Part shown: positions 1 to 64,000 of the stretch, piece by piece | Numbering within the stretch: position 1 is the stretch's first letter | Layout of the letters: every line of letters begins with the position of its first letter | Assembly: GCA_937625935.1 (NCBI GenBank) | Contig: OW569370.1 | Location: forward strand, 1 to 64,000 | DNA from: Tetramitus jugosus | Taxonomy: Eukaryota > Protista > Heterolobosea | Reading direction: 5' to 3' | DNA: 64,000 nucleotides | The notes under the pieces: model-generated | The model's database searches: none | Seen by the model: only the letters and a program-made list of their open reading frames with translations | What the model was told of the DNA's origin: nothing | Translations under genes and position numbers: made by a program

Positions 1-887
1 CCAAACCCAACCCAAACCCAAACCCAAACCCAAACCCAAACCCAAACCCAAACCCAAACCCAAACCCCAAACCCAAACCCAAACCCAAACCCAAACCCAA
101 ACCCAAACCCAAACCCAAACCCAAACCCAAACCCAAACCCAAACCCAAACCCAAACCCAAACCCAAACCCAAACCCAAACCCAAACCCAAACCCAAACCC
201 AAACCCAAACCCAAACCCAAACCCAAACCCAAACCCAAACCCAAACCCAAACCCAAACCCAAACCCAAACCCAAACCCAAACCCAAACCCAAACCCAAAC
301 CCAAACCCAAACCCAAACCCAAACCCAAACCCAAACCCAAACCCAAACCCAAACCCAAACCCAAACCCAAACCCAAACCCAAACCCAAACCCAAACCCAA
401 ACCCAAACCCAAACCCAAACCCAAACCCAAACCCAAACCCAAACCCAAACCCAAACCCAAACCCAAACCCAAACCCAAACCCAAACCCAAACCCAAACCC
501 AAACCCAAACCCAAACCCAAACCCAAACCCAAACCCAAACCCAAACCCAAACCCAAACCCAAACCCAAACCCAAACCCAAACCCAAACCCAAACCCAAAC
601 CCAAACCCAAACCCAAACCCAAACCCAAACCCAAACCCAAACCCAAACCCAAACCCAAACCCAAACCCAAACCCAAACCCAAACCCAAACCCAAACCCAA
701 ACCCAAACCCAAACCCAAACCCAAACCCAAACCCAAACCCAAACCCAAACCCAAACCCAAACCCAAACCCAAACCCAAACCCAAACCCAAACCCAAACCA
801 AAACCCAAACCCAAACCCAAACCCAAACCCAAACCCAAACCCAAACCAAAACCAAAACCAAAACCAAAACCCAAACCCAAACCCAAA
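1..887. repeat. Terminal telomeric array (CCCAAA)n / (TTTGGG)n with proximal CCAAAA variants
   Basis: Nearly uninterrupted CCCAAA hexamers from base 1 to 887, with the C-rich strand at the 5' end as expected at a left chromosome end. CCAAAA variants at 798-803 and 846-869. Confidence 0.97.
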
Positions 888-1866
888 TTCACTTTCTTTT
901 CAAAAATCAAAAACTTCATCCAAATTCAAAACAAAATCGATCTATCATCTAAATTCTGATCAAACATGATTAATGAAAGCTCAAATCACTCATTCCATTT
1001 CTTTATCCATCTCTTGACTTTCGCTCCTTACTCTTTGTCGAAAACGGAAATTCTCTCATTCAATGCTCAACATCTGGATGTTTTTGAAGCAATATAGTGA
1101 GTCAATATATGTTGAATGAGTAATCATTCCTACTTCTCTTCAGTTATGATGGGTTGGGTCTGGGTATTCAACTCTGCATTCAAGAAAAACACAAAATTTG
1201 AGTTCTCATACTGTCAGAGTTCAAATCTCTTATAAGAAGAACTTTTGAAAAAGCTTTCCAGTCTATTACATCTATAAATCTGAATTGTCATTCAGAAAAG
1301 CTAGTAGTCTGTATTTCTGACCCTTTGGATCTTCAAGCTAGATTCAGATTTGAAACTTCACTATTTCACTGACTTACAGGATTTTAAAGCGAAAGGTCTC
1401 AATAATACATAGAATATCTGATTCTACTGTGATTCTATAATAAAAACTGCCGATTCTATTCCTAAAAACGCGAAATCAAGTCAGTCAAAATTTCAGAAAC
1501 ATCAAGTCATAAGACATCAAGTCAAAAAATAGAGTTAGTAGGAAATCATGTTAAAAATGATCAAATAATGTCCCAATACTCTGATCTAAAACAAAGAAAT
1601 CATTTGTCACTAGTACGTCTTATCTCCAGTACAGAATCAAAATCGTCTAAAATCTGTTGCAGTTTTACCACTGTTGCCGATAAAAATCTGTTAAATACAG
1701 CACAGATATATCGGCTCTACGAGCCGATAAAGCTCAAATCGAGTTGAAAACCTCGCCAATCTCTTCACCTCAACCAGCTGAAGCTCCTAGAGTAATAAAA
1801 AATCTCAAAAAAAAAATTACTATATAAGGAAATCGTTTCCTTAGGTTGGGGAATCCAGGATGTATC

Positions 1867-1890
1867 CCCAAACCCAAACCCAACCCAACC
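1867..1890. repeat. Short interstitial telomere-like tract
   Basis: CCCCAAACCCAAACCCAACCCAACC, in the same orientation as the terminal array and about 1 kb inside it. Confidence 0.75.
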
Positions 1891-2595
1891 ACTTTCTAAC
1901 TAGAACAGATTCAACGACAGTCGAACTGTCTGACTCACATGACGGTTGACCTTACGGACAAGGTTGTGAATGTTCTGGTCCTTGGCTCCTTTGCGAGAGG
2001 TGTGAAAGAGTTGGATGCTTTCAGTTGCCACAAAGACTGGCGCAACTGCTCTTGGTGATAAGCAGTGAAGCATACGGGCTTTTGCAAGTTCGGGTCAACG
2101 CTGTGGAAAGAAACATACTCATAAGTTAGTGCGCAAACAAAAAACAATGATGAAATTCAATGCAAAAGGTGTGATCTTGTTGGTGATACAAACATTCAGT
2201 TAAGTGAAATTTGATTCCAATGCATTGATCTTGGTCATTGAATCATTGTATTGTTTCTCGTTGTTCAATTCTCCCTTAATTGCTTGATTATTGAAGTCCT
2301 GATCATCTCGTCGATTTCTTCTCTTGTTGGGGCATTATCTTGTCGATTTGTCGTTTGCTGATGGGTAGTGCGTAGTGGTACTTTTGTCGAGTTAGTTCTT
2401 GGTCTGTGGAGCTTGATATAAACTAGCCTTCTATCCGTTGTCTGCATGGGTTGTTGTGTTGATAGATATTGTTTGCTTTCATTGCCTCGGAGTGATTATC
2501 GAAAATAAAGTTTGCTGCTCCAATAGCGTCTTCACCCTCTATTATTCTTGAATTGATGAGACTTAACTCTCTTGTTTCGTTTCTTTCCTTGTTGA

Positions 2596-3082
2596 TTAAA
2601 TTTCAATTTTGAATTTTGTAGGACAATTTTCATAACTGTAATTCTCCTCCTTCGACTGACTTTGTTTGAGCAGTTCACGCTGAGTCGAGAGTAAGGACAG
2701 AGCACTCTTCTTCCAGAAGAATGGAGAGGTGTTTCTGAAAATTTGTAACTTTCTTTCGGTCAAAAAGGATGGAGCACGAAGTACGTTTTTCTGAAACTGG
2801 TGAACTCTCAGAAGAGTTGGACTGTTCACTCATTGGTTTCAACGATTCGATGATATCTTGCCGCAAGTTTTCAATCGAGTCCACGACAAAGTTACACGAA
2901 AAAGTTCGCTGAATGCAACCGTTAGTTACCACCACCTCAATTAGTAAGTCCGAGTACATCATGTTGCTTCGGTAGGTCCGAGGTTTCAATATCGAGAATC
3001 TCACACCCTTTAGTTTCGCAGCACGATGAAAGAGGAATCCATTAATATTCTGCACTAAACTCTCTGGAGGAGGGTCGCTCAA
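2596..3082 (-). pseudogene. Possible degraded subtelomeric ORF of unknown function
   Basis: Two overlapping minus-strand ORFs (135 and 77 aa) that could be one frameshifted gene. No recognisable motif. Confidence 0.25.
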
Positions 3083-4054
3083 ACTGCTGCAATAGAGGAT
3101 AAATGGCTCTTCATTATGTTAATGCAGGTTATACAGAGCAAACCAAATCCAATGGGGATCAAAACAAAATGGAAGTAAAATTGGGATGTTAACAACAAAA
3201 TATCCCATTGTTCTCTAACTTATGTTCTTTGCATTTGCAATGTTCCATGTCTGAATCAAAGAATTATTTTCATCCATCGCTCTCAATTTATGTTGAGGAG
3301 TTGTTGAAAAGAGTAAGAATTATTCTTTTCCGTTTCTTAGGAGTAGTTGCTTCTGTCTGATTGTCATTGTTTTTATCCTCGTTCACTTCATCATCATCTG
3401 AACTGTGAAATTTGTCCAATTCAGCTGTTGCTCCGGATTTTCAAGAGTTGAATCACTTGATTAAAACCGACCTTAAATTTAAGACATGGTTTCCTGTGGT
3501 CAGAAGACTCAGTCCTCCTAAGCAAATGAATCAACGTATCAGATTATCAAATCAACAATTAGACAAATCAATGACCAAGGAAGTTGAAGATCTCTCATTA
3601 GGGTTGCTTCGAAGAATATTGGTAATGCTTTCTCAAAGGTTTGGACAAAGATGATAAGAGACAATCGATTCCGAGTTGAATATAAGTTTAAAAAAGACCC
3701 TCAGTATCTGGATTTGGTCACTCAAAGGCAAGGTGAGAAGAATAGCAAGCTGAAAAAGACTCTTTATGAGAGAATCAGAAATATAGAGGGTATTCTGCCA
3801 CTCACTCACTGTGTTGAGAGATACTCTGAGGAAAATATGAAAAAATTATTGTCAAAACATCAAATGCATCAAAATTTGTATTTTGATGCACTTTGCTAAG
3901 AGACATCACCATTATGTCAAGCAGCCCAAAATCAAATCACACGAGAAGGCAACATCCATCGAGCGAACCAAAACAGACATTGATATCTTGACATGAGCAA
4001 CTAGGCTTGATGTGTGTCTCTGCTTGGTTAGAAAGGTCTAACAAGCGGGACTTG

Positions 4055-4860
4055 TCAGAATCGATGGCCCATATTTGCAATGTCCTGCTCAGCCAACTCA
4101 AACACCAAGTGCAAGCACTGAAACATGGTGTCTGCTCGACCGAGTCTCATAGCCATCCATCTTTGCATCGAGCACACCAATTCATGAGTGGGCGAAATGG
4201 TAGATCCAGAGTGCACTCCACAAGAAGGCACCCAAGTCGTCCAATGACACCACTCGGCCCAAACCACCGGCAATATGAACCAGCGCTTGAAGGGAACTGA
4301 TTACTTGGGTGATCGAATCATCAGGACAAGGGTTTCGTCAAGTGGTTGCACATCAGACAAACATTCGTCACTGAGTGTGCTCCTGATTGACAACAGGGTT
4401 TCAATCAAGTGATCAATCTGTTGCAAGTTGGTGACTCGAAGTGGGGGAATGCAGATGCTCTTGTGTTGAGTCGCCAATCGACAAAGATCAAGCTCGAGCA
4501 CTTGTCCCATGGCAATCGTTGTCTGCTCAATTCTTCCACAGTGAGTGCAGCTCAGGCACATGGACTTGCGAATGGTGGGATCACTGATTGCTTGTTCAAT
4601 GATTGGCAAAGTTGTTTCAAGCACAGTTGACTCGAGCATGGAACAAGGTTCAAAAGAGTGGGCTTCTATCATGTCTAACTCGGCACATTGTCATGCCACT
4701 CGTCACAACTGGTGGTGTCACTCGGGAGTGTAAACAGTGTTGGTGAGTGAGGATCCATTTGCCAACAACCATGTTTTCAAGTCATGACACTCGAAGGGTT
4801 TCGAAAAGATAGTTTTGGATTTTGATGATGATTGGCATTCAGGCACCCAAGTGAGCAACC
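4055..4860 (-). pseudogene. Degraded coding remnant, weakly reminiscent of a USP (C19) peptidase
   Basis: Broken frames contain CLSCTHCG...VLELDL, and further on VHSGST...ARCKDGWL*DS, which loosely echo the USP fingers and His box. Several stops and frameshifts. Confidence 0.2.
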
Positions 4861-5041
4861 GACCACTCGCTCACGCGACGATTGATGAAAGAGGGGACAA
4901 GAGAGAGGTCGTACCCATCTGTTACTAGCCAATCCAAAAGCTCCAAGTTTCCAGACTCGTTACTCAATTTTGAGTTCAATCATATTTTTTTTATTGTTTT
5001 TCTCTTTTTTTGCCCTTGTTCATAAACATAAATTCTAGACC

Positions 5042-5705
5042 TTAATTATTTATTAAGCCCTTAATAAAGTATCTATTGTATCCAAACTTGTACTGTGGAG
5101 CAGTAGGCACCTCGTATCCCAATTCTTTGGCAGCACGAATTGGCCAGTTAGGTTCTCTGAGCGATACACGACCAATGAGAACAAGATCAGCCCTCTTATC
5201 TTCAATAAATTTGTTTGCCTTCACTGGATCAGTAATCAAACCAACAGCTCCTGCCAGCACTCCTACTTCATTCACCACTCTCTCGGCGAATGGAACTTGA
5301 TAATTAACGAACTGAGCAAATGCTTTCACCCTGGTGTTAGCTCCAGAAGAGCAATCAATGAGATCAACACCGACATCTTTCAACAATTGAGAAAGCTTGA
5401 CGTGATCATCAACAGTCCAACCTTCTTCGACATAATCCGTAGCAGACAATCTTGTGAACAGTGGTAACTCATCAGGAATGGCAGCTCTAACTCTCTCACA
5501 AATTCGTACAATCAGTCTAGTTCTGTTCTCAAAGCTTCCTCCATACTCATCTGTCCTAAAGTTTGACAACGGGGAGTAAAAGTTGTGTAGCAAGTAACAT
5601 TGGTGCAATAGCAATTCTATTCTTTAGTGTGCGACCACGAATGGTCAATGGAGTGAATAGAGCAGGCACTTGTTTTTCTTGTTGAAGTTCTTGTTGTGCA
5701 GTCAT
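5042..5705 (-). pseudogene. Old Yellow Enzyme (NADH:flavin oxidoreductase, YqjM/NamA-like) pseudogene with an internal deletion
   Basis: ATG at 5705 gives MTAQQELQQEKQVPALFTPLTIRGRTLKNRIAIAPM, the OYE N-terminus. It is joined out of frame at ~5597 to YLLHNFYSPLSNFRTDEYGGSFENR...DLIDCSSG...ADLVLIGR, the OYE C-terminal half. Confidence 0.9.
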
Positions 5706-6149
5706 TGTTGTTTTCTTGTGTTAGGGTTAAGTTTTTCTTTGTTGTTTTGTTGTTATTTGTTCTTGGACTATGCAAGAAGCAATTTTAAAGGTGGCAAATT
5801 GTGCGCAATCGACCACCTTTTGCCACCTTCTGGAAGTTAGGACATTCGCTGCGGAAGACAGAAGCCACGACATTCGTTCAAATGCGGGTATCGGTATTAA
5901 GTATTTAACACTCAGTTACCGGTCACTTACGGAAGCATGATTGCACACAATTGGGAGAGCTTCGATCACGCGTGACAATGGCCAAAAATACAACCGATCA
6001 TGATCCGAGTATGACAATAATTATTAATCGACAAATGAAAAGGAAAAGATCAAATATGTTGACAACGATGATGCGTCTTTCAATTCTTGCCCCATGAAAT
6101 TCGATGGAAATCTTCGACAGTCAATCGATTTGTGTACCAGCATTTTGCC

Positions 6150-6270
6150 TTTATTGAAATGATACATTGAACCTTTGGAAACAAATGGCACATTCCAACT
6201 AGTCTAGAGCCCCAGTAGGGTTAGACATATAATGCCGTAGGCTGGCAAGGGAATCTATTGACTTCCACTA
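6150..6270 (-). ncRNA. Putative Fanzor omegaRNA (scaffold plus flank-derived guide)
   Basis: Lies directly 3' of the Fanzor stop. Four consecutive stems (GGAAgTC/GATTCC, TGCC/GGCA, GTCTA/TAGAC, TTGGAA/TTCCAA) and a possible AGCCU:AGGUU pseudoknot ending at 6170. Confidence 0.45.
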
Positions 6271-6276
6271 TTACAC

Positions 6277-7243
6277 TTACAAAGGAACTTGATCAATATG
6301 TTTCTGGCAAGGCATCACATGGCGCAACAAAACAACCAATCCATGATCGATTCCATGATTTGTCGGAACCTGTAATGGGACCACGTGCACATCTGACTTG
6401 CAGTCTTGCTTCGAATTTTTCGCTCTCCTCTTGATCATCGTAATTCTCACACAAGTACTTACTGATCTTGTGATGGGCATCCTTGACTTCTTCAGCATCG
6501 CTTTCCTCATGTTCTGTCTCTTCTTATGATTGAACTCATAGGCTTGACTTTCCTTTTTCTGGTTCATTTAAATCTTGTCTGCCCGATACAGATGTTTGAA
6601 GATTCGATCCATTCCTTTACTGCCAAACTCGATGGAGGATCCATCGGTAGCATAACCAGTCATGAAGGCCCTCACTCCAGGATCTAAAGACATGACATTC
6701 TTAAAGGTGTTTGGCACTTCCTTCAGTTTGTCTAACGGCTTCAACATGATGACATAGAATCGACCAATGGAGTCCTTGATAATTCTAGTGTTATACTGGA
6801 TGTCAACTGGAAATTTGCTCTTGGTTTTGATCTCTCTGAGCCAAGAAGCACTTCCATCATCATTCCAGTGTCTGTAGCGAAGAAGGATTCTGTCAATTTC
6901 TTCTTTTTGCTCTTGAATTTCATTTGAAACATCGTCACCTCTGCAAACACCTTAGCCTTTAACGCCTTTCCTTTCAAGCCCTGAGCTCTCAGTCTGACCT
7001 CTGCTTTCTGTAACTTTTCCTTGTGGACTTTCAGTGCTTGTTGGGTTTCCACGTCTTGTCTTCCTGTTTTTTGAGCATAAACTTGTTATAAAAGTCAACA
7101 CATTGGTTATACACCCAACGATAAATTCCCATCCACTGATTCAATTTCTTCCTCTCTTCATTGTTGGGATACAATCTTATCTTCCAGGCTTTTACAACCT
7201 CAACTTTCTTACGAGCCTTGGTAGTGACCCTGTTCTTCTTCAT
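6277..7243 (-). pseudogene. tnpB: Fanzor2/TnpB RNA-guided endonuclease pseudogene
   Basis: Read across frames: KAWKIRLYPNNEERKKLNQWMGIYRWVYNQC (N-terminal HTH_OrfB-like), FQMKFKSKK, GRFYVI, VMSLDPGVRAFMTGY (RuvC-I, Asp codon 6682-6684), VKDAHHKISKYLCENYD, RKIRSKTASQMCTWSHYRFRQ, VLLRH. In-frame TAA at 6568-6570, several frameshifts. RuvC-II Glu segment, Zn finger and RuvC-III are not found. Confidence 0.9.
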
Positions 7244-7500
7244 CGCCTCGAGCCTCTCGTTCTTCTTCTCTTATTTTCTGCAGCACGTCGTCCACTATTT
7301 CTTGCAACGAACACACTGATGACTGAGAGGGCTTTGGACAATTCATCTTCTGATGAAGTTTGCCCTGCTTCATCTTCACTGTGAATCAGCAATTTTGTTT
7401 GAAACTTTGGGTAGATTTGTTCAAGTAATTGGTATCCAAATCGACACAGTCTGTCTTTGCGCATGACCACAGTTTCTGAGACAAGCTTTTGAATCGTTGC
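7240..7500 (-). pseudogene. tnpA: IS607-type serine recombinase (TnpA), C-terminal remnant
   Basis: ATIQKLVSETVVMRKDRLCRFGYQLLEQI...SEDELSKALSVISVFVARNSGRR matches the IS607 resolvase DRLxRFG and EELxxDLLxIxxVFSARxxG pattern. In-frame TGA upstream at ~7505; HTH and catalytic YARVS not found. Confidence 0.85.
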
Positions 7501-7873
7501 GAATCATGCAAGAGAGGGTTGAGAAGCAAAAACTTAAAAGACAATTGAAGAGGAAAAGGGAGTTGGAAAAAATGTGGGAAAGCTATCAAACCACCTTCAG
7601 AGTAACAGGTTTTGGTTTTCCTTTCTGACAGTGTTTTGTCTAAGCTAAGATGGTTTTAAAGCATTTTACGATGTTGCAGAATCCGATTGTATGTAAAAGT
7701 AGCAGAGGACAATGTTGAAATTCCAACGAACTCAATCAATGCTGAATGATATCCCTTTGTTTGTTAAAGCTTCTTTGTTGAATGTGAATAAACAATGCTC
7801 AGCCACGGACTCAGTTTCGACTGTGTTTTTATCGTGAATTCACATACTCTACACACTGCTTTCTTGGCACATA

Positions 7874-8722
7874 CTAGACCGTTTCCTTTTTTCCAACACC
7901 TACCACAATCGCCGCGTTGTTCTCTTTGCCGTTTTTCTCTGCCTGTCTGAAGAATTCTTCCTCTCCTAATTCAGAAAACTTCTGTGCTGGGTTGCTCAAC
8001 CACTTTTCCCAATGAGCTTGGACTCGAGAAACCTTGTATCCTGCTGCTGTCATTGTATTGCCTAGAAGCATTTCATTCCAAGTGTACAAATGGTTGTTCT
8101 TATCATGTGGAACCCATATCTGTGGGTTTGATTCATGTTTGACAGTAACCACAAGAGTTCCACCTTCTTTCAGTTTGTAATAGAGTCTTCTCAACTCTAG
8201 TACTGGATTTTCCACATGTTCAAGGACCGATGTTGTAACAACGATATCGATACTCTCATCTGGTAGATCTTGGCTATACTTTACGAAAGTGATATCTGGA
8301 TAAGTCTTCGCCGCTTCTTCACGAGCAATATCATTCAACTCCACACCATATTTTTGACTACATTTCTTCATGTTGGCTATGACAGCTCCAGACGAACTTC
8401 CGAACTCAGCACACACAGCTCCTTCCTCTACATAATCTCTCCAGTATCTTTGTTTGAATTTACCACCAAATACGTTCAAACTTCTCTGCCAAGCATAGTA
8501 TTTTGAATCATAATGAGTAACACTAGTCGATGTGTCGTCCCTTTGAGTGGCTGCAGCATCTTTCAGGTTGTTCAACTGCTTCTGTAGATGTCCAATTTCA
8601 TCCTTGAGGGAAACTGTTTGGTTTTTTCTCCAAAGAGAGATTGAGAAGAGCAAGAAGATTGTAATTAGAGCTGATGCTACAATGAGCAACACTGGTTGTC
8701 TTTTGAGGGTTAGATGGTTCAT
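7874..8722 (-). CDS. Type II membrane class I SAM-dependent methyltransferase
   Basis: N-terminal signal anchor and coiled stem, motif I variant CAEFGSSSG, YGVELN, DIVVTTSVLEHVENP...LKEGGTLVV. Single exon. Confidence 0.85.
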   Translation of the reverse strand: MNHLTLKRQPVLLIVASALITIFLLFSISLWRKNQTVSLKDEIGHLQKQLNNLKDAAATQRDDTSTSVTHYDSKYYAWQRSLNVFGGKFKQRYWRDYVEEGAVCAEFGSSSGAVIANMKKCSQKYGVELNDIAREEAAKTYPDITFVKYSQDLPDESIDIVVTTSVLEHVENPVLELRRLYYKLKEGGTLVVTVKHESNPQIWVPHDKNNHLYTWNEMLLGNTMTAAGYKVSRVQAHWEKWLSNPAQKFSELGEEEFFRQAEKNGKENNAAIVVGVGKKETV

Positions 8723-9261
8723 GGTTTGTTGGGAAGTGGTTTGTTTTCTATCGGGAGTGAACGAGTCCGAAGCCTTCCTCTTTTAAGGGGAAAGACAATT
8801 CTGACTGGACACCCCTTTCAGCCTCAAACAAGATATGATGTTTTCATGTCACTTGCTCTTTGTTTGTTCGTCGTCCAATCTATTTTACAACGCACAGAAC
8901 TTTCTAGGAGGTAGAAAACTCGTTCGCTGAAGGTTAAATACACATTCACTGTTGTTTTTGCGAAAGGGATTTGGGTTGTAAAATATTAGAAATACACGAA
9001 CATAAGAAACTAGAAAATGTCAGCTACGCAAGAAAGAAGCATAACAAGGTAAAAAGAACTAGGATAATACGTCATGATGGGGTTATGAACCTCGAATCAA
9101 ATTACAAAGCGCGAGCAAACCCTCCTGCAAAAATCGAAAAAAACTGGACACATCTTTCAAATGGTTATTGTAAGTTTGTCGAACAGAGTCTCCACCGTTA
9201 AATGATACCTCGTTGCATTGTCCATCATCAATGTATCTCGTCTACTAGAGTTGAGACTTTA

Positions 9262-10539
9262 CTAACGACATAATCTACAATCATCCATTTTGGTTGCCTC
9301 ACACAAACACGGAGGATCAGTTAGTCTAGGTCTTCTCTTCTGAACAAATCGATGCATGAGAACTTTCTTGCCACCTTGAAAGTGGAGCCCTAGTGCAGGA
9401 ATTAGAGGTAGTGTGTCAAATCTTCTAAAGTATGGAAAATGGTTGACCCAGAACACAACCTTAGTTCTATCCTCATTCATAGCATACTGTTGCTCTGGAT
9501 CTTGATTGAAGTTGTGATCAAACACTCCCAAATCTCTCCTATACTTGACTCCATTCACTGTTTCCTCTCCATACGTGGAATTAAATTGTTCGTCTTCATA
9601 TCGCATTACCGGCGCAAGATATGTTTCACTTCTTGCCAGAGAAACTGGCACATGTGATGTTTGTAGTTGACTCCAAGGAAACGCTGAACCAAAGCGAGAA
9701 TACTCCTGACAGTCCTGTTTCGACCCGACAACCCAGCATTGCTCATCATAGTCAAATGTTTCATTTCGCAGATGTAACCTGTCGTTTATCGCTTTGTATG
9801 AGTAGTATCTGAGAAACCACATGTCGTTGTACACTTGATTATCTCCAACTAATCTCAGTTTTGTCATCCCCACCCTGATAAACTGGTCAATCTCTTTGAG
9901 GGCTCTCTGGCTCATGATCGAACAATGGGCCGAGATCCTGGGTGGAAGGAACGACAAGTACAAATCAGTGTGAGTGGGATGTGCTTGGACATACTCAGTC
10001 ATGTTCGTAAACAATAGAAAATCATGATCTAAGGCTGCAATGAACTCAATGTGGTAATCTTCCATAAATCTCAACAACACAAGCCATCTCTGGAAACATA
10101 TGAATTCGAACTTCCATTTGGATTCTTTTGCCATATCTGGCTTCTGGGAAAAGTAAACATGTTTGAATTCTTCAGTATCACTCCTATTTAGATATGGAGC
10201 CAAGTCGACCACCTTAACATTTGTCCAAGGGAAACTTGCCCTATTCTCCTCGACAAAAGCTGCCAACAAGTCACAACCAAGAAGGATGATTCGATCATTG
10301 TACAGGGCTGCTTGAGTGACAGAAGTGAGTAAAACTGAATCGATGCCTTTGATGCATGGGTAAGCAAGGCTCTCAACATAGAAAACAATGGGTATATTGC
10401 CAAAGGAAGACGAAAGAGTGGGAAGCCCAACCAAGTCCGCTATTTTGTCGTCTTTCTGGAAGAACGCAATACCGAGCATCACCAGGAACACAACTCCCAT
10501 TACCAGAATAACAAGTTTAACAAGTACATGTTTCTTCAT
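9262..10539 (-). CDS. Type II membrane protein, probable GT-A-like glycosyltransferase
   Basis: N-terminal TM, FICFQRWLVL, DHD (DxD) motif in ALDHDFLLF, NDM, C-terminal LHFQG. Single exon. Confidence 0.65.
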   Translation of the reverse strand: MKKHVLVKLVILVMGVVFLVMLGIAFFQKDDKIADLVGLPTLSSSFGNIPIVFYVESLAYPCIKGIDSVLLTSVTQAALYNDRIILLGCDLLAAFVEENRASFPWTNVKVVDLAPYLNRSDTEEFKHVYFSQKPDMAKESKWKFEFICFQRWLVLLRFMEDYHIEFIAALDHDFLLFTNMTEYVQAHPTHTDLYLSFLPPRISAHCSIMSQRALKEIDQFIRVGMTKLRLVGDNQVYNDMWFLRYYSYKAINDRLHLRNETFDYDEQCWVVGSKQDCQEYSRFGSAFPWSQLQTSHVPVSLARSETYLAPVMRYEDEQFNSTYGEETVNGVKYRRDLGVFDHNFNQDPEQQYAMNEDRTKVVFWVNHFPYFRRFDTLPLIPALGLHFQGGKKVLMHRFVQKRRPRLTDPPCLCEATKMDDCRLCR

Positions 10540-10740
10540 TGTGCCCTACTTCGATCAGCGAAGCTAACTGTCCGCTGCTTCATGTAATCTTCAGGGACTT
10601 ACAACAATGACCCAAAGAAGATGTCTCGGATAGTATGTTTGGAAATGCGTGCCTATTTGGATTGGTCGGTCGATTCTTTCGTCTCTGTCACAATCGATTT
10701 GAGGGTGATTCGCTTTATTCTTTTTACATAGGCTCTCTGT

Positions 10741-13700
10741 TTACATGATGTGTTTCTTCTGTTCTCTTGTGATACGGTCGCCCAAAGAAAGAGCTATTCC
10801 TTGTGTTTTGCTCCTTATACGAACAAAGCCTTCGATTCCCTCTGGTCCCCTCTCGACACTCACACTGGCCAAAGCATCCTCGCCAAAAGCACTTCTAGCA
10901 TAGAGATTAGCACTGAGGAAAACATCACCAAGTGCTGATTCAGAGGTCAAACAATTCATATGTGTCACCTTGCATAGTTCTTGCAAATACTGCTTGAGTG
11001 AATCGTGAACATTGGTCTTAACAGGAATCTTGTTCTCCCACTCAAATTCAAACCACATGGATCGGAATGCAGTCTCATCACAAGTAGCTGGAGAAATGTA
11101 ATCCATAATGTCGATATTAACATCGTTCAAAATAACACATTGGGACTGCTGATGGGCATCATAAACAATATTTCCGAATATAATTCCTGTTTCAGTTGAG
11201 CTCACCTTGATATTGGCTTTAACACGTTGTTGAGCGAACGGACCCATGGTGTAACTCACGGGTCGTTCACACAGTCTCAAATCACCAATAGTAGCCAACT
11301 CAAGTGTCAAGTTAGTCAAGGTATCACCTGTTTGATTGACTAGCAGCACATCCAACAGAACATCGAAATGTTGAATAGTAATCTTTGCTTCAGCGTATAC
11401 AGGATCAGAGAAACCAGTAAGTTGAATCACGCGAGAAAGTTCAGAAGTACCATTCTTTGTTGCTTTGTCAGTAACTGTTTCATCTTCATCAACAAATTCT
11501 GAATCAGGCTCCTTGGCATGTAAAATGGAAAGAGAGAGGACAGAGTCAGCGCTCACTTGAGTTCTCTTCTTCTCCTCCTCAGCAGAGACTTGCTTAACAC
11601 GTCTTGTGCGCTCCTTCAAAATCTCTTCAAATGCATTGGCGGACTCTCTGATCAAAATATCCTCTCCCTTCTTTGTTAAGATAATCTTAACGCATCTCTG
11701 GACGTGCTCAATTGAATCTTGATCCATTTTAGTAGTGTACTTTCGGAGAATGGCAGCCAAACCCAACAAAACATTAGCACTAATCTTTCTAGTATCGGCA
11801 TTAAGTGCTCTCAACTTAGCAATACACTTGACATAGGTCGTTGCGAGAACGCTGGCCAAATAATAATTTCCAAACGCAATGAGTGTGTCAATATTGGATT
11901 TAACCTTTGGCAAAGATTGAACACTATCCACTTGATATGTTCTATAGCTTCCGTCCTTTCCAATCTGAGTTTTCGTTTGAGCAGCCTCAGGGTGAACAAC
12001 ATTGGCTTCTTCAGTTTGGGACTGCTCGCCAAGGAACGTAGCAATTATAGATCGAATCTCGTCTTCTGTCTGTGCGTATTCACCTAGCATCCACACAACG
12101 GCTCTCTTAACACGTGTGTCACTGACAAAGGCCATCTCGATACGCACCTTCTCCAATATATCGCTTCTCAATGAAAGTTTGTGAGATGTACATAAAGCGA
12201 GAGCTTCACGCAATAGGAGTGCTACTTCAAAACCGGAATTATCACGCAACATTGGAACAAAGCTTTGAACAATAGAAATTTGCTTTGGATGATCAGGAAT
12301 CAGCTTGTGAACAGCAAGTACGAGTACTTTGCGGTATTCGACCTCATTTGCTTTTGCGTATTCTACATCAACTTCCTGCGATTTTTGAGCCTCGTTCCTT
12401 AGTACGTCAAGGACAGACAAAACGTTTCTATCGTTTACAAGATCCATAATTAATTGAAGAATCTTTTTCTTAATATCTAAATCAGTGCTTGACTTCAAAA
12501 CCCGTAATAATTCTGCAACAATTGATTCAAGGACAGATGGGAATTTCTCTCTCAATTCATTCAATCTGTCCAACACAATCAGTTTCACATTACTGTCAGA
12601 GTTCTATATAGATGAAAATTAGTGACTGAATTCTACCTCTTTTTCACATAAAAGCTATCATAAAACACAAAAAAACATACTGTTGATAATAGCTTGATGT
12701 AACAACCAGCAGCAATCTTGATAGCAGCTTGGCTGGTAGTCAAAGACACTAATGTTCCAGCACATTGATAAAGTACAGCCGGAGAAGGGGATTCGATCAG
12801 ATTGGTAATCACTCTCAGGTATTTTCCCTTTTCTCTTGGATTATTTCTGGCCATCTTGCGCAACAAGTTCAAAATTGCAAGTTGGAAAGTATCTCCAATA
12901 GTTTGAATATTGTTCATAATTCCTCTCAAATAGCGCACAGCTCTCTCTTGATCGCATGAAAATAGCATCAAGAAAGCGTTTCTCTTACTGCTCATCTCCG
13001 TTTCCTAGAAAACACAAGTGTAATGGTCAATAAACAAAAGTCATAAACAGTCATGCACAATAAAAACCAATAATTATTGTGAATACATACAGAGTTCAAA
13101 AAATTTTCAACCATTTCAGGCGCATCAGGAATCAACGATGGGTGTTCAGTGTAGACAGAAAAGACGGCCAATACAGCATTTCTTCTGACATAAGAGTGGC
13201 GATGTTCCAAATTCTGACAAATTGGATCAACGAGAGGACCCAACAACTCTGCTTCCTTCAACTTACAAACAAAGCGCAATGTTACACCACGAACATACTC
13301 ATTCGGGTGCAGTAAGTCATTTCTCAAATGAGAGCAAACAAGAATGAGTTCTTCTCTCAGTTGACCATTCGCTTGGTATTTGTTAATATTCTCGAGATAA
13401 TAAAGACCCAATTTCTTCAATTTTTTGTCATTGCTTGGCAGAACAAAACGGATCACTGACATGAGCAATCTGTCAATCGGTTCGCCTATTGATAGGATCA
13501 TCACAATTGAAAATGAACGACGTCGATCAAAAAATATTTTTCATGGTGCGTGTGAGTGTTGGTGAGTTTGATACCCGTGACAAAAATTATTTTCTATGTG
13601 ATCAAAAGGATGAGCATTACATACCATTTAAATGCATAGAAATAACACTCTTCAATGCATCAATTTTCTCTTCATCTGATCCATTTGTAATCTTTTCGGT

Positions 13701-13799
13701 TAATTCTTTCAATGTAGGTGATGAAGTCTGACGACTGGGTAGCGAAATGAGTTGGGTACAGTGTTGCTCAATCTCTTGCGTGGCACTAACAGCGCTCAT
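10741..13799 (-). CDS. COPB1: Coatomer subunit beta (beta-COP), 4 exons
   Basis: LRNDLLHPNEYVRGVTLRF, HRHSYVRRNA, QLTGFSDPVYAE, FRSMWFEFEWENK, RIRSKTQGIALSLGD. Introns 13486-13624, 13005-13090 and 12604-12680 restore the frame. Confidence 0.97.
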
Positions 13800-13990
13800 T
13801 GTTCTGTAACTGGGTTCTTGATGTGCTGGGGCGATTTTTGGTGCCAAAAAGCGGACTGAAAACTTTTTGTTTGTGATTGCCAGAATCACAAAAATTTTTC
13901 TTCGACAAGATAAATTTAGAAATTTGTAACAGCAGTTTACAAAGCTGATGTGTCAATGTCGCACTAGAAAAACAAGTGTCCGATTTGTTT

Positions 13991-15667
13991 TTATTGTTCT
14001 GTGTTTGATTGGCAATTGGTCAGCTCTTCTTCGGATGTTACTGACTCTTCTTGGTCGCTTGTATCATCTCTGGACTCTTCATCATCTTCTGACCGTGGTG
14101 AACTTGCTGGAATTTGGTTGAGTCGTTCTTCGAGACAAAGTATTGACATTTGCGATATCCGCTCCTCTTGGACAAATTCATGTTGAAGACACTGTTTTGC
14201 TGTTGCTCTTCTTGCTGGATCAAACTGAAGCATTGGATTGAGGAAACTGGCAAACATTGCTGCATCCTCCTTCTCAAATCGATACTTGTCCATTAAAACA
14301 GATTCGAGGTTCCAGAATTTTAAATCTCGAATGTTAGCCAAGGCACCATGCTTTGTAAAAAACTTGTGACTATTTTTCCCCTTAAATTGTAGGTGCTTAG
14401 GCATCTCACCTAGTAGTTCAATCATTTGTGCTAAGTGATCTTCATCTCTCGAGTATCTGACAGATCCATGGTCCTTGTGCTTCGGATCGAATAAGAAATC
14501 TCCTGTGGCCAACTCAAAGAACACACAGGCCAAACTCCAAATATCAGCAGGTGTTGAATAACCAGCGCCAGTGATCACCTCTGGGCATCGGTACTGTCTC
14601 GTCTGGATATCGGTAGTGAAATGTTTTTTCACCCAGCACGAGTTTCCAAAGTCAGCAATCTTAACTCGATACGGATCATGAGTGAACTCTAGTTCAACAA
14701 TTTTTTCTGAACTACTGACATCTTCTGACTGTGATTCTTTCTCTGATTCATTCGTGGCGTTACTTGATTCTTCTGACTGAGTGCTTTGAGTTTCATTTGT
14801 TGTTTCTTGGTCCTCGCTCTCTTCCAGTTTTTGAGGTTCTTGTTGTTGCATTTTCCGCTTCAATTTTTTCAGTTGCTTCTTATTAAGAGTCGAAACATCT
14901 CTCTCGGCCAATGGTACTCCACACTTGGGAGGTATTTTATATTTTTTCATCGTTTCCAAGACTGACACCGTTGGTCTTTCAAATAAAATGTTCTCTGGTT
15001 TTAAATCAGTGTGTATAATTTTACACTGTTCGTGCATGTATTGAGCTCCCATTAGAATATCTCTGCAAATCACTGGTAACAACTTGTTCTTCAATCCTAG
15101 TCCCTTGTAATCGTATGATCTAATGAGTGCCAACATGTTATCACCAATAACTTGCATCACAAGACAGAAATGCTTTCCATTCGGTCCTAAAAATGTGAAT
15201 TGATCCAGCAATTGAACAATACGATCCTTTCCTTCTCCCTCACCATTTGCTAAATCAGTTAGCAGAGAACATTCATCTCTCGCAGCATCCAAATATTCCA
15301 ATTTACTCTTTGTAATCTTCAGAGCAACAAATTTTTGTAGGTCATGATCAAAAGCGAGCCAAACGGTTGAAAAATAACCCCAACCGAGCTTTGAAACCAC
15401 ATGATAGCGATTATTCTTCAGCGTATCACCAATTTTGACTCTGTGGTAGCCCCCACGACCATACTCTTCCTGTGGTTCCTCTTCCACATCAGAGTAATCA
15501 TTGTTGTCCACTTGGCTTGTTGTGGATGCAGTTGTTGTGCCTTGTTGTCTTGATTTTAATTTTTTGCTGCCAGAGATACCCTGTGCACCTTTCTTTGCTC
15601 TTTCCTTTAGCTTTGAAACAACGAGCGCTCGTTTGTTTTTATCGATTCCATATTGACTGGTGGACAT
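13991..15667 (-). CDS. SRPK: SR protein kinase (SRPK family)
   Basis: YGRGGYHRVKIG, KLGWGYFSTVWL, IIHTDLKPENIL, spacer insert, KIADFGNSCW, IQTRQYRCPEV, DEDHLAQMIELLG. Confidence 0.95.
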   Translation of the reverse strand: MSTSQYGIDKNKRALVVSKLKERAKKGAQGISGSKKLKSRQQGTTTASTTSQVDNNDYSDVEEEPQEEYGRGGYHRVKIGDTLKNNRYHVVSKLGWGYFSTVWLAFDHDLQKFVALKITKSKLEYLDAARDECSLLTDLANGEGEGKDRIVQLLDQFTFLGPNGKHFCLVMQVIGDNMLALIRSYDYKGLGLKNKLLPVICRDILMGAQYMHEQCKIIHTDLKPENILFERPTVSVLETMKKYKIPPKCGVPLAERDVSTLNKKQLKKLKRKMQQQEPQKLEESEDQETTNETQSTQSEESSNATNESEKESQSEDVSSSEKIVELEFTHDPYRVKIADFGNSCWVKKHFTTDIQTRQYRCPEVITGAGYSTPADIWSLACVFFELATGDFLFDPKHKDHGSVRYSRDEDHLAQMIELLGEMPKHLQFKGKNSHKFFTKHGALANIRDLKFWNLESVLMDKYRFEKEDAAMFASFLNPMLQFDPARRATAKQCLQHEFVQEERISQMSILCLEERLNQIPASSPRSEDDEESRDDTSDQEESVTSEEELTNCQSNTEQ

Positions 15668-15821
15668 GCTTTCGCGCGTTTTGATGAGTGTTGGTTTTTT
15701 GCGTTGTTTTCATAATTGTCCGCTCCTTTTTCACTTCCTGTGTTTTCTGGAAGGAGAGAAACAGAAGCACGAAATTATCCTTCATTCGCGAAAAAAGCGA
15801 CATCCAAGGCAGAACTCACTC

Positions 15822-17219
15822 ATGGCTACACCAAGAAGACGAAGAGCACGAACCAACAGTACCTCATCTACCAGTTCTTCCAAGCGCCAAAAGATCAGTG
15901 AATCATCATCAGAGACCACTGATGAGCCGGCTCATTCTCAAGATACTCATACTTCACTCTCGCAACATGGTAATAATATTCCGGTCTATTTCCCTGATTT
16001 ACCATCAGACTCCATCTGCCATATCCTCAGTTTCCTCGAGCCTGTCAAAGTAGCCATTGTTCAGAACAAGTTACAAAGAAGATCCAATGCAAGAAAAAAC
16101 GTTGAGAGGAACAAGTACATTGCTACTTTTCCCAATCAATCAAGGGCCATGACCAACGACTGCCTACATATCAAGTGGTGGTTTGGTAGATTCCGTAATG
16201 GTGCCATCGATTGTCTCTATCGAAACATGGAGTTGGATGCCTCAGAGACATCTCCTGATTCAACTCCAGACATGTTGACTTGCATTTTGAAGCATGTGAG
16301 ATTTTTGCATTTTAGAGCCAAGACTATCGATCAAGCAACAGAGTGCTTGAATTCATGGCAGAAATACCTTACATATCTCAGTGATATCTACCTGCATATC
16401 AAGGAGAATAACCATTGGTGGGCAACTGTATCACAACGGGAGCAGGAAATCATAAAAACATTGCCCAATTTGGATCAAGCACTAAAACTCAAGATCAAAG
16501 ATTTTCGATTGTCGTTCAAGTTGTCAGTTGAAGTGATTGCACAATTGTTGGAACATGTTCCCAATGTGAAGCGTTATCATTTCGCTTATTGTCATGAAGA
16601 CTGTGAACTGTTGTTCAGGAATTATGACTTTGAGTACTTCAGGTTTTTGGGTGGGGATACCTTGGATATGCGCAATTTGGGACATTGTTTGACTTCATCG
16701 AGCTTGAGAACCTTGTGTTTTGATGATATTGTCATGAATCAGTACCAATTAGATCTGTATTTGAAATCAAGAACAACTGTGAACAGAGGTATTCGTCGAT
16801 TGGACTTATTACCTATTATCCCCATTCGGCCACAAACACATTACCATGAACTGCTACATAGATTTTCATCGTTGGAGGTACTTTCGTGTCTCATGCAGTT
16901 TGGCAACCAATTCTTCGAGAAGTTGACCAAAACAAATGTAATCAATTTAATCTTATCTAGCTGTGCGAGCTCTGTCAATGAACTGTCAACTAAACTAGCC
17001 TTTATTGCTAAGATGCCGAGGTTGGAACATCTGGAGGTTAATCTGAAGAATCCTTTGAATGTGATGGAGGAATTTCATCTGTTGAAGGAGTCAACTACGT
17101 TGCGAACAATAACCATTGGAACCTGCAAAACCTACTACAAGAGAGCCAACCAGACAGCCGCTGATCTCAAAGAAGTACTTCCAAATGTTGCTTTCCACAT
17201 TGTACAAATCGTAATTTAA
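15822..17219 (+). CDS. F-box / leucine-rich-repeat-like protein
   Basis: FPDLPSDSICHILSFLE F-box-like motif followed by LRR-like segments. Likely start MATPRRRR at 15822, with a basic NLS-like N-terminus. Confidence 0.7.
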   Translation: MATPRRRRARTNSTSSTSSSKRQKISESSSETTDEPAHSQDTHTSLSQHGNNIPVYFPDLPSDSICHILSFLEPVKVAIVQNKLQRRSNARKNVERNKYIATFPNQSRAMTNDCLHIKWWFGRFRNGAIDCLYRNMELDASETSPDSTPDMLTCILKHVRFLHFRAKTIDQATECLNSWQKYLTYLSDIYLHIKENNHWWATVSQREQEIIKTLPNLDQALKLKIKDFRLSFKLSVEVIAQLLEHVPNVKRYHFAYCHEDCELLFRNYDFEYFRFLGGDTLDMRNLGHCLTSSSLRTLCFDDIVMNQYQLDLYLKSRTTVNRGIRRLDLLPIIPIRPQTHYHELLHRFSSLEVLSCLMQFGNQFFEKLTKTNVINLILSSCASSVNELSTKLAFIAKMPRLEHLEVNLKNPLNVMEEFHLLKESTTLRTITIGTCKTYYKRANQTAADLKEVLPNVAFHIVQIVI

Positions 17220-17242
17220 GTTATTGTAAAATGTATATTATT

Positions 17243-19254
17243 TTACTTTGAAATTGGCTTTGTATTCTTCAACAACCAACGGGATGCGAGCTCATCCTGC
17301 TGGACAAGATCCTTCAATGTTTCGTAGCATTTGTGATTGTAGGTATTGACCCAATCTACTTCGTCCTGTGTCATAGAAGACGTGCTGATAAGTTTTGTTT
17401 GAATAGGACAAACGGTCAAAGGTTCTAGCCCCAGGAATTTCTTTCCACCAAAGTTGTGAGCAGTTTTCTTCTCCACAATCAACTCAATGTTTTCAATGCG
17501 AATACCAAACTCACCACTCTCATAATATCCTGGTTCGTTTGTAATGGTCATGCCTGGTTTCAGAGCAAAGTCATCAGTTGAGCGAGCTCTTGTTCCAATT
17601 CCCTGAGGTCCCTCATGCACACCGAGGAAGTGACCCACACCATGACCTGTTCCATGATTATAATCAAGTCCAAGTTGCCACAGAGGCATGCGCGCAACAA
17701 CATCCAATTTGTAACCGGTAGTTCCCTCTGGGAAAATAATTGTATCAAGGGCAATATGGCCTCTCAATACACGAGTATAACACTCCTTTTGATAGCTTGT
17801 TGGTTCTCCGAAATGAACAGTTCTTGTTACATCTGTTGTGCCGTCCTTGTACTGAGCTCCGGAGTCTAACAGATAGACACCTTCTTTTGTAATTGCGGAA
17901 CAAGTCTCTGGTTGAGGCGAGTAGTGGATGATGGCACCGTTAGGACCAAATCCAGAAATAGTACCAAAGCTCAAACTAACAAAGTGATCCTTCTCCTTTC
18001 TGAACTGCTCCAACTTGTCAGCTGCAGCACACTCCGTAATCACTTGATCGCTATGATTGTTGAGAGCATCTTCGATCCATGCAAAGAATCGAACAAGCGC
18101 TGCACCATCTCTGATGTGTGCATTCTTGAATCCCTGTATCTCGGTCTCATTCTTAATCGACTTGGCCATTTTCACAGGTGAAGTTTTGGCGAATACACGA
18201 TCTTTTGGCAATTGTTCATAAACTCCCATACTGCAAGAATTGGTATCGACCCAAATCTTGTTGTTACTCTTTTGATCCTCCACGTGTGACGTGAAATATT
18301 GGCTCAGGTCACTCATGAATGAGTCATAGGGTTTGACAGAAATCTGTGATTGATCCAAGTGATCAGACAATACGTCAGATTCCAATTTTGCAGGATCAAT
18401 ATAGAGATATGCATGATCCATGGTCAATAAAAGATAGCTCATAAAAAATGGATTGAATTGAATGTCTGATCCTCTCAAATTGGTTAACCATGCAATCTCG
18501 TCCAGAGCAGTCAACACCAAATGAGAACAATTCTCTTTTTCCATGTCCTTTCTGATCAATTCAAACTTTTCACTCATATCCATACCAGAGAATTGCTTTG
18601 GGAGTGCAAAGATACGACCATGAGGTGCACTTGGTCTCTCACTACCCCACACTTCATCCACCAAATTGTTGGCCAATGGAACAAGCTCAATACTACTACT
18701 ACTGTTCTGAACACTTGATTTTTCATGAATCTTCAACTCCTTTGCCAATGATTCATACTCTTGAACAGAATAGAGTTTTGGATCCACTCCAATCTTTGTG
18801 TTCTGAGCTTGAGTATAGTGCTTGCACAACCATGCACTCATTGTTACATCTTGACCAGATTTCATCAATTGCCAATACTCTGGATCCAATTGCTTTTCTG
18901 CTTGCAAGAAATAGCGGCCATCTGTCCACAAATAGGCTCTGTCATCCAGAGTGATGAGAGCAGTGCCTGCCGAACCAGTGAATCCAGAGATGAAAGATCG
19001 TCTCTCATCACAAGCTGCCACATACTCACTCTATAATAATTAATCAATAGATGGTAGAGCGATGATCATACGAGCACACAAACAATAGAATCTCAAGGAG
19101 GATTTCCAAAAAAAATGATCTCTCATTGGAAAGCATCATCAAAACAACTTACTTGATGGGAGTCAGCAGATGGAACAATGTAAGCATTCAGTGCATGTTT
19201 TTGCATAAGCTCTCTGAGCTTGAATAATTTGGAAGCGGTCGATCTGTTGATCAT
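17243..19254 (-). CDS. XPNPEP1: Xaa-Pro aminopeptidase (aminopeptidase P, M24B), 2 exons
   Basis: AYIVPSADSHQ|SEYVAACDERRSFISGFTGSAG, DSGAQYKDGTTDVTRT, HGTGHGVG, NEPGYY, GIRIEN. Intron 19031-19152. Confidence 0.95.
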
Positions 19255-19475
19255 TTTGTTTCTTGTTGGTTTTCTCGGGTTGGAGTTTTTTCGATTGTTC
19301 CAAAACGGTGGATTCTTTCGTAATGACATCGAGAAAGATTACTAAGAATGAGACTAATAGTCACTACGACAAAAGAACCAGTTTATAACGATTTATTGCC
19401 ATCTGTTCTGTGTCGTTGTTATGATTGCTCTTGTTTTGGTCCAAATGGGAAAACTACTTCAACATTGCTGTGGAG

Positions 19476-20723
19476 TTAAATAGCGAATACAAAATATTCT
19501 TTCTTGGGGACAGCTTGAGGTGGCAATAGTTGGTTACTAATCATCATATTGTACAATGCGAAATCGACAAAAAAGTTACGAAGCTTTCTAAAACCAGAGT
19601 GTTCGTTACCTTTGAAAAGAACAGGTTGATGAACCATGGCATGGTCAACTCCACGGAATCGACCTAGATTACTGCGCGCGGACGTAAGTCTAATACTCAG
19701 CTCCTGCAACGATCCCAAAATGCTATCATGTGAGATGTGATTCAAAATGTTTGTCGTGAGCTTCGGGCAGAGGAATATGCTCAATACTCTCAGGTTCTTA
19801 CAATTTTTCATCTGAGTGAAGAAGGAATCTTCCACCATCTCCATGTTGCAAATGTGAAACTCCTCCAATAAAGGACACTTGTTCCATAGTATGTTTGCAA
19901 CTTCATCGTCCAACTGCGTAGATTTTGACTCACGCGACAAATCCAACACTCTTAAATTGGGAGCATTCTGGATAATAGGAATCAACACTCTCGGGATAAA
20001 AAGCCTTGACTCTTGTTGTGACACTCGTGCAAAAGTGTATAATCTAGATACTCTTAAATAGTGTAACTTTGAAAATGGTTGACTGAGCTCAAATGGCTCA
20101 CTTTCATCCGCATCTCTCAATATCAAAAACAAAAAGGTTAAGCGCTCAAGTGACGCAGCACTATCATTCAATAGTCGATTAAACGATGATAACTTCATTT
20201 TTCGATTGCTCGCAATCTGTAAATCAATCATATTGTTCATATCCGTCAACTGACAGTCACTCTCCTCTTGCTCTTCGCGCCAACTGTTCGGAATGAACGA
20301 AATGGAAACGTTTCTGAACTGGCACTGATTCCAAATGTTTTGAATCATCAACTGTTTCATATCTTTCAGTGTGAGATAAATCTTTGCATGAAGCCATGTT
20401 TCCCTACTCAAAATCATATCGTAATGAGACTTGTTCAACAGTGCAATCTTTGAAAAGAGTTCACTCGGTGTGAGAAAGGAACAAATCTGTTGTTGAAATA
20501 CATCTGTTGAGATCAATGACCAATTATCAAAGTTCTGCACTTGTTGCTGCTCCTGTGCAACTACCACCACCTCTAACGTGTCACCATTATCACTAGATGA
20601 TGTGAATGATGAGGATGACGAGGATGAGGATGATGCAAGAGTTGCATATGTGTCTTCCCGAAGCTTCTTTGCACTTGTTGCAGGTAAAAGTTCAGAATCG
20701 TTGTCTCTTGCTCTCTTTGTCAT
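19476..20723 (-). CDS. F-box / LRR protein
   Basis: WSLISTDVFQQQICSFLTPSELF F-box-like segment. LRR repeats PNLRVLDLS, CPLLEEFHI, CKNLRVLSIFLCPKLT. Confidence 0.75.
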   Translation of the reverse strand: MTKRARDNDSELLPATSAKKLREDTYATLASSSSSSSSSFTSSSDNGDTLEVVVVAQEQQQVQNFDNWSLISTDVFQQQICSFLTPSELFSKIALLNKSHYDMILSRETWLHAKIYLTLKDMKQLMIQNIWNQCQFRNVSISFIPNSWREEQEESDCQLTDMNNMIDLQIASNRKMKLSSFNRLLNDSAASLERLTFLFLILRDADESEPFELSQPFSKLHYLRVSRLYTFARVSQQESRLFIPRVLIPIIQNAPNLRVLDLSRESKSTQLDDEVANILWNKCPLLEEFHICNMEMVEDSFFTQMKNCKNLRVLSIFLCPKLTTNILNHISHDSILGSLQELSIRLTSARSNLGRFRGVDHAMVHQPVLFKGNEHSGFRKLRNFFVDFALYNMMISNQLLPPQAVPKKEYFVFAI

Positions 20724-20858
20724 CTGGCGGTGTCACCGAGTTTCTGGTGTTTGTTGGTTTCTCTGGGAACCTTTTTGTTTTGGGACTTCCAGTTTGGTCT
20801 CGAAATGAAATTCCACGACAAAAAAAACATGCAAAGGAACCTCTCGAGATCAACGACA

Positions 20859-21804
20859 ATGAATGTCAATGACAAGCAACAGCAACAAGCACAACCCATA
20901 CCATGTAAGTCACACTTGATCACTCTTTATTGTTGAAAAATCACCAACCAACCAACCACTCACTCAATCTCTCTTTCACTCTACTCATTTTACGACAACA
21001 AAACGAATCCTGATTGCACATTTAGCAAACGATGGAAGTTGGACCATTATCATTCGCTTCTTCATCACCGATTCTTCATCTTCTAATGCTCAAATTTCTC
21101 GTGACGAAATCATGGATCATTTCTCAATGTTCGGATCGATTCAAAACATTACGATTCACTCACCTTCATCGACCTCTCCATCCATTACTTCTCAGTGTGT
21201 ATTTGTGCAGTACGAAGAACGTCAGAGTGCTCAATTGGCAATTGATCAAATGAATGAGCAACCACTGTGGAATCAACAAAAGAATAATATGAGTAGCGGC
21301 AGTGATGGAGGAGGAGACAGCAGACGGATCAAATTAGAGGTCAATTGGGTGTTCATGGATGGACCATTGGAGAATCATTATACTCGATATTGTTCATCGT
21401 CGCGTCACCGGAGAGATCGAAACAGAGAACAGAGTCGCCGTCACGTCTATCTTGATCATCATCAGCAGAATCGTGAACGATCGGCATCATCATCGTACAA
21501 CAGAACACAAGATGACTCACATCGGCGGTCTCACCATCAAAAACGACACCGAAAGAACAATGAAGATGATGTGACGACAACTGCCAACGATAAAAAGAAG
21601 CAGAAGATACATAACGATGATGATCACGAGCTAGAGAAACATGATATGCAGACAGAAACTATAGCAGATACAGCGACGACAACAATAGAGCGAACAAAGG
21701 ATGATCACATGGACAGCAACGTGACGAACGATAGCAGAGACAATAATCATTGCTTAAAACAACAACCAACAGACAGTGACAATATCGAACGATCAAATGA
21801 ATAA
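20859..21804 (+). CDS. RRM-containing protein with Arg/His/Asp-rich tail, 2 exons
   Basis: HFSMFGSIQNI...CVFVQYEERQSAQLAIDQMN...LEVNW RRM. Phase-1 intron 20905-21025 (GTAAGT..TTAG) joins the upstream ATG in frame. Confidence 0.7.
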
Positions 21805-21866
21805 ACGAACCTTAAGAAGTAATACAGGAGAAGAATAATTGTTGTTGGTTCATATTTTTTCACACT

Positions 21867-23283
21867 TTAACAGACACCATTTTGTTGTTGTTTGTCTTGG
21901 TTGTTGATGGATTGAATCTTTTGCAAGACAACTTGCTCCTCGGCCTTCATGTGACTCAATTCTTGATTGAGCTTTTGTATGCGAGAGTCTCCGTCAGCCT
22001 TGTATGTCTGCTCAGCATTCAACTTTGTGGTCAGTGCTTGCTCCTCTTCTCTCACTCTGCTCAACTCTGTGCTCAAACGAACAATTCTGTTATCTCTCTC
22101 CTTGGCTCTCTTTCTCTCGGCATCAACCTCATTGGCCACATGTGACTGTTGATTTTGAAGATAATTTAATTCCTCAGTCAACTTGGCCATCTCTGCTTGA
22201 CGTTGCAAGTCACGTGCGACTTGTTGCTTTGGAGGCGCAACAGTTTGAGAGCTTGTTGCTTGTTGCTTTGACTTGTTGTTGTTGGTGGCAGTAGACTTGC
22301 CTGCTTGCTTGTTAGCAGAGGCTGTTGTTGTTGCTGGTTCTTCACCAGAAACAGCAGCAGCAATGGCAGCAGCTGTAGTTTGCTTTGCCTTCTTGGTTGC
22401 CTTCTTTGACTTTTTGGCTTCGGCAGAGTCGGCTTGAGAGCTCGATTCAGCAGCGGCAGCAGATTGACCTGCAACCACATTCTTTGGTCCTGCATTCTTC
22501 TTGTTGCCACTAGTGATGGACTTTGCTGGTTTGTCGGACCAGTCATATCTGTACTTGAACAATTCTGGGCAGACATTTGGTGGGAATTGCTTTTGTTGAG
22601 AGAGTTTGGCCTTGATCTTGTCCATCTCTTCACTCAGCCTCTCCTTGTTTCTCAAGTAGAGCATAACATTCTTTGCAGCCTCTCTGTTGACATAGGTGAT
22701 CAACATGTGACCCACTTCGTCTTCCACGTGAGTCTCAATGGCTTCTACTTCACCCAAACTGGTAAACAAGTCTCTCAGCATTCTCACTCTTTGATCCTTG
22801 AGCTTTTCTGCCAATCCAGAAATATTACTATGATCGTTATTGTTGTTATTGTATTTGTCAATGTTTTGATCATTATTTTTTGTCACGAGTTTGTATCAGT
22901 TCGCACAATTGATTCAGTTATTGTATTTGAGTTAGCTATGCGACAAAGTAATACAAAAAAAAAGTGATCAACAACTGAATAATTGGTGATGATCATCAAA
23001 ACAAGAAAAATAAACACACTTACGAAGCCAGCAAATCATCAAAGAAAATTCTGCCGACAAAAACAGTTCTAGAGCTTTGCTTTGGTGCACCAGTAGTAGT
23101 TGTAGTTCTAGGCTTTTGAACACCTCCTGCTCTAGCACCTCCTCTAGCTCCACCACGGGTTGATGGTGCACCAGTAGTAGGTTTAGTGTTGGTGTTGCTA
23201 GTGGTTGGCTTATTCTTGTTGAATGGTTGTTTTTGTTGAGTTGTTGTTGATTGTGTGGATGGCTTTTGTTGTTGTTGAGACAT
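21867..23283 (-). CDS. RGG / RRM-like / coiled-coil protein, 2 exons
   Basis: RGGARGGARAGG, SRTVFVGRI (RNP2-like), LFTSLGEVEAI...HMLITY, C-terminal coiled coil. Intron 22828-23023 inferred. Confidence 0.6.
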
Positions 23284-23662
23284 GATGATTACAGTAGTTG
23301 TTGTTTTGATCGTTTTTTTCTTGTACAAAAATGAGTTGTTGATATGTTGTTGGTGGTGGGTGGGGCCTATATATGTGTAGTTGTTGAGTGTGTTCGTTTG
23401 TTGTTGGGAAGCTTTCTTCTTGTGTCGCAGCACAAAAAAAGTGATTGCGAATGGGCTGGAACTCAGAATCAATGTGAAAATGAAACTCGAGTGGATCGAT
23501 CGGAAGAAATTACAAGTTTTTACAATCATTTTTTCCATGAAGCTGACGAACAAAACAAATACAAGTGAAGATCTGGAATTGCACCGAGTAGCAGATTGAA
23601 CAAGCCACGAGAACACAACAAATCAAAAGAAGGTAACAATTAGGAGCAATATTAGGAAGTCA

Positions 23663-24769
23663 ATGACTCTGCATATCAAACAACAAATCTATCGTTCGCT
23701 AAACGCACTCTTCCACGACTCAGCTGCATCGCCGTCATCATCCATCAGACTGTCCACAGTGTTCAATCTTGGTGGTGAAACTAACCTTGTCGTTGTACCA
23801 AAGTGGGTAGTGTCTAACACTGATGAAACATTGACCATGTCGAGTGGTTGTCACGTGGAGTATCTCGTTCGTTGCATGACTCATCGAGACCATTCTGTCG
23901 ATGAACAAAAACAACAAGTTGACAATGATGAGATTGAAAATAACGAAATGAGGGAAATGAAAGATAATGTCAACAATGACCATGTCAGTAACGATGAGAC
24001 TAGTAATGATAACAACAATGATGATGAGATTATATGTGGTTATCCCGAAGCGCCCTATTTGATGACTGTCGCCCATCATTTGACTCAATGGATGCATCAC
24101 AAGCAATTCCCCATTCAATTTCAACAATTTAAGCACATGGATGAAGATTTTGAGTATTATCAGCATTTGAGGAGCATGCCAATGCATCTGTGGGTCGGTG
24201 ATTTTGGATTGGATCACTTGTTAGGAGGTAGCAGTACAAGTGCAGCGATCGATGATAGTGCAATGGATCAGTTTGTGAGTCATGTGTTGAGTCGAGTGGG
24301 CATACGAGGTCTCTTAACGCTGTTACATCTGAGGAAGACTGCTGGATCGATCGACTATTTTCCACCGACGAAATCTCAGCTCTATGACTCATTTAATCAA
24401 ATACATGGTGGTAAAAGTGATTTGACAGTTGGAGCAAGGGCATTAGCAAAACACTGTCACCGAAGTGTAACGGACAATTGGTGGGGTGCTGTGAAAGGTT
24501 CCAGTAGGATGAAGAATGCGCATGCCCAAGAGGTATTGGATCGTATATTGTCCACGTGCACCTTCTTAAATTGTCATTTATTGCCGCATGATATTCCATG
24601 TTTTGAAGCTCGAAACAAGGATGGTTATGGTGCGAGGTGGGTGTTTGCTCGCATGAATCCAAAACCTGACGCAAACATGGACACGAGCGAGAACAGCAAT
24701 CAGATTGTATTCCGAGGATTTTTGGAGCCGCATGATCCGACCGGTCACGAAAAAGGATGGAAGCACTGA
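23663..24769 (+). CDS. Conserved hypothetical protein with C-terminal LTVGARALAKH...GYGARW...FRGFLEP domain
   Basis: 368-aa intact ORF. The C-terminal motif set is recognised from uncharacterised plant/protist proteins. Confidence 0.7.
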   Translation: MTLHIKQQIYRSLNALFHDSAASPSSSIRLSTVFNLGGETNLVVVPKWVVSNTDETLTMSSGCHVEYLVRCMTHRDHSVDEQKQQVDNDEIENNEMREMKDNVNNDHVSNDETSNDNNNDDEIICGYPEAPYLMTVAHHLTQWMHHKQFPIQFQQFKHMDEDFEYYQHLRSMPMHLWVGDFGLDHLLGGSSTSAAIDDSAMDQFVSHVLSRVGIRGLLTLLHLRKTAGSIDYFPPTKSQLYDSFNQIHGGKSDLTVGARALAKHCHRSVTDNWWGAVKGSSRMKNAHAQEVLDRILSTCTFLNCHLLPHDIPCFEARNKDGYGARWVFARMNPKPDANMDTSENSNQIVFRGFLEPHDPTGHEKGWKH

Positions 24770-24870
24770 AGATGTCAGGTACTACCACTGTAAGCAGTCG
24801 ACTTCTCAATAGGTTTTGTTTTTTATTTACACATTCGATCCGTGATGTGATAGAGCACAATCGCTTGAAT

Positions 24871-26670
24871 TCAAAAGTATATCCTACAGACACCGAACAG
24901 TGGCATCCCAGATTGTTGTTGGTCAAAGAAGAAGCTCATGACAGCCTTTTTCGCCAACAAGAACTGGTCTTGTTCCTTCTTCTTCACCATGACATTCTCC
25001 ACCGTAAACCCACTGAGTCTGTTCTGGAATGCGTCTTGAATCTTGGTCACAATCACATCCCAGTACAATGGATGCACCACCTCATGCCAATATCGATTCT
25101 GGTCAAAAAATGTGGAATCATAGCCCAGTTTGTTCAGAATAAATGGATTACAGGAAACAATCTTTCCTGGTTTCACTGTCACAATCATACCGACATCAGG
25201 ATCGTTTTGATCGGCCAACACATCCAACACAGAGTTACCCGTTGGCTTCTTCTGCAACTGTTCCTTCAGCAGTTGGTTCTCTCGTTGTAAATGATTGACC
25301 GCTTCATTTAATTTTTGAATGTGTTGAGCAGTTCTTGGTGGCGCTGATTGATCAGTCGTCGTCGTTAGCATGAGACTACTTGAGTCAATCACAGGAGATG
25401 ATTGATTGAAGGATGATACTTGATCCGGTGTGTACCAGAATCCATTGTCCATGATGGACTGTGGTGAATCAATCATATTACTATTACTACTAATCGTCTT
25501 ATTACTACTACTAGTACTACCACTATTACTCAATGCAACAACAGAAGGTGGTAGATTGAGAGTCGCACTCGCATCTTCAATCATCATCATTGATGTTGCC
25601 GAGGAAGAAGAGGCAGAAGGAGTAGAGACATCATCTGAAGTTGTTTGTTGCTGTTGTTGCAACTGCTGCTGATAGAGGTGATGATGCTCCGTATCATGCA
25701 TAATCTCACCCAGCAAGTGCTCAAAGGACAATGGCTGTCCACTTGCATTTGTTGTTGTAGCTGACGTTGTCGTTGGTGATGTCGAGTATTGATCATCCAA
25801 CTGATTCCCACTTCCACCACCACCAATCGATGATGACAATTTTGTTTTCTTTCTCCCTCGTTTTTGACTGGGTGCCGGAGTGCACGAGTCGGAGATTTTC
25901 ATTCGGACACAGCGACCACACGGTAACTGTTCATCGCACTTTGCGTGGGCTTTTCTACAATTGGTACAGGCATTTCTCACAAATTTACGCTTTTTGCCGT
26001 GAGGGTCATTGGGATCATCAAAATCAATATCATTTGCACCACCCATACCACCATTGTTATTATTGTCATTTGTGTTATTCGTATTGTTATTGTTATTATG
26101 GTTCAATCCACCACCACCACCACTACCACTACCACCCATATTGTTGTTGTCCATCATCATCATCATGACCATGGACATGGGTGATGGACTGGTGGATGAT
26201 TGTTGTTGTAGTGGAGAGAAGGGTAGTGATGACGCTGATGATGTCAGGAGACTGGGTGTGAGCAATGGAGGTGCACCACCACCACCATCGATACTAGATG
26301 ATGACAAGGAATCATCACTCGATGGAATATGTTGATTATGATTGTTGATGTGAATATCATTGTTATTCATATTGATGCTATTGTTGTTGTTGTTAGCTCT
26401 CTTGCTGTGAATAAATGACTGGACCATTGAACTCAATAGTTCTGATTGTTTTTGATTTTCACTACTGTTGCGATTGGATGTGTTGTTCGTCGACGAATTG
26501 ATATTGTTGTTGTTGTTGTTATTCATTGTGAACCAGTCTTCATTTAATAAATTAGGAGTTTGCAGTTGTTGCTGTTGGTGTTGGTGGTGAAGAAAATGTT
26601 GTTGTTGTGAAATTTCTTTCTTTGATTGCTGTTGATTCTCGATACCTTGTTGTTGTTGATGTAAACTCAT
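24871..26670 (-). CDS. Zn(II)2Cys6 binuclear-cluster transcription factor with C-terminal PAS domain
   Basis: ACTNCRKAHAKCDEQLPCGRCVRMKISDSC followed by KRGRKK, a coiled coil, and PAS-like GKIVSCNPFILNKLGY...EVVHP. Poly-N/Q tracts. Confidence 0.85.
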   Translation of the reverse strand: MSLHQQQQGIENQQQSKKEISQQQHFLHHQHQQQQLQTPNLLNEDWFTMNNNNNNNINSSTNNTSNRNSSENQKQSELLSSMVQSFIHSKRANNNNNSINMNNNDIHINNHNQHIPSSDDSLSSSSIDGGGGAPPLLTPSLLTSSASSLPFSPLQQQSSTSPSPMSMVMMMMMDNNNMGGSGSGGGGGLNHNNNNNTNNTNDNNNNGGMGGANDIDFDDPNDPHGKKRKFVRNACTNCRKAHAKCDEQLPCGRCVRMKISDSCTPAPSQKRGRKKTKLSSSIGGGGSGNQLDDQYSTSPTTTSATTTNASGQPLSFEHLLGEIMHDTEHHHLYQQQLQQQQQTTSDDVSTPSASSSSATSMMMIEDASATLNLPPSVVALSNSGSTSSSNKTISSNSNMIDSPQSIMDNGFWYTPDQVSSFNQSSPVIDSSSLMLTTTTDQSAPPRTAQHIQKLNEAVNHLQRENQLLKEQLQKKPTGNSVLDVLADQNDPDVGMIVTVKPGKIVSCNPFILNKLGYDSTFFDQNRYWHEVVHPLYWDVIVTKIQDAFQNRLSGFTVENVMVKKKEQDQFLLAKKAVMSFFFDQQQSGMPLFGVCRIYF

Positions 26671-26837
26671 TTTCTTCCTTTCTGCAACCAAGAAGTGATG
26701 ATGCGAAAAAGCTCCAAGATGAGAGGATCCAGATTTTTAGGGTAAAAACATAGGCGATGGAATTTTCCGGTGAGAACTTTTTTTTCCGCACAAAATCCGA
26801 CGTATCGCGAGGGAATAAGCCGCCGGACTATGCGTCA

Positions 26838-26872
26838 ATTGCGCAGCATCTGACGTCAGTTCATTGCGCAAT
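26838..26872. promoter_or_regulatory. Dyad of bZIP-type palindromes (CRE TGACGTCA flanked by C/EBP-like TTGCGCAA) in a divergent promoter
   Basis: ATTGCGCA(26838-45)-GCAT-CTGACGTCAG(26850-59)-TTC-ATTGCGCAAT(26863-72). Confidence 0.45.
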
Positions 26873-27113
26873 AGGTCAACTGCAACATCGAGTCTACTCC
26901 AATTTCACTTGTGTGACAGGCTTAGACCATAGAAGTAGACTTGAATCTTCGGTTTGAGTGTGCAAGCTAAATTCCTCTGCATGTTCTAACTTTAGTCAAG
27001 GGTTGAATGAAAGGAAAACGATTCTTCAAAAATATCAACGCACAAAGCACCATTTAGCCACCTGGAGACACATTGAAAAAACAAAGCAACAGTCTGAGTT
27101 TCAAACACCAACA

Positions 27114-28145
27114 ATGGCCACTGCCATATCTTCCACTACTCCATCCACTGACAGCATGACTACCACAACACTACAACAAGCAACAGCTCAGAACGATCAA
27201 CAGGAGTCGTTCCAGTTCATCTACAATAAGCTCAGATCAGATCTTGATGTATTCAAACAGAACATTCAATCTGTTCTTCAACGCAATCAGAACCTGCAGC
27301 TTCAATTGAATCAGATGAGTAATCGCCTCGATTCAGTCATTGGCAATCAGACAGCGATCAGTCCTTTGGATACTCCTGGCAGTGAGAAAATTGGTGGTAT
27401 TCACTTATTGATGGGAAATTTGAGACAACGTATCAGCTCAACTGGAACTCCCAGTTCCACTCGAACAAATTCCAGGTCAGCGAGCAGCATTGTTTCCTCT
27501 CCAGCTCTCTCTGATGTCATATCCTCAGTTTCGTCTCCAGTGTCAGTGGCAAGCACTGAAGGGAACGATTTAAACATGGATGAAACGCCGATATCTTCTG
27601 CTCCAGTATCGCCTCAAGTTACTTCACCAACAATGCAACGACAACCACAACTCCAACAAGCAGAAGTAAAGATTCAACAAGGTGGTGAAGCAAATCCCTT
27701 GGTTGTGAGAGCGACTGAAAGGGATGAGTCGAGAGACGAACAGCAGACGACAGTGCCTAACATCACTCAAGAAAATCAACCAGCTAATGTCCCTGTGTCC
27801 AAGGGTATTGCAGCTAGAATTGCCCTATTGAACACGGGTAATTTGTTTCAACAGCCCAATCAACCCAATCCTCTGTTAGCACTCAAGAAGAAACGATTAT
27901 CGGCAGCTTCCAGCGCAAATGATGACTCTTCTTCTGTTAGTGAACAGCCTATTGGACCAGCGGCCACCACAGGGGTATCTTCTGGTAAAGTAGCAACCAT
28001 ACTTGTAGATAGCGACGACGCCATGAATACGTCCAAGCAGGAGAGAGTGAAGCATGAACAACTGGGACACCTTCGAAAACCAAAACAAGTCACTAACAGG
28101 AGAGCACCTTCCAAGCTTAACAAATCCCTCTTGGAATCCATATAG
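27114..28145 (+). CDS. Disordered/coiled-coil protein with C-terminal CPI-like (capping-protein interaction) motif
   Basis: N-terminal coiled coil, S/T/P-rich body, C-terminal LGHLRKPKQVTNRRAPS. Confidence 0.55.
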   Translation: MATAISSTTPSTDSMTTTTLQQATAQNDQQESFQFIYNKLRSDLDVFKQNIQSVLQRNQNLQLQLNQMSNRLDSVIGNQTAISPLDTPGSEKIGGIHLLMGNLRQRISSTGTPSSTRTNSRSASSIVSSPALSDVISSVSSPVSVASTEGNDLNMDETPISSAPVSPQVTSPTMQRQPQLQQAEVKIQQGGEANPLVVRATERDESRDEQQTTVPNITQENQPANVPVSKGIAARIALLNTGNLFQQPNQPNPLLALKKKRLSAASSANDDSSSVSEQPIGPAATTGVSSGKVATILVDSDDAMNTSKQERVKHEQLGHLRKPKQVTNRRAPSKLNKSLLESI

Positions 28146-28234
28146 GGATATCGAAGTTGTAAAATAAATACTTGAGTTAGATCACAACACGCAAGTTTTA
28201 CTCAAGGAAACCAACGTGTTAAACAACCCTCGTT

Positions 28235-29830
28235 CTATTGTTGTCGTCGCAATTGAAGAATAGTGTTTCCACTCCTTCTTCGAGGTAGAGTCTGACTCAT
28301 GCTTGATTGTTGTTTAGGAGATGGTTGATGGAGTGATCGATGAGAACCCAAGGGATCCAGAGATTTGGTTTCGACGGTCATATCGATCGGCAGGTCCAAA
28401 CGCGGCAATTGTTGAGCACCAGATATTGGCCTAGATGTTTCGGTATCATCCTTCTTCGAGGTGGAGTTGGTCGAGGAGTGAGACGACAGGGAAGCTTGCA
28501 ACGTTTCACCCATCTTTGTCACGATCATCATCGAGTGTTGTGTGCTGGGAGACAGGATTCTAGTAAGCGGGTTTCGATTAAACGATAGAGAGGACGGTGA
28601 AGAGGGAGATTTAGGAGATAGGGAGATCAACTTTGGAGAACCAGATGCTTCGTTGTTTGGTCGAACAAAGTTTCTCGGCGAGTGAAATGACCTCCTCGAG
28701 TTGAATTGATAATAGACATGTTGAAATGACTTACTGACGAGTGCATTGCTTGGTGGTAGTGTTTCAGGCAAAATTTTCGATGCAGTATGGTTGAATACAT
28801 GTAAGTCATCCACCGATGTTTGTTTTCTTAGTTTCTTGTAACAAAGTGATATGACTGTTTGTTCATAGAGAGAGCTTGCTGGATCTGACACCGTGTAAAT
28901 GTGAATCTTTGGTTTCTCTCTTCTGTCCTTGTACGCTTCAACATTATTCTTCAGTGTTTTCAAAGGATCGATTCTTCTTGATACTCGCTTCATTCCTTGA
29001 GGGTTCGTTGGATTATCTCCTATATCCAAATTAGAAACGATAGATATTCGATCATAGGCGTCATACACGAAAATACAATCAGCAATTTTTTGACTCTGAT
29101 TGACACCAAACGATTCTTGATCAGCCATGATAGTGACTCGGAACCGAGCTTCCAACAAGGCTCTTGGTTCCTTTTCCCAAGAGAATTGCTTAATGGCATC
29201 AAATATCAGACATCGTGGTTCTTCAAATACCATGAATCCCTCTGCATTGAGTTTCATATTTTCGAGGCAGAGTCTTACGTCTGACTCGGTGTCTGATAGA
29301 GAAGCTCCGATATACACAGAGTATGTAGTCTCCCAAGGATCAGTTCTATTGTTCAGTCTGAGACAGAATTGATAGAATTTTGGATCACACAGCTTTTCCA
29401 GCTCAAACTTTTTCATCTTGTCATACTTTTTCTGCCAGATCGAGTCCTCTTCAATCATAGAAGCATCCCCTGACGCGTTAATATCCTTTTCCGTGTCTGG
29501 AGCTCGAAGTCTTTCTGTACTCAGGATAATATTCTCCTGTTGATCATCCTGACTATCTTTTCGTACAGGAAGCAATGGACTATCTACAGTTCGAAACAAA
29601 CTTGTCGAATCATCATGATCCTTCACCTGTATCCTCATCATCACATCTCCCGCAATTTGCTTTCTTGACTTTGATTCAAACTTGGCTAGATGAGTGGATA
29701 ACTTGTTCCAATTGTGAGGTGTTTCGATGCTCAAGTTTCTCCTGAAAGAAGAAGAACGAGGTACGATAGCTGTATCTATGGGTTGATCTTGAAAGTAATG
29801 ACCAGAAGAGGTCGCAACATCCACATCCAT
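28235..29830 (-). CDS. Hypothetical protein
   Basis: Open frame of more than 530 codons with a globular core and SP-rich tail. No family recognised. Confidence 0.7.
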   Translation of the reverse strand: MDVDVATSSGHYFQDQPIDTAIVPRSSSFRRNLSIETPHNWNKLSTHLAKFESKSRKQIAGDVMMRIQVKDHDDSTSLFRTVDSPLLPVRKDSQDDQQENIILSTERLRAPDTEKDINASGDASMIEEDSIWQKKYDKMKKFELEKLCDPKFYQFCLRLNNRTDPWETTYSVYIGASLSDTESDVRLCLENMKLNAEGFMVFEEPRCLIFDAIKQFSWEKEPRALLEARFRVTIMADQESFGVNQSQKIADCIFVYDAYDRISIVSNLDIGDNPTNPQGMKRVSRRIDPLKTLKNNVEAYKDRREKPKIHIYTVSDPASSLYEQTVISLCYKKLRKQTSVDDLHVFNHTASKILPETLPPSNALVSKSFQHVYYQFNSRRSFHSPRNFVRPNNEASGSPKLISLSPKSPSSPSSLSFNRNPLTRILSPSTQHSMMIVTKMGETLQASLSSHSSTNSTSKKDDTETSRPISGAQQLPRLDLPIDMTVETKSLDPLGSHRSLHQPSPKQQSSMSQTLPRRRSGNTILQLRRQQ

Positions 29831-29919
29831 GTTTGAAGACAAAGAGTCGAAAAATTGTGCTGACGAGATGATTGTAAATGTCGCAACGTTATTTTTTTTA
29901 TTGACTGCAAAGTATGAAA

Positions 29920-32900
29920 TTATTTACCTCTTGCTTCTCTCTGCAAACTCTTTTGATACAGAATCTTCTCATCAAATTCCAAGTTTGTGAACAAGTCCTC
30001 TGTCAATATGTACTGCAGATAAGGAAGCGGCTGATAGGTGTAGTTGGAAGATTGCTGCAACAGTTGAATACCACTGATGGTTGAACTGTAGTGCCTTCTC
30101 TTGACCAAGTTGATCAATGATTTGTCCTTGTGAGTGATTGTATTAGGATTTCCTTCCTCAATGAACATCAAATCTCTGAGATAGACTGCCTGAAGAGGCA
30201 CAGTGGGAAGACCAGCAGAGTATTTCAACTCGTTTCTCAACGACGTGTAATTGTTATCGAGCATTGATGAGGCCTCGTTCAAGAACTCTTCGTGCTTTTC
30301 GGTCAATGCCTTTCGAGTCAGTTTCAATCTGTTGAGTTCAGCGGAATTGAGAGCTGAAGTGATCTGGAACATTGTGGCATAATTCTTAATATCTCTCAAT
30401 TCTTTGGCAATATCAACAAACTTGAGCATCAATGCTTGTCTTCTCTTGATGTCACGCTCATTCACTATACAGTTTCTGATCCAGAAGGAGAAGTTGTTGA
30501 ATCTTTCAGCGACGGCTACAATGTTTGGTGAGAGGTCATACTTGTCACCATCTCTTGTCCATCCAAGGTCAAAACATTCCTTTGGTTCAATCTTCTTGAA
30601 CACTTCAGATTCAATCAATGTCAACTGTCGGGCAATTTCAACTGATGGCCACTCGAGAATATCGAACGCATAGTCGAATGGATTTGGAAGAGTTCTCTTT
30701 CTCAAGGAGCGCCAAATCTTAAAGTCAATCTTTGGTTCCTTGTAGAGCTCAGGGTCAAAGTTTGGTGGCACACGAGGAGCATTGTCCTGGTCAACACGGT
30801 TGTAGTAACTCGATGTGTTCATTCTAGATTCGAGCAACTGCTTCAACACAATCTTCTTCAACTTTTGCTTGGTTGTGTTTCTGTCTTCTCCGAGGGAGCA
30901 CAAGAAGTCAATGGTCAATGATGTTGTGATATTGTCAAAGTCGTGGAATCCGTTCTTGACCCACTCGGACAAGAAGTTCAAAATATTGAGTTGGCATTTG
31001 TCGCTGTAGGTTGGATATGACTGGACAATCTTGATCATCAACTCTGCAGGCGTAGTAAAGGAGTAGAAAGTCAACAAGAACACCTTCTTGAAGTTTGATG
31101 ATTCACTATCGACATAGGAGTGAGCTCCAATCAATCGCTCAATCAACTTGTCCAAAGAGCCAGCCCTGACAAGGCCATCTGCAATGACAATCTCATCATC
31201 TTGAACAGTCACGTCACTGCTACTTTCGTTTGATTGACTCTCTTCTTCGGATGGCTGGACTGGAGAAGACTCTTGCGTAACAGGTGGGACTGGTTGGCTG
31301 ACACGTTCTTGCTCAGTCTGCTCGGCCAAAATATCCTTAAATGGCTTTGATAACGCGTCATAGCAATCAGTGATGACAGGATGAACAATGTCACTGCGAG
31401 TGAGTTCCATATTCGCAAGAATACATCCCATTAACCATCTCCACTTTTGTTCAATACGTCTCTTTTCGACAGCTCTAATCTTGGCCTTTTTTCTCTTTCC
31501 ATTCTTGTCGAATTGGATCTGATAGAGTTCCTTGACCACAATCTCGTGGGCATAATTGTTGAGGAATGGTCTCATACAGTTATTGAAGAACAAGTGAATG
31601 AGCTCCTTGTCATCGTGCAAGCAAGTGAAGTAGCCAATATTGGTCAACATCTTGGAAATTCTTCTCAACAGCACACCAACGTATGGACTTTGTGATGTAT
31701 TGGTCGATTCGAACTCTTCTTCAAGTTCAATTTGTTGTTGAACAATCTGCTGTTGATCACTGGAGACATTAGTGAAGCTTTGAGACATAAATGGATCAAG
31801 ATTCCTTAACTTGTCCTTGACGCTGTCCAACGCTTCCTTCCTAATGAGGATGGATATGACATGGTAGACAGCAGCAACACCTTGTCTCGTTGATTCCGAT
31901 GTTCTCCTTGGTGCCTGACAAACAAAGAACGTAGCTGCAGCACTCTCCAAGAAGTTCATCAAATTGGTCAAGCTGAAAATGTCTTGGTGATTCACCCAAC
32001 GGACAAAGGAGGATGAATCCATGTTACGCAAGAGCCACAGGAAGCTTACAGTAATTGCAGCCAATTCACCATCATTCTTGATCATTTTGAGATTGTTTTT
32101 GTTGCTGAACATGGCATCAACGAATGGCATCAAGATTCGTGACACAATTTGTCTTGCACGCTTGGATTGCAATCGAGCATCATGATCCAACTTTGTGAAA
32201 AACTGCATGATGATACGACATCCACGATCGAGAAGCATTCCAGACTTGTCGGCGCTCGATACTTGATTCAACACGAAGAATGTATCAACTAGCATTTGAA
32301 TCATCTTGTTTCCTTGTGGGGATGTCAAGTTGTTCAAGGCCAAGATGTTCTCGTTGTCGAAAAGAATGGAGAAGAACTCCATTCTCAACTCGATGATTCT
32401 AGGATCCATGCCTTGCAAGTGATTATTGTACTCTGAAACAAGTTCAAATACTTGTTCACGAGATAGGATCGGTATCAGATCGCATATGAACAGTGCCAAA
32501 CTTCTGTTACCTGAGAGACCAATGTATGTGTGTTGGCCACTAGGTGAGTTAAGGACACGAACAATCGATTTGACAAGTTCTCGAATGACACATCGAGCAT
32601 TCATGACGAAATGAGAGTAGGTTCCCTCTGTGTTTGGATTCTCATCAGGTGATGTCCAACCATTTGCATCTACTCTATGCTTTGGCAAAGATTCCAACCT
32701 TTGTGCCAATTCACTGTCTGTTTCAATCTCATGCTTTCGATTCATGACCATACTCTTGATGATAATATCGAAGAAGAACCAACAGAAACGAATGATGTCT
32801 CGCTCAGAGAAGGATTTTGCGGTCGAGGTAGGTGTCATCTCCTTGAATTGCTTCTTTCTGATTGTTGCAAAGCGACTCTTCTTTGCCTTCTCAATCGGTT

Positions 32901-35900
32901 TGTTGTTGATGTTTGGCGAGTCCAGTACATCTCCGAGTGATCCACCGTCTTGATTTCTAACGAGTCCCTCGGATAGAATTCGAATCAATGGTACATAAAT
33001 TGGCAGCGATTCCTTATTATTCTCAAAGATGTGGGATACGAATGAGGACAAAAACTTGTTCTTGCGTGTGTCTTGAGTTGTTGGAACACCTCGCTCTCTC
33101 GCGGTTTCTGTCATGAGATACACCTGTCTAAGAATGATCATGATGGCATCGAACACCAGCTTCTCAATTCTCTGAGCAAGCAACAAATCATTCGAAATGG
33201 CAAATGCAGTGCTCAAGATGTCCAAGAACAGGTCGAATATCATGGGCAAGTAAGGCATCAGAATGTTGAAACGGCAGTGACCAATTTCTGACAATGCCAA
33301 AATAAGACTGTCAATATTCTCTCTCTTGTTCTCATATGTTTGTTGAATCTGGCTCGTGTAATGGAAGACTCTCTTCATGACTTCATCAGGCGGATAGATT
33401 GTCGACTTGGTCTTGAGCTCAACTGTCAAATTGACCTTGGATCCGTGGTCTTCCAATTTATCATTGCCCAAATAGAGGGAAGACAATGTCTTGTAGACAC
33501 CAATCTTGTACTCTCCACTGTCAATCAAATATGGCACAGTTCCGTCACTGATATTCTCAGAAGCAACTAGAGGCAGGAATGAGTAGCCGATGACAACCTT
33601 GGATGCTTTACCGAATCTCTCCTGATCGGTGTCACCTCCCTTGGCTTGCTTCACCTTGGCAGCCTTCTTCTCCGTTTGCAGTTCATAGAAAATGAACAAC
33701 AAGTGATGCTTTGGATGGAATGGAACAGGGAGCTCAATCTTGATCTCATCAAAGAACTGTGGGCTCTTCTCACCATAGGTGACACCCAACAATGCATAGT
33801 CAACCATCTTGTTACCATATTTGCCACAAATGAATGGCTTACCAACCAAGGTTTCAGCATTTGAATCTTCGTCCTTCAACAACACTTGAACAGCAATGTT
33901 CTTTGCTTTTCCAATGGCCAACTTGGCACAGATTGGCTTCACGAACAGAATGTTCTTGACAGATGTGTGAGGGTACTTGGTGTGATGGAATGGAAGTTCC
34001 TCAATGATTGGAACAGTGGTTGGTGTTGATGGCTCAGAATCGTTTTCAATAAACTCGCTGTTGTCCTCGGAAACGGTACTTCTGCGCTCCTTGTGCGTCA
34101 AATCATTAAATCCGTCTGTTGGACTGTTGCTGTTCATTGTGAACGATGATCCCTTCTCATGATATGATCCAGTATCATCGGTCACCTCGTCTCTACTCGG
34201 TCGAGGTGAGCTCAAGTTCGTTGATGTGTCACAGTCCAATGAGGAAGAAAGCTGGAGGCGAGAGACAGGAGGTACCATACGTGCATGAGTTGCACTAATG
34301 ATATTCAATTGGAATTGAGCATTACCGTTGATAATTGTCTTTGTCTTTCCAGCTCTAATGTTGGAGATGATTTCAAAAATGTTGAACATGTCTTTGGCGT
34401 CACCTTCAACCTTGTAGAAGGGCTTCACTTCGATCATGTCCTTTCGCAAACTAATCGTCTGTTGCGCATCACTGGCTTCGAATATAGGAGCTGCACCCCA
34501 AACAAATGGCTGCCTGAACCGTTCGAACACGTCAATGTTCTGATTGTTGAGTTCAATAGCCTTTGCACGATTCTTGTCACCAGTATCCTTCAAATATGGC
34601 TTCAGTACATCTTCGTAGGCACCGGTGAGAACACGGTCAACGAACAAAATGACATAAATATCAGTCGATGGATATGTTACAGTCATGAGACACTTGGACA
34701 CGGCAGATTCCAACTCGCGTTGCAATGCATCAGACAACACTGACAGTGATTCTGCACTGTTCAAATGGAAATGGAAATCCTCTGAAATCTTGACTTGTTG
34801 TTTCAAGTCGTACAGTGCGATGCGACAGAAGAGTGGTTCGGGTATTCCAAAGTCAAATGATAGACTCTTTGGCTCCACAATGAACTTTGTCTTCCTACGG
34901 ATTGGGAAATATGGATTCTTGTTTCTGAAACACTTTGCTTGCTCCAATGGAGTCCATCGGTAAGTCTGATTGAACACACTGAGCAGTCGCTTAGTCGGCT
35001 TAAAGTTGGTGTCAAAGTCCTCGTTTCTGCCCAGAATGGTATTGTTCTTGGCAATGGCCTCCAATTGCTCCGTAGTCTTCTCACTGCACAATTGCTTGGT
35101 CTTTGAGAGAATCGATGTTTGTTCATGCATCTTATCCTCTGGCACGTCCGTAGAATCGTTGAGCGACATGTTAAGAGCAGAGTTGGAATGAACGGGTGAT
35201 TTCTTGGAAAACACTGTTCTTGTTCGACCGAGCTTCAACCGATTGGAACTTCTCTTCTCTTCGCCCATCAGCTTCTCGAACAACGTGGATGAAGTTCGTG
35301 TGTTTGGACTCCGCATCGACATTCTGTACTGTGCCGAGTTGGCAACAGATGGCGAATCAGGTGATGAAGAAAGGACTCTGGGCGAAGGAGGAGCAAGACT
35401 AGTGGTGGATGACGTAGGAGACACACTATCGAGTGGCAGACTATACTGGTACTCTACCGTAGGTGATGCCGTGCCAACAACAGGAGACACAGCAACAGAG
35501 AAGCTGTGTCTGTCACCACCCATCTCACTTAGGTCCTCTGCGAGAACGCTCTGTGCTTCCACATTCATCAAACTGCTGAGTGCCATGTTGACACCGTCAG
35601 TGTTGCTGTTGGCAGCGTCGAACACTTCCTCAAACATGACATCTTCCTCTTCGTTGCCCGTTCCAGTGCTCTGACCATTGAGTGGCAGTGTAGGCACAGG
35701 CCGTCTCAACAACACGTTCAATGGGCTGCTCAATCCCTGAGATTGGAACAGTGCGCCTCTGTATGGTACACAGTTGTATCTTGACTCGATCTTACGAATG
35801 ACTTGGAAAGGTTCCTTGTATGCATGGACAGCAGACTTTAGATATGGATTCGTAGCGGCCTTTCTCTTGTGAATCTCCTGTTCGTACCTCTTTTCCTTCA

Positions 35901-36954
35901 TGAGATATTCCTTGTTGTCTTGAGCAATGTAGAACGATTCGTACACATTGAGAAAATCCAAGTCTTGAGCATTGATTTCCTCTTCTTCAACGACTTGTTG
36001 TTGTTGATGTTGTTGATCTTGGTCTTGGTCTTGGTTGTCAATGGATGAATCATCCTTGTGATCCTCTACTTCTTCAGTGACGACATCATCGTCCACAAGC
36101 GAAACATGTTCTTCAGTACTAGTGGATGATAATATCACAGTTTCCTGCTCAACAATATCTACTACTTCTGTTGTGCTTGTTTCTTCGTCTGTCGTGGTAG
36201 CAGCGACTTCAACAATAGACACGAGAACTGTTTCACTGTCTTCAGGTAGTTCGGCAAATGTAACTCTTAGTTCCTTGGTCTTTTCTTCATTCGCTGCAAT
36301 TTCCGTAGTCGTTTCTTCTTCAACTGCTGTGATTGTTGACGTTGATGGTTGTTGTTGCTCTTCTGATACTACTGCTTCTACTTCTACTTCGTCTATTGGT
36401 ACATTTTCTTCAATAGTAGTAGTTGTTGTAGGTGTAGTAGTTTCTGTTGTTGTTGTTGTTGCTTCTTCTATGACAATTGATGTCTCCTCTTCTATAACGG
36501 TAATTGTGGTGGATGTCGTAGTAGGAGTGTTCGGTGACAGAGTGACACATATGCGAGAAGAATCATGTTGTACAAGAGTAGACAGAGATATCATCTTTTC
36601 TAAATGTTGTTCTTGTTCTGTCGTATTAGAGTTATTGTCGTTGTTGTTGGTACTATTAAAATGGTTGTTATGGTTGTTATGGTTGTTGTTGTTGTTCATG
36701 TGTGACTCTGTTGGAGTCATCAAATTTTCCGTGTGATCATCAGTCTCCGTTGTTTCCATCATTGAATAATTGGAGAGTTCATCCGATGAGGCTGCTGACA
36801 ATGCATGATGTGAATGTTCAGTTACAGGGGTTCCACTGCTACTATTGTGACTCAACAAATCATGATGATTGTTTTTGTTCTTGTTGTTTTTACTTTTGTT
36901 GTTGTTGTTGTTGGAGCTCTTTTTAGAGTGATTATTCTTTTTTGACTTGCCCAT
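29920..36954 (-). CDS. 2344-aa DOCK-C2 (DHR-1) + REM + CDC25 RasGEF protein
   Basis: EPLFCRIALYDLK..KISEDFHF and FRQPFVWGA (DOCK-C/D N region). YPHTSVKNILFVKP...PQFFDEIKIELP..HHLLFIFY (DHR-1). GSLDKLIERL..FLLTFYSFTTP (REM). EIARQLTLIE..ERFNNFSFW..YLRDLMFIEEGNP (CDC25). Confidence 0.9.
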   Translation of the reverse strand: MGKSKKNNHSKKSSNNNNNKSKNNKNKNNHHDLLSHNSSSGTPVTEHSHHALSAASSDELSNYSMMETTETDDHTENLMTPTESHMNNNNNHNNHNNHFNSTNNNDNNSNTTEQEQHLEKMISLSTLVQHDSSRICVTLSPNTPTTTSTTITVIEEETSIVIEEATTTTTETTTPTTTTTIEENVPIDEVEVEAVVSEEQQQPSTSTITAVEEETTTEIAANEEKTKELRVTFAELPEDSETVLVSIVEVAATTTDEETSTTEVVDIVEQETVILSSTSTEEHVSLVDDDVVTEEVEDHKDDSSIDNQDQDQDQQHQQQQVVEEEEINAQDLDFLNVYESFYIAQDNKEYLMKEKRYEQEIHKRKAATNPYLKSAVHAYKEPFQVIRKIESRYNCVPYRGALFQSQGLSSPLNVLLRRPVPTLPLNGQSTGTGNEEEDVMFEEVFDAANSNTDGVNMALSSLMNVEAQSVLAEDLSEMGGDRHSFSVAVSPVVGTASPTVEYQYSLPLDSVSPTSSTTSLAPPSPRVLSSSPDSPSVANSAQYRMSMRSPNTRTSSTLFEKLMGEEKRSSNRLKLGRTRTVFSKKSPVHSNSALNMSLNDSTDVPEDKMHEQTSILSKTKQLCSEKTTEQLEAIAKNNTILGRNEDFDTNFKPTKRLLSVFNQTYRWTPLEQAKCFRNKNPYFPIRRKTKFIVEPKSLSFDFGIPEPLFCRIALYDLKQQVKISEDFHFHLNSAESLSVLSDALQRELESAVSKCLMTVTYPSTDIYVILFVDRVLTGAYEDVLKPYLKDTGDKNRAKAIELNNQNIDVFERFRQPFVWGAAPIFEASDAQQTISLRKDMIEVKPFYKVEGDAKDMFNIFEIISNIRAGKTKTIINGNAQFQLNIISATHARMVPPVSRLQLSSSLDCDTSTNLSSPRPSRDEVTDDTGSYHEKGSSFTMNSNSPTDGFNDLTHKERRSTVSEDNSEFIENDSEPSTPTTVPIIEELPFHHTKYPHTSVKNILFVKPICAKLAIGKAKNIAVQVLLKDEDSNAETLVGKPFICGKYGNKMVDYALLGVTYGEKSPQFFDEIKIELPVPFHPKHHLLFIFYELQTEKKAAKVKQAKGGDTDQERFGKASKVVIGYSFLPLVASENISDGTVPYLIDSGEYKIGVYKTLSSLYLGNDKLEDHGSKVNLTVELKTKSTIYPPDEVMKRVFHYTSQIQQTYENKRENIDSLILALSEIGHCRFNILMPYLPMIFDLFLDILSTAFAISNDLLLAQRIEKLVFDAIMIILRQVYLMTETARERGVPTTQDTRKNKFLSSFVSHIFENNKESLPIYVPLIRILSEGLVRNQDGGSLGDVLDSPNINNKPIEKAKKSRFATIRKKQFKEMTPTSTAKSFSERDIIRFCWFFFDIIIKSMVMNRKHEIETDSELAQRLESLPKHRVDANGWTSPDENPNTEGTYSHFVMNARCVIRELVKSIVRVLNSPSGQHTYIGLSGNRSLALFICDLIPILSREQVFELVSEYNNHLQGMDPRIIELRMEFFSILFDNENILALNNLTSPQGNKMIQMLVDTFFVLNQVSSADKSGMLLDRGCRIIMQFFTKLDHDARLQSKRARQIVSRILMPFVDAMFSNKNNLKMIKNDGELAAITVSFLWLLRNMDSSSFVRWVNHQDIFSLTNLMNFLESAAATFFVCQAPRRTSESTRQGVAAVYHVISILIRKEALDSVKDKLRNLDPFMSQSFTNVSSDQQQIVQQQIELEEEFESTNTSQSPYVGVLLRRISKMLTNIGYFTCLHDDKELIHLFFNNCMRPFLNNYAHEIVVKELYQIQFDKNGKRKKAKIRAVEKRRIEQKWRWLMGCILANMELTRSDIVHPVITDCYDALSKPFKDILAEQTEQERVSQPVPPVTQESSPVQPSEEESQSNESSSDVTVQDDEIVIADGLVRAGSLDKLIERLIGAHSYVDSESSNFKKVFLLTFYSFTTPAELMIKIVQSYPTYSDKCQLNILNFLSEWVKNGFHDFDNITTSLTIDFLCSLGEDRNTTKQKLKKIVLKQLLESRMNTSSYYNRVDQDNAPRVPPNFDPELYKEPKIDFKIWRSLRKRTLPNPFDYAFDILEWPSVEIARQLTLIESEVFKKIEPKECFDLGWTRDGDKYDLSPNIVAVAERFNNFSFWIRNCIVNERDIKRRQALMLKFVDIAKELRDIKNYATMFQITSALNSAELNRLKLTRKALTEKHEEFLNEASSMLDNNYTSLRNELKYSAGLPTVPLQAVYLRDLMFIEEGNPNTITHKDKSLINLVKRRHYSSTISGIQLLQQSSNYTYQPLPYLQYILTEDLFTNLEFDEKILYQKSLQREARGK

Positions 36955-37727
36955 TACTATGATTATTGTTTATACAAAATGTTGATGTTTGTTGTTTGTT
37001 TGTGCTTGGTCGAAAAAAAAAAGAATGTGAGTCGTGTGATGACTGTTTGTTTGTTTGTTTGTTGTTTGTTTGTCCTACTGTAGCGACTCAAATGCTGATG
37101 GATGATTCGATGTGTGTCTTGAGACAAGTAGAAGCTGGTGGTGTGATAGGTTGTTTGTTGTCCAATGGGAGGAGGAATGTGATGTGTGTGAGTGACCAAT
37201 AATAAGTTTTTGATGATGCAATTCACACTGAAAACACACTTGTTTTTTTTTCACTTGTTGGTGTTGATGATGGCAATGGATATGGTGTGGGTGTGTGTTT
37301 TAGGACTTTTGGGTGGTTGCAACAACAAAATTTGTTCTGCTGGGTGGGACAGTGACAATTTTTTCAAGTCGGGTTGTGTTGAGCGCTTCCCCTGTCGAAA
37401 TGTTACAACATGTCTTTTTTGACAGGAATGACGAGTGACAAGTGCCGTTGTAATAATGTGTGAGATTCACATCTCCAACCAACAGACATCCACCAAAAAG
37501 GAGGTGGTGTCGCGAGGATTGAACGAGTTTCTGAAGTTGATCACGAGGTGATGACGATCACACACCTTTCCACATAATGGGCCCACTCTTCACAAAATCC
37601 ACATGATAGCCAACATTCAGATGAGCTATTTGTCCGGAAACATTGATTTTTGGGTCGGACAATTCATCGTGTGATAGATTTCAAACTACGGTATTCTAGG
37701 TCTTGATTGTCTTCTTTTTCGTAGTAT

Positions 37728-38855
37728 ATGCCCAAGTTATCCGAAATTGGTAGCTATGAGGAACTCACGATGAAAATTCGGAGTCACGAGAGGAATGTAC
37801 TTCAGTTGACACAGGACTTGCGCAACTTTGTTCACATGAACCAAGATCCTAGACAATCGCCCAACTTTAATAGCTCTAAAGCGGATAACTTTGACATTTT
37901 GTTGCATGTGATTGATCTTTATTGTCATCACTGTGTCATTGTGTTGCTGGTGTTAAAAGTGTTGAAGATTTTATCCAGAAAGTCAATCAATCGCCAGAAT
38001 ATCAGTTCAAATGTGATTGATGCATTGCAGAGAGTCATCGGTACTTATAGTTCCGATTGTCAGATATGTGTAGAATTTTCCAATGGTATGTCTGTGATCT
38101 TCTGTTCATCCCCAAGTAGGAGTAGAGCTCTCACACAAACTTGGATTGTTATGGTGAAGTGGTGCTGAACATTTGTTACGAGCGAGAGAACGTATCGAAT
38201 ATCATTTCCAAAGGTTGTATCATACAATTAGTGAGACTCATGTCTGGTGAATATCAATCTGATTACAAGTTGCTAGCGGCCGTAGTCGGTGCCATACAAA
38301 GTATTGTAAGTAGTTGTTGATTCATGGTAACTCAGATAAAAAAGAGATTCACTAACTGTTGTATGAAAGAGTTTTCAGCCAGAGGGTAAGGAATGTGTCA
38401 AACAGAGCGGTGCGCTCAAGCCGGTGATCGAACTATTGACATGTAGTGATATCACTGTGCGGAGTCGAGCTGTTGGAGTTGTACACAATCTGAGCTCTGA
38501 TTTGGGTATCGTGGCAGACCTTCGCAGTTCCGGTGCCATTCCAGATCTGATAGCTCTGCTTAATGATCCCAACATATCGATTGCTGTTAGTGCTGCAGGT
38601 TGTATTCAAAACTTTTCTCGAGAAGATCAGTCGCGCAGAACGGTACGCGAGTGTGGCGGTGTTGTACCATTGACTCAGATGCTCTTCATGGATTACTTGC
38701 CGGCTCAAACTTGTGCTGCTGGAGCATTGCTCAACATACTGGGTCCAACGTTAGGTAGCGAAGACTGTCGCAATCCACAGAGAGTAGCATTGAAACGACT
38801 CATCTCAGATTGTATCTTCTTGGGTCAAATGAAAGACATCCTGGATCCAGAATAG
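37728..38855 (+). CDS. Armadillo-repeat protein, 3 exons
   Basis: ARM repeats (AVGVVHNLS, GAIPDLIALL, AAGCIQNFS, AAGALLNI). Introns 38086-38159 and 38306-38369 keep the frame. Confidence 0.85.
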
Positions 38856-39105
38856 CCCAGAACCATTGCACAACAGGAATGAAGACCACCAAATCTATCT
38901 GCACCTGGAAGTAAAAGGCTTGTCTTTTGTTCGCAGAGGTGTGACAAACTGCGGATCTAACCGAGCGTCCAGATAGAGTTTCAACAAAACAGAACCAGTG
39001 ACAGTTTACATAGAAAGATGGAATATAAATTTTACATGGAGGAAACAATGGTCCAATCTTCTTTCGCGACACACCACCTTGGCCACATGTGCCTCATTTG
39101 TTCAA

Positions 39106-40458
39106 TTACTTTGATGAGGAGGATGAGGAAGAACTCTCCTTTCGACGTCTACGTTCTCTCTTCTTTCTAATTTCAGCGTACAACTTCTCACGATACTCAT
39201 TAATCGAATACTTCTTGTTATCACTCAAATGCAATTTGATTTGTGTGGTACAGATTGGCTCATCAGCAGGATTATGGAACAGACTGACAAATGGATGCTT
39301 GAGTGCCTCTTCAGCGTCTATTCTCTTCTCTGGGTTGAATTGGAGCAGTTTTTGCATGAGATCAAGAGCCTCTGGCTTTGCAGTTGGGAACAACCTTGCC
39401 AATGATTTCTGTTCCGTTTCAGGAATGGATTCGAGCATGGATGAGGCAAAAGCGGATTGAATGGCTTCCAAGTCCTCAGTCTTTGGTGGTCCAGTCACTG
39501 CAATAATTCTCTGCAATTGATTCATGGTCGATGTTCCAGGGAACATGGGCTTACCGCACAGCAACTCTGCAAGAATACAGCCGACACTCCACATGTCAAC
39601 ACCCTTGGTGTACTTTGTGGATCCGAGGAGAATCTCAGGTGCACGATACCATCTCGTAGCGACATAATCAGTCAAAACAGGTCCATTTCCAACAGCAGTA
39701 ATGCTTCTAGCGAGACCAAAATCAGCCAATTTCATGTGACATTCGCTGTTCAACAAGAGATTACTTGGTTTGATATCTCTGTGAAGCAAGTCAGCACTGT
39801 GCAAGTACTTGATTGTCTTCAACAATTGATAGATAATGTATTGCTTGTGAATTTCTTCGAGAATGTTGGCTCTAATGACAGCATGCAAATCAGTGTCTAT
39901 AATATTATGATAATGATAACAAAAACATCAACCAAAAAAAATGATATCGTTTTTTTAAAAAAAATCAACACGTGTGAGTCACATGATCATCCATGATGAC
40001 AACAATCAAAATCACTATTGACAAAACATACCCATAAACTCAAAAACAAGATAGATATCATTGTCATTCTCAGCCTTCAACACGTTCAATAGCCTAACTA
40101 CATTGTCATGCTGAAGACCTTGCAACAACATGATTTCACGATAGGTTCTCTGTGCATCGGTCGCATTCTGAAAGGCATCAAAAATTTTCTTGAGAGCCAC
40201 AGTTTGTCGTGTCTTCTTATCCGTTGCCTTCCAAACGATACCATAGGCCTATTTATTGTATGACGATCCACGCATACATGATAACAATTTTCGAGCAGAA
40301 AAAAAAGAAGAGATGATAAATATCAAATGTCATGGAAAGAATAATATCACTCAAAATTGAGGTAATGTTGTGTCTTGTGTGCGATTACATACACCTTTGC
40401 CTAGCTTTGGTCCAATTTCGTACTTTCTGAGAACGTGCTTATCGATTTCGTCTGACAT
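39106..40458 (-). CDS. MAPK15: Atypical MAP kinase ERK7/MAPK15, 3 exons
   Basis: [18 protein letters not shown]|[57 protein letters not shown]. Introns 40249-40392 and 39897-40031. Confidence 0.95.
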
Positions 40459-40738
40459 TTAATATAGTATGTTTGTTGGTGTTTTTGTTGTCGTTGTTTG
40501 TACAGTGCTTTTTCAGAAGGGAGAAAAAAAAAGTGATGGCTTGATTTGCGGTTGTCGAACAAAAATTTTGTTGTTTGCTAAAACGCCGACAAGCATGTCA
40601 CAAGCAACGATTTTTGATGCTTGGCGCCCTTTGACATTTCTACAGCGGTCTCTTCGCGAAGTTGTTGACGAGTGACATACATGAGTCACGTTCGCGCTGC
40701 GGAAGAGTTGAGATCATGTCTCAATTTCTACTAAGCGC

Positions 40739-41813
40739 TTAGAACTGAACATGCTTGCTCGATGTAGATGTCTTTGGTGCCGATTCAATAAAGAATTGTG
40801 CCATGGCCGCCTTGTTCACAAACGACTTCTGACTCGTCAAGTCCATCAAATAATTGTGCTTGTTTTGTCCAATGTTAAGGAACATGTAATCTCCAAAACT
40901 CTTTCTCTTACGCATCAAGCTCGGGTCCGTAATCTTCTCCACATCATTCAGCTTGAGCATGTGAAGCGATGGACTCGTGACTTCTTTGGCCGGATAAAAT
41001 TTTTCACGAGTTCCCCTCAAGGAGAGCATGTCGCCAAATACGACTCGCGCCTCCGTGAGTTGACCCTTGCCATTTCTGATCACACCAAACTCTAGCACAT
41101 TCTTCTTTGCATAAAAGGAGAAACCAATGACAATGACCAGTGAGATGGCAAACAGACTCGCAGCCATCTTCATCTTTGTATCAAATTGAACCCAGACGAC
41201 TCTCTTTTTCTGTTCTTCTTCTTCTTCCTTGCTGTTGTCGTTTTCATTTGCCACAACCATTGTAGTTTCTTCTTCGTCTTCTGCACTTTGACTGCTCTTT
41301 TCAATGGATGACATGGCCAACTGATAGGCTGCAAATGCCAACAACAGCGCATAAATGAGAGACGCCATGCACGTCACTCTCACAAATTTTGGATAAGGAT
41401 TACAGTACAGCACAGTGTAGTTCTTTGTCTAATAGGATCAACGATGAGTTTCACAAAATCATCATCAACAACAGATCAAAACAAGCTCCAGAGCTTCAAA
41501 ATGAAGAACGAAAAAACACAAAACATACATTGATGAATTGGGATCGATTTGCATCAGTGCTTGGATAGAATGGTGTTGGTTCTGGACGTGTGTTGAGCTC
41601 AGATCCCGTGATCATGTAACATCGAACTTGTTGTTGTAGTAGTCGCGAGTTTGAATGAATGGGTATTGTTGATCGAAGAGAATGATGACGGTTGTTGCTG
41701 GTAATGATGCCTCTGCATTGTGAGAAATGAAACCGTTGTGTTGCTTGGTTCGATCGCAACAATTGTTGGAGGTTTTTTGTTGTTGTGAAAAGGATTGTGC
41801 AATGTCGTTGCAT
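40739..41813 (-). CDS. Mitochondrion-targeted two-TM protein, TMEM223-like, 2 exons
   Basis: Arg/Ser-rich, acid-free presequence, two TM helices, C-terminal NYLMD...FVN. Intron 41429-41528. Confidence 0.5.
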
Positions 41814-41905
41814 GATGATCAAAGATAAGCTTTTTTGGTTTGCTTTTTGTTTGTTGGAGGAAAAAATATTTTTGCATGACACGGGGAAATGCAGCTTTGG
41901 ATCGA

Positions 41906-44900
41906 TCAGAGCTCCACCTTGAGCTTGTGTTCAAACATGTTGCCACACAGTGGACACGGTAGGATGGATTGATGGTTTGTGAGCTGTGTCTTGCAACCAC
42001 ATCCCCTGCAGGTTGCTGCTCCAGGTTGTTGGATAATGGTGAATGTGAAGACGTCTCGGTTGAACTTGTGTCTTGGATGCTTTGGGCATTGGCTGGTCAG
42101 CACTTGTTCCAAACTCATTTTCAGAGTTTCGGAGCAGAATGGACATGAATCGCGACAAGGTAAGCAAGTTTTGATCTCTGACAGCACAGTGTCGACAGAG
42201 GAGGCATCAAAAGGAGTATCAGCCGATCTTTCTCCGCACAGTTCGATTAAGCGATCAATGAGGGCAACTAGTTGCTCTGATTTGTCGGAGCGAGTGTAAA
42301 CTGACTTTAGATGCCGAAGATCTTCGGCGATAAGACCTCCAATCTCATTCAATCCGGATAGAGCATCAGTTTTGATGCATTGAGCGATGGAGTGGCTCTG
42401 ATACAAGAGCAACCAATCGCACTTTAACAGCATTGAATCGGTAACGCTTGTAGGGGCACTTTCGAATGATCTAATCATTTGCATAATGTTTTGATAAAAC
42501 AACTTGTTCTGTGCCTGGAATTGTCGCTGGCCAATAGCCGAGTATTCTCGCTGGATCTGCTCTGTGTTGGCAGACGTACCCCCTACCATCAATGCCCTAA
42601 GTATCAGATTGAACTTGAATGTTAGATGAGCCAGCAGCAAATAGCATAACTGCAGCAGCATCTGGGCTGAGTTCAAATTGTTGATGATTTTGTCAACTAT
42701 AGTTATAACTTGGTCTGTTGAAAGATTCTCAATGTAGGCATCCACAATGTCGAATGGATTTAATCGACTGTCGATTCCTCGATTGACAATCTGTATCAGT
42801 GTTGCATAATAGTAGTCTATGATACGGTTGTCAGAGTCAGGTATAATTTTGTCCAGATGTTCAAACACAGGAAACACGAACAACTTTGTTTTGTGTCTGT
42901 CCTCAAGGTCAGCTCTATTTGCAATCTGAGGAGGCCTCTCTCTCAACAGAGCCACGTAGGTCTGGTTAGGTGACAGAGAGCAGCCCCATATTGGATACGC
43001 ACAATCCTGAGCAACGATGATATTCTTTTCAGAGCTTCCATCAGCGTCGTTCACATTCCACAGAACTAAGCTTCCATCATAAGAGGCGCTATAAATTAAA
43101 AGTAGAGGATCCTTATCTGGGTGATAGTGACACATTAATGGTGCTACACCCGTAATGATCGATGAGTGCCCCTCAAGAGCTTTCTTCCATGTTGGTGAAA
43201 GGTTGGTTGCTAGTTTGGAGATGTAGCTGCAACATCCTTTGACAATGCACAAATACGAGCTCCCGTTATATTCATAGCGCGTCATGAAATTGATTGGTAC
43301 GTGATCCGGTGTTATAAATGTGTTGGGTATGCTGTTGGGTAAATCGGCAAACGGGAACACACAGTCCAATGACAATAGAATATCTGAATCATCTCCTATG
43401 AGCAGTGGTACTGTCCAAAAGTTAACTGAACCATCACTCGATCCGGTAACTAGGCAGCATCCAGAGGGACCGGCTCTCAAGAAGCACATGGATGTGACAA
43501 ACGAGAAGTGAGCCTTAAAGTAGCACACTACTGTTAGTATTTGCTGTTTGTTTGGATTGAATCGCATGATTGCAATGTGACCTGTTTTGTTACCACATGC
43601 AAAATACAAATCGGATTCTGTGATTGGATGAGACCACGCAATGCACATGATGTCAGATATATGTTCAATGTGTACAAATTCTTCCGGTGTTTCAATATTA
43701 TCAACACTTGTAACAGGTGGTCGAATCACTCTCTTCCTGGATGTTGAAGGAGTGAATGCTGTCTTGTTGTTCTGAGATGGCCTTGGTGTCGATACGTCCA
43801 TCGTTTGTTGCTCACCTGTTTCTGCTGATTGAGTTGCAGTGTCGGGTGTTGTCACTACTACTGATTCTGCTTCTGTTTGGGATTGGGATTGGTTCAAGAT
43901 GTCAGTCATTTGAAAATTAACATCAGTTGTCGTCGCGGATGCAGTATCATCCCCATTCTCCAAATCTGACAGTGATTCACCATTACGCTTCTTATTCGCA
44001 ATTGTTCTCGTTCTTACTTTCATTCGTTTCAACAAATTTGCTTTCAAGGTTTTTGCGTTCAATTTGTACTTTTTCATCAATGCTTCATTCTCCTTGAACA
44101 GTTGATTCATCTTCTCATCTATAAACTTTGTTTCCTCTTCAGAGTACCTTCGTTTCTTCTTCTCCAACTCTTCCGGTTCTAAAAAATTGGATAATTTGAC
44201 GAATCCAGCGACAAGAACATTCAAGAATGAATCAGTCAATTTCCTAGAACCAGTGACATTGTCATCGGCTTCAGTTTGTTCAGCACTCTCGTTTTCTTCT
44301 GTCGCATTGCTACTGCTACCACCATTACTACCATCATTGGAAAACGATAGTTGCTGCGGCGGTAGACTGAGTTTCAATCTCTTTGTCTGTGGTTGAAACT
44401 GATTGTTCACACTGGACAGTTCACTCTCATAAAATTGTTGACATGCAGCCTTGAGCAACACGCGCACATCATACACTTCTTTCCACTTTCGATCATAACT
44501 CTTATCAGGTTCACTGTAGATGCGCAACAAGTGATCCGTGGAACACACTGCCAAGAAACATGTGGCAAACGTTCCCTTTCTACTATTACCACTCGATTTA
44601 TGATTATTGTTTTCATCATTACCATCATTACTTACAGTGGTATTTTCATCATCGAGTATAACAGTCATGGGTGACCACTCTGAACATCTACAATACCGTG
44701 TTTGATACCTAGCAAACATTCCCGGATGATAAATGTATCGATCTTTGAGATGATAATTCATCGTAGCATATGCTTCCTGAGTGTCCAACGGTTCCCATTG
44801 AACCACATCTCTCGAGTCACTGTGAACATTGACAACAAATGTGGAATCTGATATTTGAAGTGCAATCTTGTTGTTGTGAGAGTTCCATTTCACAGAGTTT

Positions 44901-45067
44901 GGAAATGCTGGAAGAGCATTGAACTCTACAATTTCACCTTTTTCTTTGTTTTTATTGTTGTTGTTGTTGGTGTTGCTAGTGTTGTCACCACCAACGTCTG
45001 TTGATGATGATGTTGGATCGTCAGTCATCATGGGTGATGATGATCGCTTGCGTGCAGCTGATGGCAT
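41906..45067 (-). CDS. GTF3C4: TFIIIC 90-kDa subunit-like (WD40 + C-terminal Zn finger)
   Basis: N-terminal SEWSP...LAVCSTDHLLRIY, WD40 repeats (LVTGSSDGSVNFW, SASYDGSLVLWN), terminal CPFC..C..H.FNR..TF..CRGC..CPLCG. Confidence 0.75.
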   Translation of the reverse strand: MPSAARKRSSSPMMTDDPTSSSTDVGGDNTSNTNNNNNKNKEKGEIVEFNALPAFPNSVKWNSHNNKIALQISDSTFVVNVHSDSRDVVQWEPLDTQEAYATMNYHLKDRYIYHPGMFARYQTRYCRCSEWSPMTVILDDENTTVSNDGNDENNNHKSSGNSRKGTFATCFLAVCSTDHLLRIYSEPDKSYDRKWKEVYDVRVLLKAACQQFYESELSSVNNQFQPQTKRLKLSLPPQQLSFSNDGSNGGSSSNATEENESAEQTEADDNVTGSRKLTDSFLNVLVAGFVKLSNFLEPEELEKKKRRYSEEETKFIDEKMNQLFKENEALMKKYKLNAKTLKANLLKRMKVRTRTIANKKRNGESLSDLENGDDTASATTTDVNFQMTDILNQSQSQTEAESVVVTTPDTATQSAETGEQQTMDVSTPRPSQNNKTAFTPSTSRKRVIRPPVTSVDNIETPEEFVHIEHISDIMCIAWSHPITESDLYFACGNKTGHIAIMRFNPNKQQILTVVCYFKAHFSFVTSMCFLRAGPSGCCLVTGSSDGSVNFWTVPLLIGDDSDILLSLDCVFPFADLPNSIPNTFITPDHVPINFMTRYEYNGSSYLCIVKGCCSYISKLATNLSPTWKKALEGHSSIITGVAPLMCHYHPDKDPLLLIYSASYDGSLVLWNVNDADGSSEKNIIVAQDCAYPIWGCSLSPNQTYVALLRERPPQIANRADLEDRHKTKLFVFPVFEHLDKIIPDSDNRIIDYYYATLIQIVNRGIDSRLNPFDIVDAYIENLSTDQVITIVDKIINNLNSAQMLLQLCYLLLAHLTFKFNLILRALMVGGTSANTEQIQREYSAIGQRQFQAQNKLFYQNIMQMIRSFESAPTSVTDSMLLKCDWLLLYQSHSIAQCIKTDALSGLNEIGGLIAEDLRHLKSVYTRSDKSEQLVALIDRLIELCGERSADTPFDASSVDTVLSEIKTCLPCRDSCPFCSETLKMSLEQVLTSQCPKHPRHKFNRDVFTFTIIQQPGAATCRGCGCKTQLTNHQSILPCPLCGNMFEHKLKVEL

Positions 45068-45167
45068 CCTAATCTATCTATTCGAATTTGATGATGGTCG
45101 TAGTTTTTGAGTCGTCGGTTAAACAAAAACACCTACCAAAGAAAAAAGTTTCAAAAAGAAAAACAAA

Positions 45168-45515
45168 ATGAATCGATTGACACTAGAGGAAACAAAGCGC
45201 GCCACACTTGCAGCCTACGGTCTCTACCGCAGATATGCTGCAACAGTTAACCGAGCACCTCCTACCATTCAAAAAAAGTTGCGAACCAATGTCAAAAGTC
45301 TATTTGTGATTGTGAGACACGCTGAATTCACAAATGAACAATTGTGGGAGTTGATCGATCGAGGAGAAAAAGATTTATTGTTGTTGCAACGTGTCATTCT
45401 ATTGCCAGAGGAATTGTTGAGACCATTGAATTTTAGAGAGACGTCCGGTATGATGACAAACAACACGAATCAAAATACTAGTAATACGAATAGTAATCAG
45501 AATCATGAGGAATAA
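45168..45515 (+). CDS. Small LYR-motif-like protein
   Basis: GLYRRYA...KLRTNVKSLF...LIDRGEKDL three-helix pattern resembling LYRM proteins. Confidence 0.45.
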   Translation: MNRLTLEETKRATLAAYGLYRRYAATVNRAPPTIQKKLRTNVKSLFVIVRHAEFTNEQLWELIDRGEKDLLLLQRVILLPEELLRPLNFRETSGMMTNNTNQNTSNTNSNQNHEE

Positions 45516-45842
45516 GAGAGGAGTGAATCATTTTGTATCGATACAAGAAAGATGGGAGCACGAGGAACGAGTCAACATACACACTTTCCAATGGAAGAAG
45601 AAGAACAATTCTTGAAGTGCCAATGGTGAGCGAGATGTGTGTGAAGAGAAATAGTGCTGTCAAAGCAGGCAAATTACGGACTGCATTTCAGCACCCGAGA
45701 TGAAAAAAAAAGAGTTGTGGTGCTCTAGAGCAACAGACACACACACGATCATCAGATCTGAAGAAAACCCCCAACAACAAACAGATCAAGAAGAGAGAGT
45801 TAACAACACCAAAAAATAATAATAAAAGATTTAAAAACATAT

Positions 45843-46361
45843 TCATTGTAACCATTGAGGTCCTTTTGCAATTTCTTCCTGTTGCTTTCTCATCATTTCT
45901 CTCACATAGTCTTCCTGATTCGTCGTACTCGATGCTGACAATGATGCATCAGTTGTTGATGATGATGTGAATGAATTGAGCCACTGATTGAGATCAATAA
46001 TCTGATGATAGTGAAGAGCAATCAGAATCACAAGTGTGATGACAAGTGAGAGAATCGTTGTTTTGATGCTCTCATATCGCAATGATCGAATCTTTTGTTG
46101 AACCGTGATCATTTCTTGCTTGGTTTGTGAAATGTTGAGTTTGAGATATTGTTTCCTGTCTTGTGACAATGGCACAATTGTTGCAGATGGTGTGCTATCA
46201 TCAGTGTTGTTATCATTGTCAATATGGTGGTGATTCTTTCTTTTTGGATGAATGTTTCGTTTACCATCAAAATTATAGAGTTCTTGTTCCCATTTCTCAA
46301 TCTTTGCTTGTAGTTTCTCTACCTGTTGGCTATAACTTTCAATTAGTGTTGATTGTCTCAT
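45843..46361 (-). CDS. Hypothetical coiled-coil protein with a single TM helix
   Basis: Likely start MRQST, coiled coil, TM segment TTILSLVITLVILIAL. Confidence 0.6.
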   Translation of the reverse strand: MRQSTLIESYSQQVEKLQAKIEKWEQELYNFDGKRNIHPKRKNHHHIDNDNNTDDSTPSATIVPLSQDRKQYLKLNISQTKQEMITVQQKIRSLRYESIKTTILSLVITLVILIALHYHQIIDLNQWLNSFTSSSTTDASLSASSTTNQEDYVREMMRKQQEEIAKGPQWLQ

Positions 46362-46439
46362 TGTTGTTGATGATTTTATGTTCGTTTGTTGTGTTGGTGG
46401 TGTAACTTGAATTTTCTTCGTGTTATGGGCACACAAAAC

Positions 46440-48460
46440 TTATGGTTTACGTTGTATGGCAAAACGGTCGAGTTGAGTCATTGAGGACTCATCCCCAAAC
46501 GAATGATCACAATCACTCAAGGTGTCATCGGATGAAAAACTAACATCAGTAATGGATTCATCATCTGTGGGTGGAGCAGGCGTCGTTGTTATTCCATTCA
46601 TTAGCGTGGTGTGGAGGACAGGAACAGAACAGGAAGCTGTAGTGTGAGTTCTTCTGCTTTTGTACCTTCGATAGAGTCTTTGAATCTTGGTAGCAGCACT
46701 CTGAAGGTATATTGCAATCTCAACATTGGACTGAGAGGTTCTTGGTGGACCTACTTTGAACTTGACTTTCGAATGTCCAGAGAATAGGAGATTTCGCTTT
46801 ACATCATCCATTTGACGATCCCTAACTTCTAAATTCTTACTTAGGCATAATATCTTGCTCACACAGTTCCGGTGAATAGAGGCTACGTGTTGGACAAACT
46901 GTTCCAAGTTTCCACTGTCAGATACTGGAGTCTTCCTAATGTGTTCCTTCTCCGTGGTGTTCCCAGAAGAATAATTACATGAATCATACTGTACAATATT
47001 TGGTGGATATAATTGATGAATCAGTCCAAGTTCTTCAGACAGCGTTATGTTCGAGATTTTTTCACTATCCATCATGTAATGCCAATTCTTTTCAATTTGT
47101 TCGGTTCTATCTCTAGATTCATTTACACTATACAACGACATTTCGTAGACTTCCCATAGAGTTTCATACAGGGCATCCACAAGACTCCATGCGATATCCT
47201 CCTGGGAATTTTTAGGACTATTATGCTGTGGTATGATAGATTGTCGTTCAGCGTCACGAATGTTTCTATCTTCGATTGTCTGATCCGGCTGCTTTTGGAG
47301 TACCATGATTTGATTCTGCAACTGTCGAGCTAGTGATTTATAGTTGATGGCATCAAATTTTTCATTGATTCGGGCACTCGTCTGCACCTTCATACACCTT
47401 TGAGCAAAGACTAGAGTACTCATGGTTTCATAGTAAGACGGCTTTGTTGGGGAAAGAGTTGCGATTAATGTGATATTGCTGTTTCCTCTCAGAACGTCCT
47501 TCAATAAACGCGTGAGTTTAGAGTCTCGATATGGAATATGTTCCCCACCACCTGGTCGTTTTATCAAACCTGAAATCACATTCCCTAGAACACTCAAGCT
47601 TTTGTTAATTTGCTTCGCTTCGTTGAGTCGAGCTCCACTAGATTGGGTTCTGTTGACACGCTCTGAACCTGCTAAATCTACCAATCGAAGTTTCGATGTT
47701 ATTGTTTTTCCCTGGTATCGTTTCGTAATTTCCAAGGCAAGGACTGTATGAGCTCTCGAAGAAGTAATGTTCATTAATGTGGGAGCCATGCTTCTATTCT
47801 TTAATCCTTCCATGACAAGACTCGCTGCCTGCTTTCCATTTTTCACTTCGATGGATGTCAGCAATGGAATGTTGGCCCCTTCTCTTGTCTCCTGTATCTT
47901 TAAATTGGTGGAGGAGGGACATAGGAGATCTTGAATCTATTAATAATAGACACGAGTTAACACTATCAAACTTTCTAACTCTTGGTCGATCGGATACTTA
48001 CCATTTCCATGTATATTTGAAGGAAACTCAGGTTACAAGACCAAGTGAATTCCTCCTCTTGACCTCTTTTCTTCTCCTCTTGCAATAAATGATAAAAAAC
48101 ATCGCTCAGACATCTGGGCACTAATCCCATTTGTTCATCGTCCACAACATTCAACATACCCATCGTATGAGTCTTTCCTGAACCCGTTTGACCATATGCC
48201 ATGATCGTTCCATTTATTCCACTCATTACATCTCGCACTATAGGTAATCCAACAGATTTGTACACTAACTCCTGAGTAACACTCGGCCCGAACACAGTAT
48301 CATAGTAAAAGGATCTGAATGAGTCCTTCCTGGGATCCAGAATGGTCACTCGCGGAACATTGTCGGTCACCGCTACGATGCTCTCAAAATGATTCTCTTC
48401 ATTGACTTCTGATTCGAATGGAGGTCTCACACGAACTGCAACCTTGATTCTTTCTTGCAT
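46440..48460 (-). CDS. N-terminal-motor kinesin with C-terminal IQ motif, 2 exons
   Basis: IKVAVRVRP, AYGQTGSGKTHTM, SSRAHT, LVDLAGSER, HIPYRDSKLTRLL. IQ motif AATKIQRLYRRYKSRR. Intron 47937-48001. Confidence 0.93.
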
Positions 48461-48635
48461 TTTGTTCCGTTTCGTAGTTAAGTAAACTGATACTCCGACT
48501 TTGGCCATCCAATTCGACATTTCCAACATGAAAGCTTGGGCTGCACGATTTCGTTGAACAATTTGTTCATCGGACAAAAACCAAGAAAAGAAAAACAAAC
48601 CAAACAACACACGACAGATAGACTAAAGAACGACA

Positions 48636-49010
48636 ATGGCGCAAGGTGGATCCAAGAGCGGAGGTGCAAAGGTACCAGCATCATCCAAGAGCAACAACTC
48701 TTCAAAAATCAAGAAACAAAACAAAACAAGTGGACGTCCAACTCAAAAGAAAAAGACTGCAAAAGACGCATTGACTCGATCGACTCAGAACACAAAGAAC
48801 ACACTAGTCAAGAGTGTCGCTGCTTCAATTGAACAAGAAATGATGCAAAAGATGAGAAAGGAGGGAAAACCAATGTTAGTTCTCAATAAGACTCTCAAAA
48901 AGAACAGTACCAATAACAATAGCAATAGTGGCGGTAGCAAGAGCAGTAACAATAATAGCAAGAGCAGCAACAATAATAATAAGAACAATAATAAGAGCAA
49001 GAAAAAGTAA
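48636..49010 (+). CDS. Small basic protein, UPF0390/DUF2462-like
   Basis: MAQG start, Lys-rich, LVKSVAASIEQEMMQK pattern. Confidence 0.5.
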   Translation: MAQGGSKSGGAKVPASSKSNNSSKIKKQNKTSGRPTQKKKTAKDALTRSTQNTKNTLVKSVAASIEQEMMQKMRKEGKPMLVLNKTLKKNSTNNNSNSGGSKSSNNNSKSSNNNNKNNNKSKKK

Positions 49011-49158
49011 TCATGTGAACATTTGTAGTACGCATTGTGTTTGAGTTTTGCAATTTATGTTTAAGTTGTGCGCAATGTGTGTGAGATGTCGTGTGATTTT
49101 CTGGTGTTGTTGTGAGACGTGATTGATGATATGAGTCATTATGTTGGTTGGTTATTGT

Positions 49159-50688
49159 TTATTGATTGTTGTTGGTATTATTTTGAGAAATGTGATGAAT
49201 CATCTCATCAATTGATTGCATTTTGATTCGCTTCAATCCAACTGCTTCTCCTCTTCGCTCCTCCTCTTTATCAATGTTCATCCAATCAGGGAAGAAAACG
49301 ATGGGCACATGCTTCTCTTTTGCAATCTGAATTAAACCATTGTCACCTTGCTTCTCTTGTTCTGCTTCTGAGCTCTTGTCGGATGACGACAACTTGTTTT
49401 CAACATTGTTCACAATCGTTTCGACTGTTTCTTTTGCATCGACAATGTTGGATAGAATCACACCGGATGCACCTCTCTTGAGCCATCCACTCACATATAA
49501 ATTGTCACTACCTTGAACTTTACCTCCCTCATTCAATACTCGACCCTGTCGATCATAAGGTACTCCTTCGATGCTTGTGTCCGACTTGTAACCAATGCTC
49601 CGTATCACAAGATCCGTGTCAACAACATCAAATTCACCTGTGCTCACCACGGAGCACTGAGAAAAGTCATCTGTGCTATCTTCCTTCTTCACCAGTTCCA
49701 TAATCTCGCATTTGATGCCTCCCACTTTGCTCTTGTCCTTCTTGGATGGAAGGAAAGCCACAGGCTTCTTACAAAAGTCGAATTCAACCTTTGGATAGGG
49801 ATTGTTCGAGAGAACATCATCCGTCAGTGGTTTAGCTTGCTCGAACACTTGCAACAACCGTTTGACTGGACGAGACAAATCAGGTCGACTCAGCGCATCC
49901 TTCACTAGGCTCATATTTCTCTCATTCATGAACAGTGTGTCCCTGCCGCTATCCTTGTGCAGATTCAATAGCTCTCGCAGCTCTTTTGTCGTACAGGCTG
50001 CTTGTGCAGGACCTCGACGGCCAATGAGACTGATGAGACGCGAATGGTACACATCTTTCAACAACTCGTAGGCACGGTGCGATATGTCATACTCCTTGTT
50101 CAGGAATTCATCAGGAGTTCGAGCAAACACGCGTGCGACATCGAGTGCAACATTACCCTGTCCAATAATGGAAATGTGTTGACTCTCGTGCAACCATTGA
50201 GCAATCTTATCATGTGCTCCATTCATACTGGCATACGGCTCAGGCAACACATTGTACCAGTTGACCACATCTCTCGCACTAATAATTCCACTCAATCGAT
50301 CTTCATTCTCAATGTTCAACAAATGATCCGTGTGTGACGCACCGTACGACAACACTACAATATCATACAGGCTCTGTAGTTGCTTTAGCGACACTGTTTG
50401 TCCCAATTTGACATTACCAATGAATGAAAATGTCTTGTTCTTATCAGCATCATTGTTGCTGTTGTTCAATAGCATCTGATGGAATTCATGGCTCACATTC
50501 TTGACTTCTGGATGATCGGGCGCCACACCATATCTCACTAGGCCATAGGGAGTCGGCAATTGATCCATGAGAGTGAGATGCATGCGACCATTCTTCACCT
50601 TGTTCCATAGACTCTGTTTGAGGTATTTGGCAGTGTACAGACCCGCGGGCCCCGCTCCAATAATGCATACCTTGAGTTGATTGAGCAT
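49159..50688 (-). CDS. FDXR: NADPH:adrenodoxin (ferredoxin) oxidoreductase
   Basis: IIGAGPAGLY, PTPYGLVRYGVAPDHPEVKNV, IIGQGNVALDVAR, GRRGP, RSIGYK, SGWLKRG. Confidence 0.95.
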   Translation of the reverse strand: MLNQLKVCIIGAGPAGLYTAKYLKQSLWNKVKNGRMHLTLMDQLPTPYGLVRYGVAPDHPEVKNVSHEFHQMLLNNSNNDADKNKTFSFIGNVKLGQTVSLKQLQSLYDIVVLSYGASHTDHLLNIENEDRLSGIISARDVVNWYNVLPEPYASMNGAHDKIAQWLHESQHISIIGQGNVALDVARVFARTPDEFLNKEYDISHRAYELLKDVYHSRLISLIGRRGPAQAACTTKELRELLNLHKDSGRDTLFMNERNMSLVKDALSRPDLSRPVKRLLQVFEQAKPLTDDVLSNNPYPKVEFDFCKKPVAFLPSKKDKSKVGGIKCEIMELVKKEDSTDDFSQCSVVSTGEFDVVDTDLVIRSIGYKSDTSIEGVPYDRQGRVLNEGGKVQGSDNLYVSGWLKRGASGVILSNIVDAKETVETIVNNVENKLSSSDKSSEAEQEKQGDNGLIQIAKEKHVPIVFFPDWMNIDKEEERRGEAVGLKRIKMQSIDEMIHHISQNNTNNNQ

Positions 50689-50960
50689 GATCTAAAAACT
50701 GCGATGTGTTTTGTTTGTTGTTGTTTCTGCTTTTGATTTCATATGAAATATTTTCATTCTGGTTGGACCCTCGGAAGAACTACAGGTCCGCATGTGTTAC
50801 GCATTTACTTTATTGATATGTGAGCATAAAGGAGGTCTCTAAGGGAGGTTTTGAACTGTGAGTTTTCTTATCTCAGAAATGAACAGTGCTCATTGTTTTT
50901 CAGATCAACAGAAAACATCCGACAACCAGAAACAACTACAATATCACAAACTCCACCAAA

Positions 50961-51449
50961 ATGTACAGGCAAAGGCTTGTGGACTCCATGAGACAGGCAG
51001 AAGAGGATCTAGCTCAGAAAAAGATAATTATTAATTGTAAAACAACCAAGAATCAACGAGAAACATGCATCAAACAAGAGACAGAGAGAACCATTGTGAA
51101 ACGAGGAGAGAGAATTGTGACAAAGGACTTGTACGAGCGGTCACTAATTAGTCAAGTGAAGCTCGGAAAAGGTCCCATTTACGAACAATTCAAAGATCGA
51201 ATCGAATCAACATATGTAGTGGATAGGAGTGATCCTGACCGAGACAAGAAGAAATTGAACAAACGTAGTGCAGCCATCGACAATCGACCAAAATTCAAGA
51301 AATGGACAGCCATGAAGATTGAAAAACGAACCAAAGAAAAGGATCTGGAAGATCAGGTGGCCTATTGGAGACGCATGAGCAACTCAGATGGTATCGAGAA
51401 CACCAAACCAACCTTGCTCGAACAAAGTTGCTACCATTCCTCAAAATGA
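50961..51449 (+). CDS. Hypothetical basic protein
   Basis: 162-codon ORF from ATG 50961 filling the intergenic gap. No motif recognised. Confidence 0.55.
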   Translation: MYRQRLVDSMRQAEEDLAQKKIIINCKTTKNQRETCIKQETERTIVKRGERIVTKDLYERSLISQVKLGKGPIYEQFKDRIESTYVVDRSDPDRDKKKLNKRSAAIDNRPKFKKWTAMKIEKRTKEKDLEDQVAYWRRMSNSDGIENTKPTLLEQSCYHSSK

Positions 51450-51551
51450 AACTTCAATTTTTTCTTTCACACCGGCAAAATGTCGTCGTGAAATTAAAAA
51501 AAAACGAAACCTCACATTTTTCACAACAACAAACACGAACAACAATAAACA

Positions 51552-54500
51552 ATGAACAACACCAACAACATCAACCCAGTGACAATTAAAGATGCCAAGG
51601 ACCTAGAAAATGTACTGCAACAATTACTCGTTCCAGACAATACCATCATCAAATTGGCCGAATTATCACTCAAACAATTCACTCAGAATTCTCAGTGCAT
51701 AACTGCATTTGTTCAACAGATTCAATCATCCGCAAATTTTGGTGTTCGACAGATTGCTGCTGTCATTCTCAGAGCAAAGATAAAAGTTCATTGGGAACAA
51801 TTGGATCACAATTCAAAAGAATTCATCAAGAGTTCACTGTTGGACGTTTTGATTAAGGAAGTAGAGTATGTTGTTGTCCACTTCACTTGTTGTTTTTCTA
51901 AGAATGAACATTTTTGTTGTGTGTACGTCCATTTATTTTTAACACACACACACATATAGTCCAAGAGTGAGATCATCTGTAGTGTCTGTAGTAGGTGAAG
52001 TCGCATCATATGAAGTGCCATTCAAGAGATGGGATCAATTGGCTGTTTTTATGACACAGTGCGTCAAGATGGCACAATCAGCATACAGAGAAGTAGGCAT
52101 GTTTCTCTTGTCTGCACTGGTTGATTCCTGCGGTGATCAAATGAAGGAAAATATTCATTCAGTAGTTCAAATGATGCAAGCCGGTTTGGCCGATGAGTCC
52201 TTTACTGTCAAGATGGCTTCACTCAAGGCTGTACAATCATTTGTTTTGTCATGTGAAGATGAGAGTCAAATGGATGTCATTATACCCATGATTCCACTCA
52301 TTATTGAAGTCATTAAGCAGTGTTTGACTGCCAATCAAGATGCTGTTGCACTCAGCGCATTTGAAATTTTTGATGAATTGGTGGAGAAGAAGAGCACATC
52401 GCTCGATGCCTCCATTCCACCAATGATGCAATTCATGTTGGAAATTGCAGTCAATACTCGATTGGATATGGAAGTGAGAGAGCGTGCCACTACTTTTATC
52501 GGATGGGTCATTGCTTTCAAGCCAAAGATTGTGATCAAACAAAAGATGGTTCCTACGCTGATCAATGTTGCATTCAAGATGCTTGTCGAACCAGAGGACG
52601 ACGATGCAGATGAGTCTGATTTGACCGGTTATCGCACCGGATCGAGTCTATTGGACGAGTTGGCTGTCGGTGTTCCAAGCAAGCACGTTTTCCAATCTGT
52701 TGTGACGATTGCTGCGCCATTGACCTCGAGTCAGAATCATTTTGAGCGCAAAGCTGGTGTCACGGCTTTTGGCTTGATTGCAGAAGGTTGCCATCAACCA
52801 ATGAGAGTCAACTTGGCTCAAGCTGTTCCTATTGTGGTCAAAGCATGTCACGATCAACACAGACAAGTGAGAGAAGCTGCTAGTTTGGCACTTGCCAGCT
52901 TTTCAGAGTATTTGCGACCTGAAATCATGGACTATTATCAACAAATTGTGCCAGTGTTGATCGAGAAGTTGGATGATCCGACATTTGAGGTGAGAGAGAA
53001 GGCTGGCTATACTTTGGACTTGTTCTGTCAGAACCTTGGTGAACGAGTGGCACCATTTTTGCAGGACATTATGAACAAACTGATGAAGCTTCTGACTGGC
53101 GGAGACATTAGAACACAAGAAGTTGTGTTGCCTGTGATTGCTGGTGCTGCCGTAGCCTCCAAACAACACTTTTTACCATACTACACTCATTTGCTGCCTC
53201 TGATGAAGCAAATTCTGGAGGACAAGAGAGTGGGCGATGAGTTGCTCTTGTTGAGAGGCAATGCCATTGAGTGTGTTGGTCTGATTGCGCTCGCTGTTGG
53301 CAAGAACAACTTTGCTCCATACATTGAAGCATTCATGTCTCTTGCATTGAACAATATGCAACAGATTGACAAGGCTGAAATGAGAGAGTACACCTATCGT
53401 TTCTTTGAGAATATTGCCAGTACTTTGCAAGCAGATTTCTCTCACTTCTTATCCGCTGTTGTGCCAGCCATTATTACCACCATTGAGAATGATGAAGTGT
53501 TGCAGAGAGTTGCAGTCAACGACCAAGCACAATTCAACTTTGAGGATGAGGAAGATGAAGAAGATGATGAAGACAGTGGCTTCCGAGGTCATTTCACTGT
53601 TAGAACTTCTCAATTGGAAGAGAAGGCTGCTGCTATTTCATCGTTGGCAGCAATTGCACTGGCCACGAAGCAAAACTTCTTGCCATTCTTGGAGAAAGCA
53701 ATTGAAATATTTGTTAATGATAGCACCTACTTCCATTACACTGTTCGTAGAAATGCGATCCTCGGTTTGAAGAATGTGCTTTATGTTGTCATTCCAACAA
53801 CAATCAAGACCTCTGAAACTTTGAACGAGAATCAACTCGCATTGCTCAATAAGGTCATGCTCATCTTCACCACGACATTGCTCGAGGATGATGACAAGGA
53901 GACTGTAGCTGTTGTTTGTGAGTCCATCTCTCAACTATGTGTAGACTTTGGTAGAAAGATTGTTGATGGAAACATTGACACTCTCTGCTCTGCTCTAACG
54001 GCATTGATTGCTCAAAAATGCCCATGCAACAACAATAACTTGGATGAAGAAGATGGTGCTGACCACGATATCTTGTTAATTGATGCCGTGTCAGACGCAA
54101 TTGATGATATCGCCAGAGTTGTTGGTCCTGAGTTTGCCAATCAATTCAGATACATTCTACCAGAGTTACTCAAGTACGTTGGTCCAAACAGAGATGCCGG
54201 AGATAAGATGATGGGTCTTGGAACAATGGCTGAGTGCTCGAACGCCATGGCTTCTGGAGCAGCTCCGTTCTTGAAGGACATGCTTCCGTTTGCTTTTGCT
54301 GGCATCAAGGACGCCAACATGGATGTCAAGCGTAATGCCATTTTTATGCTCGGTGTGCTAGCATATCATCTGAAACCTCACTTTGAGGCTAGTGTGATGC
54401 AACTCTTGGGTCTACTCCATCCAATATTTAGCAATATTGACAAGTATTCCAATGTAGTTGTCGATAATGCGTGTGGTGCAATTGCAAGAATAATCAAGGC

Positions 54501-54819
54501 TCAATATCAAATCCCCCTCGAGCAGGTACTTCCCGTATTTATTCAGTCATTGCCTCTGAGGGAGGATTTTGACGAAAATGAGGTTGTTTACTCAAGCATT
54601 CTCAGTTTGTTGCAGTCTGGAAATCCAGCTATTGCCCAATGCATGAAAGAAACACTAACAATGTTTGCCAAAGTGATCTCTGCGGACACCACTCAACTCG
54701 ACGTGAAGAACAATATTATTCAAGTGTTGCGACAGTTCAAGCAGCAGTTTGGAGCACAAGTGGCACAGGTTCTGTCTCAGTGTGACGCCCAAACACAACA
54801 AATCATGGGTAATTTGTAA
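51552..54819 (+). CDS. IPO4: Importin-4 (karyopherin-beta, Kap123-like), 2 exons
   Basis: LLVPDNTIIKLAE, VRQIAAVILR (IBN_N), IAEGC, acidic loop, DNACGAIAR, LPLREDFDEN. Intron 51866-51959. Confidence 0.9.
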
Positions 54820-54837
54820 ACACTTTTGGTTGGACTT

Positions 54838-57455
54838 CTACTTCTTTATTTTTTTATCGATGATGGGGCCAGGTGTCCGCCTCGACCCGGCCGTACCTGG
54901 CACGTTCGAAATACTGGATTTGGTTTCATTCGGGACAAGTATGCGTGTTTGGCTCTTTGAACGTTGAGTACTCCTTAATGTTGGTCGATTCGCTGTCGAG
55001 GGAGGAGATATTCCCTTGGACAATAATGACGGGTCAGATTTCTTCCTCGTTGGAGGTTTCTCAGGTTGAGTTGCATACCTATCAAGTGCGCCCCAATCCT
55101 CCTCTTCCTTCTGCTTTTGCTTGTCGAAGAGATCTGCCCGAGAAAGAAGATTTAGTTTGTGACCTCTCATGATTTCGTTGTCTATCGTCGTAATTTCTTC
55201 ATGAGCATATTTGGCAGCCTCTGATACATCTCTGTCCTTGTCTAGTGTCAGAAACGAGATTGTTTCTTTGATGTCAGCCAATAGTTGAACATCGGCTGGT
55301 AGCTCTAATACAAGTTTGATATGCGGTAGCAGGAAGCAGAATTTTCTGCGAACATTTGGTACCGGATCCTTCGCCAAGTTCATAACATCGACATAGAAGT
55401 TATCCTTGAAAAATTGTCTGCTAAAGTACTTCATGATCGAAAAGCTTAAGTCGAGAAACGTGGTTCTGTTCCAATAGCTTTTGTCTCGAGCCAGCAAGTT
55501 GTTCATTGTCTTAAATAGTTCGATTTGTGTTGAATAATTTTTCAGGGAGCGAGTACAACTTACAAATGATTCTATGGCCTTAGCTTTCACGGGTACCACA
55601 CCTCTCACAATTTGAGTTTTCAACAAGGGTAAGAACGATGATTGTAACTCCTCGGAGGAGAAGAATTCATCAAAGCATTTGAAGTTACTATAAAATACTT
55701 CTTGGGTTCTCCAATCTCGCCCAATCGTATAAGAATGCTTAACCAAACAGGCTACTAGTTGTGAAAAGAAATCATTCTCGCTTCTACTGTCGGCTCCCTG
55801 AAAACTTCGTAGAATTTCGCTGATGTTACTTAGGGCTTTGTTTCTGATTGTGACTTGAGAGTCTTTCATCAGATACAAGAATATTGGTTTGATGTGTTCG
55901 ATTGACTTGTCTCCAGTTAATAATTTCGCTATTTCGTGAATGCTCGAAGCAATTTTCTCTCGAACTTGAGTATGAGGGTCATGAGCCAACGATGAATATA
56001 TCGAATGAAGTTGGTTCATGTACTTCTTGGCTCCAATTGTTTTAAGTACGGCCGGGACGTTGTATGCACACACAATCCTATATCGGAGTATGGGACTGTT
56101 AGCGTGTTCCCTGAAAAATCTCATGAAGGCCGATAGGGTTTCTTCGTCATGTTTATCATCTGAATATGTGTGAGAATGGAATAAGAACAGTAATTGAACA
56201 AATTATATGCACTTACGAGCTAATTTGTGGAAATATTCACCGAACTTTGTCACAAGAATGGGTTTGGAGTCCTCTGGCGGTTGTGTCATCCAAAACATAA
56301 ATCTAGGTAAAACTTCTCTCAAACGGTATTTGTGTTCAAAGAAACTGAGAAGAGATATGATAGTTGTGATCGCTGTACTCTTAACGACATTTGTTTCGTC
56401 ATCAGATAATTGAAATAATTCAGGTAGTAATTCTGCCTTGGCCCTTTCGAATCCCAATCCAATGGCAAGAAAGAAAAGTTGTTCCGCCATGTTAGTTCGA
56501 ACATTGAACGACGTATCCTGACAAAGAGTGATGGCCCCAGGAAGAATATGTTGTTCTATGCATTGTCTGGCGAATATTGAGGTTAGTTTTTTCAAGATGG
56601 GGCCTTGCACAACGGTAATGAAGGTCTAGTACTTACGAATTGAATCTTGTGGATAAAGCTCCATATAATTTACAGCAGAATACTCTATTCTTCTCAGGTT
56701 CGTACAAGTTTCCTTTTGACTTTACGTATTGAAGAACTTCTCTTTCTAACAAATCCAAGTTCATATGTTCGATGATCTTTATCAAGGAGTCCTGCCAAAC
56801 TGTCGCTATCTCTTCATCTTTCAATCCAGCCATGGACTGAATAAATTGGAAGAGATTGCTCATGAACTTTTGAGAGATGAAAGAGAAAGAATCTGGGAGT
56901 AGCTCGCCCACAACAATTTGAACTTCTTCATTCTCTCGCCACGTGTTATCCTTTTTAAATTGTCAGAATACTCGTTGTCATCCCTAAAAGCGCCAATCAA
57001 CATAATAGACAAAACGGAGATGTTGTACTTACGATGATGTGTTTGAGTAGAGTAGAGATTGATTTTTCGTTACTTCTCTTGAATATCGAAGGTAAATTCT
57101 CCATGACGCAAACCTTCTGGACATGGGAGCCATTCTTCAAGAGAAACAGAGCTCTCTCAGTGTCGTCCAGTGATTCGTCAACTAAGTATCTCTCGTAGGT
57201 TTTTCCCTTTTTCTGAACAAAATCAAGTGAAAGTTAGTATCAGCATATGGTGTCCAAGAGAACAAGGAGGATAAGGTAAAAGAATGATCATACTTTGGCA
57301 TTTTTTGAAATTTCTTTAAAAGAGTCTTCATTGATACTTGTTATGGGCACGGTGTACTCTTCTTGAACAAAATTGTGATGGTGTTTGTGATTGATGTCGC
57401 TCTTGGGTTCTTCGAATCCAAAACTTGACATTATGGAGGAACTAGTGAAACTCAT
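54838..57455 (-). CDS. PPP4R4: Protein phosphatase 4 regulatory subunit 4 (HEAT repeats), ~5 exons
   Basis: YLVDESLDDTERALFLLKNGSHVQK, LCQDTSFNVR, CAYNVPAV, DWRTQE, LAKDPVPNVR. Donors at 57293, 57032, 56636 and 56216. Confidence 0.8.
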
Positions 57456-57759
57456 TTGATTTCTTAGCTTAAGTTGTTGGTTATGGTGCAGCGGAAAAAC
57501 CAATTGAAAATGTGTGATGATGATATTATGTTGACGTCGACACGGACATAATCCAAAGGAGTGGGAATTAAAGTACTCTCAGAAACAGAAAGGAATAGAA
57601 TAGGAGAACTGCCTTGAAATTTTACTTTCAGCAGCAGTTTGTGCTCGTCGGAGTCTTCTTGTAAACTGAGTTCTGTTCCGTCATTGAGCGCCAAATGTGT
57701 TTTCGCGAATTGTTTACAGTGTCTATTGTTGATATGGTCTCCAAATTAGGATATGCTCA

Positions 57760-58629
57760 CTAGTCGTCACTATCCCAACCACTTGATTCCTTTGGATTGA
57801 AATCTCGCTGTACGTCATATTCATACTGAGGATCATCTGTGTTGATTCGGTTCTTCTCAAACTCGATGTTCATTCTTGACTTTGCTGCTCCTAGTTCAGA
57901 CTCTGAAACGCGATTCAAATCTTCATCTGTTGGATCGCCACTCTCTCCTGCGTCTTGTTCATTGCTGTCTGGTTGTTCTTCTCCATCATAGGTTGCTCCC
58001 TGTTCAAATTCGTCATCATATACGTCTTCTCCGAGGTCTCCTCCATCATCATCAAGATAATCCTCATCAAACTCTTCATCAAAATTGTCGTAACCACCTT
58101 GAAATTCTTCTTCGCCATCATAATTGTATTCGTCGTTGTATTCATGATGATGATGATATGAATCTTCATAATCTGCATAAGTATCCCCAAACTCATCGTC
58201 CTTGTTTCTTGTCGTCCTTTTCTCACCAGATTCTTCTTCAGGAATGCTCGAGGGTAGGTCGGCTTTTTCTGAATGCATCATTTGAGTGCTAGGCTGAACT
58301 AGTTCTCCTGAAGACTCTCCTACCTCTGTTGTTTGTTTGTTATCAGTTGCAAGGATCGGCTCACCCGTTTCACTATCGATTAAGCAACTTATCAACATTT
58401 CAAAGACTGGCTTATCCACATTCCGAACATATCTCTTGTGAAATTTTTCGATGATTCCGTGAATTATCTTGTCGATAGCTTCCATCTTACTCACGATCGA
58501 CATGTACTTTGATATTGCTTCACGCAAGTATATTCTTCTGTGTCTCTTCTTACCTGTGTCCGTGTCAGCGTACTCTACTATAATACAGCAATCCTTTGGT
58601 TTGATAGCTATTCCTTTAGTAATGATCAT
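57760..58629 (-). CDS. CEP19: Centrosomal/basal-body protein CEP19-like, with long acidic insert
   Basis: N-terminal GIAIKPKDCCIIVEYADTDTGKKRHRRI and C-terminal DLNRVSESELGAAKSRMNIEFEKN...DPQYEYD...SGWD match the two CEP19 conserved blocks. Confidence 0.8.
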   Translation of the reverse strand: MIITKGIAIKPKDCCIIVEYADTDTGKKRHRRIYLREAISKYMSIVSKMEAIDKIIHGIIEKFHKRYVRNVDKPVFEMLISCLIDSETGEPILATDNKQTTEVGESSGELVQPSTQMMHSEKADLPSSIPEEESGEKRTTRNKDDEFGDTYADYEDSYHHHHEYNDEYNYDGEEEFQGGYDNFDEEFDEDYLDDDGGDLGEDVYDDEFEQGATYDGEEQPDSNEQDAGESGDPTDEDLNRVSESELGAAKSRMNIEFEKNRINTDDPQYEYDVQRDFNPKESSGWDSDD

Positions 58630-58746
58630 GATATTGATGTTGTTTTTATTCGTCGGAGAACTAACTTGAAGAAAAATCTCCCATCCAATAATATACGGCA
58701 TGTTTTGTGTTGTGTTGGTAGGTTCCAGAGATTCAACACCAATAGA

Positions 58747-61110
58747 TTAGATAGGCGATCGAAATGTTGGAGATTTTGGTTTCGAACTGGGAGAAGCAGG
58801 ACTATTGATAGACGTTAGAGACAAGTCAGATGTCAAGTTCATGGAAGCTCGTTTGTTGACTGGTGAAGCCCAATAGCGAGAGTGACCCGTGCCTCCATTC
58901 ATAGATGACAACTTGACTGTTTCCCATTCGGCTGGTGAAATTCCCTCCTTCTCGAGCTGAGTAAGAACCAATTGTTTCATCTGGGCTTCGTCAATAACAT
59001 CAAAATTCAATGAATCAATAATCTTCTTCGCTCTTTGTACGAGAAGCTTATGACTCATTCTTCGTTCATACAATACACTTCGATCTTGTTTTTGATCTTC
59101 TCTATTAACTTTTTCTTCTATTTCACTCATCAACTGAAGTCTCTTAAATGTTTCTACTCGCTTTAATCGCTCAATATTCTCCAAGCGATCAGATTTCTTA
59201 AGTTTTTGTTCCTCCATTCTCTTTTCGAAAGCCTTTTGCTTCTGGAACAGGAGTTCTTGACAGATTTTGTCATTGGTTTCCCTCTTGTTTCTTATTTCCT
59301 CAATCCGTTTCTCTTGTTCCACCTGAGCTTTTTGAATACTAATCTTCCTACGCGACTCTTTAATTTGTTCCTGTGCTTTTTGTTTTGCAGCTTCATCCCT
59401 TTTCTTTTCTTCCAATTCTCTCTTCTTTCTCTCTAACTCCTCATGGCTATCCAAAATTCGGTTTACTTTCTCCTGTACATGACTTTCAGCTTTCCTCTTT
59501 GCCGCTAACAATCTCTCTTCTTTGATTTGAGATCTGGTCTGGATTGATTCCCTTAACATCTTCTTCCTATTTTCCTCAAACTCTAACTTCTTTTGCTCCA
59601 CTTCCTTAAGCTTCTGTTTTAGGGCGAGTGACTTCTGTTTCTTCATCTCTTCGGCTTGAAAGAATTGTCTTGACTTCTCTTCGTTATTCTTTTTTAATTC
59701 TTCAATGAATTGTTGTTGTCTCTCTTGAGTTGCTCTAATCTTCTGTTCAACATACTGATCTTTCATTTCGAGCTCGGCTTTTCTTTTCTCAATATCTGAT
59801 TGATGATTCTCTTTTAGCCTCTTTTGTAATTCTAACGTCTCCATATGTCGTTTATGTCTCACGTATTCAATTTTCTTGGCTTCCTGTTCCTTCTCGTTTC
59901 TCAACCTTTCTTCTCTTTTTTGAGCCTCTTCTAACTTCTTCTGTCCCTCCAGCTCCTTTTTCTTTTTCAATATCTCTGCATTTAGGAGTGCTTCGAAAGA
60001 GGACACCGATTGCTGAAGAGACTTATCTAAGCGAGATATCTCTTCCAATTCTCGAGCAATAGACGTTGAATTATCTTTAGTATCCATAAATGTATTATTC
60101 TCTTGGTCATCCATCAACCTCTGACGTTCTTTTCGAACTGAGAGCAGCTTCTCCTTTCTCTTCTGCTCGTTGTGCGCCCATCTCATTTTTACGATATTGT
60201 CTGCAACTCCTCTCGCACAAAAATTCTCCTCAGGTCTATATATTAATTCTTTAGCAGATACTCCTAAATTCATACAAGCTTCAATAGATCTAGGACTTGT
60301 TAAAACAATCCGTTGATTTTGATTAAATTGATTAAAGTTGTCCAAGTTCAAGTTAGGATCGTCTAGTTGTAGCTTCATACCCTGAGCTTCGAGGCTCTCT
60401 TTGAGAGATACTGAAGGCTTCGAAGGACTCTGTACTGAACGAGAAAGAGGAGCAGAGAGCGGCCTACTGGGACTCTTTCTCAAGAACTTATTCTCAGCTG
60501 TAGCAGTATTGATCGTTTTTGTTGGAGTCGCATCGAAGCTCTCTCTTCTTTTTGGTGTTCTGATGCTTTCACCCGGAGTTTTACTTCGTTCACTTCTTTG
60601 TTGGATCGTACTCGATGGTCGTGTAACAAACGAAGAAGTTTTTGGTTGTTTGATGGAATTCTTTTGATGAACGAGAGATATTCGACTGGGAGGTCTTCTC
60701 ACATTCGAAACTGGTTTTGTGTGATTCTCACTTTTGAGATTATGAGTAGTTACATTCTTCCCTCCCGTAGAATCTCTACCAGAGAGAAAGCCAAAATTTA
60801 AGCGAGGAACAACTAGTTTCTGTTTCTCGATTGCCTTTGATGTATTGATTCGTTGCACTTCCTCGTCGACATCTGAATCGTTATCAGACTTGGAAGAATA
60901 CCGTTCCCCATCATCATCAGAGTTTTCTTCTTCATCATTCTCTTCTAAGGAGGGAATCTTCTCTTCTTCTTCATGTGTATGAGTGCAACTGTATCGTAGG
61001 TTGTTCACATCATTCTTCATTTGATTGAATTGTCCCATTGGCATAAAATTGTTATCTGCTCCTTCCACAGAACTAACAGAGTCTATCATCAAGGAATTGT
61101 GGGAGCTCAT
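58747..61110 (-). CDS. Long coiled-coil protein with LTSPRSIEAC..LGV..EL motif
   Basis: 787-aa ORF with an E/K/R/Q-rich charged helix. The TSPRSxEAC motif is recalled from uncharacterised protist proteins. Confidence 0.75.
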   Translation of the reverse strand: MSSHNSLMIDSVSSVEGADNNFMPMGQFNQMKNDVNNLRYSCTHTHEEEEKIPSLEENDEEENSDDDGERYSSKSDNDSDVDEEVQRINTSKAIEKQKLVVPRLNFGFLSGRDSTGGKNVTTHNLKSENHTKPVSNVRRPPSRISLVHQKNSIKQPKTSSFVTRPSSTIQQRSERSKTPGESIRTPKRRESFDATPTKTINTATAENKFLRKSPSRPLSAPLSRSVQSPSKPSVSLKESLEAQGMKLQLDDPNLNLDNFNQFNQNQRIVLTSPRSIEACMNLGVSAKELIYRPEENFCARGVADNIVKMRWAHNEQKRKEKLLSVRKERQRLMDDQENNTFMDTKDNSTSIARELEEISRLDKSLQQSVSSFEALLNAEILKKKKELEGQKKLEEAQKREERLRNEKEQEAKKIEYVRHKRHMETLELQKRLKENHQSDIEKRKAELEMKDQYVEQKIRATQERQQQFIEELKKNNEEKSRQFFQAEEMKKQKSLALKQKLKEVEQKKLEFEENRKKMLRESIQTRSQIKEERLLAAKRKAESHVQEKVNRILDSHEELERKKRELEEKKRDEAAKQKAQEQIKESRRKISIQKAQVEQEKRIEEIRNKRETNDKICQELLFQKQKAFEKRMEEQKLKKSDRLENIERLKRVETFKRLQLMSEIEEKVNREDQKQDRSVLYERRMSHKLLVQRAKKIIDSLNFDVIDEAQMKQLVLTQLEKEGISPAEWETVKLSSMNGGTGHSRYWASPVNKRASMNLTSDLSLTSINSPASPSSKPKSPTFRSPI

Positions 61111-61380
61111 TCATCGACGAACGACTATTGCTCTCTGGAGATCAAATTTTTGATGAATCGCGAGGAGAATAAAGATTGTAAAAGTGGAAGGCGCCAAAAA
61201 ACGCTACGCTGTCTGACATTTTCAATGACATTGAATCCAGGGATAACTCAGTTGCATCATCATCGACAAGGAAACACCATGTGAGCACATCATCCAGTAA
61301 TTTCTGAGCCAATCAGTGAATCCTCGCGGTTTTTATTTGTCCGACGTGAATCGTTGCTGTCAAAATACATTATTCGAAAG

Positions 61381-62616
61381 ATGACATCGCCCAAGTCCAA
61401 CTACCAAACAAGAATCACAACAACCATGACAATTCACAGATCTCCCACGACGACTACTTGTAGAAAGTCACATGTGCTTATAAGTCTCTTGTTTCTATGC
61501 TTGTTGATCATGATCAGTGATAGCAGTAGCAGCATCACATCACCATCACCAGCATCATTCTTCCAAACAGAAAACTACAATAACAACTATGAAGACGACA
61601 CATATTACACAATAAATGTACCACAAATGGGCTATGTTCCCAGAATGAACTTTGGAACAGAGGATATTGTGAGAGGCAGTCACGTTTTGATTCAGATGGG
61701 AAACACGAGTCGAATCGTGGAGATTTTAGCAGAGAGTAAATCAGCGACGATTGTCACTCTCGATTCCACATCATTGGCTCAGATAGAAGCGTATTATGTG
61801 AACCCGAATAATAATAGTAGTTCGATTTTGGTTGAACCATTGTTGATTGACGAAGAAACATATAGCCAAGAGGGAATGGTACTGTACAGATTCAATTTGA
61901 CAAGTGGAAGCGCACAGGAGGATGCCTATGATCGAATCATTCGGCTCAATACGACTCAGAAGCTCACGTGGTTCGAATTGGGCACCGCATACTCCAATGA
62001 TCGCTTCTATGTGAGTAAGCCAAACAATGTCATCACATCAATGCAATTCTTCCTGGGTGCCATTACCTATCCTGCATTTTTCGTCTGGGCCGTTTTGTTG
62101 TTGCTCGTCAGTGTCATCTACTGGTTCATAAAGGAGAAGGGCAAGAAGAATATGGCCGTGATGAGCGAAGTGGAAAAGAAACGTTTTAGACAAATTGTAC
62201 TGATCGTGTTTGGTTCGGTACTGTGTGCGTTTGGTGTGGCCTTTGCGATCGTGGTACCATTTTTCACAAGGCGTGAGACAAATGATGTGTGCTGTGTGTA
62301 CTTTACGAGACGATTCAACTCGAATCAAACACCTGTGCAAAACTATGGTAACAATTGCAAGTACGTGTCATTCCTCAACGAAAAACAAAAGCTGCAAGAT
62401 TATAAGAACAACTGTTTTGCTCAAGAGTCATACACAATCAAGTACAAGGCTCATATCTGGTGGTGGCTATTGCTCTGTGGAACCATACCTGGTCTCATAC
62501 TGTACACTGTCGGTCACATATGCATCACAGTCGGTGTGTACAAGTTGCTCAGATTAGTCAAGAAGCAACACGTGGCACAAGGCGTCACAAAATTCCAAGT
62601 AGGTTTCAATCACTAG
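61381..62616 (+). CDS. Hypothetical multi-pass membrane protein
   Basis: N-terminal hydrophobic signal, lumenal domain with N-glycosylation sequons, three TM helices, Cys-containing loop. Start could be 61381 or 61426. Confidence 0.7.
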   Translation: MTSPKSNYQTRITTTMTIHRSPTTTTCRKSHVLISLLFLCLLIMISDSSSSITSPSPASFFQTENYNNNYEDDTYYTINVPQMGYVPRMNFGTEDIVRGSHVLIQMGNTSRIVEILAESKSATIVTLDSTSLAQIEAYYVNPNNNSSSILVEPLLIDEETYSQEGMVLYRFNLTSGSAQEDAYDRIIRLNTTQKLTWFELGTAYSNDRFYVSKPNNVITSMQFFLGAITYPAFFVWAVLLLLVSVIYWFIKEKGKKNMAVMSEVEKKRFRQIVLIVFGSVLCAFGVAFAIVVPFFTRRETNDVCCVYFTRRFNSNQTPVQNYGNNCKYVSFLNEKQKLQDYKNNCFAQESYTIKYKAHIWWWLLLCGTIPGLILYTVGHICITVGVYKLLRLVKKQHVAQGVTKFQVGFNH

Positions 62617-62682
62617 AATTCACCTCGAACAACGAATAAACAAGTAAAACAGATCTAACAATTGACACAATAAGTTGTTTGA

Positions 62683-63054
62683 TTATATATCATCCTTGTC
62701 CACTGGTTCAAACAATCCAATCATGTGCCCGTCAGGTGCTCTAAGTGATGCAATCTTTCCATGCGAAGGATACTTGATTGGTCCGTCCAATGAAGCTCCC
62801 AGCTCTATGCACTTGTAGATGACTCGATCCATCTGTTCGACATTGAAGCACAAGAATGGTGAGTATCCGGTCGTTGCAGGTGCTTCTCCCTCGACCTTGT
62901 TCAGCGCAATTTTAATTTGACCTGATTCAAGCTCTGCCCAGTGATCATTCACGAAATTTACTTTGCATCCAAGTGCTTCCTTGTAGAATGTAACAGATTT
63001 GGGAACATCCTTGATCAGGAGCATGACATTCTTGAGAGCAATTCGTCCACTCAT
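62683..63054 (-). CDS. Glyoxalase/bleomycin-resistance (VOC) family protein
   Basis: VMLLIKDVPKSVTFYKEALG...LCFNV...YPSHGKIASLRAPDGHMIGLFE. Confidence 0.88.
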   Translation of the reverse strand: MSGRIALKNVMLLIKDVPKSVTFYKEALGCKVNFVNDHWAELESGQIKIALNKVEGEAPATTGYSPFLCFNVEQMDRVIYKCIELGASLDGPIKYPSHGKIASLRAPDGHMIGLFEPVDKDDI

Positions 63055-63115
63055 GTTTTTAGTTTGGTTTGGTCGGCGAAAAAAGAATTTGATTTGTTGA
63101 TCCTTCAGTCAAGTG

Positions 63116-63127
63116 TTTGGCGCCAAA
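63116..63127. promoter_or_regulatory. Palindromic E2F-type site
   Basis: TTTGGCGCCAAA in the short divergent promoter between 63054 and 63223. Confidence 0.5.
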
Positions 63128-63222
63128 AAGTCCAAATTTTTTATCGTTAGCCACACCATAACTCTTCTGGGAATTCACAAAACAGAACAAGCAGCAAGAA
63201 GTTCATCACTGTTATTTCAATA

Positions 63223-64000
63223 ATGATTGTCATATCAAGAGCAAATGTTATCAGGAGGAGAAGGAAGCCTCTGGTGCTACCAGAGCAACACAACAAGGAG
63301 AATGAACCCAAAACAACAGTTGATCTTAAAAATTCTTCTTCTTTAGTTAGCAAACAGCCGCAACAACCATCGATGGACAGTGTAGTGGGAACACCTAGGA
63401 GAGGTCTTCAAGATCGTAAAGCATTGGGTACTCTGACTCCTACTGCGAAAATCAATAACCCAACAACAACTGTTGTCACTTCATTGGTTTGGTCAACACA
63501 TACCGAACAACAACCAACAAAAACAAACGCTGACGATGATAAAGAAGGACCATTGAAACGCAGACGAAACAAACGGAAAAGAAACTACACTATTCTTCAA
63601 AGTGCACCTGAAGAGACATGTGACATTAGTGCAGCAGCTGTACTTGTAGTTTCAAATGAAAACAAAAGCAGTTCCGCAAGCAACGAAACAGAAGTCACTG
63701 AGATACAGCCTTCTATGGAGTGTATAGAAATGGAGGAGGCGACCCAGGAACCACAAACAAAAGTTATCTCTAGAAAGAATGTCAAACGAAGACGCAGAGT
63801 ACAGTTAGCAGAGGAAAGAAACGAACAATTCTCGGTGGAGGCAAGAGACGTACATAATCAAATTGATCACTCTAGAGCAAATCAAGCCTGTAATGATGCT
63901 GACGATGAGAGAACTCCAGTCACTCCAGTCGCGCCCAAGGATTCCTCCATTTTTGTTGCTGTGGGCAAGTCACCAAGAACGCCCTGTCGTCTCACACCAA
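63223..64000 (+). CDS. 5' part of a disordered protein with KEN box, D-box and CDK sites (runs off the window)
   Basis: Open frame from ATG 63223 to the window end. Contains NKENEP, RKALGTL, KRRRNKRKR and several TP/SP sites. Confidence 0.7.
   Translation, partial: MIVISRANVIRRRRKPLVLPEQHNKENEPKTTVDLKNSSSLVSKQPQQPSMDSVVGTPRRGLQDRKALGTLTPTAKINNPTTTVVTSLVWSTHTEQQPTKTNADDDKEGPLKRRRNKRKRNYTILQSAPEETCDISAAAVLVVSNENKSSSASNETEVTEIQPSMECIEMEEATQEPQTKVISRKNVKRRRRVQLAEERNEQFSVEARDVHNQIDHSRANQACNDADDERTPVTPVAPKDSSIFVAVGKSPRTPCRLTP

Follow-up and report, generated by a model that had tools for sequence, protein, structure and literature searches.

The DNA analysed here (hereafter the window) is a stretch of 64,000 nucleotides from Tetramitus jugosus (GCA_937625935.1 OW569370.1:1-64000). 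It opens with a telomere tract and contains ordinary eukaryotic genes, among them those for coatomer beta, kinesin and aminopeptidase P. For a conserved aminopeptidase, the closest named proteins come from chytrids and Acrasis and are ~50% identical. About 5 kb from this chromosome end, on the minus strand, lies the relic of an IS607/Fanzor2 element (6147-7503), at a distance of ~5.3-6.6 kb inward from the telomere tract. Read 5' to 3' on that strand, it consists of the 3' part of a tnpA gene (its last ~80 codons), a Fanzor2 pseudogene and a non-coding tail (Table 1). Its GC content equals the genome average. The two genes on either side have paralogues in the host: that of the old yellow enzyme (OYE) on contig 43 and that of the methyltransferase on contig 13.

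Table 1 Features of the relic and of the chromosome end, with positions in the window.
Feature	Position	Strand	Basis
Telomere tract CCCAAA/TTTGGG	1-890 (about)	none	sequence; GC skew -0.61 in first 2 kb
Right-end (RE) terminus TTTCAATAAAGGC	6147-6159	minus	match to close relatives' terminus
Decayed 3' non-coding tail, ~108 nt	6147-6254	minus	putative omegaRNA scaffold and RE remnant
Fanzor2 (TnpB-like) pseudogene	6255-7243	minus	collinear pieces; profile, tblastn and frameshift-aware alignment
C-terminal remnant ARNILIKFL	6258-6311 (match 6308-6282)	minus	weak match, E 0.15
Motif HHKISKYLCENYD	within 6296-6523	minus	
Motif KTASQMCTWSHYRF	within 6318-6434	minus	
Later pieces	6496-6567, 6437-6493, 6348-6434, 6317-6346	minus	collinear with P0151
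TAA stop	6568-6570	minus	frameshift-aware alignment
WED/RuvC-I piece with DPG	6571-6876	minus	127 aa
RuvC-I DPG (SLDPGVRAF), in motif SLDPGVRAFMTGY	6676-6684 (about)	minus	Fanzor signature; aligned to mimivirus L79 DPG via P0151
REC helix, Lys-rich piece	6879-7073	minus	alignment to P0151
Motif KIRLYP	within 7034-7270	minus	
HTH piece	7076-7243	minus	PF12323 HTH_OrfB_IS605, E 1.7e-11
ATGA overlap	7240-7243	minus	tnpA stop (TGA) overlaps ATG in Fanzor2 frame
IS607 serine-recombinase tnpA, 3' fragment	7243-7503	minus	87 open codons; homology 7261-7485
Motif DRLCRFG	~7435-7455	minus	

An initial annotation, made from the sequence alone, had recognised IS607 and TnpB/Fanzor2 motifs here and placed the element at 6170-7505, spread over at least five reading-frame pieces. 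All the motifs that it quoted are present on the minus strand, and their matches, together with those of the PF12323 and NF033518 profiles, are far above chance. The limits of the element had to be moved, and we count seven to eight collinear pieces. Its subtelomeric position on a real eukaryotic chromosome is confirmed by the telomere tract, by the coatomer and kinesin genes, and by a 3794-bp contig assembled independently from reads, which corresponds to 4300-7553 with 0 differences. Such read contigs were built separately from two runs of the same organism; because they reproduce the locus exactly, the breaks in the relic are not assembly errors.

The tnpA part is, judging from its homology, a fragment and not a functional gene. 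The IS607 transposase profile NF033518 matches it with its positions 116-187 of 187 (E 3e-10), and the fragment is equivalent to residues 129-206 of the intact 259-aa TnpA of locus L064, with 55% identity (tblastn, E 1e-24). The C-terminal homology of IS607 TnpA is found in the relic; the N-terminal HTH and the catalytic serine domain (YARVSS) are not. As TnpA residues 1-128, which carry the DNA-binding HTH and the catalytic Ser, have no match upstream of 7503, we consider the relic truncated on its 5' side, at ~7489-7503. No boundary of a paralogous block was found that would account for this truncation at ~7500: the paralogues of the flanking genes do not reach beyond the coding parts. Gene order and orientation are those of IS607, with tnpA directly upstream of the nuclease and in the same direction; the RE terminus is kept and the left end absent. 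The ATG within the ATGA overlap may be an internal Met, because intact relatives have a tnpA that extends further and a Fanzor2 frame that is already open far upstream.

The nuclease pseudogene appears to be a Fanzor2 by descent, degraded beyond function. Its nearest intact relative, P0151, comes from a metagenome contig and has 440 aa as called. With tblastn it finds the locus at E 4.5e-45, and in a frameshift-aware alignment it is 55% identical to the relic over 313 codons. The N-terminal HTH_OrfB_IS605 domain is preserved and gives the single PF12323 match in the whole genome. The RuvC-I DPG, described as a signature of Fanzor proteins (bioRxiv 10.1101/2023.08.09.552727), is preserved as well, and its aspartate is the only catalytic residue left.

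Compared with P0151, the gene has suffered five frameshifts (near 7075, 6878, 6495, 6436 and 6347), one stop and at least four deletions. Together with the absence of TnpA residues 1-128, these lesions agree with the earlier view of a dead copy. The frameshift-aware alignment lacks most of P0151 residues 62-117, as well as 298-305 and 326-338; tblastn reveals a further absent block at ~379-416 (TEHYTSKTCSHC...CKRC...DRD). In P0151 this last block is intact and contains the C-terminally shifted RuvC-II Glu, which precedes the zinc finger by six residues (TEHYTSKTC); the C4 zinc ribbon also lies in it, as does the RuvC-III Asp. The motif that defines Fanzor and TnpB proteins is D-X-[TS][TS]-X-X-C4-X-RD (PMC3627910); in the relic, neither a RuvC-II Glu that precedes a C4 zinc ribbon by six residues nor the RuvC-III RD is found. 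The loss of 379-416 looks like an internal deletion and not like a truncation at the 3' end, because the weak ARNILIKFL match and the conserved tail persist beyond it. With one stop per 313 codons but many indels, the decay of the gene would have been driven by deletions, and the pseudogene would be fairly young in substitution terms.

The Lys-rich segment of the second piece had been proposed as a family-specific insert. It is conserved in relatives instead, with 53% identity to residues 118-168 of P0151 and 41% to residues 323-373 of P0008, and corresponds to a recognition-lobe helix that is ~7 residues longer than in mimivirus L79.

Beyond the pseudogene, the tail leads to the right end of the element. 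In loci L063, L064, L079 and L081-L084, the element ends with ...AATAAAGGCG, and unrelated flanks follow at once. This terminus is present in all five close relatives and in none of 21 distant ones; that of the relic is detected by blastn with E 0.002. Inside the tail, positions 6178-6214 align to the tail of L063 with 76% identity. The long hairpin of the relatives has shrunk to a 5-bp stem. The z-score of the fold is -0.05 in the relic, against -3.7, -2.4 and -2.5 in intact relatives. Because the relic tail folds no better than shuffled sequence, its guide-RNA (omegaRNA) scaffold is best regarded as a remnant.

The initial annotation saw in this locus a transposon family of the genome. We searched the assembly (26.35 Mb in 56 contigs) with the tnpA fragment, the N-terminal HTH piece, the 127-aa RuvC-I piece and the DNA of 5950-7700, and in addition with PF12323, NF033518, the intact P0151 and an intact TnpA. 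No second IS607/Fanzor2 copy was found in the 26.35-Mb assembly, every query leading to the 6147-7503 locus alone, and the family has to be given up. PF07282 and NF040570 do match ~28 other places in the genome. These are ORFs of 650-685 aa whose best solved match is SpuFz1, the Fanzor1 of Spizellomyces (8gkh), and ~25 of the copies are intact, uninterrupted ORFs. The abundant nucleases of this genome are thus classed as Fanzor1 by their sequence. With the kind of Fanzor2 found in the relic they have in common the RuvC/zinc-ribbon core and a presumed RNA-guided nuclease activity, but they show no PF12323 HTH match, are not accompanied by an IS607 tnpA, and are multi-copy and intact; their identity to P0151 is 24%, in the RuvC core only. 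Since the genome holds no sister copies, the relic is useless as a source for a new nuclease. The suggestion that one could be reconstructed from its relatives fails for this genome, where there are none to build a consensus from; intact natural relatives do exist in metagenomes and giant-virus contigs.

Outside this genome, relatives are numerous. In a collection of 1.84 billion proteins, the 127-aa RuvC-I piece (SLDPGV) has 303 of them, the best with E 2e-30. Named relatives are scarce: transcripts of the protists Pharyngomonas and Phalansterium, and fungal proteins at 26-32% identity. The TnpBs of the cyanobacterium Moorena are detectable at 25% identity, a kinship that fits the idea of 'pro-Fanzors' (bioRxiv 10.1101/2023.08.09.552727). 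In these database searches each piece was used separately, reading through the breaks with X being confined to the tree described below. Against solved structures, the 127-aa piece alone has no match. The best solved match of P0151 is mimivirus L79, that is, ApmFz2 (9b0l), over the full length and with E 7e-27; the TnpB of ISDra2 (Deinococcus) follows at ~1e-8.

We placed the relic in a quick maximum-likelihood tree of sequences other than those of mimivirus, in which it was read through with one X per break. It groups there with P0164, P0151 and P0162, then with L064 and L080, then with the Pharyngomonas transcript, at SH-aLRT values of 97-100. This clade stands apart from the cyanobacterial TnpBs and from the Fanzor1 proteins of the genome. 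The phylogeny, which the initial annotation had proposed as a check, accordingly places the relic with Fanzor2. By its position in this tree and the best solved match of P0151, ApmFz2, we assign it to Fanzor2 and not to Fanzor1 or typical TnpB, and more precisely to what appears as a separate, unnamed Fanzor2 subclade, made up of P0151, P0164, L064, L080 and Pharyngomonas, with an RE terminus of its own.

Several relatives point to giant viruses. L064 lies on a 72.7-kb contig with 29% GC and many orphan ORFs, where an intact tnpA adjoins Fanzor2. On L087, a contig of 141.7 kb, genes for PCNA, an Rpb10-like RNA polymerase subunit, PIF1 and a D5-like helicase are found beside a relative. A search of IMG/VR with a TnpA alignment recovered 79 loci with a related TnpA, many of them labelled as giant-virus MAGs; scans of IMG/VR with single protein pieces of the relic returned no close relatives. 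Against a giant-virus route, the GC content of the closest relative, L063/L078, equals that of the present host (41%). Fanzor2 and IS607 are described as having spread through giant viruses that infect amoebae (PMC10530073).

Elements of the same general kind are known. ISvMimi_1/2 (whose ApmFz2 is mimivirus L79) and ACa-1/2 of Acanthamoeba are IS607-type Fanzor2 elements (PMC3627910, PMC10530073; 9b0l PMC11832414). Like them, the relic has a serine-recombinase tnpA upstream of a TnpB-like nuclease and in the same direction, an HTH_OrfB_IS605 domain, a RuvC-I with DPG and a conserved non-coding tail that reaches to the right end. The host is likewise a eukaryote or a virus, and the intact proxy P0151 aligns to full-length L79. 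Unlike them, the relic is dead and 5'-truncated, has low identity to L79 and belongs to a separate subclade with the terminus AATAAAGGCG. The cyanobacterial IS607 TnpB 'pro-Fanzors' (bioRxiv 10.1101/2023.08.09.552727) resemble its kind in the DPG and in the shifted RuvC-II Glu; they differ in being only 25% identical, in falling into another clade of the quick tree and in having a bacterial host.

Environmental relatives of this strain give a view of the same chromosome end. Contigs from groundwater metagenomes and a soil metatranscriptome are 95-99% identical to the left flank and cover 4300-6136; they diverge from the window at 6064, 6096 or 6136. The longest common left flank thus ends 10 bp before the inferred right end, which is suggestive of an insertion polymorphism. 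Over 6137-8140, the environmental relatives show no read depth except in one unrelated bin (6805-6971). A precise empty site was not recovered among them, and the other loose contig end matches nothing in the genome. In one contig, ~6064 is joined to ~9503: the sequence beyond the junction is 90% identical to 9503-9532, inside the neighbouring glycosyltransferase-like gene. This junction looks like a deletion or rearrangement of 3.4 kb in that relative rather than an empty site, and the breakpoints at 6064, 6096 and 6136 may reflect only a variable subtelomere. The OYE gene is uninterrupted in the environmental relatives, and ~470 bp of it are absent in the window. Evidently, this subtelomere has suffered several deletions.

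Altogether, we interpret the locus as a solitary and non-functional remnant of an IS607-type transposon, of the Fanzor2 kind that belongs to eukaryotes and giant viruses. It lost its 5' part, decayed and never multiplied; we put the probability of this reading at about 0.88. An intact IS607-type element is inserted by its serine recombinase as double-stranded DNA, without target duplication. The ancestor of the relic would have had the corresponding layout: tnpA(Ser), the RNA-guided nuclease Fanzor2, then the guide-RNA tail with the right end. Guided by an RNA that runs from the right end into the flank, its nuclease would have cut element-free sites, an activity that is established in relatives. 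In this genome, the left end was lost together with the front half of tnpA; the nuclease gene then decayed, mainly through small deletions and frameshifts, until only one of the three catalytic residues remained and the zinc ribbon was gone. The guide-RNA hairpin degenerated as well, and the element did not multiply here. Horizontal transfer most likely brought it in, probably from a giant virus, a route that we infer because relatives occur in giant-virus contigs. As the left end is missing, transposition into the 6147-7503 site can be argued only indirectly.

Other readings of the locus have some evidence in their favour. In favour of an IS607/Fanzor2 family in this genome, with sister copies that are recent or active, one could cite the clean frame seen inside each piece: one stop in 313 aligned codons suggests little substitution since inactivation. 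However, all queries of the whole assembly find this locus alone, and the other PF07282/NF040570 matches are the long Fanzor1 ORFs, which leaves such a family very improbable. An intact gene, whose breaks would be assembly errors or small introns, is scarcely credible. Introns do exist in some eukaryotic Fanzor genes (PMC10530073), and one frameshift is located near a run of A; yet the independent read contigs show 0 differences, and introns are ruled out as the source of the frame changes, the pieces abutting or overlapping with no room for them and conserved blocks being absent. Two catalytic residues, the zinc ribbon and half of tnpA would still be missing from such a gene, and both the neighbouring genes and the ~25 Fanzor1 ORFs are uninterrupted.

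A bacterial IS607, acquired by contamination or by direct transfer from bacteria, might be suggested by the prokaryotic look of the tnpA-tnpB order and of the ATGA overlap, and by the Moorena TnpBs, detectable at 25% identity. The telomere and the eukaryotic genes on the same contig speak against this, as do the closest relatives, all of them eukaryote- or virus-associated, and the nuclease itself, with its Fanzor DPG signature and, through P0151, its best solved match in mimivirus L79; we hold a bacterial origin to be most unlikely. The relic might also be all that is left of a larger giant-virus segment once integrated here, instead of the result of transposition into the host chromosome, for which the truncation on the 5' side and the location of relatives in giant-virus contigs could be cited. 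We judge this unlikely: paralogues of the two flanking genes exist in other parts of the host genome, the GC content of the relic is average, and the conserved RE terminus abuts DNA common to environmental relatives without the element.

Taken as the remains of a single transposon, the relic is of little weight in itself. It records one past arrival of IS607/Fanzor2 in a protist in which Fanzor1 is otherwise the only Fanzor present, and illustrates deletion-driven decay in a subtelomere. New to the record is one dead copy, of a kind of element already known. It also points to the unnamed Fanzor2 subclade, which has natural intact members (e.g. P0151) and a defined right end.

The relatives show a further feature, which concerns how the two genes overlap. 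In P0008, a protein of 636 aa as called, the nuclease frame is open across the entire tnpA, which lies in another frame; the same holds for L080-83 and L078. We examined this arrangement in the 79 giant-virus loci, picked by TnpA similarity alone and not by ORF length. L086-L088 had been picked for long ORFs, and so are biased for this purpose; L085 is without a TnpA match. Within the stretch matched by TnpA, some 180-215 codons long, 28 of the 79 loci have no stop in the +1 frame, and none is stop-free in the +2 frame, which typically has 10-40 stops. A downstream Fanzor2 is present in 55 loci, always in the +1 frame relative to tnpA, and in 28 of these its open frame extends upstream to take in the entire tnpA match. 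About a dozen of the remaining Fanzor2 loci overlap tnpA by 300-520 nt; the others have no overlap.

Shuffling of synonymous codons gives probabilities of 4e-4, 1.5e-4 and 5e-3 for the lack of any +1 stop at three loci with an intact tnpA; among the spans tested, the shortest reach values of up to 0.05. The +2 frame agrees with chance expectation. In L080-83 and L078, which represent two lineages, tnpA contains a stop and the +1 frame is still open. An ATG of the long frame is found -5 to +13 nt from that of tnpA in 11 of 19 loci. The long frame has a median length of 590 aa, and TnpA one of 213 aa.

On these observations we lean slightly towards a descent of the relic from a dual-coding kind of IS607 element, whose Fanzor2 frame would run at +1 across the whole of tnpA, with the two ATGs a few bases apart and ~200 N-terminal residues overprinted. 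It is possible that one eukaryote-style mRNA gives both TnpA and Fanzor2, e.g. by leaky scanning; translation of the long frame and this route to it are equally conjectural. If the long frame is translated, the overlap would account for the expression of a bacterial two-gene operon in a eukaryotic setting, and also for the origin of the N-terminal extension of Fanzor2. The Fanzor/IS607 literature that we searched makes no mention of an overlapping tnpA/Fanzor2 arrangement, which does not prove it unreported.

The overprinted N-terminus of P0008 has no detectable similarity to the structured N-terminal domain of ApmFz2. The overprinted extension is mildly basic (K+R 18%, D+E 9%), which by itself does not decide whether its composition is NLS-like. 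The relic retains a vestige of this overlap: read in the +1 frame, its tnpA fragment matches the N-terminal extension of P0008 at 46% identity, with one stop; to connect with the nuclease frame, an extra shift near 7269 would be required.

Whole tnpA genes are spanned by an open Fanzor2 frame, in +1, in many giant-virus IS607 elements. Among the 79 IMG/VR giant-virus loci, which were chosen by TnpA similarity alone, the +1 frame is free of stops across tnpA in 28, and the +2 frame in none. The ATG of tnpA and that of the Fanzor2 frame lie a few bases apart, and two lineages carry a stop inside tnpA, yet their +1 frame is still open. Altogether, the overlap looks like a selected dual-coding arrangement.

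The element encoding the protein P0165 (L080-L083; ENA samples ERZ272933xx) has a TAA at codon 150 of its tnpA. Even so, more than 20 contigs carry it with an identical sequence, and the DNA around it is of at least three kinds: either it was mobilised in trans, or it spread before the tnpA stop arose. P0164, the closest relative of the relic by identity, is adjoined by a 964-aa open reading frame.

Loci discussed in this part, with contig or window coordinates.
Feature	Position	Strand	Remark
Overlapping tnpA/Fanzor2	L064:9994-11911; L078:333-1950; L080-L083; L086-L088; L089-L167		L089-L167, IMG/VR giant-virus contigs
964-aa open reading frame	L079:2317-5211		weak Cas12f1-like TNB match
Fanzor1-type ORFs (examples)	L006 (C16:101481); L009 (C3:522202); L029 (C27:340776)		
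Frameshifted Fanzor1-type copy (n = 1)	L028 (C32:3107-4003)		~3 kb from end of contig C32
Isolated PF07282 zinc-ribbon match	G000:C39:13858-14037		E 9e-5; in 249-aa open frame
Old yellow enzyme (OYE) gene	window 5042-5705	-	

The T. jugosus assembly (G000) contains about 25 uninterrupted Fanzor1-type ORFs of 650-685 aa, scattered genome-wide, whose best solved match is SpuFz1 (8gkh). The PF07282 match on C39 is placed ~14 kb from the contig end, and the intact Fanzor2 relative P0151 gives no match there.

Beside the relic, the OYE gene lacks ~470 bp at 5597/5598 when compared to its paralogue on contig 43. This deletion is specific to the window's strain, because the environmental relatives, 95-99% identical, have extra sequence at exactly that point. 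In a close relative represented by a groundwater-metagenome contig, position ~6064 is joined directly to sequence 90% identical to 9503-9532, within a 425-aa glycosyltransferase-like gene, so that both the relic and the methyltransferase gene are skipped; other relatives diverge from the window at 6096 and 6136. The structure of the subtelomere varies from strain to strain.

Near the 5' side, on which the relic is truncated, read contigs end at 7553/7565, a variant contig has small insertions at 7594-7619 and the local depth is doubled (2x). Therefore, a short repeat with copies elsewhere (window 7553-7660) sits just past this side.

Follow-up and report, generated by a model that had tools for sequence, protein, structure and literature searches.

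The region at 6266-6146 on the minus strand of the window (the whole stretch of DNA that was analysed, 64,000 nucleotides) is most probably the fossil right end of a degenerate, single-copy IS607 transposon with a TnpA recombinase and a Fanzor2 nuclease, in which the omegaRNA scaffold persists as a non-functional relic. The kind of Fanzor2 element is already known, and the locus itself is a fossil of known type. As a by-product, the comparison with relatives yields a model for a compact omegaRNA (~120 nt) of Fanzor2, featuring four helices, a likely pseudoknot from loop to terminus and AAGGCG as its terminal motif. A family right end fixed to the base and at least one apparently young relative (P0151) present in several contexts could guide work on small eukaryotic RNA-guided nucleases.

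The window is the beginning of contig 27 of the eukaryotic assembly that was searched (26.35 Mb, 56 contigs). A telomere tract, CCCAAA (TTTGGG), occupies window positions 1-887 at the start of the contig, and the element resides ~5-7 kb from the chromosome end. The locus includes three main features:

Positions 6146 to 6266, minus strand: omegaRNA scaffold homologue (H1, H2, H3, H4 and 3' tail), the right-end region of the element (covariance models R1 and R2).
Positions 6255 to 7243, minus strand: Fanzor2 pseudogene (PF12323, family profile and comparison with the relative L036).
Positions 7240 to 7491, minus strand: C-terminal remnant of an IS607 serine-recombinase TnpA, KDRLCRFG...VFVARNSGRRAA (tblastn with the TnpA of the relative L132).

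An earlier note, made from the letters of the window alone, had claimed a dead Fanzor2 at this site, and the claim holds for an IS607 element, since pieces matching PF12323 are present, catalytic parts are lost, a TnpA remnant lies just upstream and, among solved structures, mimivirus ApmFz2 (9B0L, E 8e-26) comes closest to P0008, a full-length relative. PF12323 (HTH_OrfB_IS605) matches the pseudogene piece at 7243-7031 with an E-value of 1.8e-11, and the RuvC-I motif SLDPGVR is intact, with HHKISKYLCENYD coming next in a different frame. A profile of full-length relatives matched five pieces at the locus, while its last ~65 positions (430-496) are absent. For mapping deletions, the pseudogene was aligned to L036, the closest relative spanning the whole gene (61% DNA identity). 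This alignment gave ~10 deletions of 2-100 nt, mostly frameshifting, the larger ones not being multiples of three. At 6439/6438 a loss of 35 nt removed the ILLPxF region, and at 6313/6312 a loss of 100 nt took the rearranged catalytic Glu (ExYTSKTC), the CxxC zinc finger and the RuvC-III DRD; in the family alignment A2, D437, E584 and D619 are invariant. Among the features expected of a Fanzor2, the locus thus retains the HTH and RuvC-I, and the Glu, the zinc finger and the RuvC-III Asp are missing. Judged from its sequence, the local ORF is a Fanzor2 pseudogene by descent that would encode no working nuclease.

Aligned with residues 153-228 of the 286-aa L132 TnpA, a PF00239 ORF, the recombinase remnant shows 60.5% identity (tblastn, E 3e-24). 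It is located upstream of and co-directional with the Fanzor gene, the two joined by an ATGA stop/start overlap, as in an IS607 element, and the N-terminal half of TnpA is absent at the locus. The segment 7600-7243, which resembles the start of the 636-aa P0008, was also considered as an N-terminal extension of the Fanzor and rejected, as tblastn assigned it to the TnpA remnant, read in a different frame. A left end of the element was looked for in the window and not found.

When the RuvC-I piece was searched exhaustively with HMMER, 285 relatives were returned at E <= 0.001, and DNA was then retrieved for many of these; single ORF pieces searched against viral contigs gave no relatives. The relatives with 3' non-coding ends homologous to 6266-6146 form an IS607/Fanzor2 family of metagenomic and giant-virus-like contigs. 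One of them, P0151, is an identical 635-aa ORF on 20 contigs with at least four unrelated right flanks, and its copies agree in every base as far as ...TTTAATAAAGGCG / ...AATAAAGGCG, immediately beyond which they have nothing in common. In L035, L049, L050, L036 and L133 the 3' non-coding region closes with this terminal motif too, and the sequence after it is again unrelated; between L036 and L133, which are close relatives of each other, divergence begins immediately past GGCG. In the window, the counterpart of this family terminus is AATAAAGGCA at 6155-6146 (minus strand). Because it matches the terminus where the copies of the relatives diverge, homology places the right end of the element at 6146, with 6147 as the alternative should the final A belong to the flank. 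This last base, the one oddity of the scaffold sequence, is A in the window and G in 12 of 14 relatives, and may represent either a mutated terminus or flank. As the window element is single-copy, its boundary was derived from homology and from full-length model matches, rather than from a comparison of its own copies. Two further features follow from this boundary:

Positions 6146 to 6153, minus strand: 3' tail UAAAGGCA, in which AGGC at 6150-6147 is the likely 3' strand of the pseudoknot (homology boundary).
Positions 6126 to 6145, minus strand: would-be guide, 20 nt of flank (AAAUGCUGGUACACAAAUCG), deduced from the corrected boundary.

The right end had been predicted at ~6170-6173, with CAAUGUAUCAUUUCAAUAAA (6169-6150) as the guide. 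Neither prediction stands, as the homology-defined end is located 25 nt further, at 6146, and the proposed guide is conserved scaffold that includes the 3' arm of H4. The alignment of copies that had been suggested as a check was run on relatives, and similarity stops at the site equal to 6146 and not at the predicted ~6170. The earlier end was misplaced because there are two AAAGG motifs 25 nt apart, of which the inner one had been chosen. An omegaRNA boundary drawn from a single sequence is thus unreliable, and only the comparison of copies could pick between the two motifs. With regard to the GG core at which IS607 elements recombine, a GG is found at 6149-6148, two bases inside the boundary, and the CG that comes next is constant across independent insertions, its C being paired in the pseudoknot model.

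The relatives themselves show diverse arrangements. P0151 occurs in at least three left and at least four right flanking contexts (contigs L039-L048 are among its carriers) and looks young and mobile; its left and right flanks appear in mixed combinations, which may reflect assembly through a repeat, and the tnpA frame of L039 includes an in-frame stop. In the diverged relatives L035 (3949-4782), L039 (717-1499) and L049 (276-1097), two frames are open over the same ~270 codons, with 0-2 stops in these two frames versus 13-16 in the third. The overlapping frames correspond to a full IS607 TnpA (48% identical to the L132 TnpA) and to an N-terminal 'extension' of the Fanzor, and the Fanzor ORFs called in these contigs measure 635-647 aa. 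The overlap is either a long genuine gene overlap (overprinting) or a gene-call artefact. In the subgroup of the window (L036, L132), the Fanzor is short, at ~410-430 aa. The metagenomic L132 (144-2211) is a compact IS607 unit in which the end of a 286-aa resolvase-type TnpA overlaps the start of a 410-aa Fanzor2, and its scaffold is the nearest to that of the window in H2 and H3. One family contig, L038 (IMG/VR GVMAG-S-1059906-7), is labelled as giant virus, and L035, a contig of 72.7 kb with N6/N4 methylase and protein kinase genes, is giant-virus-like. The presence of family members in such contigs fits a viral route into the amoeba genome.

Within the scaffold, the comparison with relatives gives the following helices:

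Positions 6250 to 6266, minus strand: H1 hairpin, GGAAGUC/GAUUCC with loop AAUA (sequence and counterparts in relatives).
Positions 6233 to 6247, minus strand: H2 hairpin, UGCC/GGCA with loop AGCCUAC, in which GCCU at 6242-6239 is the likely 5' strand of the pseudoknot.
Positions 6202 to 6226, minus strand: H3 hairpin, GUCUA/UAGAC with inner stem CCC/GGG, CCC-TACT-GGG (covariation).
Positions 6154 to 6198, minus strand: H4 outer helix, UUGGAAUG at 6198-6191 with CAUUUCAA at 6161-6154 (covariation).
Positions 6187 to 6182 with 6169 to 6165, minus strand: H4 inner hairpin, CAUU(U)G/CAAUG, enclosed by the outer helix.

The scaffold lies on the strand of the nuclease and overlaps the 3' end of its ORF, as expected of an omegaRNA, and the TAG at 6257-6255, which is the ancestral Fanzor stop, falls inside the H1 hairpin. 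The proposal of an omegaRNA-type scaffold at the end of the ORF is upheld, with homology to relatives and no large deletion. The motifs listed earlier are all present on the minus strand, at 6266-6250, 6247-6233, 6226-6202 and 6198-6175, with AGGTT at 6174-6170. The first three stems (H1, H2 and H3) recur at the same positions in relatives, and H2 and H3 do so with compensatory changes. The fourth, TTGGAA (6198-6193) with TTCCAA (6180-6175), is paired in 56.8% of cells, which is the level of the slid controls and a value reached by 135 of 500 shuffles; TTCCAA was the wrong partner, and in the family TTGGAATG (6198-6191) pairs with CATTTCAA (6161-6154).

Folding of the window sequence on its own at 6168-6272 (minus strand) gave a minimum free energy of -23.9 kcal/mol, where shuffled sequences averaged -24.0 (z = 0.04), so that the stems first proposed are, by themselves, no better than chance. 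With 301 nt of context the z-score was -0.63, and z-scores were not significant on either strand. A search of Rfam with positions 5000-8000 returned no relevant match.

Comparative models were more informative than these single-sequence folds. MAFFT alignments put hairpins of differing sequence out of register, and a two-sequence seed model followed by realignment was used instead. The seed model, R1, was made from L131 and L132 only and contains H2, H3 and the outer and inner helices of H4. Its best match in the window spans 6248-6146, is full length and ends exactly at 6146 (26.2 bits, E 1.5e-4). The same model finds L039, L049, L036, L035, L133 and L050 at the expected places, each match ending at GGCG, and the score of the window compares with 17-31 bits for elements with intact nucleases. 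The second model, R2, was made from seven relatives with the window left out, and gives this site 38.9 bits, with an E-value of 5e-5 when the window is searched and of 0.02 when the 26 Mb genome is, the only match genome-wide. Based on these scores, the scaffold looks complete in both sequence and pairing. H1 is outside the R1 match and was added by eye from analogous hairpins in relatives, a hairpin being seen at its place in L131, L132, L036, L133, L039, L049, L050 and L073; the 5' limit of the scaffold is thus presumably H1.

Both models also gave a weak full-length match at 60939-61051 on the plus strand, scoring 14.5 and 16.7 bits (E 0.13-0.57). Many of its positions are unpaired, and we take it for chance.

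In the 8-sequence alignment, 91.1% of the cells are paired, compared with 35-46% when partners are slid by 1-3 columns, and compensatory changes are found in 18 of the 33 pairs, compared with 3-7 in the slid controls; the alignment behind these counts had been fitted to the model, so that they lean towards structure, yet the gap to the slid controls is large. For four out of five measures none of the 500 shuffles reached the observed value, while for the count of further pair types 42 of 500 did. H3 is paired in 100% of cells, with compensatory changes in all five pairs (5/5), and its inner stem is CCC/GGG in the window, CUC/GAG in L131 and cleanly deleted in L132. In H2, 4/6 pairs have changed on both sides, and the stems vary among relatives (UGCCU/AGGCA, CGCCU/AGGCG, CUGUC/GACAG, CCCA/UGGG, AACCA/UGGUU). 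The two helices of H4 (helices 4 and 5) are 90% and 87% paired, with compensatory changes in 7/12 and 1/6 pairs, respectively. As far as can be judged from aligned sequences, the covariation of H2, H3 and H4 is strong. The covariance-model check suggested earlier thus came out in favour of the scaffold, as R1 and R2 both find the window and H2, H3 and H4 co-vary when set against the slid controls.

The pseudoknot needs to be treated with more reserve. The earlier note had paired the loop of the second hairpin with a terminal AGGUU; the loop and the principle of a pairing with the 3' terminus are retained, and the conserved partner is instead AGGC at 6150-6147. The pairing GCCU:AGGC was the sole consensus helix obtained de novo by RNAalifold from a sequence-only alignment of eight family members. 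That only the pseudoknot emerged from this MAFFT alignment is explained by the hairpins being out of register. The pairing is kept in 8/8 sequences, and a GC-to-AU double change in L132 with a GU intermediate in L131 represents one independent compensatory event. When the 3' tail was used in a longest-complement search, matches were common by chance in single sequences, and the pseudoknot was not isolated. We consider it likely that the loop GCCU pairs with the terminal AGGC, a rating helped by the structure of ApmFz2, the omegaRNA of which forms a pseudoknot with its last bases, nucleotides -4 to 0 (PMC11832414). Longer pseudoknots seen by eye in the distant L103, L055, L073 and L134 are only suggestive, as complements of the tail are common by chance.

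Since the conserved region is at the same time the end of a transposon and the end of a gene, it could mainly represent a right-end DNA site for TnpA or an mRNA 3' end signal (AATAAA), with the helices being incidental. IS607 ends carry recombinase binding sites, and AAUAAA is found within the terminal motif. We nevertheless find this improbable as the main explanation, as compensatory changes in four helices are the signature of RNA or single-strand structure and not of a protein-binding DNA motif, and the layout, from ORF end to right end with the last bases in a pseudoknot, is that of the ApmFz2 omegaRNA, which has been demonstrated by experiment. The two kinds of role can coexist.

The earlier note had further observed that the stems look preserved while the ORF has decayed, and had suggested that the locus may supply a guide in trans to an intact Fanzor elsewhere. 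Against ~10 deletions in ~1,250 ancestral bases of the ORF, the 121-nt scaffold has none larger than 5 nt. With ~1 deletion expected in 121-125 nt, the probability of none is ~0.35; such sparing would be expected about once in three and is not meaningful, and it provides no evidence of selection. Searches of the assembly by DNA, ORF pieces, Fanzor2 profile and RNA model gave no second copy of the element, and a cognate competent Fanzor2 was not found elsewhere in the assembly by family profile, ORF pieces or DNA. The genome does contain at least 27 other TnpB-like genes with open frames of ~650-685 aa on many contigs (e.g. C34:437820, C4:106309 and C8:613761; L005-L028). These are Fanzor1, their only solved match being SpuFz1 (8GKH, E 4e-14), and are ~21% identical to the family of the window. 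The guide-target check was run in the genome with the corrected guide (6145-6126), and only its own flank matches; there is no second perfect or near-perfect genomic site, and the other matches have 3 mismatches, near the control level.

A scaffold kept by selection, with a guide that serves in trans an intact Fanzor from another locus of the genome, would account for the difference in deletions between scaffold and ORF, and it would agree with the fact that every family helix can still form, with an R1 score within the range of elements with intact nucleases and with the many intact Fanzor genes. We regard it as very unlikely, because the assembly holds neither a further Fanzor2 of the family nor a second scaffold, the intact Fanzors are distant Fanzor1 with scaffolds of their own, the sparing of 121 nt is readily obtained by chance, and the guide matches its own flank only.

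The assembly is an incomplete census, as the DNA runs contain a second, diverged fragment of the element that is outside it. This is a 768-nt contig resembling 7132-7190 and 7494-7553 (with 6 and 3 differences, respectively), in which 123 other letters replace 303 and the sequence past 7132 is unlike that of the window; it is more degraded than the window element and absent from the assembly. Additionally, the depth of the DNA runs is doubled at 7475-7608.

With regard to transcription, the only RNA run, a soil metatranscriptome, covers just 5800-6096, without the scaffold, and the three runs of the organism, with even depth and long contigs, look like DNA. There is a very slim chance that the relic is still transcribed and can be taken up in trans by a Fanzor2 of this family that arrives with a giant virus during infection or with a newly entering IS607 element. 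If this were true, the dead copy in the host would direct the foreign nuclease to the subtelomeric flank of the host itself, or act as a decoy.

Least credible of all is that the stems are chance features of an ordinary 3' flank without omegaRNA homology, which would suit the single-sequence folding, the lack of an Rfam match and the failure of one in four stems and of the proposed pseudoknot partner in the comparative test, but models from which the window was left out pick precisely this site, at full length and ending at the family terminal motif, and sequence motifs and helices are common to at least seven relatives.

We thus read the locus as the fossil right end of a degenerate IS607 element, and by analogy with ApmFz2 and TnpB, its original functioning can be tentatively outlined. 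In living relatives, the stretch would encode a compact omegaRNA scaffold of ~120 nt with the four helices H1-H4, in which the H2 loop GCCU and the final AGGC would form a pseudoknot adjoining the guide. The transcript would continue beyond the transposon end, so that the next ~20 nt of flank would become the guide, and with this guide Fanzor2 would cleave the emptied site or target site adjacent to a TAM, a short motif that the nuclease requires next to its target. In the window, the scaffold appears complete to 6146 and the would-be guide would occupy 6145-6126, while the nuclease has lost its catalytic Glu, zinc finger and RuvC-III Asp. As the nuclease is dead, TnpA is truncated and the assembly has no cognate Fanzor2 elsewhere, the scaffold has most likely lost its function and remains as a relic that escaped the deletions by chance.

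Among known systems, the closest is ApmFz2 of Acanthamoeba polyphaga mimivirus (gene L79; PDB 9B0L), which belongs to the same nuclease clade and to an IS607 element with TnpA upstream. The omegaRNA of Fanzor2 occupies the interval from the end of the ORF to the right inverted repeat, past which the guide is located (PMC10530073), and the window element resembles ApmFz2 in having its scaffold between the ORF end and the right end, a guide that would derive from the flank and a probable pseudoknot of the last bases. The scaffold measures ~120 nt in the window versus 205 nt in ApmFz2, and the likely 5' strand of the pseudoknot is in a hairpin loop ~95 nt from the end in the window versus ~190 nt in ApmFz2. 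In contrast to ApmFz2, the nuclease of the window is dead and the element is single-copy in a cellular genome. The Fanzor1 genes of the same genome (at least 27, SpuFz1-like) are likewise RNA-guided TnpB-family nucleases with the scaffold at the 3' end, but represent a different clade (~21% identical, 8GKH nearest) and are multi-copy, and R2 matches none of them. For the bacterial TnpB omegaRNA, the accepted role is the cutting of the emptied donor site (PMC11832414, PMC10530073). Like this RNA (reRNA; ISDra2 and IS607-family TnpB), the scaffold in the window originates where the nuclease gene has its 3' end and the transposon its right end, its guide would follow directly after the end and its pseudoknot would adjoin the guide. 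It differs from the bacterial TnpB systems in sequence and helices, which are unrelated to any Rfam family, in its eukaryotic or giant-virus context and in the rearranged catalytic site of the Fanzor nucleases.
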